Source: Alphaproteobacteria bacterium (GTDB lineage: Bacteria; Pseudomonadota; Alphaproteobacteria; UBA828). Taken from it: a stretch of DNA of 64,000 nucleotides. The stretch's first letter is position 1, and every line of letters begins with the position of its first letter. Where the stretch lies: NCBI GenBank assembly GCA_963422645.2, contig CAXXVO010000007.1, positions 288,001 through 352,000 of the forward strand. Reading direction: 5' to 3'. A model generated the notes under the pieces. The model saw only the letters and a list, made by a program, of their open reading frames with translations. It did no database searches and was not told the DNA's origin. The translations under genes were made by a program, and so were the position numbers. Shown here piece by piece: positions 1-64,000 of the stretch.

Positions 1-2
1 CC

Positions 3-758
3 GCCCCGCCGCTCGATGAGGCCGATGCCGAGATGGTGCGGGCGGCGGTCGTTTATCGCGATGCCGACATGATCGTGCTCGACAAGCCGCCGGGCCTCCC
101 GGTGCAGGGAGGCAGCAAGGTCGGACGCCACCTCGACGGGCTGCTCGGTGCGCTCCGCTTCGATGCGGCTGAAGCACCCCGCCTGGTCCACCGGCTGGAT
201 CGCGACACCAGCGGGATCCTCCTGCTCGCCCGCCACGCGGCGGCGGCGCGGGAACTCACGGCCCTGTTCCGATCGCGCAGCCTGCGCAAGCTCTATTGGG
301 CGCTCGTCGTGGGCGTACCGAAGCCCCCACAGGGGCGGATCGATGCGCCGCTCGCCAAGCGGCAGGTGGGCGCGGGCGAGCGTGTGGTCGCGACCGCCGA
401 AGGAGGCCAGCGCGCGATCACGGACTATGCGCTGATTGAAACAGCCGGCCGGCGAATCGCCTGGATTGCGCTCATGCCGCGCACGGGCCGCACCCATCAG
501 CTCCGGGCCCACACCGCCTCGGTCTTCGGCCATCCCGTCGTGGGCGACGGCAAGTATGGCGGCGAGGCGGCGTTCCCGGCAGGCTTCGAGCCGCGCCTGC
601 ACCTCCACGCCCGCGCGCTCGAACTGCCACGCGAGCGCCGGGCGCCGCTGGTCCTCACCGCGCCGTTGCCGCCGCACATGGTTGCCGCGTGGCGCTTTCT
701 CGGCTTCGATCCGGCGCCCGCCGACGACCAGTTCGCACCCTTCGAGGACGCGCCGTGA
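3..758 (+). CDS. RluA-family pseudouridine synthase (5' part outside window)
   Basis: HRLDRDTSG catalytic motif, TGRTHQLRAH, GDGKYG; frame open from the window edge. Confidence 0.93.
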   Translation, partial: APPLDEADAEMVRAAVVYRDADMIVLDKPPGLPVQGGSKVGRHLDGLLGALRFDAAEAPRLVHRLDRDTSGILLLARHAAAARELTALFRSRSLRKLYWALVVGVPKPPQGRIDAPLAKRQVGAGERVVATAEGGQRAITDYALIETAGRRIAWIALMPRTGRTHQLRAHTASVFGHPVVGDGKYGGEAAFPAGFEPRLHLHARALELPRERRAPLVLTAPLPPHMVAAWRFLGFDPAPADDQFAPFEDAP

Positions 759-1465
759 ACGCGGCCAAGCCGAAGCGCTTCTACGAGACAGCCGAGGCGG
801 TCGAGGCCGCAGGCGGATACGGGATCGCGCTCGACGGCAAGCCGGTGCGCACACCGGCGGGCCGGCCGCTGGCGATGCCCGGCGCGGCGCTCGCGGGCGC
901 TGTCGCCGAAGAGTGGGCAGCGCAGGGCGAGACCATCGATCGCGAAACCATGCCGCTGACCCGTCTCGCCTGCACCGCGCTGGACCTGGTGCCGGAGCGG
1001 CGGGCCGACATCGTGGCCGAGGTCGGATCTTACGCCGAGACCGACCTCGTCTGCTATCGGGCCGACGAGCCCCCGGCTCTCGCCCGCCGTCAGGCCGCCG
1101 CGTGGCAGCCGCTGGTGACGTGGGCTGCGGCACGCCACGGCGCCCACCTTGCGCTCACGAGTTCGATTACCCCCATTGCCCAGGCGCCGGAGGCGCTCGA
1201 AGCCCTGCGGGACGCGGTTGCGGGCGAGGACGATTTCGCCCTCGCCGGGCTCAGCCTCGCGACCCGCAGCTTCGGCTCGCTGGTGATCGCGCTCGCCATG
1301 CGCGGGGGCCGGCTCGACGCGCGGGCCGCCGCCGACGCTTCGCTGGTCGACGAGCGCTATCAGCTCGAGCGCTGGGGCGAAGACGCGGAGCTTGTCGCCC
1401 GCTGCGCCCGCGTCGCCCGAGACGCGGCCGATGCCGAACGCCTGTTTCGCCTGCTCGCTGACTGA
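755..1465 (+). CDS. ATP12-family F1-ATPase assembly chaperone
   Basis: KRFYE...LDGKPVRTP...MPLTRL...TDLVCYRA...QLERWGED; GTG start overlaps upstream TGA (GTGA). Confidence 0.9.
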   Translation: MNAAKPKRFYETAEAVEAAGGYGIALDGKPVRTPAGRPLAMPGAALAGAVAEEWAAQGETIDRETMPLTRLACTALDLVPERRADIVAEVGSYAETDLVCYRADEPPALARRQAAAWQPLVTWAAARHGAHLALTSSITPIAQAPEALEALRDAVAGEDDFALAGLSLATRSFGSLVIALAMRGGRLDARAAADASLVDERYQLERWGEDAELVARCARVARDAADAERLFRLLAD

Positions 1466-1572
1466 CCGCATGCCTCGGATGGCGCGGTGATGCTTGCATC
1501 CGGCGGGCCCTGCGGATAGGGTGGCGCGCCGCCGGGCCGGGGCCGGTTCGGCTCACATGAGGAGTGCGACCT

Positions 1573-2010
1573 ATGGCACGCGTGACGGTCGAAGATTGCG
1601 TTGGCTTGGTGCCGAACCGCTTCGAGCTGGTGCTGCTCGCCGCGCAGCGCGCCCGCGATATTCGCTCGGGCGCGGACCTCACGGTCGAGAAGGACAACGA
1701 CAAGAACGCCGTCATCGCACTCCGCGAGATCGCCGAGGAGACCATCGATCTCGATACGCTCCGCCATGAGCTTGAGCATGGGCGTGAAGTGGACACCGAC
1801 ATCGATGAGCCGGACGAGGATTCAATGGCGGTGCTGGCGGCCGAAGCTGCTTGGGCCGGCGTGACCGGCCAGACCCCGCCCGTCGAGGAGGAGGCCGCAG
1901 CGCCCGTCGAGGAGGAGGCCGCGGCGCCCGACGCGAAGGGCGAGCCGGCAGAAGAGCCGGCGATCGAGCCAGAAGCGGTAGCGGAAACGGCGGCGGAAAC
2001 AGAGGAATAG
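1573..2010 (+). CDS. rpoZ: RNA polymerase omega subunit with acidic C-terminal extension
   Basis: MARVTVEDC...[14 protein letters not shown]...[12 protein letters not shown]; GAGGAG RBS; upstream of spoT. Confidence 0.96.
1878..1930 (+). repeat. 24-bp in-frame tandem repeat (PVEEEAAA x2) in rpoZ tail
   Basis: gcccgtcgaggaggaggccgcagc / gcccgtcgaggaggaggccgcggc. Confidence 0.9.
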
Positions 2011-2095
2011 CGCCGGCCGGCGGCGCATCGGGCGCGGCAGGGCCGCCGCCCGCACTGGGGGTTTCCGCCGGCGCCGGCCGGGCGCGTCAGCGGAC

Positions 2096-4246
2096 GTGAT
2101 CCGGCAATACGAACTCGTTGAACGCGTCAAGAGCTACGAGCCCTCAGCGGACGAAGCTCTGCTGAACCGCGCCTACGTCTTCTCCATGAAGGCGCACGGG
2201 ACACAGACCCGCGCCAGCGGCGACCCCTATTTCGCCCATCCCATCGAAGTCGCCGGCATCCTGACCGAGCTCAAGCTCGACAGCACCTCGATCGCGACGG
2301 CGCTGCTCCACGACACCGTGGAGGACACGGTCGCCACCATCGAACAAATCAGCGAACTCTTCGGCGAGGACACGGCGCGGCTCGTCGATGGCGTGACCAA
2401 GCTGAGCCGGCTGGAACTGCAGTCCGACCAGGCGCATCAGGCAGAGAATCTGCGCAAGTTCCTGCTCGCGCTCTCGGAGGATATCCGCGTCCTCCTGGTC
2501 AAGCTCGCCGACCGGTTGCACAACATGCGCACGCTGCACTTCGTGCCCGACGAGAAAAAACGGCAGCGGATCGCCAGGGAAACCATGGAGATCTACGCGC
2601 CGCTCGCGGAGCGCATCGGGCTTCAGGCCTTCAAGGCGGAGCTCGAAGATCTCGCTTTCAAGGAGCTCAATTCCGACGGCTTCCACACCGTGGAGACACG
2701 GCTCAAGGCGCTCCGCGAAGAGGCCGGCGGCATGGTGGAGCGGGTCACCGAATCGCTCACCGGGACTCTCCGGAATCACCGATTGCGTGCCGCCGTCTCC
2801 GGCCGCGAGAAGCGTCCCTACTCCATTTGGGAGAAGATGCAGCGCAAGAAGCTGGCTTTCGAGCAGCTGACCGACATCGTCGGCTTCCGCGTCGTCACCG
2901 ACAGCGAGGAGGATTGCTACCGGGCGCTCGGCATCGTGCACCGCACCTACCCGATGGTGCCGGGCCGCTTCAAGGACTACATCTCGACGCCCAAACCCAA
3001 CGGCTACCGCTCGCTCCATACCGCCGTGATCGGGCCCGAGCAGCGGCGTATCGAGATCCAGATTCGCACCCGCGACATGCACGAGGAAGCCGAGTACGGC
3101 GTCGCCGCCCATTGGCTGTTCAAGCAGGCGGGCGACGTTCACGACAACCGTCAGCAGCGCTGGCTGCGCCCGCTGCTCGAAATCCTCGACAAGGCCTCGG
3201 GCCCTGAGGAGCTGCTCGAGCACGCCAAGCTCGAGATGTTTCAGGACGAGGTGTTCTGCTTCTCCCCGCGCGGGGCCCTGATCACGCTCCCACGCGGGGC
3301 GACGCCGGTCGACTTCGCCTATGCGGTGCATACCGATGTGGGCGACACCACGGTGGGCGCCAAGGTCAACGGGCGCATGGTGCCGCTCTGGACCCAGCTG
3401 GAGAACGGCGATCAGGTGGAAATTCTGCGCTCGAGCGTGCCGCAGCCGCAGCCCGCCTGGGAGAGTTTCGTCGCGACTGGCAAGGCGCGGACCTGCATCC
3501 GCCGCTTTACCCGGCTCAAGGAGCGGGAGCAGTTCATCACCCTCGGGCGGGCCGTCGCAGAAAAACTATTTCGCGGGGCCGGCGCCGACTATTCGGAAGC
3601 GCTGCTGGAGGACGCTCTCTCCCGCCTCAAGCAGCGCTCCGTTACCGATCTTTTGGCTGCCCTCGGACGCGGCGATCTCACCAGCGGCGAAGTCGAGGAA
3701 GCCCTCTTCCCCGCCCGCAGTCTCCAGGGCATCGCGCGCCGCGCGCTCTCGGTCGCGCGCGGCCGGCGCGGCGCCAAGGCCGGCGACGCCGGCATCCCCG
3801 TGCGCGGACTGATCCCCGGCATGGCCGTGCATCTCGCCGAGTGCTGCAACCCGCTGCCCGGCGAGCGCATCGTCGGCATCGTCACCACCGGCAAGGGTGT
3901 GACGATCCACACCATCGACTGCGACACGCTGGAAAGCTTCAGCGACACGCCGGAACGCTGGCTCGATCTGGCCTGGGAGGCGGACGCGGACGAGATGGGC
4001 ATCCACGTCGGCCGCCTCAACCTGGTGGTCGCGAACGAAACCGGCAGCCTCAGCAAGCTGACCACGGCGATCGCCAAGAACAACGGCAACATCAGCAATC
4101 TCAAGATCACCAACCGCTCGCTCGATTTCTTCGAGATGCTGGTCGATGTCGAGGTCAAGGACGCGAGACACCTCGGCAATATCGTGGCCGCCTTGCGGGC
4201 GGTGACGTCGGTGAGCAGTGTCGAGCGCGAGCGCGCGCGCCACTGA
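2096..4246 (+). CDS. spoT: Bifunctional (p)ppGpp synthetase/hydrolase (RelA/SpoT homolog)
   Basis: HD motif LLHDTVED, KLADRLHNMRTL, KDYISTPKPNGYRSLHT, TGS and ACT domains. Confidence 0.96.
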   Translation: MIRQYELVERVKSYEPSADEALLNRAYVFSMKAHGTQTRASGDPYFAHPIEVAGILTELKLDSTSIATALLHDTVEDTVATIEQISELFGEDTARLVDGVTKLSRLELQSDQAHQAENLRKFLLALSEDIRVLLVKLADRLHNMRTLHFVPDEKKRQRIARETMEIYAPLAERIGLQAFKAELEDLAFKELNSDGFHTVETRLKALREEAGGMVERVTESLTGTLRNHRLRAAVSGREKRPYSIWEKMQRKKLAFEQLTDIVGFRVVTDSEEDCYRALGIVHRTYPMVPGRFKDYISTPKPNGYRSLHTAVIGPEQRRIEIQIRTRDMHEEAEYGVAAHWLFKQAGDVHDNRQQRWLRPLLEILDKASGPEELLEHAKLEMFQDEVFCFSPRGALITLPRGATPVDFAYAVHTDVGDTTVGAKVNGRMVPLWTQLENGDQVEILRSSVPQPQPAWESFVATGKARTCIRRFTRLKEREQFITLGRAVAEKLFRGAGADYSEALLEDALSRLKQRSVTDLLAALGRGDLTSGEVEEALFPARSLQGIARRALSVARGRRGAKAGDAGIPVRGLIPGMAVHLAECCNPLPGERIVGIVTTGKGVTIHTIDCDTLESFSDTPERWLDLAWEADADEMGIHVGRLNLVVANETGSLSKLTTAIAKNNGNISNLKITNRSLDFFEMLVDVEVKDARHLGNIVAALRAVTSVSSVERERARH

Positions 4247-4337
4247 GCGGGGCACGGCCCGACCCGGCGCAAATTGTAAGATTGTGGCCCTGGCCCTATG
4301 ATCCAGCCCCCCGGCCGGCCGCGGGCACGGGGCAAAC

Positions 4338-5687
<1,350 letters not shown>

Positions 5688-5829
5688 CGATACGCCGAGA
5701 GAATGGCGTCCCCGGGGTTATCGAAACTATTCCAGGGGTTTCCGACGCACGATCCGGCGCTGGCCGCTTGATATCGCGTCGCCGCGGGGCGGCGTTCGCG
5801 CGGATGCCGCTTGTGGAGGATGCCGGCCC

Positions 5830-6543
5830 ATGATCGACGCCCATTACTGGCCGACGCCGAACGGGTGGAAGATATCCATCGCACTCGAGGAGATGAATCT
5901 CGACTACCGGATCGTCCCCGTCAACATCTACCGGGGCGAGCAGTACGAGCCCGACTTTCTCGCCATCAGCCCCAACAACCGGATGCCGGCGATCGTCGAT
6001 CACGATCCGCAGGACGGCGGCGAGCCGCTCGCGGTGTTCGAGTCCGGCGCCATCCTGATCTACCTGGCGGAGAAGACCGGCCGCTTCCTGCCGACCGACC
6101 TGCGCAGGCGCAAGACCGTGCTCGAATGGCTGTCATGGCAGCTGGGCGGCCTCGGCCCGATGATCGGCCAGGCCGGTCACTTCAAGCTTTATGCGCCGGA
6201 GCGGATTCCCTACGCCATCGAGCGCTATCGCAGCGAAATGCTGCGGCTCTACGGCGTGCTCGACCGCAGGCTCGAGGGGCGCGAGTACATTGCCGACGAT
6301 TACTCCATCGCCGACATGGCCTGCTGGCCCTGGGTCATCACCTACAAGGGGCAGAAGGTCGACCTCGACGCGTTCCCCAACGTAAAGCGCTGGTACAAGG
6401 CGCTGCAGCAGCGTCCATCGCTCAGGCGCGGCTACGACGCCGGCAAGGAGCTCGGCAAGCTCAAGATGGAGTGGGACGAGGAAACCAAGCGGAACCTCCT
6501 GCCCGGCTACCGGCCGGCAAAGGCATCGGAAAGCGCCGCCTGA
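5830..6543 (+). CDS. Glutathione S-transferase family protein (YfcG-like)
   Basis: PTPNGWK, ISPNNRMPAIVD, FESGAILIYLAEK, YSIADMACWPW. Confidence 0.92.
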   Translation: MIDAHYWPTPNGWKISIALEEMNLDYRIVPVNIYRGEQYEPDFLAISPNNRMPAIVDHDPQDGGEPLAVFESGAILIYLAEKTGRFLPTDLRRRKTVLEWLSWQLGGLGPMIGQAGHFKLYAPERIPYAIERYRSEMLRLYGVLDRRLEGREYIADDYSIADMACWPWVITYKGQKVDLDAFPNVKRWYKALQQRPSLRRGYDAGKELGKLKMEWDEETKRNLLPGYRPAKASESAA

Positions 6544-6636
6544 CACACCACAGCTGACCCGGCCGAACGCGGGGCGTTCCGATCCGCTGCGCCGATCCGC
6601 TACTCCAATCCGCTGCGACGACCCGACAAGGCGCGC

Positions 6637-8472
6637 TCAGCCCGCGTCAGACCGCGCGGCGTCGATGGCGGCGAGGAAGGGTTCCGCGAACTGCTCCAGC
6701 TTGGCGGCGCCGACACCGTTGATCTCGGCGAACTCCTCTCTCGTTCCCGGCCGCCGGCGGACCATGTCGATCAGGGTGCGGTCGTGAAACACGGCATAGG
6801 CCGGCACATCGCGCTCCCTGGCCAGCTCTAACCGAAGCGCCTTGAGCGTGGCGAGCAGGCTTGCCTCTTCGTCGGTCAAGGCATCTCCGGGCTGTTCTTG
6901 CGTCTCGCCCTGTGCGGCCGAGGGGCGCCCGCCCACGCTATCGGCGCGGTAGTGGAAGGCGCCCTTGCCGCGCAAGAGGTCGAAACCCTCGTCGCTGATC
7001 GCGAGGCCGCCATAGCCCGCGATGTCGAGCCGCAGGAAGCCCGTCGCCACCAACTGGCGGATCAGCGAGCGCCAGTCGTTCTTGCCCCGACCGGCACCGA
7101 CCCCGAAGACCGGAAGCCGGTGATGGTTGAAGCGGACGATCTTCTCGGTCTCGCTGCCGCGCAGGATGTCGATCACGTGGGCCGCGCCGAAGCGCTGGCC
7201 GGAGCGCTGGACCGTCGACAGGATCGTCCGCGCCTCTTCGGTCCCGTCGCGGCGCTCGGCCGGGTGCAGGCAGCCGTCGCAGTTGCCGCACGCGCCGCTG
7301 CGCTCGCCGAAATACTCAAGCAGCACCACCCGCCGGCAGGCCGGCGCCTCGCAGTAGCCCAGCAGCGCGTCGAGGCGCTTGTGCTCGCGCCGCTTGCGCT
7401 CGGGCCCCGCGTCCTCCTGCTCGATGAACTGGCGGCGCATCCTGATGTCGTCGAGGCCGTAGAGCATGTGCGCCTCGGCCGGCGCGCCGTCGCGCCCGGC
7501 ACGGCCGATCTCCTGGTAGTAGGCCTCGACGCTGCCCGGCAGGTCGGTGTGGAAGACGAAGCGCACGTCCGCCTTGTCGATCCCCATGCCGAAGGCGATG
7601 GTGGCGACGATGACCACGCCGGGCTCGGTCATGAAGGCGTTCTGGTGGTCCTCCCGTTCATCCTTGCCCATGCCCGCGTGGTAGGGGAGCGCCCGCACGC
7701 CGTCTGTGGCCAGCATGGCGGCGGTTTCCTCCGTCTTTCGCCGCGACAGGCAGTAGACGATGCCGCTTTCGCCCTTATGGCGGGCGACGAAGCTGCGCAA
7801 CTGGCGCTTCCAGTCGCGCTTCATTTGCACCCTCAGCCTGATGTTGGGGCGGTCGAAGCCGAGCACAAACTGCTCGACCCGGCCGCCGAAGAGCTTGTCC
7901 GCGATATCGTCGCGGGTCACGACGTCGGCCGTCGCCGTCAGCGCCGCGATCGGGGTGCCGGGGAAGAGCGCGCGCAGCCGGCACAGGTCTTCGTATTCCG
8001 GGCGGAAGGCCGGGCCCCACTGGGAGATGCAGTGGGCCTCGTCGATGGCGAAGAGGACGACCGGCAGGCGGGCGAGCGCCTCCAGCATGCGCCCGGTCAT
8101 CAGCCGTTCGGGGGCCATGTAGAGCAGCCGCGTCTCGCGTGCCGCGGCGCGGCGCCAGGCGGCAACGTTTTGGCTGCGGTCATTCGCCGAGTTGATGCAG
8201 TCCGCCGCGACGCCCGCGAGCCTGAGCGCCGCCACCTGGTCCTGCATGAGCGCAATCAACGGAGACACGACGACGGTGAGCCCGTCCATGACCAGCGCCG
8301 GGATCTGGAAACAGAGCGACTTGCCCGAGCCGGTCGGCATGACGGTGAGCGCGTGGCGCCCGGCGAGCAGAGCAGCGATCACGGCTTCCTGGCCGGGCCG
8401 GAACTCCTCGAAGCCGAAGACCTCGCGCAGCACCCGGCGCGCCTCAAGAATGGGTTCTCCCGTCGTCGCCAT
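6637..8472 (-). CDS. recQ: ATP-dependent DNA helicase RecQ
   Basis: MPTGSGKS, DEAHCISQWG, ATIAFGMGIDK, QEIGRAGRDG, Zn-binding CGNCDGC, RQC and HRDC domains. Confidence 0.96.
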   Translation of the reverse strand: MATTGEPILEARRVLREVFGFEEFRPGQEAVIAALLAGRHALTVMPTGSGKSLCFQIPALVMDGLTVVVSPLIALMQDQVAALRLAGVAADCINSANDRSQNVAAWRRAAARETRLLYMAPERLMTGRMLEALARLPVVLFAIDEAHCISQWGPAFRPEYEDLCRLRALFPGTPIAALTATADVVTRDDIADKLFGGRVEQFVLGFDRPNIRLRVQMKRDWKRQLRSFVARHKGESGIVYCLSRRKTEETAAMLATDGVRALPYHAGMGKDEREDHQNAFMTEPGVVIVATIAFGMGIDKADVRFVFHTDLPGSVEAYYQEIGRAGRDGAPAEAHMLYGLDDIRMRRQFIEQEDAGPERKRREHKRLDALLGYCEAPACRRVVLLEYFGERSGACGNCDGCLHPAERRDGTEEARTILSTVQRSGQRFGAAHVIDILRGSETEKIVRFNHHRLPVFGVGAGRGKNDWRSLIRQLVATGFLRLDIAGYGGLAISDEGFDLLRGKGAFHYRADSVGGRPSAAQGETQEQPGDALTDEEASLLATLKALRLELARERDVPAYAVFHDRTLIDMVRRRPGTREEFAEINGVGAAKLEQFAEPFLAAIDAARSDAG

Positions 8473-8532
8473 CAGCTGCACCGCGCCGCCCTCACGTCAA
8501 TCACCGACAGGCGGGGCGACGCTCGTCCGCGC

Positions 8533-9291
8533 TCACCCCCGATGATCCTCGGCGGCATCCTGCGGCGAGAAGCCCAGCACCTCTGCGGCGTGGGAGAGAT
8601 CGCGATAGCCCCACTTGTTGTCGGACTGGATGAAGAAGATGTCGTAGCGGATCGATTCGTCCAGGTCGACGGCGCGTTCGATGGCGTCCACGACATCCCG
8701 CTGACTGCACCACACCGAGAACGTCCGCGCATCCACCGGCCGGTCTTCGGCGTTGACGAAGCCGATGCGCAGCGCGATGACGGAGAGATCGAAGCTGTCC
8801 GCGTAGTAGCGCGCGAGCGCCTCACCCCAGATCTTGGTACTCGCGTAAGGGCCTTTGGGGCGCGTCGCCATGTCATGGCGTATCCGCACCCAGTCGGCGG
8901 GCAGGTCGTCGTAGCGGCCTTCGACCAGCGCGCGATAGGGCTCTTCACGCTCCCAGCCGGCGACGGTCGCGCCGGAGCTGGCGAAGACCACGCGCCTGCA
9001 GCCGGCGAGCCGGGCCGCTTCGAGCACGTTGCGGGTGCCGATGATGTTGGTGTCCCGCAACTCTTCCCACGTGTGGCCATCGCCGGCCTTCGCCGCGAGG
9101 TGGATGACGGTGTCCCGGCCCTCGAAAGCGGGTCGGATCGCGTCGAGATCGGAGAGGTCCGCACGCACCGTGGCGACGCCGGGGACGTCGCTCCGATTGA
9201 GGGCGGTGAGCCGCGCACGGGGTTCCAGACGCTCGCGTACGGCCGTCCCGATAAGGCCGCTCATGCCCGTAATCAGAATATCCTGGGCCAC
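8533..9291 (-). CDS. NAD(P)-dependent epimerase/dehydrogenase (uronate-dehydrogenase-like SDR)
   Basis: ITGMSGLIG Rossmann motif, YASTK (YxxxK), LRIG. Confidence 0.85.
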   Translation of the reverse strand: MAQDILITGMSGLIGTAVRERLEPRARLTALNRSDVPGVATVRADLSDLDAIRPAFEGRDTVIHLAAKAGDGHTWEELRDTNIIGTRNVLEAARLAGCRRVVFASSGATVAGWEREEPYRALVEGRYDDLPADWVRIRHDMATRPKGPYASTKIWGEALARYYADSFDLSVIALRIGFVNAEDRPVDARTFSVWCSQRDVVDAIERAVDLDESIRYDIFFIQSDNKWGYRDLSHAAEVLGFSPQDAAEDHRG

Positions 9292-9483
9292 GCTTGGTTA
9301 TCCTTCTCCGACGCCAATTCGGTGCTGGTTCCAGGGCACCTGCTCCTGGTGTCAGTGGAATCGCCCCCGATGTCGGACCATTCCAACTCCAAGCCCGGAC
9401 CACTTCAACAACGGCGTGGCGAGACCCAAGGAGAGAGTCTGAGGCATCGGCCCGCTGGCGAGGGCCGAGGCGGCACTCATCGT

Positions 9484-9497
9484 ATGATTCAGGTCAA
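9484..9497. promoter_or_regulatory. Candidate FNR/FixK-type box upstream of the molybdoenzyme operon
   Basis: ATGAT-TCAG-GTCAA versus consensus TTGAT-N4-ATCAA (2 mismatches), about 120 bp upstream of the first gene. Confidence 0.45.
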
Positions 9498-9615
9498 ACC
9501 GCATGACGTGCCGGGTATGTAGCATTTGTTTCATGCATCGGCAGGCAGGGCGGCGCTACAATCGTTAGCAATTGGATTCGGCCGTGCGCACTTGGTGCGG
9601 CGCTAAGGAACCAGG

Positions 9616-10713
9616 ATGCGTGCGATGACACGGATATTCGGGCTGATCGTCGCGGGCATCCTCGGGCTTGGCGTCGCGGGAAGCGCCGCGCTGGCGGATG
9701 CTGGAGGGGCGATCGCGCCCAAGGAGGCCCCGCCTGCGCTCGCCGAACTGGGCAAGCGCTTGTTCTATGACGAGCGGCTTTCCGGCGACACCTCGCTCGC
9801 CTGCGCGAGCTGCCACCAGCCGGAATACGCGTTTAGCGACGGCGAGGCGCTTTCCGCCGCGTACACGGGTGCGAGTCACTTCCGCAACACGCCGACCCTT
9901 GCCAATGCCGGCCACCGCGCCGCGTGGATGCACGACGGCCGTCTCGGCACGAATCTCAACGACGTGACGCGCGAGATGATCACCGAGACGTATTTGATGA
10001 ACATGGACATGCGGCTGATGCAGGAGCGCCTGAAGCAGGACCCGGTCTATGTCGAGATGTTCGGCGCCGCGGGTCTGGGCGAGCCCTCCAACGGCGGGGC
10101 CCGCAAGGCGCTGGCGGCGTTCGTCGGCACCATCGTCTCGCGCGGCGCCGCCATCGACTCAGGCACCATGTCGTCAGCGGCACAGCGGGGCGCACTGCTC
10201 TTCGAGGGCCGCGCCGGCTGCGTGCAGTGCCATGCGGGCGCGCGCTTCACCGACGACAGCCCGCACAACACCGGCGTTCCCGACAACCCCGAGATCTGGG
10301 CGGATCCGGAACGGCACTCGGCCTTCGTCACCTATGCCAAGTTCATGGGTGTCGAGAACTACATGAACCTGCGCGAGGACCTCGGCGCCTACGTGCGCAC
10401 GCACCGGGACGAGGACAAGCGCAGCTTCCTCACGCCGACGCTGCGCGAGCTCACTTGGACCGCGCCCTATATGCATAACGGGGTGTTCGGGACCCTGGAG
10501 GAGGTCGTGGACTTCTACGACGCAGGGGGCGGTGACGATCCTCTGAAAGACGCGCGACTGAAGCCGCTCGGGCTGGTGCCGAGCGAGAAGGCCGACCTCA
10601 TCGCCTTCCTCCAGGCGCTGAGCGGCGAGACCTTCGACACCGACGAATACGTCTGGCGCGCGGACGACTACGACTACGCGCTGATCGAGAACTGGCGCAA
10701 CGAGCCGAACTAG
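9616..10713 (+). CDS. Di-haem cytochrome c peroxidase/MauG-family protein (IdrP-like)
   Basis: Signal peptide, LGKRLFYDERLS, CASCH, CVQCH, TPTLRE...TAPYMHNG. Confidence 0.9.
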   Translation: MRAMTRIFGLIVAGILGLGVAGSAALADAGGAIAPKEAPPALAELGKRLFYDERLSGDTSLACASCHQPEYAFSDGEALSAAYTGASHFRNTPTLANAGHRAAWMHDGRLGTNLNDVTREMITETYLMNMDMRLMQERLKQDPVYVEMFGAAGLGEPSNGGARKALAAFVGTIVSRGAAIDSGTMSSAAQRGALLFEGRAGCVQCHAGARFTDDSPHNTGVPDNPEIWADPERHSAFVTYAKFMGVENYMNLREDLGAYVRTHRDEDKRSFLTPTLRELTWTAPYMHNGVFGTLEEVVDFYDAGGGDDPLKDARLKPLGLVPSEKADLIAFLQALSGETFDTDEYVWRADDYDYALIENWRNEPN

Positions 10714-10724
10714 GGGAAGCCGCC

Positions 10725-11905
10725 GTGACCCTGCCCCGCATCCTTCTCGCCGTCGCCGTCGCGGCCCTGCTCACCGTGCCCGCGATGGCGGTCCTGTTCG
10801 TCGCGCCCGCGATGGCGGACGACCTCGCCGCGCCCGCGATGGCGGGCGACCTGCGGCCTGCAAGCCTCGCCCCGCTCGGCCCGCCGCCGGTCCCGGCGGA
10901 CAATCCCATGTCGGACGAGAAGGTTGAGCTCGGCAAGATGCTCTTCTTCGATCCGATCCTCTCCGGCAACGCCGGCATGCCCTGCTCGGCCTGCCACCTG
11001 CCCGAGGCCGGCTGGTCCGTGCCCTTTGCGGTCAGCATCGGCTACCCCGGCAGCATTCACTGGCGCAACAGCCAGACCATCATCAACTCGGCCTATTACG
11101 GGAAGCTCTTCTGGGCGGGCGCATCCAAGTCACTGGAGGCGCAGGCGCGCTCGGCGGCGCGCGGTGCCGTCGCCGGCAATGGCGAGGACGACATGATGGA
11201 GGCGCGGCTCGCCTTCGTGCCCGAGTACCGCGAGCGCTTCCGCGACGTGTTCGGCGACGACTGGCCCAACGTCCGCCATGCCTACATGGCGATCGCGGCC
11301 TTCGAGCGGACCCTGGTGCAGACCGACACGCCCTTCGACCGCTACATGCGGGGCGAGGACGGCGCGCTGAGCGCCGCCCAGAAGCGCGGCCTCGCGCTCT
11401 TCGACGGCAAGGCGAACTGCACCACCTGCCACAACGGCCCGCTGCTGACGGACGAGCGCTTTTACTGGGTGTGCCGCCCTACGACGGCTGGGAAGACGAC
11501 GAGCTTGCGCAGATCACCTTCCGCTTCGAGCTCTATGCCAAGGGTTCGACCGAGGCCTTCTACCGCGCCACCAAGGACGACCCCGGCCTCTACTTCCGCA
11601 CCAAGGCGAAGGAGCATCTCGGCAAGTTCCGCACGCCGAGCCTGCGCTACACCGCGTACACGGCGCCCTACATGCACAACGGCATGCTGGAGACGCTGGA
11701 GGACGTGGTCGCGTTCTACAACCTGGGCGGCGGCGAGAACGAGTTCGCCGAGACCAAGACCTCCCTGATCCAGCCGCTCGGCCTCACGCAAGCCGAGATG
11801 GACGACCTGGTCGCCTTCCTCGAGAGCCTTTCGGGAGAGGAAATCCTGATGGAGGAGCCGGAGCTGCCCGAGATGGAGCCGCTCCCGCTCGCCGCGCGAG
11901 ACTGA
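10725..11905 (+). pseudogene. Second di-haem cytochrome c peroxidase-family protein (IdrP-like), frameshifted near 11462-11466 (real lesion or sequencing error)
   Basis: DNPMSDEKVELGKMLFFDP, CSACH and CTTCH in the first frame; FRTPSLR...TAPYMHNG in the shifted frame ending 11905. Confidence 0.85.
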
Positions 11906-11917
11906 GAGGCCTGCGCC

Positions 11918-12505
11918 ATGACGATCGATAGCCGCATCGCTGCAGGCGTGTCCGGCCCCAACGGCGCCGCCGCCGAGGAGACCGAGGGCACGCCCTGCCT
12001 GATGACCCGACGCAGCTTCCTGCTGCTCGGCGGGCTGACCACTGCCGTGGTCATGGTCGGCGTTCCCGGCCTCGCGCAGGCGGAGACGCCGGCGGTGGTG
12101 GCCACCTATCCCAAGAAGCTCATCGCCAAGTTCTCGTCGCTGATCGTCGACGAGCCGGTGGACTTCACCTACCCGGACGAGGGCGAGTATTCGGAATCGA
12201 TGCTGGTCAGGCTCGGGACCGAGGCGGGCGGCGGGATCGGGCCGGAGCGGGATGTCGTGGCCTTCAACTACACCTGCACCCACCAGGGCGGGCCGCTCTT
12301 CGGCACCTACAAGCCGCTAGACAAGGCGCTCGGCCCCTGCCCGCTACACCTCACGACCTTCGACCTGGTGCGCCACGGCATATTCATCTCGGGCCAGGCC
12401 TATCAGTCGCTGCCGCAGGTGCTGCTGGAGCTTGAAGGCGACGACATCTACGCGACCGGAATGTTCGGCCTGATTTACGGCCGCTTCGACAATCTTCAGG
12501 GCTGA
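11918..12505 (+). CDS. Tat-exported Rieske small subunit, AioB/IdrB-like
   Basis: TRRSFL twin-arginine motif; Rieske ligands CTHQGG and CPLHLTTFD; QSLPQVLLE. Confidence 0.92.
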   Translation: MTIDSRIAAGVSGPNGAAAEETEGTPCLMTRRSFLLLGGLTTAVVMVGVPGLAQAETPAVVATYPKKLIAKFSSLIVDEPVDFTYPDEGEYSESMLVRLGTEAGGGIGPERDVVAFNYTCTHQGGPLFGTYKPLDKALGPCPLHLTTFDLVRHGIFISGQAYQSLPQVLLELEGDDIYATGMFGLIYGRFDNLQG

Positions 12506-12517
12506 GGAAGCAGAGGC

Positions 12518-15193
12518 ATGGCCACCCCCTACTACGTGCCCGAAGAGAGCGTGCCGCTGCCGCCGCCGGACGCGGAGGTCATCTCGACCGCGTGCGACTA
12601 TTGCATCGTGGCCTGCGGCTACAAGGTCTATCGCTGGCCGGTGCGGGGCGGCAAGACGGGCGGACCCACCGCCGACCAGAACGCGCTGGATGCCGACTTC
12701 CCGGTCGAGCCGCTCGGCGCATGGGTCGCGCCCAACCAGCACAACATCGTGCTGCACGAGGGCGAGCCCCACCACATCGTCATCATCCCCGACAAGGACA
12801 CCGAGTTCGTCAACTACACGGGCAACTCCTCGATCCGCGGCGGCGCCATCGCGCAGAAGGTCTACAACCCGGAGACGCCCACGCGTGATCGCCTGAAGTC
12901 GCCGCTGATCAGGATGTTCGGCGTGCTCATGCCGGTGCCGTGGGACTTCGCGCTCGATATCGCTGCCCAGGTGGGCAACCACGTGCTCGATGCGCACGGC
13001 ACCAACGCCTACTGCGTCAAGACCTTCTCCTACGGCTACATGGAGAACACCTACGCCATCACCAAGTACGCGCTCCGCAACGTGCGGACCGCGAACTTCA
13101 CCTTCCACGACACCCCGTCGGACGTGACCTCGACACCCGGTTTCCGCGACGCAGGCTTCGACAATTTCGCGCCCTCCTACGAGGACTGGCGCGATGCCGA
13201 CGTACTGCTGATGTGCGGCACCGACCCTTACGAGACCAAGACCATCCTGTTCACCGACTGGATCATGCCCGGCATCCAGAACGGCCAGCGCGCGATCTTC
13301 CTCTTGCCGAGACGCACCGGCGGCGTCGCATACGCCGAAGACAACGGCGGGATGATGATCGACATCCTGCCCGGTACCGACCTGCCCGTCGTGCTCGCGA
13401 TCGCCCGCGTGATCGTCGAGAACAGCTGGGAAGACTCGGCGTGGATCCGCGACTGGGTCAACAACAAGTGGGAGAGCTCGTCGGGCTTCGGCCAGGGCAC
13501 CCGCAACACGCCGTGGCAGTGGCGTACCACCTGGGGCAAGTTCCAGACCGACGGCTTCGAGGACTGGAAGGCGTGGCTGCTGGCCCAGGACTACGCGGTG
13601 CCCGAGAAAGCCGCCGAGATCGCCCAGATCGATGTCCAGAAGATCTACACCGCCGCCGAGTGGATGGCGAAGCCGCGCGCCGACGGCTCCAGGCCCAAGA
13701 CCTCGATCATGATCGAGAAAGGCTTCTACTGGTCCAACAACACCGGCAACACCAACGCCATCTCGTCGCTGGGCATCATCTGCGGCTGCGGCGGTCGGCC
13801 GGGGCAGGTGATCGGCCGAGCCGGCGGGCACCAGCGGGGCGGGCTCAGGGGCGGCGGCTATCCCCGCAACCTGAGCCCCGAGAAGCTGCCCGGCCGGCGC
13901 CGGCGCGCGCTCGACACCGACCGCTACCTGATGAGCGGCCACACGCGGCTCGCCCACGTCATCGGCACGACCTGGGTGCAGGCGATGTGCGGCACGCAGT
14001 CGTTGCAGGCGAAGTTCGACGAGCTCACGACGCAGAACCCGCACCAGGTGCAGAGCTTCGATCCCGCCGACATCGTCGACACCCTCAAGCGGCGGGCCGA
14101 TTCCGGCGGCATGGTGGTGTGGAACCAGGACATCTACCTGGTCGACCCCATCGGCGCCCGCTACGCCGACATCGTCTTCCCCGCCGCCGGCTGGGGCGAG
14201 GAGACCTTCACCCGCGCCAATGGCGAACGGCGCATCCGCCTCTACCCGAAGTTCTACGACGCGCCCGGCGACGCGAAGCCCGATTGGTGGATCATCGCCC
14301 AGCTCGCCAAGAGGATGGGTTTCGAGGGCTTCGACTGGAGGGACTCCAACGAGGTGTTGGAGGAAGGCGCGCGCTTCTCGCGCGGCTCGCGCAAGGACTT
14401 CTTCATGGTCAAGGTCGCGGCCCAGCGCGAGGGCAAGACGCTCCACGAAAAGCTCCGCGAATTCGGAACCAACGGCATCCAGGGCCCGGTCCTGATGCGC
14501 CCGGACGGCACACTCGAGGAGACCAAGCGCCTCCACGACGTGTACCGAATTCTGCCGGAAAAAGGCCCTGCCGGCGGCACGGTCTTCAACAAGAAGCTCA
14601 CGCACTTCAATACCCAGACCGGCAAGTGCAATCTGCAGAAGGCGCCGTGGAGCCTCTTCTCCAGCTACTGGGAGTGGCTGAAGCCGCGCCAGGACGAGAT
14701 CTGGATCACCTCGGGGCGGATCAACGAGCGCTGGCAGTCGGGCTACGACGACCGCAGGCGCCCCTACATCGTGCAGCGCTGGCCCGAGAACTGGATCGAG
14801 CTTCATCCCGACGACGCCGGCGCGCGCGGCATCGAGTCCGGCGATTATGTGATGTGCTACTCCGACCGCGTGCCGGTGCAGACCAACACCATCATCGGCG
14901 TCGAGAGAGACGACTTCGACTTCTCCTCGCTGCTGCGCGAAGGCCATATCGAGCTGACGCGCGCCGCCATCACCGCCGTCGCCATCGTGACGCCGGCGAT
15001 CAAGCAGGGCGTCGGCTACATGGATTTTTTGCACACCAGCCAGCCCGCGAACGCGCTGGTGGGCCGCGTGGTCGATTGGATCAGCGGCAACTACAACTAC
15101 AAGATGGGCGTGGGACGGGTCCGGCGGCTCGGCGAGAGCCCCTACAAGCGCCAGTACCGCTCCATGTCGTTCGCACGCCGCGACATCGCCTGA
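12518..15193 (+). CDS. Molybdopterin catalytic subunit, AioA/IdrA-like
   Basis: VPLPPPDAEV, [3Fe-4S] motif CDYCIVACGY...SSIRGG, EKGFYW, GGHQRG, NGERRIRLY, C-terminal molybdopterin dinucleotide-binding domain. Confidence 0.93.
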   Translation: MATPYYVPEESVPLPPPDAEVISTACDYCIVACGYKVYRWPVRGGKTGGPTADQNALDADFPVEPLGAWVAPNQHNIVLHEGEPHHIVIIPDKDTEFVNYTGNSSIRGGAIAQKVYNPETPTRDRLKSPLIRMFGVLMPVPWDFALDIAAQVGNHVLDAHGTNAYCVKTFSYGYMENTYAITKYALRNVRTANFTFHDTPSDVTSTPGFRDAGFDNFAPSYEDWRDADVLLMCGTDPYETKTILFTDWIMPGIQNGQRAIFLLPRRTGGVAYAEDNGGMMIDILPGTDLPVVLAIARVIVENSWEDSAWIRDWVNNKWESSSGFGQGTRNTPWQWRTTWGKFQTDGFEDWKAWLLAQDYAVPEKAAEIAQIDVQKIYTAAEWMAKPRADGSRPKTSIMIEKGFYWSNNTGNTNAISSLGIICGCGGRPGQVIGRAGGHQRGGLRGGGYPRNLSPEKLPGRRRRALDTDRYLMSGHTRLAHVIGTTWVQAMCGTQSLQAKFDELTTQNPHQVQSFDPADIVDTLKRRADSGGMVVWNQDIYLVDPIGARYADIVFPAAGWGEETFTRANGERRIRLYPKFYDAPGDAKPDWWIIAQLAKRMGFEGFDWRDSNEVLEEGARFSRGSRKDFFMVKVAAQREGKTLHEKLREFGTNGIQGPVLMRPDGTLEETKRLHDVYRILPEKGPAGGTVFNKKLTHFNTQTGKCNLQKAPWSLFSSYWEWLKPRQDEIWITSGRINERWQSGYDDRRRPYIVQRWPENWIELHPDDAGARGIESGDYVMCYSDRVPVQTNTIIGVERDDFDFSSLLREGHIELTRAAITAVAIVTPAIKQGVGYMDFLHTSQPANALVGRVVDWISGNYNYKMGVGRVRRLGESPYKRQYRSMSFARRDIA

Positions 15194-17431
15194 GCGCGCG
15201 CGGCCTCCGACATCGATCCCGCACAGACCATCGCGCCCTATCTCGCCGCGCCGGATGACGTCATCCGCTGCGCCGCCGCGCGCGCGCTCGGTGCGCTGGG
15301 CGGAGATGCTGCAGCTGCGCCGCTGGCGGGCCTGCTCATGGACCCCGACCCGGACCTCCGCGCGGATGCGATGGCGGCGCTCGCGCGCTGCGCCCGGCCC
15401 GAGGACGCCCCCGCCATCCGTCGCTCGCTGGCAGGCGACCCCGTGGGAGAGGTCAAGGTGGCCGCCATTCAGGCTCTTGCGCGGCTGAAGGACGGGGACT
15501 CGGTTCCGCTCCTGCGCGCTCTGGCGCTAAGCCGGTGCGAAACCGAGGTCGCGTGGGAGGAGCCGGGCAGCGGATGGGACGACTGGCTCGACGTCCAGGT
15601 GGCCGCGATCGGGGCGCTCGGCGCCATCGGCGCGGAGGAGGCGGTCGACGATCTGGTCCACGCCCGGGACGACGAGATGGGCCAGGACCTCGACCACGTC
15701 GTGTTCGCTGCGCTTGCCCAGCTTCCCGATCGCGGCGTTCCGGCGCTGCGCGGCTTTTTCCAACATGGCGATGCGCGCGTCCGCGAGCGCGCTTTCGATA
15801 CCTTGGCAGGCGCCGGGCGCGAGGCATTGACGCCGCTGCGCGAGACTCTGGTTCGAGACCGGAGCCCGGGCGTGCGGCGCCTCGCCGTCGACTGCTTCGA
15901 TGAAGACGCCGAGGCACTCGCCGCCCTCGCCTTGAAGGACCCGGACGCCGGCGTTCGCTGTGCCGCCCTCGCCCGCGCAATGCCGGCCCGCCCCGATGTC
16001 GGGCGCTCCGCGCTCCGCGACCCGGACGAGAGCGTGCGCGCAGTCGCGCTGGAAGCGCGCGAAAGCAAGCCTGCGGGCGATGACGAGCCCGATCTCGTCG
16101 CCAACGTGGAGGCGTGGCTGCGTAGCGCCGGCGTCTCGCTCGCGACGGTCTGCGCGGCCGTGCTGCCGACGCTTGCCGGCGCGCGATCCCTGCATGCGCT
16201 CGGCGAGACGGCCCACGACAGCGAGCGGCCGCCGGAGGTGAGAATCGCCGCCCTCCATTCCCTGGGACGGATCGGGACCGAGGAGAGCGTCGACCTGCTG
16301 CGCCACGCGGCCGTAGACGGCTCGCGTCAAGTGCGGCTCGCGGCGCTCACGTCGCTGGTCGAAATCACGCGGAGCGCACCGGCCGATATCGGGGATGGTG
16401 CGCGTGCGGTGCTGATGGAAGCGGTGCGCGGCGCCCTCGCGCCGGCGCTGCCTGCCGAGGAGGCGGGCACCGGGAGCGCCACCCCGAGCGCGCCTGTGGA
16501 TGCGGCGCCGGGCGAATCGGAGCAAGGCGCTCCGACGCCTGACGACGAGATGCCTCCCGCCCCGACGCCATCGGCCTCCGACGACCGGGCTTCGGACACC
16601 GCTTCGACCGAGCCGGCGTATCCCCGCTCGACGCTCGAAGCGATCGGCGGGCGCCCGGTCGCGGCGGCCCGGTCGGAGGCCGCGCCCTCCTCTTCGGACG
16701 GGGGCGCAGGGCCACCCGAGCGCAGGCCGAGACGGCGGCCCGGGCGGGTCGCGGTCGACGGTCCCGATGACTTCGGCCAGGACCTGCGACTGACTGCGCT
16801 CCGACTGGCGGCCGCGTGCAAGGGCGGCCAGTTCGATGATGCGTTGGCGGAGACGGCGGCGTCGACGACGCCGGCGCTGCGCGCTGCCGCCTTCGAGGCA
16901 ATTGCCCGGCGCGCCGCCGCGATGTCCCTCGCGCCCAGCCTGACCGATATTGTCGTGGTCGCCTTGAAGGACGGCGATCCGACCCTTCGCGCGGCCGCAG
17001 CGCGGGCGCTCGCCGCGCGGAGCGACGCGGCCCCTCACCTCGCCCCGCTGCTCGATGACCCTGACGACAGCGTGCGTGCGGTTGCGTTGAAGGCAGTTGC
17101 GGCGGCCGATCCCGAAGAGGCTGCCCGCGGCTTCGGCGATCCCTCGGCAATCGTCCGTGTTGCGGCACTGGACGCCGCCGCCGGATGCGGGCAGGACCAC
17201 CTCGTCGAGCAGGCCATAAGGGCGCTCGCCGAGGGCGGCTTCACGGACACGCTGCATCAGGCCTGCCGCCGTCACCCCTTCGCACGGCAGGCCCTGCTCG
17301 CGATGCTGCGCAAGGCCGACTCCCTTCCTCCGCAGCGCCTCCTCATGATCCTCCAGGCCCTGACCCACGCCGCCGCCGTCAATGCAGGTGTGGCGGCCGA
17401 CCGGGACACGGCAGCGCGGGAGGTCGTCTGA
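15194..17431 (+). CDS. HEAT/PBS-lyase repeat protein (first ATG at 15338; HEAT-like frame open from 15194)
   Basis: Many DPDxxVRxxAxxAL repeats and a central Pro/Ala/Ser linker. Confidence 0.8.
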   Translation, partial: ARAASDIDPAQTIAPYLAAPDDVIRCAAARALGALGGDAAAAPLAGLLMDPDPDLRADAMAALARCARPEDAPAIRRSLAGDPVGEVKVAAIQALARLKDGDSVPLLRALALSRCETEVAWEEPGSGWDDWLDVQVAAIGALGAIGAEEAVDDLVHARDDEMGQDLDHVVFAALAQLPDRGVPALRGFFQHGDARVRERAFDTLAGAGREALTPLRETLVRDRSPGVRRLAVDCFDEDAEALAALALKDPDAGVRCAALARAMPARPDVGRSALRDPDESVRAVALEARESKPAGDDEPDLVANVEAWLRSAGVSLATVCAAVLPTLAGARSLHALGETAHDSERPPEVRIAALHSLGRIGTEESVDLLRHAAVDGSRQVRLAALTSLVEITRSAPADIGDGARAVLMEAVRGALAPALPAEEAGTGSATPSAPVDAAPGESEQGAPTPDDEMPPAPTPSASDDRASDTASTEPAYPRSTLEAIGGRPVAAARSEAAPSSSDGGAGPPERRPRRRPGRVAVDGPDDFGQDLRLTALRLAAACKGGQFDDALAETAASTTPALRAAAFEAIARRAAAMSLAPSLTDIVVVALKDGDPTLRAAAARALAARSDAAPHLAPLLDDPDDSVRAVALKAVAAADPEEAARGFGDPSAIVRVAALDAAAGCGQDHLVEQAIRALAEGGFTDTLHQACRRHPFARQALLAMLRKADSLPPQRLLMILQALTHAAAVNAGVAADRDTAAREVV

Positions 17432-17512
17432 CACGGATCGCGGGTCGCCCTGGCAGCCTTCCGACGGAGGGCACCGCCGGAAGGCATCGGAACGGCTCAG
17501 CCCCGCCGGCTG

Positions 17513-17634
17513 TCAGGGATCCAGGCGGACGACGCCGTCTGCCACCAGCACGCGGTCATCGAGGCGGACGGTCGGCCGGTAGATCACCATGTCGAGATGA
17601 ACGGGGCAGCGCACGGTGCCGCCGTAATAGATGT
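17513..17634 (-). pseudogene. Separated 3' end of the aminopeptidase-like gene
   Basis: Reads (NIY)YGGTVRCPVHLDMVIYRPTVRLDDRVLVADGVVRLDP*, continuing the 19515-20390 frame once the IS is removed. Confidence 0.88.
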
Positions 17635-19514
17635 GTAACTGCCCAGGTCGTCTGATTTGTCATTTTGGGCCAGTGGATTGAGGCGTTTCTCGTTCGGAGT
17701 TGGTGGAAAGGGCTTGACGGGAATTTCGGGAAATGACTCAACAACGACATGAGCAATCCCGAGTCGCCGCGCGGCCCTTCGACGGGAGCAGCGCCCGAAA
17801 CGCCCGCGCAGAAGATCGCCCGCCTGGAGGAGGAGAACGCCCGGCTTCGGGAGGAAAATGCCTGGCTTCGGCAGCAGAACGCGCGGCTGGAAGAGCAAGT
17901 CGCGCGTCTCGTCGAGCGCATCGAGGAGTTGGAGCGCCGTCTCGGCCTCAACAGCGTCAAGCCGCCTTCGAGCGATGGGCTGAGGAAGCCGAATTCGAAG
18001 CGGCGAACCCGAAGCCTGCGCGGCAAATCGGGCCGCAAGCCCGGTGGCCAGCCCGGCCACAAGGGCAAGACGCTGCGCCGCGCCGATCACCCGGATCGGG
18101 TGAAGGATCACGTCCCGGCTTCCTGCAAGGGATGCGGTTCGCCGCTTTCGGACGCGGCCAGGGCGGGAACGCCCGTCGCCCGCCAGGTGTTCGATCTGCC
18201 CGAGCCGAGCCCCCTGGAGGTGACCGAGCACCGGGCGCATGCCAAGTGCTGCGGGCATTGCGGGACGGTGACCCGGGCGGCGTTCCCCGACGGGGTGTCG
18301 GCGCCGGTGCAGTACGGCCCGCGCATTGCCGGGGTGGCGGTCTACCTTCAGCACGCTCACTTCCTGCCGGAGGATCGGCTGTCGCAGGTGATGGCCGAGC
18401 TCTTCGGCGCGCCGGTGACGGCTGCGACGTTGGCGACGATGAGCGAGAGGGCGGCCGAGCGGCTTGCGGGACGCGGCCTTGCACATACAGGACCTGGCGG
18501 CGGGCACGGCGCGGGTGAAACACATGGACGAGACCGGCTTGCGGATCGGCGGTCAGACGCAGTGGCTTCATGTGATCTGCACGCCGCTGCTGGCGGCGTA
18601 CCGGGTCAGCGGCAAGCGCGGCGCCCTGCTCTCGGGTGTCTCCGGCATCGTCGTGCACGATCACTGGAAGCCGTACTTCGCGATGGAAGGGGTGGAGCAC
18701 GGCCTGTGCAACGCCCATCACCTGCGGGAGTTGCAGGCGCTGGTGGACATCGAAGGGGAGGCTTGGGCCCGGCGGATGCAGCAGCTCCTGCGCCGAGCCA
18801 ATCGCGCCGCCCGCATCGCGCTGGACAAGGATATCGCCGTTCCGGCGAGGCTTGTGGCGCTGATCGAGCGCCGATACGACGAGATCATCGCCGATGCGCT
18901 GGCCTTTCACGAGAGCCAACCACCGTTCTCGCCTGGCAAGAGGAAGAAGCGCCGGAAGCGAAGGATCGGTCACAATCCGGCCTTGAGGCTGCGCGACCAC
19001 AAATGCGCGGTGCTCCGGTTCCTGATCGACCTCGAGGTCGGGTTCACGAACAACGAGGCCGAGCGCGACCTTCGGATGATGAAGCTGCGCCAGAAGATCT
19101 CCGGGGGCTTCCGGTCCGCGCAGGGGGCCGAGAACTTCGCCATCCTGCGCAGCGTCATCACCACCGCCAGAAAGCAGGGCTGGAATATCATCGAAGCCCT
19201 GACCAGCCCATCGGATCGGCTCATCGCCACCGTCAAGTGCGCGTAAGCTCACCTGGCACGGGTTCTCCAACAGCGGAGCCATTCTCATAAACGATCATGG
19301 TCGACGCCGTGCTGGACCACCCCATAGAATGAAAATCGGTGCCCGTCGCGCGGGCGGACTTCGGGCCACATCGGGGTAGCTTACCGGTCGCAGTCCGCAA
19401 GAGGGGCATCGTGAGCTGTGAAACCCGGCGACCCCAGAGGAGCACACGGGCGTCGCGTGGGTAGCGTTGTGCCGAATCCCAGAGAATTTTCACAGCAAGA
19501 ACCTGGGCAGTTAC
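17635..19514 (+). mobile_element. IS66-family single-ORF (ISBst12-type) element 'A', 1880 bp, with 8-bp target duplication
   Basis: TIRs GTAACTGCCCAGGT / ACCTGGGCAGTTAC; ATAGATGT at 17627-17634 and 19515-19522. Confidence 0.93.
17749..19246 (+). pseudogene. IS66-family transposase, frameshift (one extra base) near 18463
   Basis: Coiled coil, KPPSSDG, GGQPGHKG, CxxC pairs, HMDETG, VHDHW, CNAHHLREL, FTNNEAERDLRMMK. Confidence 0.9.
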
Positions 19515-20390
19515 ATAGATGTTGTCTCCGAACGCGATGTGGACGTTGCCGCGCGCCTTCTTCTCTTCCTGGAAGCTGCCGTTCCTGAGGCTCGCGCCGT
19601 TGAGGCCGATCCCGAACTCCGCGATGTTGTCGGCTTCGGGCACCGTCTCCACGATGTGGCGCAGATGCTCGGCCTCAGGCCCCTCCCCGCTCACGCTCAC
19701 GGCCCTGCCGCCCCGCACCTCGACCCTGATCGGGGTTGCCGGCCGGGCGATGCCCGTGCCCGGTCCGTTGATCACGATCACGCCCTCGGCCTTGCCTTCG
19801 AGCGGGCGGGAGGAGACCTCCCCGTCCGAGAAAGCCGCGTTCCTGCCCGGCTCGGTGGCGTAGCCGCACTCCACGACCACCTCGTCCGCCCCGATCGGCG
19901 CCACGATATCGGTGCCCGCGTCGGTCGTGATGTGCATGGTGCGCCCGGCCGCCCAGATTGACGCCAGCGCCTGGCCTTCGGTGAGGAGCTCCCGGTAGTC
20001 GGCCAGCGCGCCGCCGCCGGTGAAATTGTCCAGGCCACGCATCACCATGGACATGGTGCGTATCCGCTTCGCCTTCAGCAGCTCCTTGACGCTCGCAGCG
20101 TAGGCTGGCGCGCCGCCGGAACCGGTCAGGCTGATCAACACGTCCGTCCTCTCGAACGCCGCCTCGATCATCGGGCTGAGCTCGTTCTTTCGCTCCGGTG
20201 GGCGCGAGGGCTGGTGCAGGATGGCGCATTCGGCTCCGATGCCGCCTGCAACGCTGGCCAGCGCATGGACCATCTCCATCGCGCTGTGATCGTCGATGAC
20301 GATCGCCACGTTCTCGCCGGGCCCGATCGCGAGCAGCTCCCGCCCGACGAGGCGGGCACTCTCCGCTACGCTGATGGTCGCCGACGTCAC
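19515..20390 (-). pseudogene. Aminopeptidase T/M29-like metalloprotein, 5' part, interrupted by IS66
   Basis: DGEV, IAEFGIGLN, EEKKARGNVHIAFGDN motifs; 3' end lies at 17513-17626. Confidence 0.85.
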
Positions 20391-20605
20391 GGCTCCCCTC
20401 TCTGGATCACTCGTGGGCTCGAATGGCGGAAAAGCTGCTGCAGATCGCCATTCAGTGCCATGCGCCCCAAGGCTGGAGTCGATCGAAAGCGGCTCCCACT
20501 CTGCGAATCGATGCTACCGGTCCTCGCCCGGCATGCATAGAACGACCTATTCGATCTCTCGCACGAATGCGTCGCCAGTCACCTGATCGAGAAGTCTATT
20601 AGAAT

Positions 20606-20636
20606 GTAACTGCCCAGGTTCTTGCTGTGAAAATTC
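20606..20636 (-). mobile_element. 31-bp right-end remnant of a second copy of IS66 'A'
   Basis: Exact reverse complement of 19484-19514. Confidence 0.85.
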
Positions 20637-21895
20637 GTAACTGCCCAGGTACCCCCTCTCTCTTATGGAACAAGCCAGTTCCTTTTGCGTCAACGCCCCC
20701 ACGCCGCGGGGGTGCCTACTCTCTTGAGCGCGAGAGGATGATGAACGCCGCGTCGCGAACAAGATGAGAGGACAGCGATACTCAGGATGAGCCGGAGAAG
20801 TTCAGGAGCGCAGTATAGGGATCAGCTGCATCGGTTCCGGGTGCGCCAGGATTTGCAGGATGTTCCAGCCTTGCTTTCGAGCGGTGACGATGACGCTGCG
20901 CATTCCGGCGAAGTTGCAGGCGCCTTGCAGGGAGCGGAAGCCGCCTGAGATCTTCTCATGCACTTTGTTCATACGGATGTCACGCTCCGCCTCGTTATTC
21001 GTGAACGGCGTGCGCAGGTCGGTGAGGAAGCGCAGGCAGCCCTCCTTATGCTTTTGAAGGCGGCGCGCGAGGTTGTGGCCGATGCGGCGTTTCTTTCGCC
21101 CTCGCTTTGCGATCTGGAGCGGCGGTTGGGCCTCATGGAAGGCGATGGCTTCTTCGAGGATACGGTCCCATGCCCTTGAGATGCGGGCCACCAGGGAGGC
21201 GGGGACTTGACGGTCTTTCTCACGGGCGAAGCGGGCGGCCCTGCGCGCGCGCTGAAGCAGGCGGTGCATGCTCGCCGCCCATTCCTCCTTCTCGATGTCG
21301 ATCAGGGCCTGGAGTTCGCGCAGGTGATGTGCGTTGCAGGCGCCGTGGCGGACGCCCTTGATGGTGAAGTAGGGGGCGAAGTCGTCGTGGACGAGGATGC
21401 CTTTCAGGTTCTTTTCGACATCGCCGCGTCCCTCGCCGATGCGCAGGACGGTGAGCAACGGGGTGCACAGCACATGGAGCCAGCGGGTACGGGCGGCGAT
21501 ACGCAGGCCGGTCTCGTCGAGGTGCTTGACCGGCGCCTGCGTGCGGATCAGATCGGCGACATGGTCGAGGAAGCCCTCGAAGCGCTGCGCTGTGCGCCGG
21601 CCCATGGCGGCGATCGTGGCAGTGGAGATGGACACCGCGAAGATGTCGCTCATGAGTTCGGCCAGACGCTTCTCGGGCACGAACTGGGCGTACAGCAGGT
21701 AACTCACCCAAGCGGTGATGCGAGGGCCGTACTGGACCGGGGCGGTGACGCCCGGCGGGAAGGCGGCTCGTGTCAGCGTGCCGCATGCGCCGCAGAGGCA
21801 GCGATGGGCGCGGTGTTCGGTGACCTCGAGAGGCTGCGGCTCGGGTACGTCGAAGACCTGCCGACAGGCGGGCGCGCCTTGCCGGTCGGCGTCCG
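20637..21895 (-). mobile_element. IS66-family element 'B', right part only (transposase 3' half, stop at 20802)
   Basis: TIR GTAACTGCCCAGGTACCCC; matches 56711-57793 by eye; identity stops at 21895. Confidence 0.9.
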
Positions 21896-22129
21896 GTGCT
21901 CGCCTGGGACTCCGACGCCGCCGTCCGGCCGACGGTGCGCGTGCGCGCCGCCGACTTCCGCGACGACCTCGCCTCCGCCGCCTGGACCGGCTACGCCGCC
22001 GGGGACAGGATTGCAGGACGCATGGTCCAGGTCGAGTGGACCTGGACCTGGGAGCGCGGGCAACTCCCCACCGTCAGATACCTCTGCTTCGGCCTCGCCC
22101 GCGCCCATATCGCCGCGCCGGCGGGCTGA
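21896..22129 (+). pseudogene. 3' fragment of a probable phage tail gene, truncated by IS66 'B'
   Basis: Open frame from the IS junction to a stop; followed by an RBS and a tail-fibre-like gene. Confidence 0.4.
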
Positions 22130-22150
22130 GCAGGCGCGAAAGGAAACCCC

Positions 22151-22939
22151 ATGACCGCATGGCCCACCAGGAAGATCGACACCACCCACCTCGACCAGGG
22201 CAGCGATTCGCCCGCCCACGCCCGCGCCGCCATCAAGGCCATGGCCGACACCATAAACGCCATGATCGCCGCCGCCGGCGATCCGGGCGGCGTCGCCACC
22301 CTCGACGGCTCCGGCCTGCACCCCTTCCGCCAGATGCGGGGCGAGGTGTTCACCGCCGCCGAGCGCACGCGGCTGGCCAACCTCAGCGAGCGCGCGGCGC
22401 CGCCGCGTCCCGCGCCCGAGCCGGCGCCCCGGCCCACGCCGCGCGGGCGCAAGACCTTCACCACGCCCGGGTCCTTCACCTGGCGCGCGCCCGCGGGCGT
22501 GACCCGCGTGCGCGTGCAGTTGCGGGGCGGCAGCGGCGGCAGCGGCGGCAGCTATGCGACCCACGCCAACAACCCCGGCGCGCGCCGCATCACCTTCCGT
22601 GGCGGCAGCGGCGGCGACCCCGGCTTCGTCTACTTCGAGATCGCGGTCTCGCCGGGCACCTCCTACAGCTTGACCGCGGGAGGCAGCGGAGCGGACGGAG
22701 CGGACGGCGACGGCGGGGCTCGCGGGCGCGACGGCGCAGACGGCGAGGACACCGCCGCCTTCGGCGGCACGGCGCGCGGCGGCAAGGGCGGCCGGGGAGC
22801 GTATGACCGACGCAACGCCGCAGACGGCGCAGACGGAACCGCCTCCGCCCCCGCCGGCGCAAGCGGCGTCAGCCGCCAGACCCAGCTCACCGTGCCCTCC
22901 CCGGTCTCCGCCGGCTATATCGTCATCGAGTGGGGCTGA
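22151..22939 (+). CDS. Glycine-rich phage tail-fibre-like protein
   Basis: AAGGA RBS; GGVATLDGSG; FTTPGSFTWRAPAGVTRVRVQLRGGSGGSGG; collagen-like GxD repeats; C-terminal GYIVIEW. Confidence 0.7.
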   Translation: MTAWPTRKIDTTHLDQGSDSPAHARAAIKAMADTINAMIAAAGDPGGVATLDGSGLHPFRQMRGEVFTAAERTRLANLSERAAPPRPAPEPAPRPTPRGRKTFTTPGSFTWRAPAGVTRVRVQLRGGSGGSGGSYATHANNPGARRITFRGGSGGDPGFVYFEIAVSPGTSYSLTAGGSGADGADGDGGARGRDGADGEDTAAFGGTARGGKGGRGAYDRRNAADGADGTASAPAGASGVSRQTQLTVPSPVSAGYIVIEWG

Positions 22940-22944
22940 TCGCG

Positions 22945-23827
22945 ATGCGCCGCACCCTCGTCCCCGCAGGCGGCGGCATCGACAGCACCGCCCTCGCCCT
23001 CCTCGTCCTGCGCGAGACCGAAGACGAGGTCGTCCTCTCCTGCTACCGCGAGCCGGCCCGCGAACTCCCGGAGCGCATCGCCCGCGAGCAGGCCGCAAGC
23101 GAGGCCGTCGCAGACTGGCTCTCCCGCAACGTCCGGCCCGTGCGCCACGTCAGCCGCGACGCCCTGCGCGTGGAGACCGGCCCCCGCGCAAGATGGCCAA
23201 TTCGGGACGGGAGAGGATGGGAGGGCGTCTGCGACCCCACATTCGGCCCCTGGGGCATCGACCGATACGCAACCCACGCCGACGAGGCCGAGCGCCACCG
23301 CGCCGACCGGGTGATGCCCGGCATCACCTCGTGGGACACCGCCGACGACATGCACCGCATGTACTGGTATCCCGTCTACCGCGCGCGCACCGCCGTCCCC
23401 ATGGAAACTCCCCTTCTTCCCCGGCTGGGAGGACGGCGCGCAGTGGCCGCCGTCGCGGGACGCCCCCTTCGGACCCGTCGCCGGGCGCTTCATGCTCCAG
23501 GCCCTGCTCCCGCCCGGGCTGGAGGCGCTCACCTGGCGATGCACCGTCGCGGCAGAGCCCTGCGGACGCTGCCCCCGATGCCGCCTCAACGCCTTCTTCG
23601 AGCGCTTCTGCCGGGGACGCCCGGCGGACCAGGTCGCCCGCATCGACGACGCCCTCGAGCGACACCGCGGCGCAGGCCGGTGGTACGCCGACGCCGACCC
23701 CGGAAGATGGACCGGTCACGACGGATACGACGCCGCAGAACGCGCCGTCGAAGACCCCGAATGGTGGAAGGCCGAACTCGAACGCCCGTGCCGCCCCGGC
23801 GCCCGCCCCGGTCCCGACCGCGCCTGA
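22945..23827 (+). pseudogene. QueC-like PP-loop (N-type ATP pyrophosphatase) protein, +1 frameshift in a C4 run at 23410-23413
   Basis: N-terminal GGGIDSTAL (SGGxDS-like); C-terminal WRC-x6-CGRCPRC Zn motif in the shifted frame; removing one C joins the frames. Confidence 0.65.
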
Positions 23828-23949
23828 AACCCCCACGCACCGCCCGTGCACGGGCCCTGAACCCCCCGCGCAGCGCTCCTTCATGGCCCATGCACAGGCC
23901 GGTTTTTCCAGCCCGGTTCAGCCCCGAAAACCAGCCGATTTTCCAGGCC

Positions 23950-23999
23950 ATTCGCAAAGACTTCCGGCCGCGATTCGCAAAGACTTCCGGCCGGCTACA
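23950..23999 (-). mobile_element. Right end of a Mu-like transposable element (two tandem 21-bp sites, terminal TGT)
   Basis: ATTCGCAAAGACTTCCGGCCG at 23950-23970 and 23973-23993, ending ...CTACA; inverted match to 60166-60195 and 60288-60312. Confidence 0.75.
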
Positions 24000-24283
24000 G
24001 ACGATGGTGTCGTCGATCCCGATTTTCACGCCTTGGCCCGAGAAGCCCCCGGCGTAGGCATGGTGTGCGCCGATCTGCTCCAGCACGTCGGGGGCTGATG
24101 CGACGTGAAGCGGGCCGTGCCGAGGTGATATGCTGGGTCAGTGGTAGGGTCGGTTGGCGTCGGGTCGCCAGGCTCCGGCGTAGGCTGTGCCACGTTGGGC
24201 CGGTCGCCATCGCCACCACCACCGCCGCATGCGCCAAGCACCAGGAGCACGCTCAGAGCAGCAAATAAGATGTTTCTGCTCAT
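24000..24283 (-). pseudogene. 5' fragment of an S8 (subtilisin-like) lipoprotein, cut by the Mu-like end; indel in G5 run at 24090-24094
   Basis: Lipobox LGAC-GGGGG, Pro/Thr linker, then LEQIGAHHAYAGGFSGQGVKIGIDDT (S8 catalytic-Asp region). Confidence 0.7.
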
Positions 24284-24356
24284 CGACTTCTCCTGTCGTC
24301 TGGCAGACTCTTTGCCCGCCTCGCCATCGCCAGCGAAGGGTAACCGGCGGCGACGG

Positions 24357-25424
24357 TCAGGACTGGCGCTTGAGCGCGCCTTCGGCGGTGATGTCGCTCT
24401 TGAAGGGCCAGTAGAGCTCGGCGTTCCGGGTAATTCCGCTGCGGCGGAAGATGATGATCAGCATCATCACGATGCCGACCACAACCCAGGTGCTGCTGGT
24501 GGGCAGCGTGAAGCCGTCCCTGCCGAACATCCCGCTCTCGAGATTCTTGAGCAGGTCGATCACCACGGTCATCACCACGACACCGACCACGGCGCCGGAG
24601 AGGCTCTGCATGCCGCCGATCACCAGCATCGCCAGCGTGATCAGCGTCAGGTTGAGGAAGAAGGTGTCGACCGTCAGCATGCCGAGGAAATGGCCGAAGA
24701 GGCCGCCCGCCATGCCGCAGAAGAAGGCGCTGATGACGAAGGCGAGCAGGCGCTGGCCGATGACATTGACCCCGGCCGCCTTCGCCGCCACCTCGTCGTC
24801 CCGCGATGCGCGCAGCGCAAGGCCGAACTTCGAGCGCGAATACAAGAAGGCCGCGAGAATCGTGACCACCGCATAGCAGTAGGCGACCCAGGGCGACGTC
24901 GTCTGCGGCAGGCCGATCACCGAGCTCGCGCCCGAGGTCCAGGTGCTCCAGCGCAGATAGACCGAATACATGATCATCAGGAAGGCGAAGGTGCCGATCG
25001 ACGCCGCGATGCCCGATAATCGCATCAGCGCAATGCCCGCGATGAAGGCCACGAAGGAGCTGAGCAGCCCCGCGAGGAAGATCGCCAGCACGAAGTGGTG
25101 GCTGTTGTTCAACAAATAGTGCGGCAGCCCCGGCATGAACATCTCGCGGGTGAACTCGCAGCAGGTCTGCCAGCCGGTGGCGTAGGCGCCCACCATCATG
25201 AAGCCGATATGGCCGAAGGACATGATCCCGGAGTTGCCGATGAACATGTAGAGCGCCACCACGATCACGACCCGGATCAAGCCCTCGGTCAGCGTGCGGG
25301 CCATGATCCTGTCGTCGAGCGCGACCACGATCGCGGTGATGATGAGAAGACCGACGCAGAGATTGACCAGCGGCCAGAAGTGCCGGATGCGCTGCATGAG
25401 CGGGGTGGTGGCGTCGATCATCAC
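24357..25424 (-). CDS. Branched-chain amino acid ABC transporter permease (LivM-like)
   Basis: G.MSFGH.GF, GLALRASRDDEVAAKAAGVN, VIGG. Confidence 0.92.
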   Translation of the reverse strand: MMIDATTPLMQRIRHFWPLVNLCVGLLIITAIVVALDDRIMARTLTEGLIRVVIVVALYMFIGNSGIMSFGHIGFMMVGAYATGWQTCCEFTREMFMPGLPHYLLNNSHHFVLAIFLAGLLSSFVAFIAGIALMRLSGIAASIGTFAFLMIMYSVYLRWSTWTSGASSVIGLPQTTSPWVAYCYAVVTILAAFLYSRSKFGLALRASRDDEVAAKAAGVNVIGQRLLAFVISAFFCGMAGGLFGHFLGMLTVDTFFLNLTLITLAMLVIGGMQSLSGAVVGVVVMTVVIDLLKNLESGMFGRDGFTLPTSSTWVVVGIVMMLIIIFRRSGITRNAELYWPFKSDITAEGALKRQS

Positions 25425-26338
25425 ACCCGTTCCTTGAACGCCCTGGTCGGCACCAGGCCTTGCGGCCGGGCCAGCAGGATCACCACCACCAGGCCGAACA
25501 CGAAGGCGTCGCGGAAGCCCCGCATCCCCTCCGGCAGAACCGCGATCAGGACGGTCGAGACGATCCCGACCACATAGCCGCCCACCACCGCTCCGATGAG
25601 GCTGCCCATGCCGCCGATCACGGTGGCGATGAAGGCGTAGAGCATCAGGAAGACGCCGCCGCGGAAGTTCAGGATGCCGGTCTGGGTGTGGTACATGAGC
25701 GCCATGATGCCGGCGAGCGCGCCTGAGATGACGAAGGCGAGCGCGATCACCCGGGTCGCGTTGACGCCGAGCATCCGCGCCATCCTGAAGTCTTCCGCCG
25801 CCGCCCGCATCTCGACGCCGATGGGCGTGCGCCTGAGGAAGAGCGTCAGCAGGATCAGCAGGATCCAGGTGACCGCCACGATCACGAGCTGCAGGATCGG
25901 TACCTGAAGCTTGCCGGAAAGCTGGATCACGCCGGTAAGCTCCGGCCAGAGGCCCACCGCTTTCGGCCGGCCGCTGTAGATCATGATGACCAGGTTCTGG
26001 ATCGAGAAGCTGAGCGCCACTGAGGCGATCATGAGGACGGCGGGAGGAGCCGTCTGAATGTGCCTGAAGAGCAGGAAGTAGGAGGCGAGCGCCCAGACGA
26101 TTACCACGCCCACCACGCAGACCATCAGCAGCACCGGATGGAAGTCCAGGAGCAAGGGGATCGCGACCACCGCCGTCGCGGGCACGATCAGCGAGAACCC
26201 GCCCACCGTGATGAAATCGCCGTGGGCGAAGTTGATCAGCCTGAGCACACCGAAGAGGAGGCCAATCCCGAGCGCTCCCAGGGCATAGAAGCTGCCGAGA
26301 CTCAGGCTCGAGATGATGGTTTGGACGACGACTTCCAT
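25421..26338 (-). CDS. Branched-chain amino acid ABC transporter permease (LivH-like)
   Basis: GVLRLINFAHGDF, GVEMRAAAED..ARMLGVN, RPQGL. Confidence 0.92.
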   Translation of the reverse strand: MEVVVQTIISSLSLGSFYALGALGIGLLFGVLRLINFAHGDFITVGGFSLIVPATAVVAIPLLLDFHPVLLMVCVVGVVIVWALASYFLLFRHIQTAPPAVLMIASVALSFSIQNLVIMIYSGRPKAVGLWPELTGVIQLSGKLQVPILQLVIVAVTWILLILLTLFLRRTPIGVEMRAAAEDFRMARMLGVNATRVIALAFVISGALAGIMALMYHTQTGILNFRGGVFLMLYAFIATVIGGMGSLIGAVVGGYVVGIVSTVLIAVLPEGMRGFRDAFVFGLVVVILLARPQGLVPTRAFKERV

Positions 26339-27084
26339 CAGAATGCCACCTCGCCGGTGTGCTCCACCCCTTCGGTGAAACCGAAGTAAGCCTGCCTCAC
26401 CTTCTCGCCGTCCTGCAGCTCCACGGCGTCGCCCTCCAGCTGGATCTCGCCGCTCCGCAGCACGTAGATGCGGTCCGCCGCCTTGATCGCGCGCTCCGAG
26501 CTTTGCTCGACAATCAGCAGCGTGAGCCCGCGCGACTCCCTGAGCTCGAGCAGCACCTCGTACACCCGGTCCACCAGATTGGGCGCGAGCCCGAGGGAGG
26601 GCTCGTCGATGGTCATAATTCTGGGGTTGGTGAGCAGCGCGCGGCCGATCACCAGCATTTGCTGCTCGCCGCCGGAGAGCTTGCCCGCTGCCCCCTTGCG
26701 ACGTTCCGCCAGCACCGGGAAGAGCTCCAGCACCCGCTTGAAGTCGGCCTCGACCTCGCCGCGGTCGCGGCGCATCCGGGTGCCGAGCCGCAGGTTCTCC
26801 TCGACGCTCAGCGTGGTGAAAACGTGGCGCCCTTCCGGCACCTGGGAGATGCCGCGCCGCGCCACCGCTTCCGGCGTGAGGCCGATGATGGACTGGCCAT
26901 CGAAGGTGATTGCGCCTTGGGAGGGTCGCAACACGCCCGAGATCGTGAGCAGGGTGGTCGACTTGCCGGCGCCGTTGGGGCCGACGACGCAAACGATCTC
27001 ACCTTCGTTGACGCCGACCGAGACGCCCCGCACCGCAGGCACCCGGCCGTAATGCACATGGATGTCGTCCACCGAGAGCAACAT
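26338..27084 (-). CDS. ABC transporter ATPase (LivF-like)
   Basis: GPNGAGKST, VPEGRHVF, LSGGEQQML, DEPSLGLAP. Confidence 0.93.
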   Translation of the reverse strand: MLLSVDDIHVHYGRVPAVRGVSVGVNEGEIVCVVGPNGAGKSTTLLTISGVLRPSQGAITFDGQSIIGLTPEAVARRGISQVPEGRHVFTTLSVEENLRLGTRMRRDRGEVEADFKRVLELFPVLAERRKGAAGKLSGGEQQMLVIGRALLTNPRIMTIDEPSLGLAPNLVDRVYEVLLELRESRGLTLLIVEQSSERAIKAADRIYVLRSGEIQLEGDAVELQDGEKVRQAYFGFTEGVEHTGEVAF

Positions 27085-27089
27085 CCGCG

Positions 27090-27845
27090 TCACTCGTGGC
27101 CCAGATAGGCGGCGATGACCGCTTCGTTGCTCTGCACCTCGGCAGGTGTGCCGCGGGCGATGGTGCGCCCGCTGTCGAGCACGTGGATGCGCTCGCAGAC
27201 GCCCATGATGACCCGCATGTTGTGCTCGATCAGCAGCACGCCGCAGCCGAAGCGGTCCGGTATCTCGCGCACCAGGTGCATCACGTCGTCGCATTCGAGG
27301 TCGGACATGCCCGCCGCCGGCTCGTCCAGCAGGACGAAGGCCGGGTTCATGGCGAGCGCGCGGGCAATGCCGACCCGGCGCTCGTCGGTATAGGGCAGGA
27401 CACCGGCGGGGTCTTGAGCCTGGTCGGCGAGGCCGATCCACTCCAGTATTTCCATCGCCTGCTTGTGCGCCTTGCGGCGGGAGAGGCCGAGGCTCACCGC
27501 AGCGACCTCGACGTTCTCGCTCACCGGCATATCGCGGAAGAGCCGCCCCGCCTGGAAGGTGCGGGCAACGCCGTGGCGCCGGATCCAGTGGGGCGTGAGC
27601 TTCGAGATCACCTTGCCGCTGAGCAGGACGTGGCCGGCGGCGGGAACCTGGAAACCGGTCATCGCGTTGACGAGGGTCGTCTTGCCGGCGCCGTTGGGAC
27701 CGATGAGGCCCAGGATCTCGCCCTGGTGCAGGGTTTCGTCGACGCTGTCGACCGCGGTCAGGCCCTCGAAGCGGACAGTCACCTCGCGCGCTTCCAGCGT
27801 CGCGCCCTTCTGTGCTGTCGTCTCGGATTCGGCGTCTTTTGACAC
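27090..27845 (-). CDS. ABC transporter ATPase (LivG-like)
   Basis: GLIGPNGAGKTT, ARTFQ, LLDEPAAG, LIEHNM, VIAAYLG. Confidence 0.93.
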   Translation of the reverse strand: MSKDAESETTAQKGATLEAREVTVRFEGLTAVDSVDETLHQGEILGLIGPNGAGKTTLVNAMTGFQVPAAGHVLLSGKVISKLTPHWIRRHGVARTFQAGRLFRDMPVSENVEVAAVSLGLSRRKAHKQAMEILEWIGLADQAQDPAGVLPYTDERRVGIARALAMNPAFVLLDEPAAGMSDLECDDVMHLVREIPDRFGCGVLLIEHNMRVIMGVCERIHVLDSGRTIARGTPAEVQSNEAVIAAYLGHE

Positions 27846-28114
27846 CAGCCACTCCCGCTGCCCTATGCGCTTCCACGCGCCGCCGCTCGCACGATGCGGC
27901 CGCACGGACGCAGTTCCCTCGTTAGCTACCGAACGCGGGGGCGCGAATCAACGGGGAAATCGCAGCGGCCCGTCGATCGGGCGTACGTTTGCCCCTGCAA
28001 TGGGGCTTGCAAATGATGGCGCCGCATTGACAATGCGGCCTTGGAGAGCGCCCGGCATGGAGCATGGCGCCCGCATCAGTGTACGGAATTTTCCAGAGGG
28101 AGGAGATCGGTCCG

Positions 28115-29332
28115 ATGAAGAGAGTGGTGTCACTAGCCGCGGCCGGCGCACTTGCGCTGGGCATGGCATCGGCCGCGCCGGCGGTGGCGGACGATCACGA
28201 GGTTGTCTTCGGCTTCGCCGCGTCGCAGTCGGGCTGGATGCAGGCCTACAGCGGTCCGTCGACCAATGCGGCGTTGATCGCGATCGACGACTGGAACGCC
28301 AAGGGCGGCCTCCTCGGCAAGCAGATTCGGCCGGTCTTCGCGGACGCCAAGACCGACCGGGCTGAGAGCGCCAAGGCCGGAATTTCGGTCATCAATGACG
28401 GCGCCATGGCGATGGCTGTGGACTGCGACTACGACTTCGGCGCGCCCGCCGCGCTGCAGGCGCAGAACTCAGGCCTCATCTCGATCTTCCTGTGTGCGGA
28501 GAGCGTGCTCGCCGGCATCCAGGGCATCGGCAAGTACTCCTTCTCGAGTTCGATCCTCGCCGCCGTCCAGGGCGCGACGATCGCCGAGTGGGGCTACAAG
28601 GTGAAGGGCTGGCGCACCGCCTACCTGCTGCTCGACGACGTGCTCGAGTACAACAAGGGCATCTGCTACGGCTTCGACTGGATGTGGCGCGAAGTGCTCG
28701 AAGCCGAGGTCGTCGGCCATGACGTCTACCAGAACGAGGATCCCAGCATCCAGGCGCAGGTCGACCGCATCCGGGCGCTGCCCGAAGAGCCCGACATCAT
28801 CGAGAACTGCAGCTACATCCCCGGCGGGGCGAGCGCGATCAAGCAGATTCGCGCGGCCGGCATCACGGCTCCGATCGGCGGCGGCAGCTCCATGACCGGG
28901 GTTTACTGGCAGGATTCGGTGCCCGGCCTCTCCGGCCACTTCGTGCCCGAGCAGGCCTCGATCTACGGTGACGATCCACGCCCGGCGGTTCAGGAGTTCC
29001 TCAAGAAGTACGAGGCCAAGTTCGGTGAAGCGGTGAACAACCAGTACGCCTTCCCCGGCTACGTGGTCTTCGAGATGTGGGCCAAGGCCGTCGAGAAGGC
29101 CGGCACCTTCGACTCCGACGCCGTGGTCGAGGTGCTGGAGAGCTTCCGCGAGGAGCCGGTGCTGGTCGGCACCCGGACCTTCACGGACCAGCTCCACCAC
29201 CAGAACTTCGCGCCTTATCTGATCGTGGAGACCACCAACAATCAGCCGGCCGTCGTCGACTCCTGGACCATTTCGGAGCCGGTGCCGATGGACGTGCTCT
29301 TCGGCAAGCGTTACGAGTACATCGCCCGCTAA
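28115..29332 (+). CDS. ABC transporter substrate-binding protein (LivJ/K family), divergent from the permease operon
   Basis: GGGAGGAG RBS, signal peptide, NAKGGLLGKQI motif. Confidence 0.9.
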   Translation: MKRVVSLAAAGALALGMASAAPAVADDHEVVFGFAASQSGWMQAYSGPSTNAALIAIDDWNAKGGLLGKQIRPVFADAKTDRAESAKAGISVINDGAMAMAVDCDYDFGAPAALQAQNSGLISIFLCAESVLAGIQGIGKYSFSSSILAAVQGATIAEWGYKVKGWRTAYLLLDDVLEYNKGICYGFDWMWREVLEAEVVGHDVYQNEDPSIQAQVDRIRALPEEPDIIENCSYIPGGASAIKQIRAAGITAPIGGGSSMTGVYWQDSVPGLSGHFVPEQASIYGDDPRPAVQEFLKKYEAKFGEAVNNQYAFPGYVVFEMWAKAVEKAGTFDSDAVVEVLESFREEPVLVGTRTFTDQLHHQNFAPYLIVETTNNQPAVVDSWTISEPVPMDVLFGKRYEYIAR

Positions 29333-29426
29333 ACGGGCGTGGAGCTATAGCGCCCGCTAATCGGGTGTAACGACGGGAGGGAGCTGCAGCGCCAGCGCCG
29401 CAGCCTCGCTCCACCGAGTCGAGACC

Positions 29427-29458
29427 AACGCCCCGTCCGGGCAACCGGGCGGGGCGTT
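29427..29458 (+). terminator. Hairpin/likely intrinsic terminator after the binding-protein gene
   Basis: AACGCCCCGTCCGG-GCAA-CCGGGCGGGGCGTT followed by TCGTT. Confidence 0.65.
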
Positions 29459-29527
29459 TCGTTGCCAGGCACTTGGGCGAACGCGTGCTATCGTCGCCTC
29501 GGAAATACTTGGGTTTGGAGAGCACCT

Positions 29528-30093
29528 ATGGCGCCGGTCTACTACCACACGGGCCGATTTCCGCCCGAGGAGCGCCTGGATTGGCCTGCGCTGATTCCGT
29601 TCATCGGTCCCGCTGCCGCCGCCGTGGCGCGCTACGACGGAACTCTCGCTGCCATTCCGAATACGCGCATCTTGCTGGCGCCTTTGACGACGCGGGAGGC
29701 GGTGCTTTCCTCTCGCATTGAAGGGACCCAAGCGACCATGGGCGAAGTCCTCGGGTTCGAGGCCGGACAGGAGCCCGAATCGCCCACGCGTCGCGACGAT
29801 ATCCTCGAGGTGCTCAACTACCGCACCGCAATGCAGCGGGCCGAAGCGCTATTGGGAGAACTGCCACTCTCTCAAAGGGTCATCCGGAAGGCGCACTCGG
29901 TGTTGCTGTCAGGGGTGCGAGGCGAGGGCAAGGCACCCGGCGAGTACCGGAAAACGCCCAACTGGATCGGTGCTCCCGGGTGTACAATTGAAGAGGCCAA
30001 GTTCGTTCCGATTGGGGCGGACAGGCTCCCGGATGCGATGAGCGAGTGGGAGCGTTACATCCACCAGGACACTCCCGACAAGTTGATAAAGCT
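29528..30093 (+). pseudogene. Fic/DOC family protein, truncated before the catalytic HPF motif
   Basis: REAVLSSRIEGTQAT, EVLNY, PGEYRKTPNWIG; an IS66-type TIR starts at 30094. Confidence 0.9.
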
Positions 30094-30202
30094 GTAACTA
30101 CCCAGGTACCCCGCCGCCAGTTCTGAGTGCGTGCTGATGTTGCTTGCCGTCGGTGCCGTTTCGCCGTCGGCGCGTCGTTGATCCCCGCTTGACTGTATAG
30201 GT
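30094..30202. mobile_element. End remnant of a third IS66-type element
   Basis: GTAACTACCCAGGTACCCC TIR (19 bp identical to the inverted 59024-59042) followed by different sequence. Confidence 0.7.
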
Positions 30203-30335
30203 TCAGACTTCCTGACCTCGTGATGCTGGCTGTTCTGGGCAGCGTGCCGGGAACTCCTTGAATTCTGATACATTTCGGTTGTTTCAGGCGGTTTTTCGCT
30301 GGGTGTCGCGCCCGAGGTCTGATAGTATAATTTGA

Positions 30336-31386
30336 ACCGCTTATGCACATGGCTCCGGTTCGATCAACATGCTGTAGGTAAGGGGTTTTGCATTGGTGGC
30401 GATGCGGAAGAGCGAGCGGAAAGCAGCGTGGCGGGTTTTGCGGCGGTTGAAGCGAAAGGCGAACTCATCGAGATAGGCCTGCAGATGCTTGCGGCGCAGC
30501 CCGTGGTAGACGCCTCGCGCCCATCCTTTGAGGTTGGAGAAGACTTGGTGGATCCACGGCAGGACGAGGTGAGCGGCGGTCTTCCCGACGACATGGACAT
30601 TGTGGCGATCGGCGGGGACCGCAGCGTAGCCGGACCAGCCGTCGGTTTTCGCGATGGCGTCGGGATCGGCGGCGGTTTCGACGAAGTGTCCGAGGTCGGC
30701 GGCGCCGTAGGAGGAGATTTCGGCCAGCCGCAGGCGGCCCGGGATGGTTCCATCCCCCAGTTCGATGGCGCCGACGATGAGCATCTTGCCGTCGTGGCTG
30801 CGTCCTTGCCCTCCGGTGGGAGGATCGTCTTTGGTCCGGAATGGAAGGCTGGCCTCGTCGATTTCCACCAGGCCCGACAACGGGTTGCGCTCGGGGTCGA
30901 CCATGCTGGCGCGCAGCTTGTGGGCGAGCAGCCAAGCGCTGCGGTAAGAGCCGATACCGAGCTGTTTCTGGAGCTGCAGGGCAGAGATGCCGTTGGAGTG
31001 GGTCGCCATCAGGTAGGCGGCCCAGAACCAGACGGTGAGCGGCAGCTTGCTGGCGTGCAGGATCGTCCCGGCCGTCACCGAGGTCTGCCGGCGGCAGCCG
31101 GCGCACTCGAAGGTGTGTGCTTTTCTGCGCAGCGCCCATCCCTTTTCATGGCCGCACGCGGGACAGACGAAGCCGTCCGGCCAGCGCATTTCGATCAGCC
31201 AGGCGGCGCAGGCGTCATCGTCCGGGAACATGTGCTGGAAGGCGAGGAGGCTGTCGGCGACCTGTTTCATGTGGTGGCTCCGTCGGCAGGAACGTATAGG
31301 CAACATTCTACCCGTTCTCCCGCCCTAACCTCAACCTCAACATCTGGTGGCAAACTCTCGCGACCGGAGCCATGTGCATAAGCGGT
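30336..31386 (-). mobile_element. IS1595-family element, 1051 bp, 24-bp perfect TIRs, 8-bp TSD
   Basis: TIR ACCGCTTATGCACATGGCTCCGGT; TAATTTGA at 30328-30335 and 31387-31394. Confidence 0.95.
30341..31270 (-). CDS. IS1595-family transposase
   Basis: RWPDGFVCPAC Zn ribbon, TSVTAGT, VEIDEA, TDGWSGY, HLQAYLDEFAFRFNRR. Confidence 0.95.
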   Translation of the reverse strand: MKQVADSLLAFQHMFPDDDACAAWLIEMRWPDGFVCPACGHEKGWALRRKAHTFECAGCRRQTSVTAGTILHASKLPLTVWFWAAYLMATHSNGISALQLQKQLGIGSYRSAWLLAHKLRASMVDPERNPLSGLVEIDEASLPFRTKDDPPTGGQGRSHDGKMLIVGAIELGDGTIPGRLRLAEISSYGAADLGHFVETAADPDAIAKTDGWSGYAAVPADRHNVHVVGKTAAHLVLPWIHQVFSNLKGWARGVYHGLRRKHLQAYLDEFAFRFNRRKTRHAAFRSLFRIATNAKPLTYSMLIEPEPCA

Positions 31387-31416
31387 TAATTTGATACCAA
31401 TTGCACGGTCTCAACC

Positions 31417-33776
31417 ATGCCCAGTACCCTCCCAATGTGCCCTCCAGAGGCGGTCTCGATCGGCAACAGCTGCTTCGCCGTCCTGATCTCGGACGACACC
31501 TTCACCTACTTTTCCAACCTCATTCCCTTTGACAGCCACGCCGCCGATGACCGCACGGCCATGCTCTTGCGGATCGGCCGCCTCGCGGCGATCAGCGCGG
31601 TCTCGCCGCAGGAACTGGCTGACGCTTTCGCTGTCTCGCGCGCGACGGTGCAGCGCGCACGACGGCGCTACCTGGCCGAGGGCGAAGCGGGGTTCATGAA
31701 GCCCCGGCGCGGTCGCGGGCCGTCGGTGTTCACTCCGGAGTTGGCGGAGAAGGCGACGGCGTTGCTGGCATCGGGCCTGAGCGGCTCTGCGGCGGCCCGG
31801 GTTCTCGGCGTGTCAGCGCCATCGGTCAACAAGTGGCGCCGTCAGGGACTGATCGGCAACACGGAGGCGGATGGGGAGCCCGGACGCTCAGCGCTGGCTG
31901 CGCCGCCTGACGCGGGTGCGGCTCCTGAAGGCCGTGTCGATGAAGAGAGTACCGGTGCCCCGGGGCCGGAGACGGCGCCGGGGCTGGAAGCGCAGCCGCA
32001 AACGGATCGCAGCGCGCGCGATCGGCGGGACCGGCAGGCGCCGATGGGGCGTGCGACTTGCGATGTTCCGGCTCGGGTTCTGGCCAGTTGTGGACAGGCG
32101 GGGCCGGTCGAACCGCAGTTCGCCGCCGCCGCCCGCGGTGTCCGCTTCGGCGGCGTGCTCGCCGCCCTGCCGGCCCTGCTGAAGGAAGGTCTTCTCTCCG
32201 AGACCGGTCTCCTGCCATTGCTGCCGAAGGGCTATTACGGCTTGCCTACGATCCTGCTCTTCCTGGCCTTCATGACCTTGGCGCGGGTGCGCAACCCCGA
32301 GAGCCTGCGCTACCAGGCGCCGGGCGAATGGGGCGCCATTCTCGGCCTCGATCGCTGCCCCGAGGTCAAGACGCTGCGCCGCAAGATCGCTCTCATCGCC
32401 GACGACGAGGCCGGCGTGCGGGCGTGGCAGCTCGCCCTTGCCAGGCGCTGGCAGGCGCCGACGAGCCGGAGCTCTGGGCGACGCTGGCCATCGACGGGCA
32501 CGTCAAGGTCTACTCCGGCCGCAAGGGGCGCTTGCCCAAGCACTTCGTCTCGCGCGAGAAGCTGTGCCTGCCGGCGAGCGCCAGCTACTGGATCAACGCT
32601 CTGGGCGGCAAGCCGCTGCTCTGTCTGCACAAGCCGCTGGACCCGAAGATGGTCGCGGCCATCGAAGCCGACGTGGTGCCGGCGCTGCAGGAGCTTGGGA
32701 TCGTTGGCGCCGGGGCGCCGGACCTGACCGCCGAGCATCCCGGCCAGCCGGCGCTCACCCTGGTCTTCGACCGCGAGGGCTGGAGCCCGGATCTGTTCCG
32801 CCGGCTGGCGAGGCGCGGCGTCGCCTGCCTGACCTGGCACAAGAACTTCAGGGGCGAGGACTGGCCGGCCGAGGACTTCGGCGCGATGACCGTTCCCATT
32901 CACGGACCGGCGGCGGACGGCAGCGCCACCATGCGGCTGGCTGAGAAGCCGGTGACGTTGCCGAACGGCTTCAGGGTGCGCCAGATCCGCCGCCTGCTCG
33001 ACAACGGCCGTCAGGTGCCGCTGATCACCACCGATCCGCACAAGCCGATGGCTGAGGTTGCGGGCGCCATGTTCTCGCGCTGGTCGCAGGAGAACTTCTT
33101 CAAGTACATGCGTGACGAGTTCAATCTCGACGCCCTGCCGACCCACGAGCTCGAGCCTCTCGATCCCGCCGCCATGGTCGTCAACCCGCTGCGGCGGGCC
33201 TATGACAAGGCAATCCATCGCCTCGACCGCCAGCTTGGCCGCCTGCGCAACCGCATCGCCGACACGGCCCGGAAGAAGCAGCCGACGGCGGAACTCAGGA
33301 GGGAAGTCAGGGACCTCCAGGATGTCCGCGACATCGTCAGGGCCAGCCGCAGGGAGACGCCCAAGCACTGCCGGGCCGGCGACCTCGACGAAGCCGAGCA
33401 GCTCGATGCCTTGCCCGCGCGCGAGCGCCTCCTCCTCGACGTCATCCGGATGATCGCCTACCGCGCCGAAACCCGCATGATGCTTCCCGTCATGCAGGCG
33501 CAGGGCCACAAGCCCCATCCCCGGAAACTGCTTCAAGCGCTGCTCACCGCCGATGCCGACATCCTGCCGGATCCTGGCAATGGCCTCCTGCGGGTCCACA
33601 TTCTTGGCCTCGCAAACGACGCCTGCGACCGTTGGATCGATGCGGTTCTGAGCGACCTGAACGCCACCGAAACGGTCTTCCCCGGCACCCGTCTGCGCAT
33701 AGTCTACGACATCGACGGGGCCTCGGAATCCGCGCGGCTCGTGTCACCTAAAATCAGCAGAGGTCAGGAAGTCTGA
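31417..33776 (+). pseudogene. HTH + DDE transposase (about 786 aa if joined), frameshift near 32452-32462
   Basis: HTH motifs; AIDGH, VFDREG, RWSQENFFK as candidate D-D-E; stop TGA is the last 3 nt of the TIR. Confidence 0.8.
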
Positions 33777-33779
33777 ACA

Positions 33780-36294
33780 TCAGACTTCCTGACCTCGTGA
33801 TGCTGGCTGTTCTGGGCAGCGTGCCGGGAACTCCTTGAATTCTGATACATTTCGGTTGTTTCAGGCGGTTTTTCGCTGGGTGTCGCGCCCGAGGTCTGAT
33901 ATTATAATTTGATACCAATTGCACGGTCTCAACCATGCCCAGTACCCTCCCAATGTGCCCTCCAGAGGCGGTCTCGATCGGCAACAGCTGCTTCGCCGTC
34001 CTGATCTCGGACGACACCTTCACCTACTTTTCCAACCTCATTCCCTTTGACAGCCACGCCGCCGATGACCGCACGGCCATGCTCTTGCGGATCGGCCGCC
34101 TCGCGGCGATCAGCGCGGTCTCGCCGCAGGAACTGGCTGACGCTTTCGCTGTCTCGCGCGCGACGGTGCAGCGCGCACGACGGCGCTACCTGGCCGAGGG
34201 CGAAGCGGGGTTCATGAAGCCCCGGCGCGGTCGCGGGCCGTCGGTGTTCACTCCGGAGTTGGCGGAGAAGGCGACGGCGTTGCTGGCATCGGGCCTGAGC
34301 GGCTCTGCGGCGGCCCGGGTTCTCGGCGTGTCAGCGCCATCGGTCAACAAGTGGCGCCGTCAGGGACTGATCGGCAACACGGAGGCGGATGGGGAGCCCG
34401 GACGCTCAGCGCTGGCTGCGCCGCCTGACGCGGGTGCGGCTCCTGAAGGCCGTGTCGATGAAGAGAGTACCGGTGCCCCGGGGCCGGAGACGGCGCCGGG
34501 GCTGGAAGCGCAGCCGCAAACGGATCGCAGCGCGCGCGATCGGCGGGACCGGCAGGCGCCGATGGGGCGTGCGACTTGCGATGTTCCGGCTCGGGTTCTG
34601 GCCAGTTGTGGACAGGCGGGGCCGGTCGAACCGCAGTTCGCCGCCGCCGCCCGCGGTGTCCGCTTCGGCGGCGTGCTCGCCGCCCTGCCGGCCCTGCTGA
34701 AGGAAGGTCTTCTCTCCGAGACCGGTCTCCTGCCATTGCTGCCGAAGGGCTATTACGGCTTGCCTACGATCCTGCTCTTCCTGGCCTTCATGACCTTGGC
34801 GCGGGTGCGCAACCCCGAGAGCCTGCGCTACCAGGCGCCGGGCGAATGGGGCGCCATTCTCGGCCTCGATCGCTGCCCCGAGGTCAAGACGCTGCGCCGC
34901 AAGATCGCTCTCATCGCCGACGACGAGGCCGGCGTGCGGGCGTGGCAGCTCGCCCTTGCCAGGCGCTGGCAGGCGCCGACGAGCCGGAGCTCTGGGCGAC
35001 GCTGGCCATCGACGGGCACGTCAAGGTCTACTCCGGCCGCAAGGGGCGCTTGCCCAAGCACTTCGTCTCGCGCGAGAAGCTGTGCCTGCCGGCGAGCGCC
35101 AGCTACTGGATCAACGCTCTGGGCGGCAAGCCGCTGCTCTGTCTGCACAAGCCGCTGGACCCGAAGATGGTCGCGGCCATCGAAGCCGACGTGGTGCCGG
35201 CGCTGCAGGAGCTTGGGATCGTTGGCGCCGGGGCGCCGGACCTGACCGCCGAGCATCCCGGCCAGCCGGCGCTCACCCTGGTCTTCGACCGCGAGGGCTG
35301 GAGCCCGGATCTGTTCCGCCGGCTGGCGAGGCGCGGCGTCGCCTGCCTGACCTGGCACAAGAACTTCAGGGGCGAGGACTGGCCGGCCGAGGACTTCGGC
35401 GCGATGACCGTTCCCATTCACGGACCGGCGGCGGACGGCAGCGCCACCATGCGGCTGGCTGAGAAGCCGGTGACGTTGCCGAACGGCTTCAGGGTGCGCC
35501 AGATCCGCCGCCTGCTCGACAACGGCCGTCAGGTGCCGCTGATCACCACCGATCCGCACAAGCCGATGGCTGAGGTTGCGGGCGCCATGTTCTCGCGCTG
35601 GTCGCAGGAGAACTTCTTCAAGTACATGCGTGACGAGTTCAATCTCGACGCCCTGCCGACCCACGAGCTCGAGCCTCTCGATCCCGCCGCCATGGTCGTC
35701 AACCCGCTGCGGCGGGCCTATGACAAGGCAATCCATCGCCTCGACCGCCAGCTTGGCCGCCTGCGCAACCGCATCGCCGACACGGCCCGGAAGAAGCAGC
35801 CGACGGCGGAACTCAGGAGGGAAGTCAGGGACCTCCAGGATGTCCGCGACATCGTCAGGGCCAGCCGCAGGGAGACGCCCAAGCACTGCCGGGCCGGCGA
35901 CCTCGACGAAGCCGAGCAGCTCGATGCCTTGCCCGCGCGCGAGCGCCTCCTCCTCGACGTCATCCGGATGATCGCCTACCGCGCCGAAACCCGCATGATG
36001 CTTCCCGTCATGCAGGCGCAGGGCCACAAGCCCCATCCCCGGAAACTGCTTCAAGCGCTGCTCACCGCCGATGCCGACATCCTGCCGGATCCTGGCAATG
36101 GCCTCCTGCGGGTCCACATTCTTGGCCTCGCAAACGACGCCTGCGACCGTTGGATCGATGCGGTTCTGAGCGACCTGAACGCCACCGAAACGGTCTTCCC
36201 CGGCACCCGTCTGCGCATAGTCTACGACATCGACGGGGCCTCGGAATCCGCGCGGCTCGTGTCACCTAAAATCAGCAGAGGTCAGGAAGTCTGA
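33780..36294 (+). mobile_element. Unassigned 2515-bp IS, copy 2 (tandem with copy 1, ACA spacer)
   Basis: Junction ...GAAGTCTGA-ACA-TCAGACTTC...; ORFs identical to copy 1. Confidence 0.92.
33935..36294 (+). pseudogene. HTH + DDE transposase, same frameshift (about 34970-34980)
   Basis: Identical 436-aa and 572-aa ORF pair. Confidence 0.8.
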
Positions 36295-36674
36295 GTTTAT
36301 GCACCGGAGACGCCGGGAACAAGTAGCAGAATTACCTAGTGTCGGTAACACGGGATTTGTCCGGTCCATGTACCAGATGATCTGTCCGGTTTTAGAAGGC
36401 TTCTGTGGCTTGGAGGGAGGCGATGCACCGCACCGCCGTAGCTATCAGGGTGCGCCGCCCTTGAGGCCAGCCGGCCGGGACGTGATGATGGCTACAACGG
36501 GACTGCAGGACTATCCCCGATCCTTTCGGGCGGGGAGAAGAGGACGGGGGCTGACGTGACCAGTGCAGCAAGTCCGCGGGCCGGTCGCACTCCTGTGCCG
36601 ACGGCCGGCATGCGATACAGCTCGAGTGACGTCATGCGGGGCGTGCTCGGTCACACGCGTGCCCGCCCTCGCCG

Positions 36675-37722
36675 GTGACGGACACGGCGCCCTCGGCTAG
36701 CGGCCCCGAGCCGCTGCCGCGTCGGGGCTTCGTTCTTCTGGCGGCGCTGACGCTCCTGTGGGGCGTCAACTGGCCGATGCTCAAGATCGCGCTCAACGAG
36801 CTTCCGGTGCTCACCTTCCGCGGAACCTGCCTCTTCTTCGCGGGCTTGATCATCGTCGCTCTCCACCGCGCGATCGGCCGCTCGGTCGCGGTGCCGCGCC
36901 GGCAATGGCGGCCGCTCCTGATTACGGGTTTCTTCAACATCACCGTCTGGCATCTCGCGACCGGATTCGGGCTCGTCTACACGACCTCCGGCCGCGCCTC
37001 GATCATCGCCTACACGATGCCGATCTGGACCGTGCCAATTGGCTACGCCGTGCTCGGCGAGCGACCGGGTTGGCGGCGGATGAGCGCGCTCGCGCTGGGC
37101 ACCGCCGGGCTCGGGGTGCTGATCGCCACCGACGCCCAGACCCTCAGCGGCGCACCTCTGGGGCCGCTCCTGGTGCTCTGCGGTGCCGTCGGCTGGGCCT
37201 GCGGCACGGTCGCGCTCAAGCGCACCGACTGGCAGGTCTCCATGTGGGTGCTGGTCGGCTGGCAATGCCTGATCTGCGGCCTGCCGATCTTCATCGCGGC
37301 GGCTATCGTAGACGCCGAAACGGTACAATTTCCGTCGCTATGGCCGCTCGTTTCGGTGATTTACAACATTTTTGCGCCCTTCGTGATTTGCTACTACCTC
37401 TATTACGAGATTGTGCGGATATTCCCGACCGGGGTGGCGACGGTTGGCACCCTCGGCATTCCCGTGATCGGGCTTTTCAGCGGAGCACGGCACGTCCTTC
37501 GCCGCCCCGCACGTGTCCGGCGCGGCCGCGGTGGTGTGGGCCGCGTTTCCGAACAAGGGCGGCGCGGGGATCGTGGAGCGCCTGCTGGCGACGGCCCGCC
37601 CGCTGGAATTGGTCCTGGGCGAGCCGCTGGGCTGGAGTGAGTTCACGGCTCTCGGCCTGGTCGTCGCCGCACTTGCGGTGCCGGTGATGACGCGGCCCGA
37701 GAGCTTTGTGCGCAGCGGTTGA
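36675..37722 (+). pseudogene. EamA/DMT-family transporter disrupted by a 121-bp insertion
   Basis: LLWGVNWP, YTMPIW, LGERPG; removing 37488-37608 gives ...GLFSGA|LVLGEPLGW... Confidence 0.85.
37488..37608 (+). other. Inserted fragment of an S8 subtilisin gene (catalytic Ser region)
   Basis: Translates GTSFAAPHVSGAAAVVWAAFPNKGGAGIVERLLATARPL. Confidence 0.85.
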
Positions 37723-37867
37723 GGGCGCGCTGGCACGCGGCCATCGTGTGCCAGCGGTTCGAGAATTGGTTTGCATGTCGGGCCAGCCCTTGAACGGGCG
37801 CCGTGGCCACCCCTATGCTTGTAACTCTTGCAGCCGGCGCCTGTGCCGGCCTTGAGGGGAGACGCGC

Positions 37868-38836
37868 ATGGCGACGACCCATCGCAGCAAGGTCGTGATC
37901 ATCGGTTCTGGCCCTGCCGGCTACTCTGCGGCGATCTACGCCGCGCGCGCCAACCTAGAGCCGATCATGGTGCAGGGGCTCGAGCCCGGCGGCCAGCTCA
38001 CGATCACCACCGATGTCGAGAACTATCCGGGCTTCGCCGATATTGTCCAGGGACCGTGGCTCATGGAGCAGATGGCGGGCCAGGCGGAAGCGGTGGGCAC
38101 GCGGCTGATACACGACATGATTGTCGCCGTGGACTTGGGTAAGCGACCCTTCGTCTGCACCGGCGATTCCGGCGATGTCTACATCGGTGACACGGTCATC
38201 GTCTGCACCGGCGCGCAGGCGAAGTGGCTGGGCCTGAAGAGCGAGCAGCGTTTCATGGGCTTCGGCGTCTCGGCCTGCGCAACGTGCGACGGATTTTTCT
38301 TCCGCGGCAAGGAGGTCGCGGTGATCGGCGGCGGCAACACCGCCGTGGAAGAGGCGCTTTACCTCACCAACCACGCGAGCAAGGTCACCCTCGTCCACCG
38401 CCGCGACGCACTGCGGGCCGAGAAAATCCTGCAGGATCGCCTGTTCCGCAACGACAAGATCGAGGTCCTGTGGGACCACGTACTGGACGAAATCGAGGGC
38501 GAGAGCGAGCCGCCGACGGTGACGGGAATCGCGGTGCGCCACGTCAAGACCAATGCGATGCATCGAATTCCGCTCTCGGGCGTGTTCATCGCCATCGGGC
38601 ATTGGCCCAACACCGAGCTCTTCGCGGGCCAGCTCGCGATGGACGACGAGGGCTACATCCAGACGATGGCGGACAGCACGAGGACGAACCTGCCGGGCGT
38701 GTTCGCCGCCGGCGACGTGCAGGACAAGGTGTTTCGGCAGGCGGTGACCGCCGCCGGCACCGGCTGCATGGGTGCGCTGGAAGCCGAGAAATTTCTCGCC
38801 GAGGCCGAGACGCCCGAGGCCGCTGCCGCGGCGTGA
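37868..38836 (+). CDS. trxB: Thioredoxin-disulfide reductase
   Basis: IIGSGPAG, GVSACATCDGFFF, GGGNTAVEEA, GVFAAGDV...RQAVTAAGTG. Confidence 0.97.
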   Translation: MATTHRSKVVIIGSGPAGYSAAIYAARANLEPIMVQGLEPGGQLTITTDVENYPGFADIVQGPWLMEQMAGQAEAVGTRLIHDMIVAVDLGKRPFVCTGDSGDVYIGDTVIVCTGAQAKWLGLKSEQRFMGFGVSACATCDGFFFRGKEVAVIGGGNTAVEEALYLTNHASKVTLVHRRDALRAEKILQDRLFRNDKIEVLWDHVLDEIEGESEPPTVTGIAVRHVKTNAMHRIPLSGVFIAIGHWPNTELFAGQLAMDDEGYIQTMADSTRTNLPGVFAAGDVQDKVFRQAVTAAGTGCMGALEAEKFLAEAETPEAAAAA

Positions 38837-38864
38837 GCACCGGCGCGGCGCCGGGGGCGCTGCC

Positions 38865-39755
38865 ATGGACTGGAACCGGCTACGCATCTTTCAGACGGTC
38901 GCTGAGCACGGCAGCTTCACCCGTGCCGGCGACATTCTCGAGCTCAGCCAGTCGGCGGTGAGCCGGCAGATCGCGGCACTTGAGAAGAGCCTCGACGCGG
39001 TCCTGTTCCACCGTCACTCGCGCGGCCTGCTGCTGACCGAGCAAGGTGAGGCGCTCTATCGCACGGTCCGCGAGGTCTCGGCCAAGCTCGCGATGACCGA
39101 AGCGCAAATCGCCCATGCGCGCGACCGGCCCTCGGGCCCGCTGAAAATCACGACGACGGTCTCTTTTGCCTCGGTATGGCTGACGCCCAGGATCCCCGCC
39201 TTCAACAACCTATATCCGGAGATCAAGATCACCCTGCTGACATCGGACAACCTGCTCGACCTCGCCATGCGCGAGGCGGACGTGGCGATCCGCATGATCG
39301 AACCGACCGAGCCCGATCTCGTCCGCCGCCACCTGATGACCGTCAATTCTTATATTTACGCTTCGCCGGACTATCTGGCCCGCTTCGGGCCGATCGATGC
39401 GGCGGAGGACCTCGCCCGCCAGCGCCTGATCATCTACGGCCAGGGGCCGCTCACCCCCATCGCCAACCCCGACTGGCTGATCGGTATCTCGGGCAATCCG
39501 ATGGCCGATGGCCGCATCGTGCTGGAGGCGAACAACATTTATTGCATGCGCGAAGCGGTGGAGAGCGGCCTCGGGATTGCTGCGCTGCCTGACTACGTGG
39601 CTTGGGGCAGCCAGCGGCTCCAGCGCGTGCTGCCGGACCGTCAGGGTCCGCCCTTCGACGCCTTCTTCACCTACGCCGAGGAATTGCGATACTCCAAGAG
39701 AATCGGGGTTTTCCGCGATTTTCTGCTGTCCGAGGTGGCCAGCTGGCGCTCCTGA
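38865..39755 (+). CDS. LysR-family regulator (in the VtlR/LsrB position after trxB)
   Basis: MDWNRLRIF..VAEHGSFT..SQSAVSRQI..LFHRHSRGLLLTEQGE; DLAMREADVAIR. Confidence 0.93.
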   Translation: MDWNRLRIFQTVAEHGSFTRAGDILELSQSAVSRQIAALEKSLDAVLFHRHSRGLLLTEQGEALYRTVREVSAKLAMTEAQIAHARDRPSGPLKITTTVSFASVWLTPRIPAFNNLYPEIKITLLTSDNLLDLAMREADVAIRMIEPTEPDLVRRHLMTVNSYIYASPDYLARFGPIDAAEDLARQRLIIYGQGPLTPIANPDWLIGISGNPMADGRIVLEANNIYCMREAVESGLGIAALPDYVAWGSQRLQRVLPDRQGPPFDAFFTYAEELRYSKRIGVFRDFLLSEVASWRS

Positions 39756-39763
39756 CGCCCTAT

Positions 39764-39786
39764 AGCCATGATCTGGATGCATGGCT
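39764..39786. promoter_or_regulatory. LysR-type T-N11-A palindrome
   Basis: AGCCATG-ATCTGGATG-CATGGCT. Confidence 0.6.
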
Positions 39787-39841
39787 GGTTTGCTTCCCAT
39801 GCCCTAGCGCATTCGTGTCAACGCGACTACATATTGCGCCG

Positions 39842-40002
39842 CAGCATGACGCTTGCGTCATGCCTCGAGGATTAACCGGGGTGCCCACCCCGGTTTGTCG
39901 TCTTCAGGTGCAAGGCCTGAAGGGGATCCTCGGATCTCACGTCTCCTAGACGTGAAGCCTCCCTGTTAGACTGGCCGGGTCTTCGGACCCGGCCTTCCTT
40001 TT
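39842..40002 (+). ncRNA. Candidate trans-acting sRNA (about 160 nt; 5' end approximate)
   Basis: Four to five consecutive hairpins, anti-SD motifs CTCCT and CCTCCC, terminator; lies downstream of trxB-LysR. Confidence 0.65.
39973..40002 (+). terminator. Intrinsic terminator
   Basis: GGCCGGGTC-TTCG-GACCCGGCC-TTCCTTTT. Confidence 0.85.
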
Positions 40003-40095
40003 GCCCCAAGCACAAGAAGGCCGCCCCGACCCAGCCTAATCCTCGGTTCGGGCCGCGATAGGTATAGCGCGGCCGACACAGCTCGGGTGATCGTC

Positions 40096-41274
40096 ATGGA
40101 CTTTCTCCGCCCCGAAATCGCCGCCCTCGAACAGAACGGGATTACTCGTGTGGCGCTGACGCGCATCGGCGATCCAGACGTGATCGCGCTCTGGTTCGGC
40201 GAAGGCGATGCTGTAACCGAGAGTTTCATCCGCGAGGCCGCCAAGGAGGCGCTCGATGCGGGCGACACGTTCTACACCCACACCCGCGGCAAGCAGGCGC
40301 TGCGCGACGCACTGAAGCGCTACCTCGACGGCCTCTACGGGATCGACCTCGATCCCGACCGAATTACTGCGCCGGGCTCGACCATGCTCGGCATCACCAT
40401 CGCCGCGCAGATGGCGCTGACCACCGGCGATCACGCGATCATCGTCGGCCCGGTCTGGCCGAACATCGAGAGCACCTACCGGGCGACCGGCGCCGAGGTG
40501 ACGTACGTGAGCCAGCGGCGGACGGAGGCCGGATGGCAGCTCGATCTCGACGACATCCGCGCCGCGCTGCGCCCCCGCACGCGCTCGCTCTTCGTCAACA
40601 CCCCCTGCAACCCGACCGGCTGGGTGATGCCCACCGAACAGCAGGCCGAGCTGCTGCAGCTCTGCCGGGAGCGGAACATCCTCCTGATCGCCGACGAGGT
40701 CTACCATCGCAACGTCTATGACGGTGACGTCGCGCCGTCCTTTTTGGCGCTCGCGCGCAACGACGATCCGGTGGTCGTCGTGAGCGGGTTCTCCAAGGCC
40801 TGGGCTATGACCGGGTGGCGCATCGGCTGGGTGGTAGCGCCGAGCCGACACGCCCAAACCTGGGCGGTCCTCTCCGAATGCTTCAACACCGGGGCAACCG
40901 TGTTCGTGCAGACGGCGGCGATCACGGCACTGGAGCGGGGCGAGGAGGCGCTTGGCCGGCTACGCAACCAATACGCAAGGGGACGGGAGATCGTGGCCGA
41001 GGTGCTGGGGCGCTGCCCGCGCGTCGAGTTCACGGAGCCGCAAGGCGCGTTCTATGCGTTTCCGCGCGTGCGGGGGCTCACATCGAGCCTCGCGTTCGCG
41101 GAGGGTGTGCTCGCGGAGGAGGACGTCGGCATCGCGCCGGGCTACACCTTCGGTCCCGGCAACGAGGCGTATTTCCGGCTCTGCTTCGCGCACTCGCATG
41201 AGGCCTTGCGCGAGGGGCTCGAGCGGATCGTCCGTTACATCGAGCGCCACGACAACGAGTTTGATTCGATCTGA
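40096..41274 (+). CDS. PLP-dependent aminotransferase class I/II
   Basis: WFGEGD, NTPCNPTG, ADEVY, SFSK-like [14 protein letters not shown]. Confidence 0.93.
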   Translation: MDFLRPEIAALEQNGITRVALTRIGDPDVIALWFGEGDAVTESFIREAAKEALDAGDTFYTHTRGKQALRDALKRYLDGLYGIDLDPDRITAPGSTMLGITIAAQMALTTGDHAIIVGPVWPNIESTYRATGAEVTYVSQRRTEAGWQLDLDDIRAALRPRTRSLFVNTPCNPTGWVMPTEQQAELLQLCRERNILLIADEVYHRNVYDGDVAPSFLALARNDDPVVVVSGFSKAWAMTGWRIGWVVAPSRHAQTWAVLSECFNTGATVFVQTAAITALERGEEALGRLRNQYARGREIVAEVLGRCPRVEFTEPQGAFYAFPRVRGLTSSLAFAEGVLAEEDVGIAPGYTFGPGNEAYFRLCFAHSHEALREGLERIVRYIERHDNEFDSI

Positions 41275-41386
41275 ATCAGCAAATTAGAGGGTCACGCATC
41301 CTGGGGCAATGAAGCTCCACGCACGAAAGGGCCGCCCCGACCATTGGCTAAGGCGGCCCTCCGCACGACGCTTGGCAGCACCGGCA

Positions 41387-42376
41387 CTACATGTAGAGCG
41401 GCTCGTTCTCCATGCCCTCGTAGAGCGAGGCGACCTGCTCGGCATAGCCGTTGTGGAGCAATGTCGGGCGGCTCTCCTGCCCGTCCGGCCCGTGGAAGCG
41501 CTCGCTTGCCTGGCTCCAGCGGGGGTGCGGCACTTTCGGGTTGACGTTGGCCCAGAAGCCATACTCGTTGCCGGCGAGCTCCTCCCAGAAGGAAACCGGC
41601 CGCTCGTTCGTGAAGCTGAAGCGGACGATGCCCTTGATGTGCTTGAAGCCGTACTTCCACGGCACGGCGAGTCGCAGCGGGGCGCCGTTCTGCTTCGGGA
41701 TCGGCTTGCCGTAGTAGCCGGTCGCGATAAAGGCGAGCTCGTTGGTGGCCTCGGCCATGGTCAGGCCCTCGATATAGGGCCACGGATACCAGAACTGCCG
41801 CTGCCCCTCGGCCACGTCGTCGTCCTCGAAGGTCTGCATCAGCAGGTACTTGGCATCGCCAAGCGGCCGCGCGAAATCGACGAGCGCCTTGAGCGGGAAG
41901 CCGCTGTAGGGCACGGCGATCGACCACGCCTCGACGCAGCGGTGGCGGTAGAGCCGCTCCTCCAAGGGCATCTTCGCCAGCAGGTCGTCGATGCCGATTG
42001 TCATCGGCTCTTCCACCAGCCCGTCGAACTCGACCGTCCAGGGCCGGATCTTGAGCGCCTGCGCGTTCTGCGAGATCTCCTTGAAGGAGCCGAACTCGTA
42101 GTAGTTGTTGTAGGTGGTGGCGAAGTCCTCCGGCGTCAGCGGCCGGTCGAGAGAGTAGGCCGGGTTCTGCTCGACCGGATAGAGGTGGGCCGAGGGGTCC
42201 TCGTGCTCATCGGCCAGCGCCGAGCCGAGCCCGCCCGCGAACGGGACTGCGGCACCTGCAGCGAGCAGCGGGCCCGTGGCGAGCCCCTTGAGAAGCGTGC
42301 GCCGGTTCATGAACACCGATTCGGGAGTTGCGGCGGAGTCCGGCAGCTCCCAGCCGCGTTTGATCTTGATCAACAT
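41387..42376 (-). CDS. msrP: Protein-methionine-sulfoxide reductase catalytic subunit
   Basis: MLIK..TPESVFMNRR Tat signal, YNNYYEFG, RHRCVEAWS, QNGAPLRL..PWKYGFK, HPRWSQASER. Confidence 0.95.
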   Translation of the reverse strand: MLIKIKRGWELPDSAATPESVFMNRRTLLKGLATGPLLAAGAAVPFAGGLGSALADEHEDPSAHLYPVEQNPAYSLDRPLTPEDFATTYNNYYEFGSFKEISQNAQALKIRPWTVEFDGLVEEPMTIGIDDLLAKMPLEERLYRHRCVEAWSIAVPYSGFPLKALVDFARPLGDAKYLLMQTFEDDDVAEGQRQFWYPWPYIEGLTMAEATNELAFIATGYYGKPIPKQNGAPLRLAVPWKYGFKHIKGIVRFSFTNERPVSFWEELAGNEYGFWANVNPKVPHPRWSQASERFHGPDGQESRPTLLHNGYAEQVASLYEGMENEPLYM

Positions 42377-42503
42377 CGAAGGCCCTCCGCTCATACAGTT
42401 GCGTCCTGCCCCAACGCCCGCGCGCGGGGCTCTTGCAGAGAGAGATGACACTGGCGGGCGCTCACGGCAATTCAACGCTGCGTGAGCGGTCCTCAAGCCG
42501 CCG

Positions 42504-43787
<1,284 letters not shown>

Positions 43788-43831
43788 CTAAGCTCGCCGC
43801 TCAGGTCAGACCGAGGAGCGCGTGCGAAGCC

Positions 43832-45682
43832 ATGAACGACTCATCGCCTGCCGCATCCGCCGCCCTATCGACCGCCGCTGCGGCTGAGACCGAGGAGCAC
43901 CTGAGCGCCCTCAATCTCGCGGTCATGGCCAACCGCATGGACGCGATCTGCCGTGAAATGACCAACACCGTGCTGCACAGCGCGCGCTCGGCCGTTATCG
44001 GCATCGCGCGGGATTTTTCCTGTGCCATCATCACCTCGAACCACGAGGTGCTCGCCATCGCCGAGGCCATGCCCATCCACGTCTTCGGCATGAACATCCA
44101 GACCGCCATCATGAGCGAGAGGCACCCGGACTTCCGCGAGGGCGACGCCTTTCTCGACAACGACCCCTACGGCGGCAACAGCCACGCGGCCGATCACACG
44201 ATCCTGGTGCCGGTGTTCCACGAGGGCGAGCATTTCTTCACGGTCGGCATCAAGGCCCACCAGGCGGACGTGGGCAACAGCCAGCCGACCACCTACTTCG
44301 CTGCGGCCACGGACGTCTATCACGAAGGCGCGCTGATCTTCCCCTGCGTCCAGGTGCAGAGCGACTATCGCGACATCGACGACATCGTCCGCATGTGCCG
44401 GCGCCGCATCCGGGTGCCCGACCAGTGGTTCGGCGATTACCTCGCCGCCATCGGGGCCGCGCGGATCGGCGAGCGACGGCTCAAGGAGTTCATCGACAAG
44501 TACGGCGCCAAGGCGGTGCGCGCCTTCATCCACGAATGGCTCGACTATTCCGAGCGGCGCGCACGCGAGGCGATCAGGGCGCTGCCCAGCGGGCGGTTGG
44601 AGAACGAGGGCTGTCACGATCCGATCCAGCCCTTCCTGCCCGACGGCATCCCGGTCAAGGTAACCATCGATATCGACGGTGAGGCCGGCTTCATCACGGT
44701 CGATCTGCGCGACAACCCGGATTGCGTGGACGCCGGCATGAACCTCACCCGCGTCACCTCGACCATGGCGGCGGCCCAGGCGGTCTTCGCCTGCCTGGAC
44801 TCGGACATCCCGCACAACGCGGGCAGCTTCCGCCGGCTCGACGTGCTGCTCAGGGAGAACTGCGTTGTCGGCATTCCACGCTTCCCACACAGCTGCTCGG
44901 TCGCCACCACCAACATGACCGATATGATCATCAACCTGATCCAGTCGGCCTTCGCCGCCCTTGGCGACGGCTACGGCTTCAGCCAAGGCAACTTCTGCAA
45001 CGGCGCGGGCACCGGCGTCTGCTCGGGCAAGGACTGGCGGCGGGACGGCGCACCCTACGTCAACCAGATGTTCATGTCGGCCGGCGGCATGGCGGCCTCG
45101 GCCGAGACCGACGGCATGCACGGCCTGGTCAACCCGGTGAGCGTGGGCCTCGTCTACCGCGACAGCATCGAGGTGAACGAGCAACGTTTTCCGTTCCAGG
45201 TCGACAGCGTGCGCGCGCTGGTGGATTCATGCGGCGCCGGCCGCCGGCGCGGCGGTCCCGCGTCGGAGGTGATCTTCGGGCCGCGCCACGACCCGATGCT
45301 GGTCATCAACATCTGCAATGGGCTCACCATCCTGCCCCAGGGCGTGCGCGGCGGCCTGCCCTCGCAGGCGGGCTATCAGGCGAAGATCGCGGCCGACGGT
45401 TCGCTCGAAGTCTATGAGACCGACGCCTACTGCCACCTGGAGGCGGGCTCCAAGCTGCACGCCATCGACAATGGCGGCGGCGGTTACGGCGATCCGCTGG
45501 AGCGCGAGCCCGAGCGGGTGCTCGACGACGTGAACGAACGCTACGTCTCCCGCTCCGAGGCGGAGGCGCTCTACGGCGTGGTGATCGTGGGCTCGGAGGC
45601 GGATGACAACCTCGCCGTCGATGCCGCAGCCACCGAGGCGCTCCGCCGCGCGAGGCAGGAAACCTCTGTGCAAGCAGGTTAG
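43832..45682 (+). CDS. Hydantoinase B/5-oxoprolinase family protein
   Basis: RDFSCAI, NDPYGGNSH..D, HQADVG, EG..FP, GAGRRRGG, GGGGYGDPLER. Confidence 0.92.
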   Translation: MNDSSPAASAALSTAAAAETEEHLSALNLAVMANRMDAICREMTNTVLHSARSAVIGIARDFSCAIITSNHEVLAIAEAMPIHVFGMNIQTAIMSERHPDFREGDAFLDNDPYGGNSHAADHTILVPVFHEGEHFFTVGIKAHQADVGNSQPTTYFAAATDVYHEGALIFPCVQVQSDYRDIDDIVRMCRRRIRVPDQWFGDYLAAIGAARIGERRLKEFIDKYGAKAVRAFIHEWLDYSERRAREAIRALPSGRLENEGCHDPIQPFLPDGIPVKVTIDIDGEAGFITVDLRDNPDCVDAGMNLTRVTSTMAAAQAVFACLDSDIPHNAGSFRRLDVLLRENCVVGIPRFPHSCSVATTNMTDMIINLIQSAFAALGDGYGFSQGNFCNGAGTGVCSGKDWRRDGAPYVNQMFMSAGGMAASAETDGMHGLVNPVSVGLVYRDSIEVNEQRFPFQVDSVRALVDSCGAGRRRGGPASEVIFGPRHDPMLVINICNGLTILPQGVRGGLPSQAGYQAKIAADGSLEVYETDAYCHLEAGSKLHAIDNGGGGYGDPLEREPERVLDDVNERYVSRSEAEALYGVVIVGSEADDNLAVDAAATEALRRARQETSVQAG

Positions 45683-45795
45683 AGCGAGTCCGTCTTCGAC
45701 GGACACGTGACAGGCCGCGACCGCGGCCCGCCGCTCCTGCGGCGCCCTCGCGGAGGCGCCGGCCGGAGGCCGGCTGCCGTGAGCGAAAAAAGGTC

Positions 45796-47022
45796 TTAAG
45801 CAGCGAGCGCCCGCTGTCGCCGCGCCAGGAAGACCACGATCGCGGCGTTCAATACGTTGAAGGCGACCGCGTTGATGAATGACGCGGTGTAGGAGCCCGT
45901 CAGGTCATAGAGCGCGCCGGCCATCCAGCCGCCGAGCGCCATGCCGGCGAAGGTGAAGAGCATCGCCCAGCCGACCCGCCGGCCCGCCTCGTGCGCGGGG
46001 AAATACGTCCTGATGATGATGGTGTAGGACGGCACGATCCCGCCCTGGGAGAGGCCGAAGACGGCCGAGACCACGAAGAGCAGCGTGAGCGTGTCGGCGC
46101 CGAGGAAGGCGACCAGCGCCAGCGCCTGCAGGACCGAGCCGAGCAGCAGCGTGCGCAGCCCGCCGATCCGGTCCGAGATGAAGCCGGAGCCGATCCGGCT
46201 CACGATGCCGGTGCCGAGCATGAGCGAAAGCATCTCGGCGCCGCGCTGGGCGGCGTATCCGAGATCGGTGACGTGGGCGACGATGTGCACCTGGGGCGCC
46301 GCCATGGCGACGCAGCACCCGAGCCCGGCCGCGCAGAGCAGGCATTGAAGCGTGCCGGGGGCGATGCCCAGCGGCCTGCCTGCGCCCGGTGCTGCGCGCG
46401 CCGCCCGCGCCTCGATCAGTGCGGCCGGCTTGCGATAGAGCAGCGCGACGAGCGGCAGCATGGTGACAGCCATGAGGATGGCGATCGCGATGAAGGTCTC
46501 GCGCCAGCCCCGCGCGTCGAGCGAGGCCTGAACGAGCGGCGGCCAGAGCGCGCCGGCAAAATAGGTTCCGGTAATCACAATCGCGACGGCGAGCCCCCTC
46601 CGCCGGGTGAACCAGTGCGAGATATCGGCCGCTATCGGGGCGAAGAGGGCGGAGGTGCCGAGCAATCCGGACAATACCCCGAGCGAGACGCAGAACTGCC
46701 AGAACTCCTCGGCGAAGGCGGCGCCGGCCATGCCGGCGGGGAGGCCCACGCACCCGATCAGGACTGGCACCAGCACGCCGTGGCGGTCGGCGAGACGGCC
46801 CATCACGACGCCGCCGATCCCGCCCGTCACCATGAACATCATGTAGGGGAGCGACGCGACGCCGCGCCCCACGCCGAACTCGAAGGACACGGGCTTGAGG
46901 ACCACGATCACCGCGTACATGGCCGCCCCGCCCATGGTCACAAGGACCAGCGAGGTAATCAGGCGCACCACTGGGTAGATGGAGGGCGCCGAGCCCGGCA
47001 TCGTGTGGTCGGTCTCGCTCAT
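45796..47022 (-). CDS. MFS transporter
   Basis: 12 hydrophobic segments, GRLADRHG, WFTRRRGLA, GFISDRIG. Confidence 0.92.
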   Translation of the reverse strand: MSETDHTMPGSAPSIYPVVRLITSLVLVTMGGAAMYAVIVVLKPVSFEFGVGRGVASLPYMMFMVTGGIGGVVMGRLADRHGVLVPVLIGCVGLPAGMAGAAFAEEFWQFCVSLGVLSGLLGTSALFAPIAADISHWFTRRRGLAVAIVITGTYFAGALWPPLVQASLDARGWRETFIAIAILMAVTMLPLVALLYRKPAALIEARAARAAPGAGRPLGIAPGTLQCLLCAAGLGCCVAMAAPQVHIVAHVTDLGYAAQRGAEMLSLMLGTGIVSRIGSGFISDRIGGLRTLLLGSVLQALALVAFLGADTLTLLFVVSAVFGLSQGGIVPSYTIIIRTYFPAHEAGRRVGWAMLFTFAGMALGGWMAGALYDLTGSYTASFINAVAFNVLNAAIVVFLARRQRALAA

Positions 47023-47145
47023 GTATCGTCCACGTGGCGGCCGCCCACGCGCTGGGTGGCGTCGGCCGCGCACGCTACCACGCGCCAAGCGACCGGGCGA
47101 GGCGGCCCGGCGAGCGCGGCGGCCAAAGGGGGGAGTCGACGGGCG

Positions 47146-48333
47146 ATGTTCCTGAAAGCGCTGAAGGCCCGCAACCGGGCGTTCCTCGAAGCAGCGGTTG
47201 CGCTGCACCAGGCGGGCCGGGTGCCGGCCGGCGCCTATCTGCTCGACCTCGACACGATGACCGAGAACGCGCGCCTGATGAGCGCCGAGGCGGCCCGGCT
47301 CGGCCTCGACCTGCTGGCGATGACCAAGCAGATCGGCCGCAACCCGCCGGCCCTCGATGCGCTCAAGGCGGGCGGGGTCGACCGCTTCGTCGCGGTCGAC
47401 ATGGCCTGCGCCCGGCCGATCCACGCCAACGGCCACGGCTTGGCCCACATCGGCCACCTCGGCCAGATCCCGCGCCACGAGGCGGCGGAGGCCGCGGCCA
47501 TGCGCGCCGATTACTGGACCGTCTTCAACGAGGAGAAGGCGGTCGAGGCCGCGCAGGCGGCAGCGGCGCAGGGTCACGAGCAGGCGCTGATCGCGCGCAT
47601 CCAGGCGCCCGGCGACACCTTCTACTCCGGCCACGAGGGGGGCTTCGACGCGAGCGCAGTCGAGGCCGCGGCGGATGCGCTCGATCGCACGCCGGGCGGC
47701 CGCTTCGCCGGGCTCACCACCTTCCCCGCCCTGCTCTTCGACGAAGCCTCAGGCGAGGCGCGGCCGACCCCCAATCTCGCGACCCTGCGCGAGGCCGCGT
47801 CACGGCTCGGCAGGGAGGGACGGCACGACATCGTCATCAACGCGCCGGGCACCACGTCCGCCCGCGTGATGGCAGCGCTGGCGGAGGGCGGCGCGACCCA
47901 GGTAGAGCCCGGCCACGGGCTCACCGGCACCTCGCCGCTCCACGCCCGCTCCGACCTGCCGGAGCGCCCGGCGATGCTCTATCTGAGCGAGGTCTCCCAC
48001 TTCCACCAGGGCCGCGCCTACTGCTTCGGCGGCGGGCTCTACATCGACCCGGTGTTCGAGTCCTACCCGCTCAAGGCGCTGGTGGGCCCGGACCCGGAGG
48101 CGGCGCTCGCGCAGGAGGTCGACGCCGCCACGCCGGACCCGGCGATGATCGACTATTACGGCCAGCTCCTGCCGGAGCCCCACCAGCCCGTCGCGGTGGG
48201 CGATACGGTGATCTTCGGCTTCCGCGCGCAGGCCTTCTTCACCCGCGCCCTCATCGTGCCGGTCGCAGGGATCGGCAGCGGCCGGCCCGAGGCGCAGGGT
48301 GTCTGGACGACTGACGGCCGCCCCGCTTCCTGA
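47146..48333 (+). CDS. YhfX-like PLP-dependent alanine-racemase-fold protein
   Basis: MFL..RN, MTKQIGRNP, GHLGQIP, YSGHEGGF, EPGHGLTG, YLSEVSH, FRAQAF. Confidence 0.88.
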   Translation: MFLKALKARNRAFLEAAVALHQAGRVPAGAYLLDLDTMTENARLMSAEAARLGLDLLAMTKQIGRNPPALDALKAGGVDRFVAVDMACARPIHANGHGLAHIGHLGQIPRHEAAEAAAMRADYWTVFNEEKAVEAAQAAAAQGHEQALIARIQAPGDTFYSGHEGGFDASAVEAAADALDRTPGGRFAGLTTFPALLFDEASGEARPTPNLATLREAASRLGREGRHDIVINAPGTTSARVMAALAEGGATQVEPGHGLTGTSPLHARSDLPERPAMLYLSEVSHFHQGRAYCFGGGLYIDPVFESYPLKALVGPDPEAALAQEVDAATPDPAMIDYYGQLLPEPHQPVAVGDTVIFGFRAQAFFTRALIVPVAGIGSGRPEAQGVWTTDGRPAS

Positions 48334-48415
48334 CCCGCGGACGCCGCGCGCCAGGCGCTCCCGAACTGGAGCGACAGTCCTCGATCCCATGGGACAAGAA
48401 TCAACATTTTTCTGC

Positions 48416-48470
48416 GGGATTCGCCGGGATAAGTGGGATTAAGTGGGATAAGTGGGATTCCGGGAGGGAT
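48416..48470 (+). repeat. Periodic GGGAT repeats (9-12 bp spacing) between convergent genes
   Basis: gggat at 48416, 48426, 48435, 48445, 48454, 48466; core AAGTGGGAT x3. Confidence 0.75.
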
Positions 48471-48650
48471 ACTCTTGCCCAGGAAGCGCCCGTCATTCCG
48501 ACATCATCTGCCGCGGTCCCTTCGCTCCTCATGACATAATGGTGTCGCACCGCATCTGCGCCGTGCACCGCACCATGGTTGGGGGTCGCGCGAGCCTGAA
48601 AGGTCTCGCGTGTGGAACATTGGGTCGCGCGCGGAAACGAGTCGAGAGGG

Positions 48651-50303
48651 TCAGCCGACGGAGGTTGGCGCGAGGCGGGAGAGCTTGCGGGTCTCGGCGG
48701 TAATGACGTCAACCACCGCCGGTTGGCCCTCGTTCGTGGCGTGGATCGCGCGCTCCAGCGCGGGCCTCAGCGCCGCGGGTTCGGTCACCTTCTCGGCATG
48801 GCAGCCGAGGCTCGCCGCGATGGTCGCGTAGTCGCCCTGCTGCCGGTTCGCCTCGAAGCGCGCCGAGGCCTCGGGGATGTTGCGGTCGTAGCCCGAGAAG
48901 ATCGAATCGTGCTTGATCACGGTGAGGATCGGGATGTCGTTGCGCGACGCGGTCTCCCAGTCCATGCCGGTCATGCCCACCGAGGCGTCGCCCATGACGT
49001 TGACGACCAGCTTGTCGGGGTTCGCGAGCTTCGCGCCCATGGCGAGGCCGAGGGAGAAGCCGAGCTGCGAGGACTGCCCCCAGCCCAGATAGCTGCGCGG
49101 CGGACCCGATTGGTAGAAGACGCTCTGGATATCCCGCGAGGCGCCGGACTCGTGAGTGAGCATCGACGTCTCCGGGTCGAGCAGGGACCAGAGCTCGCGC
49201 ATCATGCGGTAGCCGTTGATGGGCGCCGAATCGTCGGCGAAGAGCGGCTCGTACTCGGCATGCCACTCGCGCTTGATGCGGGCGATGGTGTCGGCGGTCT
49301 CGGCGCGGCGCTCGGCCCGGCCCTCGCCCACGTGGCGCCTCAGCTCGGCGGCGAGCTGCGCGAGGAAGAGCTTGGCGTCGGCCACCATGCCGACGGCCGC
49401 AGGATACTCCTTGTTGATATCAATGGGGTCCACGGTCGCGTGGATAATGGTCTTGCCGTCCGGGATATTTGGCGTGAAGGGCGCGCGCGTCAGGCTGGAG
49501 CCCACGGCGAGCACGCAGTCGCTCGCCTGCAGATAGTGCGCGGCCATGGCCGTGGTCGAGAGCGCGCCGACGCCCGCCGCCAGCGGATGCACCTCAGGAA
49601 TCGCGCTCTTGCCCTGCAGCGTCGTCATCGCCGGCGCGCCGAGCAGCTCGGCGACCTCACGGAGCTCGTCGCTCGCCTCGGCCCAGAGCACGCCCTGGCC
49701 GGCCCAGATCAGCGGTGTCTCGGCTGCGAGCAGGCGCTCGGCTGCCTCCCGCACCGCGCCCTCGTCTGCCGCAGAGCGCATGCGCCGCACCGGCGTGTAC
49801 TCGGGCGCACCATTCACCTCGCCCGCGCACGCATCGCCCAGCAGCTCCAGCATCACCGGCTGCGGCCTCCCTGAGCGGAGCGCGGTGAAGGCCTGGCGCA
49901 GCTTGATCGGCATGTGGTCGGCGGCCAGCACCTTCTGCGCCATTTTCGTGGTGGCGGTGTAATTCGCCTTGCTGTCGAAGGTGGGGGGCTGGTCGACATA
50001 GGACGTGCCGGGATGGCCGGGGAGGAAGAGCACCGGCGACGAATCCGTGTGCGCCTGGGCGACGCTGGCGAACGCGTTCTCCGATCCCGCCAGGGCCTGG
50101 ACCGTGAAGACGCCGATCTCGCGGCCGTTGGTGGAGCGCGAGATACCGTCCGCCATGTTGCCGGCGACCCGCTCCTGCCGTGTGGTGATGACGCGAAGCC
50201 CCGCCCGCGCCATCGCCTCGATGATCGGGGTCATGGGGAAGCAGAGGCACTGGCGGACCCCTTCCGCCTTCAGAATCTTCACCAAGAGATCGGCGCCGGT
50301 CAT
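48651..50303 (-). CDS. Thiamine-diphosphate-dependent enzyme (acetolactate-synthase-like family)
   Basis: RQERVAGNMADG, MGDAS ThDP-binding motif; GGGGAGG RBS. Confidence 0.92.
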   Translation of the reverse strand: MTGADLLVKILKAEGVRQCLCFPMTPIIEAMARAGLRVITTRQERVAGNMADGISRSTNGREIGVFTVQALAGSENAFASVAQAHTDSSPVLFLPGHPGTSYVDQPPTFDSKANYTATTKMAQKVLAADHMPIKLRQAFTALRSGRPQPVMLELLGDACAGEVNGAPEYTPVRRMRSAADEGAVREAAERLLAAETPLIWAGQGVLWAEASDELREVAELLGAPAMTTLQGKSAIPEVHPLAAGVGALSTTAMAAHYLQASDCVLAVGSSLTRAPFTPNIPDGKTIIHATVDPIDINKEYPAAVGMVADAKLFLAQLAAELRRHVGEGRAERRAETADTIARIKREWHAEYEPLFADDSAPINGYRMMRELWSLLDPETSMLTHESGASRDIQSVFYQSGPPRSYLGWGQSSQLGFSLGLAMGAKLANPDKLVVNVMGDASVGMTGMDWETASRNDIPILTVIKHDSIFSGYDRNIPEASARFEANRQQGDYATIAASLGCHAEKVTEPAALRPALERAIHATNEGQPAVVDVITAETRKLSRLAPTSVG

Positions 50304-50388
50304 GCTGGCCTCCCCACTGTCCACATCGTCGATGTCCACACGCGCCCGTCGCCCCGGCGCGGGGCGCGCAGGCGGCGCTTTCGAACCT

Positions 50389-51258
50389 TCAGAGCGCGGC
50401 GAGCGCCTCGATCGCGTTCCGGTCCGGCGCCGTGCTGCCTGCGGGATCGAGGGGCTGGATGCAGACGTGGCTCGCGCCCGCGTCGAAATGCTCCCTGATC
50501 CGCGCACGCACGGTCTCCGGCTTGCCCCAGGCCACCATGGCATCGAGGAAGCGGTCGCTGCCCCGCTCGCCCAGCTCGTCCTCGCCGAAACCGAGGCTGA
50601 GCCAGTTGTTGCGGTAGTTCGTGAGCGGCATGTAGATCGCAAGCGTCTGTGCCGCGACATTGCGCGCCGTCGATGCCTCGTTGGTGACGCAGACCTTCTG
50701 CTCGACGCAGAGCCAGGCGTCGGGGCCCACGATTTCCCGCGCCCGTGCCGTGTGCTCCGGCGTCACGTTGTAGGGATGCGCGCCGCGCGTCCGTTCCGCT
50801 GCCAGCGCCAGCATCCGGGGCCCGAGAGCCGCAAGCACCACATTCCGCTCCTGAGCAGGGATGGCCACCTCGGCCGCGTCCATCGCATCGAGGTAGGCGC
50901 GCATGGTCGCCACGGGCTTGGCGTAGCTATGCCCGCGGAAGCCCTCCACCAGGGGCACGTGCGAGACGCCGAGCCCGAGCACGAAGCGGTCGCCGTAGAA
51001 GTGGTTGAGGGTATCGTGGCCCGCGATCGCGGCCACCGCGTCCCGCGCATAGATGTTGGCGATGCCACTCGCGGCGCAGAGCCGTTCCGTCTCCGACAGC
51101 ACGAAGGCGGCGAAGCTGAGGCTCTCGAAGCCCGTGCCCTCGGGATACCAGAGCGCGTCGTAGCCCAGGCCTTCGGCCGCCTGCGCAAAGCTCGCGACTT
51201 CGCGCGCCGATGGCGCATCCGGGAATATCCACACGCCCCGTTTGCCCAACTCCTTCAT
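50389..51258 (-). CDS. LLM-class (probably F420-dependent) oxidoreductase
   Basis: AEGLGYDALW, SGIANIYARD, RFVLGLGVSH, AALGPRML, GAHPY. Confidence 0.88.
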   Translation of the reverse strand: MKELGKRGVWIFPDAPSAREVASFAQAAEGLGYDALWYPEGTGFESLSFAAFVLSETERLCAASGIANIYARDAVAAIAGHDTLNHFYGDRFVLGLGVSHVPLVEGFRGHSYAKPVATMRAYLDAMDAAEVAIPAQERNVVLAALGPRMLALAAERTRGAHPYNVTPEHTARAREIVGPDAWLCVEQKVCVTNEASTARNVAAQTLAIYMPLTNYRNNWLSLGFGEDELGERGSDRFLDAMVAWGKPETVRARIREHFDAGASHVCIQPLDPAGSTAPDRNAIEALAAL

Positions 51259-51393
51259 GCCCTGCGTCTCCCCGCCCCTTCGCCAGACCTGAGCGCGGGA
51301 ACGTAGCACGGATTGGGGCCCGATGGCCCGAGCGCCCGGCGGGGGTTATCCTGCCTGCCCAACCCGCCCACGACCGGGAGCAGGAGGCGAGGC

Positions 51394-51762
51394 ATGGCAG
51401 GCGAGACGGCGGCCCACCACGACAGGGACAAGGTCTACCGCGCGCGCTTCGACAAGCAGCTGCGCGCGCATCTCAGGACCCTCATCACGCCAGCGCTCAT
51501 CGAGGAGTACCGCACGCGCCCGCTCGGCCAGCACTCCGACGATCTGGAGCGCGTGCTCAACTACTTCCGTCGCACACCCTTCGAGGGCAAGTACGTGCTC
51601 TTCGAGCTGGAGGCCAACCGCCGGTACAAGATCGTGACCACCACGGCGCGGGAGGGCGGCCTGCCCCAGGAGGTGGACGGGACGATCTACAGCGACAAGA
51701 ACGAGGCGCTCCACGCGGTCTTCCTCAAGCGGGTGGACGCGCTGATGGCGAGCGACAGCTGA
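51394..51762 (+). CDS. N,N-dimethylformamidase small-subunit-like protein
   Basis: EEYRTRPLGQHSDDLERVLNYFRR, EALHAVFLKR; directly precedes the large subunit. Confidence 0.8.
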   Translation: MAGETAAHHDRDKVYRARFDKQLRAHLRTLITPALIEEYRTRPLGQHSDDLERVLNYFRRTPFEGKYVLFELEANRRYKIVTTTAREGGLPQEVDGTIYSDKNEALHAVFLKRVDALMASDS

Positions 51763-51780
51763 GGTCCGGGGGGAAGAGCG

Positions 51781-54096
51781 ATGGCAGAGATTCACCTAGC
51801 GGGCTATTGCGACCGCTTCAGCGCGCGGCCGGGCGAGCGGCTCGACATCATGGTGAGCGCGGAGGGCACGGACCGGGTCGAGCTCCAGCTGGTGCGCCTG
51901 ATCCACGGCGACGAGAACCCGGAAGGCCCCGGCTTCGTCGAGCGCGAGGTGGAGGCACCAGTGAACGGCACGCATGCCGTGGCCAAGCAACACATTCAAC
52001 TCGGGAGCTTCGTCCGGGTCGCGGATCCGGCGGGCCGGCTTGCCGCGAGCGGCCCCCTCACCCTCTGGGCCTACATTTGGCCCCGAACGCCGGCGGACGG
52101 CCGCCAGGGCATCCTTACCCGCTGGCAGGATTCCGACGGCAGCGGCTACGCCTTCGGCATCGGCGAGAAGGGCGCGCTGGAGTTCCGGATGGGCGACGGC
52201 GCCGGCAACACGGACGCGCTCTCCGCCGACGTCCCGCTCCTCGCGCGCCAGTGGTACTTGGTGGCGGCCTCCTACGATCCCGCGAGCGGTGAGGCCACGC
52301 TCTATCAGGAGCCGATCGAGAACCGCTACAGCAACCACCTCTCCAAGATCGTGCCTCTGCCGCGCTCCTGCCATGCGAGCGCGCGGCTTGCGGTCAAGCC
52401 GGCGGCGGATGCGGACTTCCTGTGGGCCGCCACGGGCGACCGCGAGGCCGGGCGGGGCGCCTTTGCCAGCCAGCTCTACAACGGCAAGATCGACCGTGCG
52501 GGCGTAGCGGGGGCGGTGCTGGGGCGCGATGCGCTCGACCGCGCGCGGGAGGCGGGCGGCGCGCCGGCAACCGACGCCGTCATCGCCGCCTGGGACACCA
52601 CGGCCGGCTACAGCGAGACCGGCATCGGCGATGAGGTGATCGACACAGGGCCCCACGGGCTCCACGGCACGGGCGTCAACCGGCCGGTGCGGGGCATGAC
52701 CGGCTTCAACTGGAACGGCCACGACGACTGCTTCCGCTACGCCCCGGATCAGTTCGGCGGCATCGAGTTCCACGAGGATTCGCTCGCCGACTGCGGCTGG
52801 GAGCCCACCCTTTCCATGGAGGTGCCGGACGTGAAGAGCGGCGTCTACGCCGCGCGGCTAAGGGCGGGCGATGCGGAGGAGCACGTGGTCTTCTTCCTCC
52901 GGCCCAGGGAACCCACCGCCCCCATCGCCATGCTGATGCCGACCTGCAGCTACCTCGCCTACGCCAACGAGCGCATCGGCCTCGACACCGGCATGGCCCA
53001 GGTGCTGAGCAGCCAGGTGACGGTGATCCACGAATGGGACGTGGCGTTGAGGCAGCGGCCGGAATACGGCGCCTCCTGCTACGACAGCCACCGGGACGGC
53101 GCGGGCGTCTGCTACTCCACCCGGCTCCGGCCGATCCTCAACATGCGGCCCAGGCACCGCATGGCGCCCACGGTCGTGCCCTGGCAGTTCCCGGCCGACC
53201 TCTCGATCATCTATTGGCTCGAGACCATGGGCTTCGACTACGACGTGATCACCGACGAGGACCTGCACCAGGAGGGCCTGGCCTGCCTCGAGCCCTACAA
53301 CGTCGTCATCAACGCGACGCATGCCGAGTACTATTCCGAGCGCATGATGGACGCGACCGAGGACTATCTCGCGTCCGGCGGCCGGCTCATGTACCTCTCG
53401 GGCAACGGCTATTACTGGGTGGTCTCCTTCCGCGCGGGCGACATGGACGTGATGGAGGTGCGCCGGCTCGACATGGGCACGCGGGCCTGGAACGCCGAGC
53501 CCGGCGAACACTACATGGTGAGCAACGGGGAGCGCGGCGGCCTCTGGCGCGGGCGCGGGCGGGCGCCCCAGAAGCTCCTCGGCACCGGGTTTACCTCCGA
53601 GGGCATGGACGAATCCAAGCCCTACCGCAAGATGCCGGATGCCGAGAACCCCGCCGCGGCCTGGATCTTCGATGGCGTCGACGGCGACATCATCGGCGAC
53701 CAGGGCCTTGCCGTGGGCGGCGCCGCCGGCATCGAGTTCGACCGCTACGACCTGGCGCTGGGCACCCCGCCGCACACGCTGATCCTCGCCTCATCCGAGG
53801 GCCATTCGGACAACTTCCCCCTGGTGGTGGAGGACATCCTCTGCAACTACCCCGGCATGGGCGGCACTCAGGACCACCGCATCCGCGCGGACATGACCTA
53901 CTTTACAACGCCAAACGAGGGCGCGGTGTGGTCCGCCAGCTCCATCGCCTGGGGCCAGGCCCTCCCCATCAACGCCTGCGACAACAGCGCGTCGAAGGTG
54001 ACAGCCAACGTGCTCAACGCGTTCATGCGAGAGGGGCCACTGCCGGGGGGTGGGGGAAGACCTAAGGGTAGCGGGAAAGGAGTGACGAACGAATAA
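51781..54096 (+). CDS. N,N-dimethylformamidase large-subunit family protein
   Basis: GYCDRFS..PGE, LamG-like domain, YLAYANE, YDSHRDG, HAEYYS, YLSGNGYYW, RADMTYF. Confidence 0.9.
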   Translation: MAEIHLAGYCDRFSARPGERLDIMVSAEGTDRVELQLVRLIHGDENPEGPGFVEREVEAPVNGTHAVAKQHIQLGSFVRVADPAGRLAASGPLTLWAYIWPRTPADGRQGILTRWQDSDGSGYAFGIGEKGALEFRMGDGAGNTDALSADVPLLARQWYLVAASYDPASGEATLYQEPIENRYSNHLSKIVPLPRSCHASARLAVKPAADADFLWAATGDREAGRGAFASQLYNGKIDRAGVAGAVLGRDALDRAREAGGAPATDAVIAAWDTTAGYSETGIGDEVIDTGPHGLHGTGVNRPVRGMTGFNWNGHDDCFRYAPDQFGGIEFHEDSLADCGWEPTLSMEVPDVKSGVYAARLRAGDAEEHVVFFLRPREPTAPIAMLMPTCSYLAYANERIGLDTGMAQVLSSQVTVIHEWDVALRQRPEYGASCYDSHRDGAGVCYSTRLRPILNMRPRHRMAPTVVPWQFPADLSIIYWLETMGFDYDVITDEDLHQEGLACLEPYNVVINATHAEYYSERMMDATEDYLASGGRLMYLSGNGYYWVVSFRAGDMDVMEVRRLDMGTRAWNAEPGEHYMVSNGERGGLWRGRGRAPQKLLGTGFTSEGMDESKPYRKMPDAENPAAAWIFDGVDGDIIGDQGLAVGGAAGIEFDRYDLALGTPPHTLILASSEGHSDNFPLVVEDILCNYPGMGGTQDHRIRADMTYFTTPNEGAVWSASSIAWGQALPINACDNSASKVTANVLNAFMREGPLPGGGGRPKGSGKGVTNE

Positions 54097-54195
54097 CGTC
54101 CTGAGCCCGAGACAGATAGTTCATGTAGATCTTTCGTAATTCCTGAGCGTCGGATGTATCTTCCGGTGAGATCCTGCGACACAGTTCAACGATTT

Positions 54196-56555
54196 TCAGA
54201 CTTCCTGACCTCTGCTGATTTTAGGTGACACGAGCCGCGCGGATTCCGAGGCCCCGTCGATGTCATAGACTATGCGCAGACGGGTGCCGGGGAAGACCGT
54301 TTCGGTGGCGTTCAGGTCGCTCAGAACCGCATCGATCCAACGGTCGCAGGCGTCGTTTGCGAGGCCAAGAATGTGGACCCGCAGGAGGCCATTGCCAGGA
54401 TCCGGCAGGATGTCGGCATCGGCGGTGAGCAGCGCTTGAAGCAGTTTCCGGGGATGGGGCTTGTGGCCCTGCGCCTGCATGACGGGAAGCATCATGCGGG
54501 TTTCGGCGCGGTAGGCGATCATCCGGATGACGTCGAGGAGGAGGCGCTCGCGCGCGGGCAAGGCATCGAGCTGCTCGGCTTCGTCGAGGTCGCCGGCCCG
54601 GCAGTGCTTGGGCGTCTCCCTGCGGCTGGCCCTGACGATGTCGCGGACATCCTGGAGGTCCCTGACTTCCCTCCTGAGTTCCGCCGTCGGCTGCTTCTTC
54701 CGGGCCGTGTCGGCGATGCGGTTGCGCAGGCGGCCAAGCTGGCGGTCGAGGCGATGGATTGCCTTGTCATAGGCCCGCCGCAGCGGGTTGACGACCATGG
54801 CGGCGGGATCGAGAGGCTCGAGCTCGTGGGTCGGCAGGGCGTCGAGATTGAACTCGTCACGCATGTACTTGAAGAAGTTCTCCTGCGACCAGCGCGAGAA
54901 CATGGCGCCCGCAACCTCAGCCATCGGCTTGTGCGGATCGGTGGTGATCAGCGGCACCTGACGGCCGTTGTCGAGCAGGCGGCGGATCTGGCGCACCCTG
55001 AAGCCGTTCGGCAACGTCACCGGCTTCTCAGCCAGCCGCATGGTGGCGCTGCCGTCCGCCGCCGGTCCGTGAATGGGAACGGTCATCGCGCCGAAGTCCT
55101 CGGCCGGCCAGTCCTCGCCCCTGAAGTTCTTGTGCCAGGTCAGGCAGGCGACGCCGCGCCTCGCCAGCCGGCGGAACAGATCCGGGCTCCAGCCCTCGCG
55201 GTCGAAGACCAGGGTGAGCGCCGGCTGGCCGGGATGCTCGGCGGTCAGGTCCGGCGCCCCGGCGCCAACGATCCCAAGCTCCTGCAGCGCCGGCACCACG
55301 TCGGCTTCGATGGCCGCGACCATCTTCGGGTCCAGCGGCTTGTGCAGACAGAGCAGCGGCTTGCCGCCCAGAGCGTTGATCCAGTAGCTGGCGCTCGCCG
55401 GCAGGCACAGCTTCTCGCGCGAGACGAAGTGCTTGGGCAAGCGCCCCTTGCGGCCGGAGTAGACCTTGACGTGCCCGTCGATGGCCAGCGTCGCCCAGAG
55501 CTCCGGCTCGTCGGCGCCTGCCAGCGCCTGGCAAGGGCGAGCTGCCACGCCCGCACGCCGGCCTCGTCGTCGGCGATGAGAGCGATCTTGCGGCGCAGCG
55601 TCTTGACCTCGGGGCAGCGATCGAGGCCGAGAATGGCGCCCCATTCGCCCGGCGCCTGGTAGCGCAGGCTCTCGGGGTTGCGCACCCGCGCCAAGGTCAT
55701 GAAGGCCAGGAAGAGCAGGATCGTAGGCAAGCCGTAATAGCCCTTCGGCAGCAATGGCAGGAGACCGGTCTCGGAGAGAAGACCTTCCTTCAGCAGGGCC
55801 GGCAGGGCGGCGAGCACGCCGCCGAAGCGGACACCGCGGGCGGCGGCGGCGAACTGCGGTTCGACCGGCCCCGCCTGTCCACAACTGGCCAGAACCCGAG
55901 CCGGAACATCGCAAGTCGCACGCCCCATCGGCGCCTGCCGGTCCCGCCGATCGCGCGCGCTGCGATCCGTTTGCGGCTGCGCTTCCAGCCCCGGCGCCGT
56001 CTCCGGCCCCGGGGCACCGGTACTCTCTTCATCGACACGGCCTTCAGGAGCCGCACCCGCGTCAGGCGGCGCAGCCAGCGCTGAGCGTCCGGGCTCCCCA
56101 TCCGCCTCCGTGTTGCCGATCAGTCCCTGACGGCGCCACTTGTTGACCGATGGCGCTGACACGCCGAGAACCCGGGCCGCCGCAGAGCCGCTCAGGCCCG
56201 ATGCCAGCAACGCCGTCGCCTTCTCCGCCAACTCCGGAGTGAACACCGACGGCCCGCGACCGCGCCGGGGCTTCATGAACCCCGCTTCGCCCTCGGCCAG
56301 GTAGCGCCGTCGTGCGCGCTGCACCGTCGCGCGCGAGACAGCGAAAGCGTCAGCCAGTTCCTGCGGCGAGACCGCGCTGATCGCCGCGAGGCGGCCGATC
56401 CGCAAGAGCATGGCCGTGCGGTCATCGGCGGCGTGGCTGTCAAAGGGAATGAGGTTGGAAAAGTAGGTGAAGGTGTCGTCCGAGATCAGGACGGCGAAGC
56501 AGCTGTTGCCGATCGAGACCGCCTCTGGAGGGCACATTGGGAGGGTACTGGGCAT
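54196..56555 (-). pseudogene. HTH + DDE transposase, same frameshift (about 55510-55521)
   Basis: Identical ORF pair on the minus strand. Confidence 0.8.
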
Positions 56556-56710
56556 GGTTGAGACCGTGCAATTGGTATCAAATTATACTATCAGACCTCG
56601 GGCGCGACACCCAGCGAAAAACCGCCTGAAACAACCGAAATGTATCAGAATTCAAGGAGTTCCCGGCACGCTGCCCAGAACAGCCAGCATCACGAGGTCA
56701 GGAAGTCTGA
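54196..56710 (-). mobile_element. Unassigned 2515-bp IS, copy 3 (inverted)
   Basis: Same TIRs and ORFs; one synonymous SNP seen near 54265. Confidence 0.92.
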
Positions 56711-58238
56711 GTATAGGGATCAGCTGCATCGGTTCCGGGTGCGCCAGGATTTGCAGGATGTTCCAGCCTTGCTTTCGAGCGGTGACGATGACGCTGCGCA
56801 TTCCGGCGAAGTTGCAGGCGCCTTGCAGGGAGCGGAAGCCGCCTGAGATCTTCTCATGCACTTTGTTCATACGGATGTCACGCTCCGCCTCGTTATTCGT
56901 GAACGGCGTGCGCAGGTCGGTGAGGAAGCGCAGGCAGCCCTCCTTATGCTTTTGAAGGCGGCGCGCGAGGTTGTGGCCGATGCGGCGTTTCTTTCGCCCT
57001 CGCTTTGCGATCTGGAGCGGCGGTTGGGCCTCATGGAAGGCGATGGCTTCTTCGAGGATACGGTCCCATGCCCTTGAGATGCGGGCCACCAGGGAGGCGG
57101 GGACTTGACGGTCTTTCTCACGGGCGAAGCGGGCGGCCCTGCGCGCGCGCTGAAGCAGGCGGTGCATGCTCGCCGCCCATTCCTCCTTCTCGATGTCGAT
57201 CAGGGCCTGGAGTTCGCGCAGGTGATGTGCGTTGCAGGCGCCGTGGCGGACGCCCTTGATGGTGAAGTAGGGGGCGAAGTCGTCGTGGACGAGGATGCCT
57301 TTCAGGTTCTTTTCGACATCGCCGCGTCCCTCGCCGATGCGCAGGACGGTGAGCAACGGGGTGCACAGCACATGGAGCCAGCGGGTACGGGCGGCGATAC
57401 GCAGGCCGGTCTCGTCGAGGTGCTTGACCGGCGCCTGCGTGCGGATCAGATCGGCGACATGGTCGAGGAAGCCCTCGAAGCGCTGCGCTGTGCGCCGGCC
57501 CATGGCGGCGATCGTGGCAGTGGAGATGGACACCGCGAAGATGTCGCTCATGAGTTCGGCCAGACGCTTCTCGGGCACGAACTGGGCGTACAGCAGGTAA
57601 CTCACCCAAGCGGTGATGCGAGGGCCGTACTGGACCGGGGCGGTGACGCCCGGCGGGAAGGCGGCTCGTGTCAGCGTGCCGCATGCGCCGCAGAGGCAGC
57701 GATGGGCGCGGTGTTCGGTGACCTCGAGAGGCTGCGGCTCGGGTACGTCGAAGACCTGCCGACAGGCGGGCGCGCCTTGCCGGTCGGCGTCCGAGAGCTC
57801 GACGCCACAGCCGGAACAGGTGGAGGGGTGGTGATCGACGACACGGTCCGGGCTGTCGCTCCGCGCGAGGGTGGTTCCCTTGTGGCCGGGCTGGCCGCCA
57901 CTGGGCCCGCCGGACTTTCCGCGCTGGCTTTGGGTGCGCCTCTGGGCTCCGCTTTTCTTCTTGAGCCCGTCGCTGGCGGGGGGCTTGCTGCTTGTGGTGC
58001 TGTTGAGGGCCGCGCTGCGCTCGAGTTCGGCGATGCGCTCGCGCAGGGCCGCGTTCTCCTGCTCGAGTGCGGCATTTTCCCGGGCGAGCGCGGTGGCTGA
58101 TCGCAGCAGCCCCTGCCCCCATTCCCGGACGGCAACGACGACAGTGGTTGCGAGGGATGATGGCTCGAGAAGCTCCTTCAGGCAGCAGAAGGCCTCGTTA
58201 CGGGCGGCGAGGTCTTCGTGCCAGTGCGACACCGTCAC
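56652..58238 (-). CDS. IS66-family transposase; last codon replaced by 17 aa read from the adjacent IS end
   Basis: SSKPPASDG, GGQPGHKG, HLDETG, VHDDF, FTNNEAERDIRM; GTG start overlaps the MTase stop. Confidence 0.88.
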   Translation of the reverse strand: MTVSHWHEDLAARNEAFCCLKELLEPSSLATTVVVAVREWGQGLLRSATALARENAALEQENAALRERIAELERSAALNSTTSSKPPASDGLKKKSGAQRRTQSQRGKSGGPSGGQPGHKGTTLARSDSPDRVVDHHPSTCSGCGVELSDADRQGAPACRQVFDVPEPQPLEVTEHRAHRCLCGACGTLTRAAFPPGVTAPVQYGPRITAWVSYLLYAQFVPEKRLAELMSDIFAVSISTATIAAMGRRTAQRFEGFLDHVADLIRTQAPVKHLDETGLRIAARTRWLHVLCTPLLTVLRIGEGRGDVEKNLKGILVHDDFAPYFTIKGVRHGACNAHHLRELQALIDIEKEEWAASMHRLLQRARRAARFAREKDRQVPASLVARISRAWDRILEEAIAFHEAQPPLQIAKRGRKKRRIGHNLARRLQKHKEGCLRFLTDLRTPFTNNEAERDIRMNKVHEKISGGFRSLQGACNFAGMRSVIVTARKQGWNILQILAHPEPMQLIPILRLPDLVMLAVLGSVPGTP

Positions 58239-59042
58239 GTGTCTTCGGCCTCGACGGCCATCATGGCGGCGAGCACGGCGAGGCGTTCGCCCGGCGGCAA
58301 GGCCTGGTAGCGCCGGCCCCAGTTGGCTGCCTTGCGCTTGATGCGCTGGCGGTCGGTGAAGTTCCGGCCTGCGTGGCTGGCCCAATGCATCCGGTCGGGG
58401 GCGTAGTTGAACCAGACGACCTCGGTTCGCACCAGACCCTGGGTCGTGACCTGCAGCGCCAGCCGGCGCCATCCCGCCAGCACCTCGTCATAGAGCGCCG
58501 ACGGATGGCCCGAGATCATGACCTGGCAGGGCAGAGCCTTGAGCAGCGCGAGAAGCGCGACGTGGCCGGCCTCCTCGTACTCGAAGCGGTAGCGCTGCGC
58601 CGAGCGGCGGGTCGCGTGCAGATAGGGCGGATCGCTGTAAACCAGCTCCGGGCCCAGGAACGGGAACGAGGCCAGGAAGTCATGGGCACAGCCGTGAACC
58701 AGATCGACCGGGTAGTCGCAGACGAAGGCCTCGAGCGCCTGCGCATCGCGGTCGATGCCGATCGAACGCACGGCCGGCGGCTTGCGCTTCATCAGCGCCC
58801 CGCCCCCAAGGTGGCTTTCGATGTAGACGGAGTGCGGCGGCATCAGCGCAATCAGCGCTTGGCACAGACCTGCTGTCGCCTTCGAGCCGAAATACCCCAT
58901 GGACCGCTCCCGTCACGCGAGAGAGCAGTCCATAGTCCCGCAACTCTATGAGGTCAAGAACCAATCGCGGTGGCAGAACCAGACCGCGGCCGCCGCCATA
59001 ATCACCGTCCTCAACTCAGGATTGGGGTACCTGGGTAGTTAC
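56711..59042 (-). mobile_element. IS66-family element 'B', left part (MTase + transposase); right 176 bp missing
   Basis: Left TIR GGGGTACCTGGGTAGTTAC at 59024-59042 pairs (18/19) with the right TIR at 20637. Confidence 0.9.
58235..58900 (-). CDS. Small DNA adenine methyltransferase (Dam/D12-like) inside IS66 'B'
   Basis: GYFGSK, motif I variant YIESHLGGGA, motif IV VYSDPPY, MISGHPSALY, RTEVVWFNY. Confidence 0.88.
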   Translation of the reverse strand: MGYFGSKATAGLCQALIALMPPHSVYIESHLGGGALMKRKPPAVRSIGIDRDAQALEAFVCDYPVDLVHGCAHDFLASFPFLGPELVYSDPPYLHATRRSAQRYRFEYEEAGHVALLALLKALPCQVMISGHPSALYDEVLAGWRRLALQVTTQGLVRTEVVWFNYAPDRMHWASHAGRNFTDRQRIKRKAANWGRRYQALPPGERLAVLAAMMAVEAEDT

Positions 59043-59176
59043 AAAACAACTTGAGAGTCCCCCTTTACTCCGATACCGACCCTTTCGTGATTGGTGATCT
59101 CTTGGATAGAGATCGCGGTTGCGCAATCGCCAATCTGGTACCGCCCGTTTCGTGCGATTGCTATGGGAAGGGTCAT
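59043..59176 (-). pseudogene. 5' fragment of a hypothetical gene truncated by IS66 'B'
   Basis: GAGGAG RBS overlapping the upstream stop; MTLPIAIARNGRYQIGDC... runs into the TIR. Confidence 0.45.
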
Positions 59177-59187
59177 CACGAATCTCC

Positions 59188-59415
59188 TCAGTGCCAGACA
59201 AGACGGGTGTCGTCGGCGATCGCGCTGATGTGCCCATCGAAGTCGACCAGACGGGAGACGAAGCGCCCGCGCAAGAGCCCCGCGCGGAACATCCGCTCTA
59301 GGAGCTGGCCAGCCTCAACGTCGTAGGGGGAGAAGGTTGCGACAAAGGGAGCAACCTTCACTCGGCCTTTGGCCAGTTCACTGCGAAGCTGCGTCATCAC
59401 GATGTTGGGGTTCAT
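59188..59415 (-). CDS. 75-aa hypothetical protein
   Basis: Strong AGGAGG RBS; promoter-like sequence upstream. Confidence 0.6.
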   Translation of the reverse strand: MNPNIVMTQLRSELAKGRVKVAPFVATFSPYDVEAGQLLERMFRAGLLRGRFVSRLVDFDGHISAIADDTRLVWH

Positions 59416-59448
59416 TCCGACCTCCTAACGTTGAACGTTGGAGGCCGA

Positions 59449-59477
59449 TTGACGCTCGGAGCGCGCGCGGCTAGATT
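59449..59477 (+). promoter_or_regulatory. Sigma70-like promoter, antisense to the 75-aa gene leader
   Basis: TTGACG-N17-TAGATT. Confidence 0.6.
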
Positions 59478-59531
59478 TGCCGTGTCGGCGACACCAAACT
59501 CCGCTGCGGCCTCACAGACTACTGCGGATGC

Positions 59532-59566
59532 CTTCGGGCCGAGAGTTGGAAGCTCTCGGCCCGAAG
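59532..59566. other. 14-bp perfect stem-loop between convergent promoters
   Basis: CTTCGGGCCGAGAG-TTGGAAG-CTCTCGGCCCGAAG. Confidence 0.85.
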
Positions 59567-59579
59567 TGCGTCTGAGGGG

Positions 59580-59608
59580 AGGCTAAGCCGCTACGGGTCG
59601 ACCGTCAA
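59580..59608 (-). promoter_or_regulatory. Sigma70-like promoter for the 75-aa gene
   Basis: Minus strand TTGACG-N17-TAGCCT. Confidence 0.5.
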
Positions 59609-59746
59609 GATGTAGTGGGTCAAGCGCTGCGTGCGCCGCTAGACAGGCCGTTTGAAGCTCGGGTTGAACCAACGCCCCCGTGGGACTCGTATCCCTAGGG
59701 GCGTTGCCGTTTCTAGCCCGGTTCCCCGAGAACCGTGCAGAAGCCC

Positions 59747-59778
59747 TTGACGCGACCCCGACTTGTGGCTAGTATAAT
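59747..59778 (+). promoter_or_regulatory. Sigma70-like promoter of the IS1595 transposase
   Basis: TTGACG-N17-TAGTAT overlapping TATAAT. Confidence 0.55.
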
Positions 59779-59801
59779 CGCCATAAATAGAGGGCAAGAA
59801 C

Positions 59802-60165
59802 ATGACGCAGAAGGCACCCGGACGCTCCCACCGCACAGGCATGACGGTCATGGAGCTGTTGCGGAAGTTCCCCGACGATGCCACTGCTGAGACGTGGTTC
59901 GAGGCCCAGCGCTGGCCCGAAGGCCGGTTCTGCCCCAACTGCGGCTCCACCAACACGGTCGTCGTCACGAGCCGGAAGCCCATGCCCTACCGCTGCCGGG
60001 ACTGCCGCCATCACTTCTCGGTGCGCAAGGGCACGGTCATGCAGTCCAGCAAGCTCGGTCTCCAGAAATGGGCCATCGCGCTCTACATGATGACCACGGG
60101 CATCAAGGGCACGTCGAGCATGAAGCTCTATCGCGAGGTCGGCATCCGGCAGGCCACCGCGTGGT
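59802..60165 (+). pseudogene. IS1595-family transposase, truncated by the Mu-like left end
   Basis: FPDDATAETWFEAQRWP, CPNC/CRDC, FSVRKGTVM, KGTSSMKL...TAW; DDE domain absent. Confidence 0.9.
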
Positions 60166-60331
60166 TGTAGACGGACGAAAGTCGTTGTGAATCGGGTCAA
60201 GGGGTGGAATCAGGCGGAATCGGGCGGAAGGTGGCGGAATCTCAAGGGGATGCGCGGCGGCACGGTGGCGGTGCGGCGGCTGGCGTGCGGACGGAAGTCT
60301 TTGCGAATCGGGCCGTGCAGAGGCCGTGAAT
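60166..60331 (+). mobile_element. Left end of a Mu-like transposable element
   Basis: TGTAGACGGACGAAAGTCGTTGTGAATCG at the terminus; second site CGGACGGAAGTCTTTGCGAATCG from 60288. Confidence 0.72.
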
Positions 60332-60533
60332 TGTCAATCGGCTTTCAATACTGACCCCCGATCGGCGTGCAAAATTGACCCCCCTGAGTGGCACGGCGGA
60401 GGTTGTCCCGGTAGCCAATAGGGGGGACCCGCGCGGCTTCGTGTGGCGCCCTGCGCTACGCGGAGCGAAGCCGCGTGGGGGGTCCCTGTTGGCCCACCGG
60501 GGCAACCGGGCCGCAAGGGAGGCCGGCGGCGGG

Positions 60534-61262
60534 TCAGGAGCGGTTCTTGAAGCGCCAGCTCTCGTTGCCGGTCTCGATGATCTCGCAATGATGGGTGAGG
60601 CGATCGAGCAGCGCTGTGGTCATCTTGGGGTCGCCGAAGACGGATGGCCATTCGCCGAAGGCGAGGTTTGTGGTGATGACGATCGAGGTGCGCTCGTAGA
60701 GCCGGCTCATCAGATGGAAGAGCAGCTGCCCACCGGCCTGGGCGAAGGGCAGGTAGCCGAGCTCGTCGAGGATGACGAAGTCGCGGCGGACGAGCTGGTC
60801 TGCAGTGCGGCCCTGGCGTCCGGCGCGAAGCTCGGCCTCGAGGAGGTTGACCAGGTCGACGACGTTGTAGCACCGGCCGCGCGCGCCCTTGCGGATGCAG
60901 GACCGCGCGATGGCGACGGCGAGATGGGTCTTGCCGGTACCGGTGCCGCCGACCAGCACGATGTTGCGTTTGCCCTCGAGGAAGCCGCCGCCGGCGAGCT
61001 CCTGGATCAGGGGCTCGTTGACCGGCGAGGCGGCGAAGTCGAAGTCGGCCAGCTCCTTGACCGTCGGCAGCTTGGCGGAGGCCATCTGGTACTTGATCGA
61101 GCGGGCCCTCTTGTCGGCGATCTCGACCTGCAGCAGCGTACCGATGATCTGTTGCACCGGATGGCGGCGCTTGAGCCCGTCGGCAAGGATGTCGTCGTAA
61201 GCGGCGCGCATACCTGCGAGCTTCAGCTGGGTCATCATCTCCAGCACATCATGACGCTCCAT
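60534..61262 (-). CDS. istB: IS21 helper ATPase
   Basis: [38 protein letters not shown]. Confidence 0.96.
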
Positions 61263-62763
61263 GACCGGCCTCCCTCAGGCTGTCGTAGCGCTGACAGTCG
61301 GCTACCGGCTTGTGGCGAAGCTGCAGGCCCTCGGGCGTCGGGATGATTGCCGGCGGTGCCGGCTGGCGCTGCCGGGCGAGGATGTTGAGCACCACGTCGG
61401 CGCTGCAGGCACCGCAGTCGAGCGTCTCGGCACAGGCCGCCTCAACCGCCTCCAGTCCGTCCTCCAGCACCGCCGCGAGCACCTTGACGAACTGCCGGTC
61501 GCCGTCGTCGTGGCCCGCGAGCCGGGTTCGCAGGCGGCCGAGCGCGTTGGGCAACTGCCAGTCCTTGAAGGGCGCGCCATTGCGTAGCGCGCCGGGCTTC
61601 CGCGTCAGGATCGGCACGTAATGCCACGGATCGTAGACGAACCGGCCGCGCCCGAAGCTGCGGGGGTGCTCGGCAACGGTCTCGCCGTCCTGGCGGATGA
61701 CGATCCGATCGGCATAGGCCCGCACGTCCACCGGCCGGCCGACGGCGCGGGCCGCGACGCTGTACTGGTTGTTGTCGAAGCGCACCAGACAGGTCTTCGA
61801 GACCGACACCTCGCTGGCATGGAAGCCGTCGAAGGGGCCGCGATACGCCATCAGGAAGGGCTGCTCCTCCTCGAACACCTGCCACACCGTCTTGCCCGGG
61901 ATTGTCGGATGCGGATGCTTCTTGGCGTCCTCGATGCACCGATCCATCAGCCACTCGTTGATCTCGGCGTAGGAGCGGCCCCGCGGGATGGGCACGAACA
62001 GGCGGCCGCGAAGGTCACCCACCTGCTTCTCGACCTGCCCCTTCTCCCAGCCAGCCCCTGGCGTGCACGCCACAGGCTCCACCAGATGGTGCGAGCACAG
62101 CTCCTGGAAGCGGCGGTTGTAGTCCCGCTTCTTGCCCACGAAGATCGTGCTCACCGCCGTCTTCATGTTGTCGTAGATGCCCCGCCGGCAGACCCCGCCG
62201 AAGAAGCGGAAGGCACGCTCGTGCGCCTCGAAGACCATCTCCTGGCTCTCGCGGGGAAAGATCTGGACCAGATACATCCGGCTGTGGCACAGCCGCATGT
62301 GCGCCGCCTTCACCCTGGTCGTCGCGCCCGACAGACGCGCGTACTCGTGGCTCCAGTCGAACTGGTAGGCCTCGCCGGGATCGAAGATCAGCGGCACATA
62401 GGCCTGCGCCGGCGACAACAGCCGCCACCGGCGCCGCCAGGCCCTGGCATAGCGGCGAACCGCGTCATAGCCGCCCTTGTAGCCCAGCGACACAAGGTCT
62501 TCATGAATCCGCAGAAGAGACAGCCGATCCTTGCGTGCCTTCTTCTCGTTGGCCTTCAGCTGGCGCTCAAGCTCCTCCACCCACAGCCCAAGCTTCGGCA
62601 TCGGCTGGATCTTGCGCTCGTAGCTGTGCGAGGTCGCATCGCCCCGCACCACCTTGCGTATCGTGTTCTTGGAAACCCTCAAATCCCGGGCGAGCTTCTT
62701 GATCGGAACGCCCTTCACCAGATGATCCCGACGGATCTTCGCGATCGTTTCCACAACCAGCAT
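61249..62763 (-). CDS. istA: IS21 transposase
   Basis: [37 protein letters not shown]. Confidence 0.96.
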
Positions 62764-62883
62764 CTCCCCCACCACCCCGTCCGTCCAAACGACGAGGTGT
62801 GTTCATGGACACAAATCCAAGGGGGTCAATTTTGGACGCCGATCACCCCCAATAGGGGGTCACTTTTCCACGCTTAACAACAG

Positions 62884-63171
62884 CCCGCGCGCGCGGCCGG
62901 CCTGGCGGCGCGCGAATCGCAGGTCGCCGCACTCGGGGGAGAGCACGCCCGGCCTCTCGCGCCCGCCGAGACGCCCCGCGAGGGCGACGGCGTGCTGATG
63001 CACGCGGCCGGGCGGCGGCGGCGCATCGGCCACCATATCGGCCTCTGGTGCCGCATCGCGGGCGAGCCCTGCGTGCTGCACTGCGCGGAGGGCGCGGGCA
63101 CGATCGTGCACCCGATCCGCGAGCTGCCGCTGCGCGGCCTCGCGCTCGAGGGGGTCTACCGGTGGCTGTGA
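62884..63171 (+). pseudogene. 3' part of a phage NlpC/P60-type tail assembly gene, truncated by IS21
   Basis: PREGDGVLM...GHHIGLWC...VLHC...EGVYRWL* (my translation; not in the ORF track). Confidence 0.7.
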
Positions 63172-64000
63172 CCCCGCCGGCGAGGGAACAGGGAAGAACC
63201 CCGCTCACCCTCTCCGCGTGGCCGCACCCGCTGACCGCCGAGGGCTGCGAGACCCGCCGCGTCGCGGTGCGCCCCGGCCAGACCCTCGAGGGCCTGGCGC
63301 GGGAGGAGGCGCGCCGCCTCGGCCTCGACATCGACCGTGTCGAGATCGCGCTCAACGGCCTGTCCGTCGCCCGCGCGGCCTGGGCCGCGACGCCGCTCGG
63401 CGCCGGCGACCTCGTCATCCTCCGCGCGGTGGCGGGCAACTCCGGCCTCCTGCGCATCCTCGGCACCATCCTGATCGTCGCCGCCGCCGCCTATATTCCG
63501 GGCGCGCTCGGCCTCACGGGCTGGGCCGCGACAGCCGCCAGCGCGGGCATCTATCTCGTCGGCGGCCTCGTGCTCAACGCTCTCGTACCCCCCGAGCTGC
63601 CGGGCGCGGAGGGCGGGGAGCAGCCCACGCCGGTCTACTCGCTCGGCGGCGGGGCGAACCGGGCCAGGCTCTACGAGCCGTTGCCGCTGGTGCTCGGCCG
63701 GCACCGCATGTTCCCCGACCTCGGCGCGGCGGAGCACACCGAGTACAGGGGCGGCGATCAGTATCTCGCCTCTCTCTTCAACTTCGGCCTCGGCGACCTG
63801 GAGGTCTCCGACCTGCGCATCGGGCCGACGCCGCTCTCGAGCTACGAGGGCGCGGGCGCGGACGGCGCGGTCGAAACCGAGTGGGCGGGCGCGGACGGCG
63901 CGATCGGCCTGGTGCCGGGCAACGTCGATACCGTCCACGGCGCCGCACTGGAGGGCACCGGCTGGGTCGAGCGCGTGGCGAAGGACACCGGCCGCATCGC
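63168..64000 (+). CDS. Phage tail tip/host-specificity protein J-like (runs off window end)
   Basis: GTG overlaps upstream TGA; ubiquitin-like N-terminus, hydrophobic stretch, YSLGGGANRARLYEPLPLVLGRHRMFPDL, GDQYL...LRIGPTPL. Confidence 0.82.
   Translation, partial: MTPPAREQGRTPLTLSAWPHPLTAEGCETRRVAVRPGQTLEGLAREEARRLGLDIDRVEIALNGLSVARAAWAATPLGAGDLVILRAVAGNSGLLRILGTILIVAAAAYIPGALGLTGWAATAASAGIYLVGGLVLNALVPPELPGAEGGEQPTPVYSLGGGANRARLYEPLPLVLGRHRMFPDLGAAEHTEYRGGDQYLASLFNFGLGDLEVSDLRIGPTPLSSYEGAGADGAVETEWAGADGAIGLVPGNVDTVHGAALEGTGWVERVAKDTGRI

Follow-up and report, generated by a model that had tools for sequence, protein, structure and literature searches.

Iodate reductase clusters and arsenite oxidases

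The closest described relatives of the locus analyzed here are the iodate reductase (Idr) clusters of marine bacteria. Reyes-Umana 2021 names Litorimicrobium taeanense (the same species as Thalassovita taeanensis) as carrying iodate-reduction genes (PMC8692401), and Kine 2024 reports iodate reduction for three marine aerobic Alphaproteobacteria, Roseovarius azorensis and Notoacmeibacter marinus together with Aliiroseovarius sediminilitoris (PMC11445184). In R. azorensis iodate induces the idr genes at concentrations from 0.1 uM upward, IdrA (reported at 99.4 kDa) is the top protein of the iodate-reducing gel band, and 2 mM iodate is converted almost fully to iodide; according to the same paper, the aerobic Alphaproteobacteria tested did not grow anaerobically on iodate. 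A cluster from an alphaproteobacterial MAG, expressed in E. coli in a 2026 NSR paper, raised iodate reduction (PMC13455634). In published relatives, iodate is converted to iodide in a manner that requires idrA as well as molybdenum, with induction of the genes by iodate (PMC8692401, PMC11445184, PMC10149662, PMC13455634).

A second group of reference systems comprises the isolated iodate respirers, namely Azonexus hydrophilus NCP973 (locus L086 of our survey) and, compared from papers, Pseudomonas sp. SCT, Denitromonas iodatirespirans IR-12, and Azoarcus sp. DN11. In these clusters two peroxidase genes precede the genes of the Rieske and molybdenum subunits, IdrB carries a Tat signal, and both peroxidases carry Sec-type signals. 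In NCP973 the cluster is in addition preceded upstream by genes for a sensor kinase and for a sigma-54 regulator; downstream stand cytochrome c and moaA genes and no HEAT gene. The AioBA arsenite oxidases, represented by Pseudorhizobium banfieldiae NT-26, Thermus thermophilus HB8, and Alcaligenes faecalis (structures 1G8K and 4AAY), share with Idr a gene for a Tat-Rieske small subunit placed before that of a [3Fe-4S]/Mo-bisPGD large subunit, but they work in the oxidative direction and have no peroxidase genes; in NT-26, aioX, a sensor kinase, aioR, and cytochrome c stand beside the aio genes.

The idr locus and its surroundings

The window, the whole stretch of DNA analyzed, comprises 64,000 nucleotides of an alphaproteobacterial genome (GenBank assembly GCA_963422645.2, contig CAXXVO010000007.1, positions 288,001 to 352,000 of the forward strand). 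It very probably holds an ordinary, already known copy of the iodate reductase cluster described from marine bacteria (Table 1). All five genes were found on the plus strand between positions 9616 and 17431, and Pfam and NCBIfam profile matches bear out the domain and motif calls of an earlier note on this DNA, which had recognized two di-haem peroxidase-like genes, a Tat Rieske subunit, an 891-aa molybdenum subunit, and a HEAT gene. The spacing of 0-12 bp given there holds for gene ends set by homology; with ATG, GTG, or TTG starts, the gaps become 11, 149, 12, and 144 nt.

Table 1. Features of the idr locus, with positions counted from the first letter of the window
Feature	Positions	Strand	Remarks
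FNR/Dnr-type box, ATGATTCAGGTCAA	9484..9497	+	one mismatch to TTGAY-N4-RTCAA; 132 nt 5' of first start codon
First di-haem cytochrome c peroxidase-like gene (probably idrP2), 365 aa	9616..10713	+	PF03150, 3.7e-33
Second di-haem peroxidase-like gene (probably idrP1)	10725..11905	+	PF03150, 8.3e-42; 4-nt deletion between 11464 and 11465
idrB, Rieske [2Fe-2S] small subunit, 195 aa	11918..12505	+	TIGR02694, 110 bits
idrA, catalytic Mo-bisPGD/[3Fe-4S] subunit, 891 aa	12518..15193	+	PF18465, PF00384, PF01568; TIGR02693, 418 bits
HEAT-repeat protein gene, open frame of 745 codons	15194..17431	+	PF13646, 1.6e-32
IS66-type element	17635..19514		just 3' of HEAT gene; outside idr system; opens IS-rich stretch

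Upstream of the cluster lie recQ and an epimerase gene on the opposite strand. The flanking genes include no ars or aio regulators, as the note had stated; aioXSR was not found near the cluster, and among the neighboring genes inspected, no cytochrome c gene, moaA, or dedicated regulator stands beside it. None of the accompanying genes of NCP973 listed above is present here, and the HEAT gene stands in their place; those of NT-26 are likewise missing beside the cluster. The GC3 of the first peroxidase gene, idrB, idrA, and the HEAT frame (0.83-0.93) is like that of neighboring genes. The IS66-type element carries split transposase frames (17749-19290 and 18464-19246) and is missing from a relative in the genus (G005, contig 4), whose sequence joins window position 17634 straight to 19515. 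Of 66 related loci, 32 carry an FNR/Dnr-type box upstream of their first peroxidase gene; among 2000 stretches of 430 nt drawn at random from these loci the share is 9.1%. The box found here is a candidate low-oxygen control site. A scan of the locus for promoters and terminators returned nothing beyond the level of shuffled sequence.

The first peroxidase combines a Sec-type signal with CxxCH motifs at residues 63 and 202, and is 76%, 54%, and 44% identical to the first peroxidases of T. taeanensis, Vibrio, and NCP973, respectively. The peroxidases of the compared loci are positional orthologues; the first one has its counterpart in the leading peroxidase gene of other idr clusters and is probably idrP2, judging from accession order in Azoarcus DN11, and the second is probably idrP1. 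The product of the latter likewise bears a Sec-type signal, and its two haem c sites (CxxCH) are both encoded 5' of a frameshift described below. TRRSFLL is the twin-arginine signal of IdrB, which also contains C120-T-H ... C141-P-L-H and is 57% identical to IdrB of NCP973 as against 39-41% to AioB. IdrA has no signal peptide, fits in predicted size the R. azorensis protein, and contains C26-X2-C29-X3-C33-X70-S104 together with the stretches HDTPSDVTS and GGHQRGG. Both subunits match the motif definitions of the Azoarcus DN11 paper (CXHX18CX2H for IdrB and CX2CX3CX70S for IdrA), and the Fe-S motif spacings equal those of the isolated iodate respirers. The sequences CDYCIVAC, SSIRGG, and CTHQGG/CPLH, which the earlier note had singled out as unlike AioA, are present and do differ from it.

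Two peroxidase genes and idrB stand upstream of idrA in 67 of the 68 related loci that have at least 3 kb of upstream sequence, and the peroxidase-peroxidase-B-A order is likewise found in NCP973 and Vibrio. What had been taken for an unusual gene order is therefore the canonical physical one. The order idrA-idrB-idrP1-idrP2 that had been attributed to known reductases is a matter of nomenclature ('idrABP1P2'), and both NCP973 and the consecutive accession numbers of DN11 fit peroxidases first. The survey that the note had proposed thus finds the peroxidase genes co-conserved, and the loss of co-conservation that would have spoken against its reading was not seen. The marine alphaproteobacterial idrABP1P2 clusters (PMC11445184; for T. 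taeanensis, PMC8692401) have the same four core genes in the same order, and the linkage of two di-haem peroxidase-like genes to idrBA by which Reyes-Umana 2021 recognizes the system is present here, with one of the two genes frameshifted, in which the window differs from those clusters.

Phylogenetic placement

In a tree of 47 proteins made with a 'quick' search, the IdrA of the window falls inside a marine clade of 25 rows (SH-aLRT 100), which is sister (96) to IdrA of NCP973 plus Thiothrix. A separate clade (100) holds the AioA proteins of NT-26, Thermus HB8, and the genome itself, and an AU test, with the group defined after the tree was inspected, rejects the union of the marine clade with AioA (lnL difference 148.8, p 7.9e-29). 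NCP973 and the named AioA references were taken from a plasmid collection; NCP973 supplies the tree's one experimentally studied Idr, R. azorensis, Pseudomonas SCT, Denitromonas IR-12, and Azoarcus DN11 being outside its sample.

The IdrA of the window is 50.7% identical to that of NCP973 and 85% identical to the T. taeanensis protein. Among the matches listed, more than 120 homologues are 75-90% identical, and the named ones are from marine Alphaproteobacteria. Species-representative genomes gave at least 565 matches, and the best 80 of these, which were kept, are all 73-90% identical. A second search, seeded with a Mariprofundaceae protein (P0123), returned no beta- or gammaproteobacterial isolate names. 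Its sequence places the protein in the IdrA clade, within a marine branch made up mainly of Alphaproteobacteria. The comparison with AioA and IdrA suggested in the earlier note thus sides with IdrA, but the new sister clade proposed there gives way to a marine alphaproteobacterial clade already in print.

A frameshift in the second peroxidase gene

The second peroxidase gene, which had been read as a single intact gene, is not one open frame. The frame from 10725 stops at 11768, and the conserved C-terminal 146 residues sit in a different frame that ends at 11905; comparison with five relatives places the absence of 4 nt at 11464/11465. Runs X5 and X9 carry CAAC at this point and run X6 likewise has 4 additional letters, and X5 has the same species label as the window. 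An assembly artefact was considered and rejected, so far as Logan's contig of run X1 (10236-15762, with no differences from the window) also lacks the 4 letters; X1 is possibly the source of the assembly itself and hence not independent of the sample. The out-of-frame part contains no stop codons and is still 77% identical to its T. taeanensis orthologue, which argues for a recent lesion. The four core idr genes are consequently not all intact, a fact that bears on the function of the strain and not on family membership.

The idr island is rare in the genus and visibly decaying, and one lesion varies between runs of the same species label.

Alternative readings

Public annotation makes these genes a paralogue of the AioBA arsenite oxidase ('arsenate reductase (azurin) large subunit'), homologues bear the name arsenate reductase (azurin) in NCBI, UniRef, and JGI, and the best solved-structure matches of the IdrA are AioA structures (E about 1e-79). 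Both subunits also formally exceed the profile cut-offs (359 bits for TIGR02693 and 95.65 for TIGR02694), but these cut-offs do not separate Idr from Aio. A canonical aioBA resides elsewhere in the same genome; its AioA scores 1134.9 bits on TIGR02693 (AioB, 188.7 on TIGR02694) and shares only 31% identity with the window protein, within the 27-31% range of the arsenite oxidases compared, and the two fall in the separate clades whose union the AU test rejects. The stretches HNRPAYNSE and GGHQEGY, present in 4 of 4 named AioA proteins and which we take to carry the arsenite-site residues of the A. faecalis structure, are replaced in the window. The lack of aioXSR nearby and the two linked peroxidase genes, reported missing from aio loci by Reyes-Umana 2021 (PMC8692401), point the same way, and an arsenite oxidase is extremely improbable. 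Tree, motifs, and peroxidase genes together sustain the view of the earlier note that the gene content is that of Idr and not of a canonical arsenite oxidase. An Idr-type enzyme of the marine branch could in principle serve another physiological oxyanion (bromate, chlorate, selenate, or similar), with iodate reduction as a side activity. We know of no evidence for a substrate other than iodate. The active-site stretches do differ, HDTPSDVTS and GGHQRGG being common to most rows of the marine clade (a few deviate at some positions) and HDKCSATND and GGHQCGG typical of NCP973, and the lack of anaerobic growth on iodate would fit such a reading. The induction of R. azorensis idr genes from 0.1 uM iodate, the presence of IdrA in the active band, the near-complete conversion, and the activity gained by E. 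coli argue against it and render it quite unlikely; iodate, which the note had put forward as a possible substrate, is the likely one and is supported by this published reduction in marine alphaproteobacterial clusters.

The cluster may, on the other hand, be Idr by descent and a decaying, non-working remnant in the sequenced culture, a reading that we hold to be a real but lesser possibility. The frameshift strips the conserved C-terminal end from one peroxidase and recurs in the X1 contig, the HEAT gene has no ATG, GTG, or TTG start where homology begins, and IS elements flank the locus. Moreover, idrA occurs in only two other species of the genus, both with lesions: in one (G020) it is split by a 4.6-kb transposon-like insert, and the other (G005) has an operon copy with an internal idrA deletion. 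Against this stand the intact first peroxidase gene, idrB, idrA, and HEAT frame, with GC3 like that of their neighbors, the stop-free and well conserved out-of-frame part of the second peroxidase gene, and the retention of the 4 letters in run X5. With the idrP1-type gene frameshifted, the Idr system may nevertheless be impaired in the sequenced culture.

The HEAT-repeat gene

The extra HEAT gene pointed out in the earlier note is confirmed, and it is the sole part of the locus absent from the main texts of the idr papers searched. Its frame, shared with idrA, is open from 15194, the position next to the idrA stop codon, and homology to orthologues begins at that position. Where translation starts is uncertain: a protein of 739 aa would follow from ATC at 15212, the first table 11 start codon, and one of 697 aa from the first ATG, at 15338. 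A readthrough fusing IdrA to the HEAT protein was rejected, since the frame sharing seen in the window does not extend to relatives, which have the HEAT gene in frames other than that of idrA. The protein consists of N-terminal and C-terminal HEAT arrays joined by a low-complexity linker, with no signal peptide.

The gene directly follows idrA in 74 of 75 genome loci, among them that of T. taeanensis (L022), and in 20 of 20 alpha-type metagenome loci, presence being scored by a tblastn rule plus Pfam (which recovered L055 and L074). It is absent from beta-type and most gamma-type idr loci, and strong matches to the protein (>650 bits) occur in only 4 of 41 related genomes, the same 4 that have IdrA. 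By these sequence comparisons, the HEAT gene is a conserved accessory of the alpha-type Idr branch, predicted to be cytoplasmic. Comparison of the protein with PDB, NCBIfam, and a protein atlas gave generic HEAT, alphaRep, or PBS-lyase-like matches only, and literature on iodate together with HEAT repeats consisted of unrelated papers. The text searched in PMC8692401, PMC11445184, and PMC13455634 does not mention the protein; cluster figures in the supplements may show the gene.

One tentative and rather doubtful idea is that the HEAT protein would be a dedicated fifth Idr component, a cytoplasmic escort or assembly factor holding the IdrB precursor (or IdrAB) until cofactors are placed and Tat export follows. 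TorD, DmsD, and NapD play such an escort role for other molybdoenzymes, with a fold unrelated to HEAT. A predicted HEAT-IdrB complex lends weak support to the idea, with a score of 0.34 (best of 3 controls, 0.00), agreement between runs in at least 28% of contacts, and partner pLDDT of at least 58. Of 80 solved complexes, 58 attained the mark set for such scores, as did 2 of 110 mismatched pairs, but at scores of 0.60 or under only 7 of the 80 solved complexes reached it, together with both passing mismatches. Speaking against the idea, the text of the E. coli study names the construct with raised iodate reduction as idrABP1P2 only (PMC13455634). The protein could equally be a regulator, a scaffold, or unrelated.

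Proposed function

We conclude with high confidence that the locus is an iodate reductase cluster, transcribed in the order idrP2-idrP1-idrB-idrA, with iodate reduction here as its predicted activity. According to published Idr models (Yamazaki 2020 as cited, Reyes-Umana 2021, Kine 2024), IdrAB would be assembled in the cytoplasm and co-exported via Tat. The periplasmic enzyme would then draw electrons from the cytochrome c pool and reduce iodate to hypoiodous acid, which in turn would yield iodide, with the two peroxidase-like cytochromes clearing the peroxide formed. In aerobic marine Alphaproteobacteria, the same models would confine the activity of the system to low-oxygen conditions, with electron disposal as its probable role, and the FNR-type box upstream of the cluster fits such low-oxygen operation.

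Meaning for the Idr family

The cluster adds a further marine carrier to those of a system whose distribution and function have already been published, and it repeats the known mislabeling of such genes as arsenite oxidase. The induction at low oxygen described in the literature would find a mechanism in the FNR-type boxes, and the idrP1 lesion, which varies between runs, provides a natural test of the need for IdrP1. The HEAT gene marks the alpha-type branch of the family, and it may be a missing maturation or regulatory factor.

Phylogenetic placement of the large subunit

The large subunit of the cluster (IdrA) falls within the published iodate reductase clade. A scan of species-representative genomes returned at least 565 relatives, of which the best 80 (73-90% identity) were used. 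Named references came from a plasmid collection. They included the idr locus from Azonexus hydrophilus NCP973, an isolated iodate respirer (PMC13455634), and the canonical AioA proteins of NT-26, Thermus HB8, and Hydrogenophaga. The tree built from 47 proteins (quick IQ-TREE, SH-aLRT support) placed the window protein inside a marine clade of 25 rows (SH-aLRT 100), which was sister to NCP973 plus Thiothrix (SH-aLRT 96). A separate AioA clade (SH-aLRT 100) held the named AioA proteins and the AioA of the window's own genome. Forcing the marine clade with AioA was rejected (lnL difference 148.8, p-AU 7.9e-29), the group for this AU test having been chosen after the tree was known.

The IdrA homologues listed (more than 120, 75-90% identical) all bear an arsenite oxidase or 'arsenate reductase (azurin)' annotation, and the named ones among them are all from marine Alphaproteobacteria. 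The window IdrA is 85% identical to a protein of Thalassovita taeanensis (formerly Litorimicrobium taeanense), a species listed among carriers of dissimilatory iodate reduction genes by Reyes-Umana et al. 2021 (PMC8692401). The arsenite oxidase label can be traced to the cut-off of TIGR02693, which at 359 lies below the 418 bits scored by the window protein. The genome's own AioA scores 1134.9 bits with the same profile, shares 31% identity with the window IdrA, and is encoded by an aioBA on another contig (contig 5 of the genome, 313561-315771; loci L002 and L097). This aioBA is surrounded by IS3, IS21, IS4, IS1595, and IS66 transposase genes, and no aioXSR was found within about 9 kb of it.

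Sequence motifs lead to the same placement. The four named AioA proteins read HNRPAYNSE in a first stretch and GGHQEGY in a second, which we take to contain the residues of the arsenite site in the A. faecalis structure. The window protein and most rows of the marine clade read HDTPSDVTS and GGHQRGG instead, and NCP973 reads HDKCSATND and GGHQCGG. The spacings of the IdrA motif (C26-X2-C29-X3-C33-X70-S104) and the IdrB motif (CXHX18CX2H) match those described for Azoarcus DN11. The earlier note was right about the difference in motifs from AioA and about iodate. Its claim of novelty was not borne out, the motifs being the signature of a published clade and not of a new one. The cluster is an already known system, to which only the HEAT gene and a strain-level lesion add anything. 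Alignment of IdrB precursors also revealed a stretch of 25-30 residues ahead of the twin arginines (11918-12010 in the window) in which the fourth residue ahead of RR is a near-invariant Cys (C27 of the window IdrB); a Cys likewise occurs just ahead of the twin arginines in NCP973 IdrB.

Gene order, surroundings, and distribution

The five genes proposed in the earlier note are real, with corrections to the second peroxidase gene, which is broken, and to the intergenic spacing. Their domain matches (E 1e-32 to 1e-125) are far beyond chance, and their GC content and third-position GC are those of the remaining window.

Features of the idr cluster and the adjoining element (window coordinates)
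Feature	Coordinates	Strand	Basis
Di-haem cytochrome c peroxidase/MauG-type gene, first	9616-10713	+	domain match
Second di-haem peroxidase gene, frameshifted	start 10725; frame ends 11768, C-terminal part to 11905	+	
Rieske small subunit idrB, twin-arginine signal	11918-12505	+	domain match
idrA, [3Fe-4S]/molybdopterin subunit, 891 codons	12518-15193	+	domain match
HEAT-repeat gene	end 17431	+	domain match
IS66-type element, split transposase frames, just past HEAT gene	17635-19514		

The earlier note had taken idrA-idrB-idrP1-idrP2 as a map order. The NCP973 annotation (L086) shows peroxidase, peroxidase, small subunit, and large subunit, preceded by a sensor kinase and a sigma-54 regulator and followed by cytochrome c and moaA. 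The paper on Azoarcus DN11 gives A, B, P1, and P2 with consecutive accessions and regulators 'upstream', a numbering consistent with this operon read on the opposite strand. A synteny survey of 80 related loci found idrB adjoining idrA in all 76 with enough sequence and the peroxidase genes co-conserved. Where 3 kb or more of upstream sequence was available (68 loci), 67 loci contained idrB and both peroxidase genes, L055 being the exception. The two peroxidases are, moreover, positional orthologues across clades. Together with the NCP973 annotation, these patterns establish P-P-B-A as the canonical order.

On the 5' side of the cluster lie an epimerase gene and recQ on the opposite strand, with housekeeping genes before them; on the 3' side the sequence becomes rich in IS genes, with IS66, IS1595, and IS21 as well as three identical copies of a transposase gene. 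The window cluster has no regulator, cytochrome c, moaA, or cld-like gene next to it. The IS66 element next to the HEAT gene is an insertion relative to G005, another species of the genus, which joins both flanks directly. The three PF21804 transposase genes (32058-33776, 34576-36294, and 54196-55914) are of the same length and score identically with Pfam, and the window has IS1595, IS21, and additional IS66 genes alongside them. Metabolic genes and IS elements form a mosaic over the 45 kb downstream.

The cluster is rare in the genus: idrA occurs in two of 20 other species, with damage to the cluster in each. In G020 (L096, contig 3), a 4.6-kb insert that encodes a transposase of the Mu/rve type and an AAA protein (AAA_22) interrupts idrA after residue 796. 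G005 (L095/L100, contigs 1 and 4) has an operon copy minus about 2.5 kb inside idrA, and the other of these contigs carries an intact idrA with idrB and the peroxidase genes as scraps only. In Vibrio sp. THAF190c (L087), a gene for an azurin/plastocyanin-type copper protein lies just 3' of idrA (10753-11196 of that locus), a possible electron donor in gamma-type clusters.

The HEAT-repeat gene

The HEAT gene has an open frame from the base following the idrA stop, which is also where alignment with orthologues begins. The spacing of 0-12 bp in the earlier note stands for homology-based gene ends and not otherwise. The frame holds no ATG, GTG, or TTG before 15338. Its earliest table 11 start codon is an ATC at 15212, and a relative in the genus is identical in this start region. 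Readthrough of the idrA stop into the HEAT frame is unlikely, because the HEAT gene lies in other frames at other loci.

Of the 75 loci with 1 kb or more of downstream sequence, 74 have a HEAT gene of 700-850 codons directly 3' of idrA (72 detected by tblastn, L055 and L074 by Pfam; the exception was L063). Among metagenome loci, it is directly downstream in 20/20 of the alpha type and 0/41 of the gamma type; a weaker family member (96-344 bits) occurs elsewhere in the locus in seven of 55 gamma-type loci. In Vibrio THAF190c, a divergent ORF on the upstream side gives a sub-threshold HEAT match only, and no HEAT gene was found at the NCP973 or Thiothrix loci. The family profile exceeds 650 bits in only four of 41 related genomes, the same four that have IdrA.

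The HEAT protein lacks a signal peptide and resembles known proteins in a generic way (alphaRep, PBS-lyase-like, NblB-like matches). Its N-terminal array contains a conserved W-x6-W-D-D-W-L-D-V-Q block, and the otherwise low-complexity linker carries a P-x-S-T-L-x-A-I motif at its middle (about 16620-16650). Complex prediction lends weak support to a putative pairing with IdrB, with a score of 0.34 against 0.00 for the best of three controls, contact agreement of at least 28% between runs, and partner pLDDT of at least 58. The corresponding mark was reached by 58 of 80 solved complexes and two of 110 mismatched pairs, and scores up to 0.60 that reached it came from only seven of the 80 solved complexes and from both passing mismatches. 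The main texts of the idr papers searched make no mention of a HEAT gene. That the protein serves this branch as a specific accessory, perhaps in assembly or as an escort, is a tentative and rather doubtful proposal.

A broken second peroxidase gene

The frame of the second peroxidase gene holds both CxxCH motifs and then runs through unrelated sequence to its stop, while the 146 residues of the conserved C-terminal part are encoded in a different frame. Alignment with five close relatives showed that the window is without 4 nt at 11464/11465, which causes the frameshift. We compared contigs of four public sequencing runs with this region. A 5527-letter contig of X1, a run with the same species label and possibly the assembly's own source, covers 10236-15762 with zero differences and likewise lacks the four letters. 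CAAC stands behind 11464 in X9 and in X5, the latter being an older run that shares the species label, and X6 likewise has four extra letters there. The lesion is consequently present in the reads of at least one run and absent from other runs. By adjacency, the broken gene is probably idrP1 and the first gene idrP2.

Proposed function

The Fe-S and Mo-bisPGD domains are evident from sequence, as are a Tat signal on IdrB, with none on IdrA, and a Sec-type signal and two haem sites on each peroxidase. In published models, IdrA and IdrB would be co-exported, and periplasmic reduction of iodate would give hypoiodous acid together with peroxide, a by-product that IdrP1 and IdrP2 would remove. Hypoiodous acid would yield iodide by disproportionation or other conversion, and electrons would be supplied by non-dedicated cytochrome c and quinol oxidoreductases. 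According to Kine 2024 (PMC11445184), Roseovarius azorensis and two other aerobic marine Alphaproteobacteria reduced iodate only under static, oxygen-poor conditions. In static culture, iodate raised expression of the four genes 59-102-fold; IdrA ranked first among the proteins of the active gel band, and the strains tested did not grow anaerobically on iodate. An alphaproteobacterial MAG cluster increased iodate reduction in E. coli (PMC13455634).

A candidate FNR/Dnr-type box (TTGAY-N4-RTCAA, at most 1 mismatch) lies at 9484-9497, 132 nt ahead of the first start codon, and fits the published low-oxygen induction. Of 66 related loci (L006-L085), 32 have such a box 5' of their first idr gene, vs 9.1% of random windows, with two perfect boxes in each of the three closest named relatives (L006, L008, and L009). 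The window cluster very probably shares the family and mechanism of these systems, and its working in the sequenced culture may be impaired by the idrP1 lesion.
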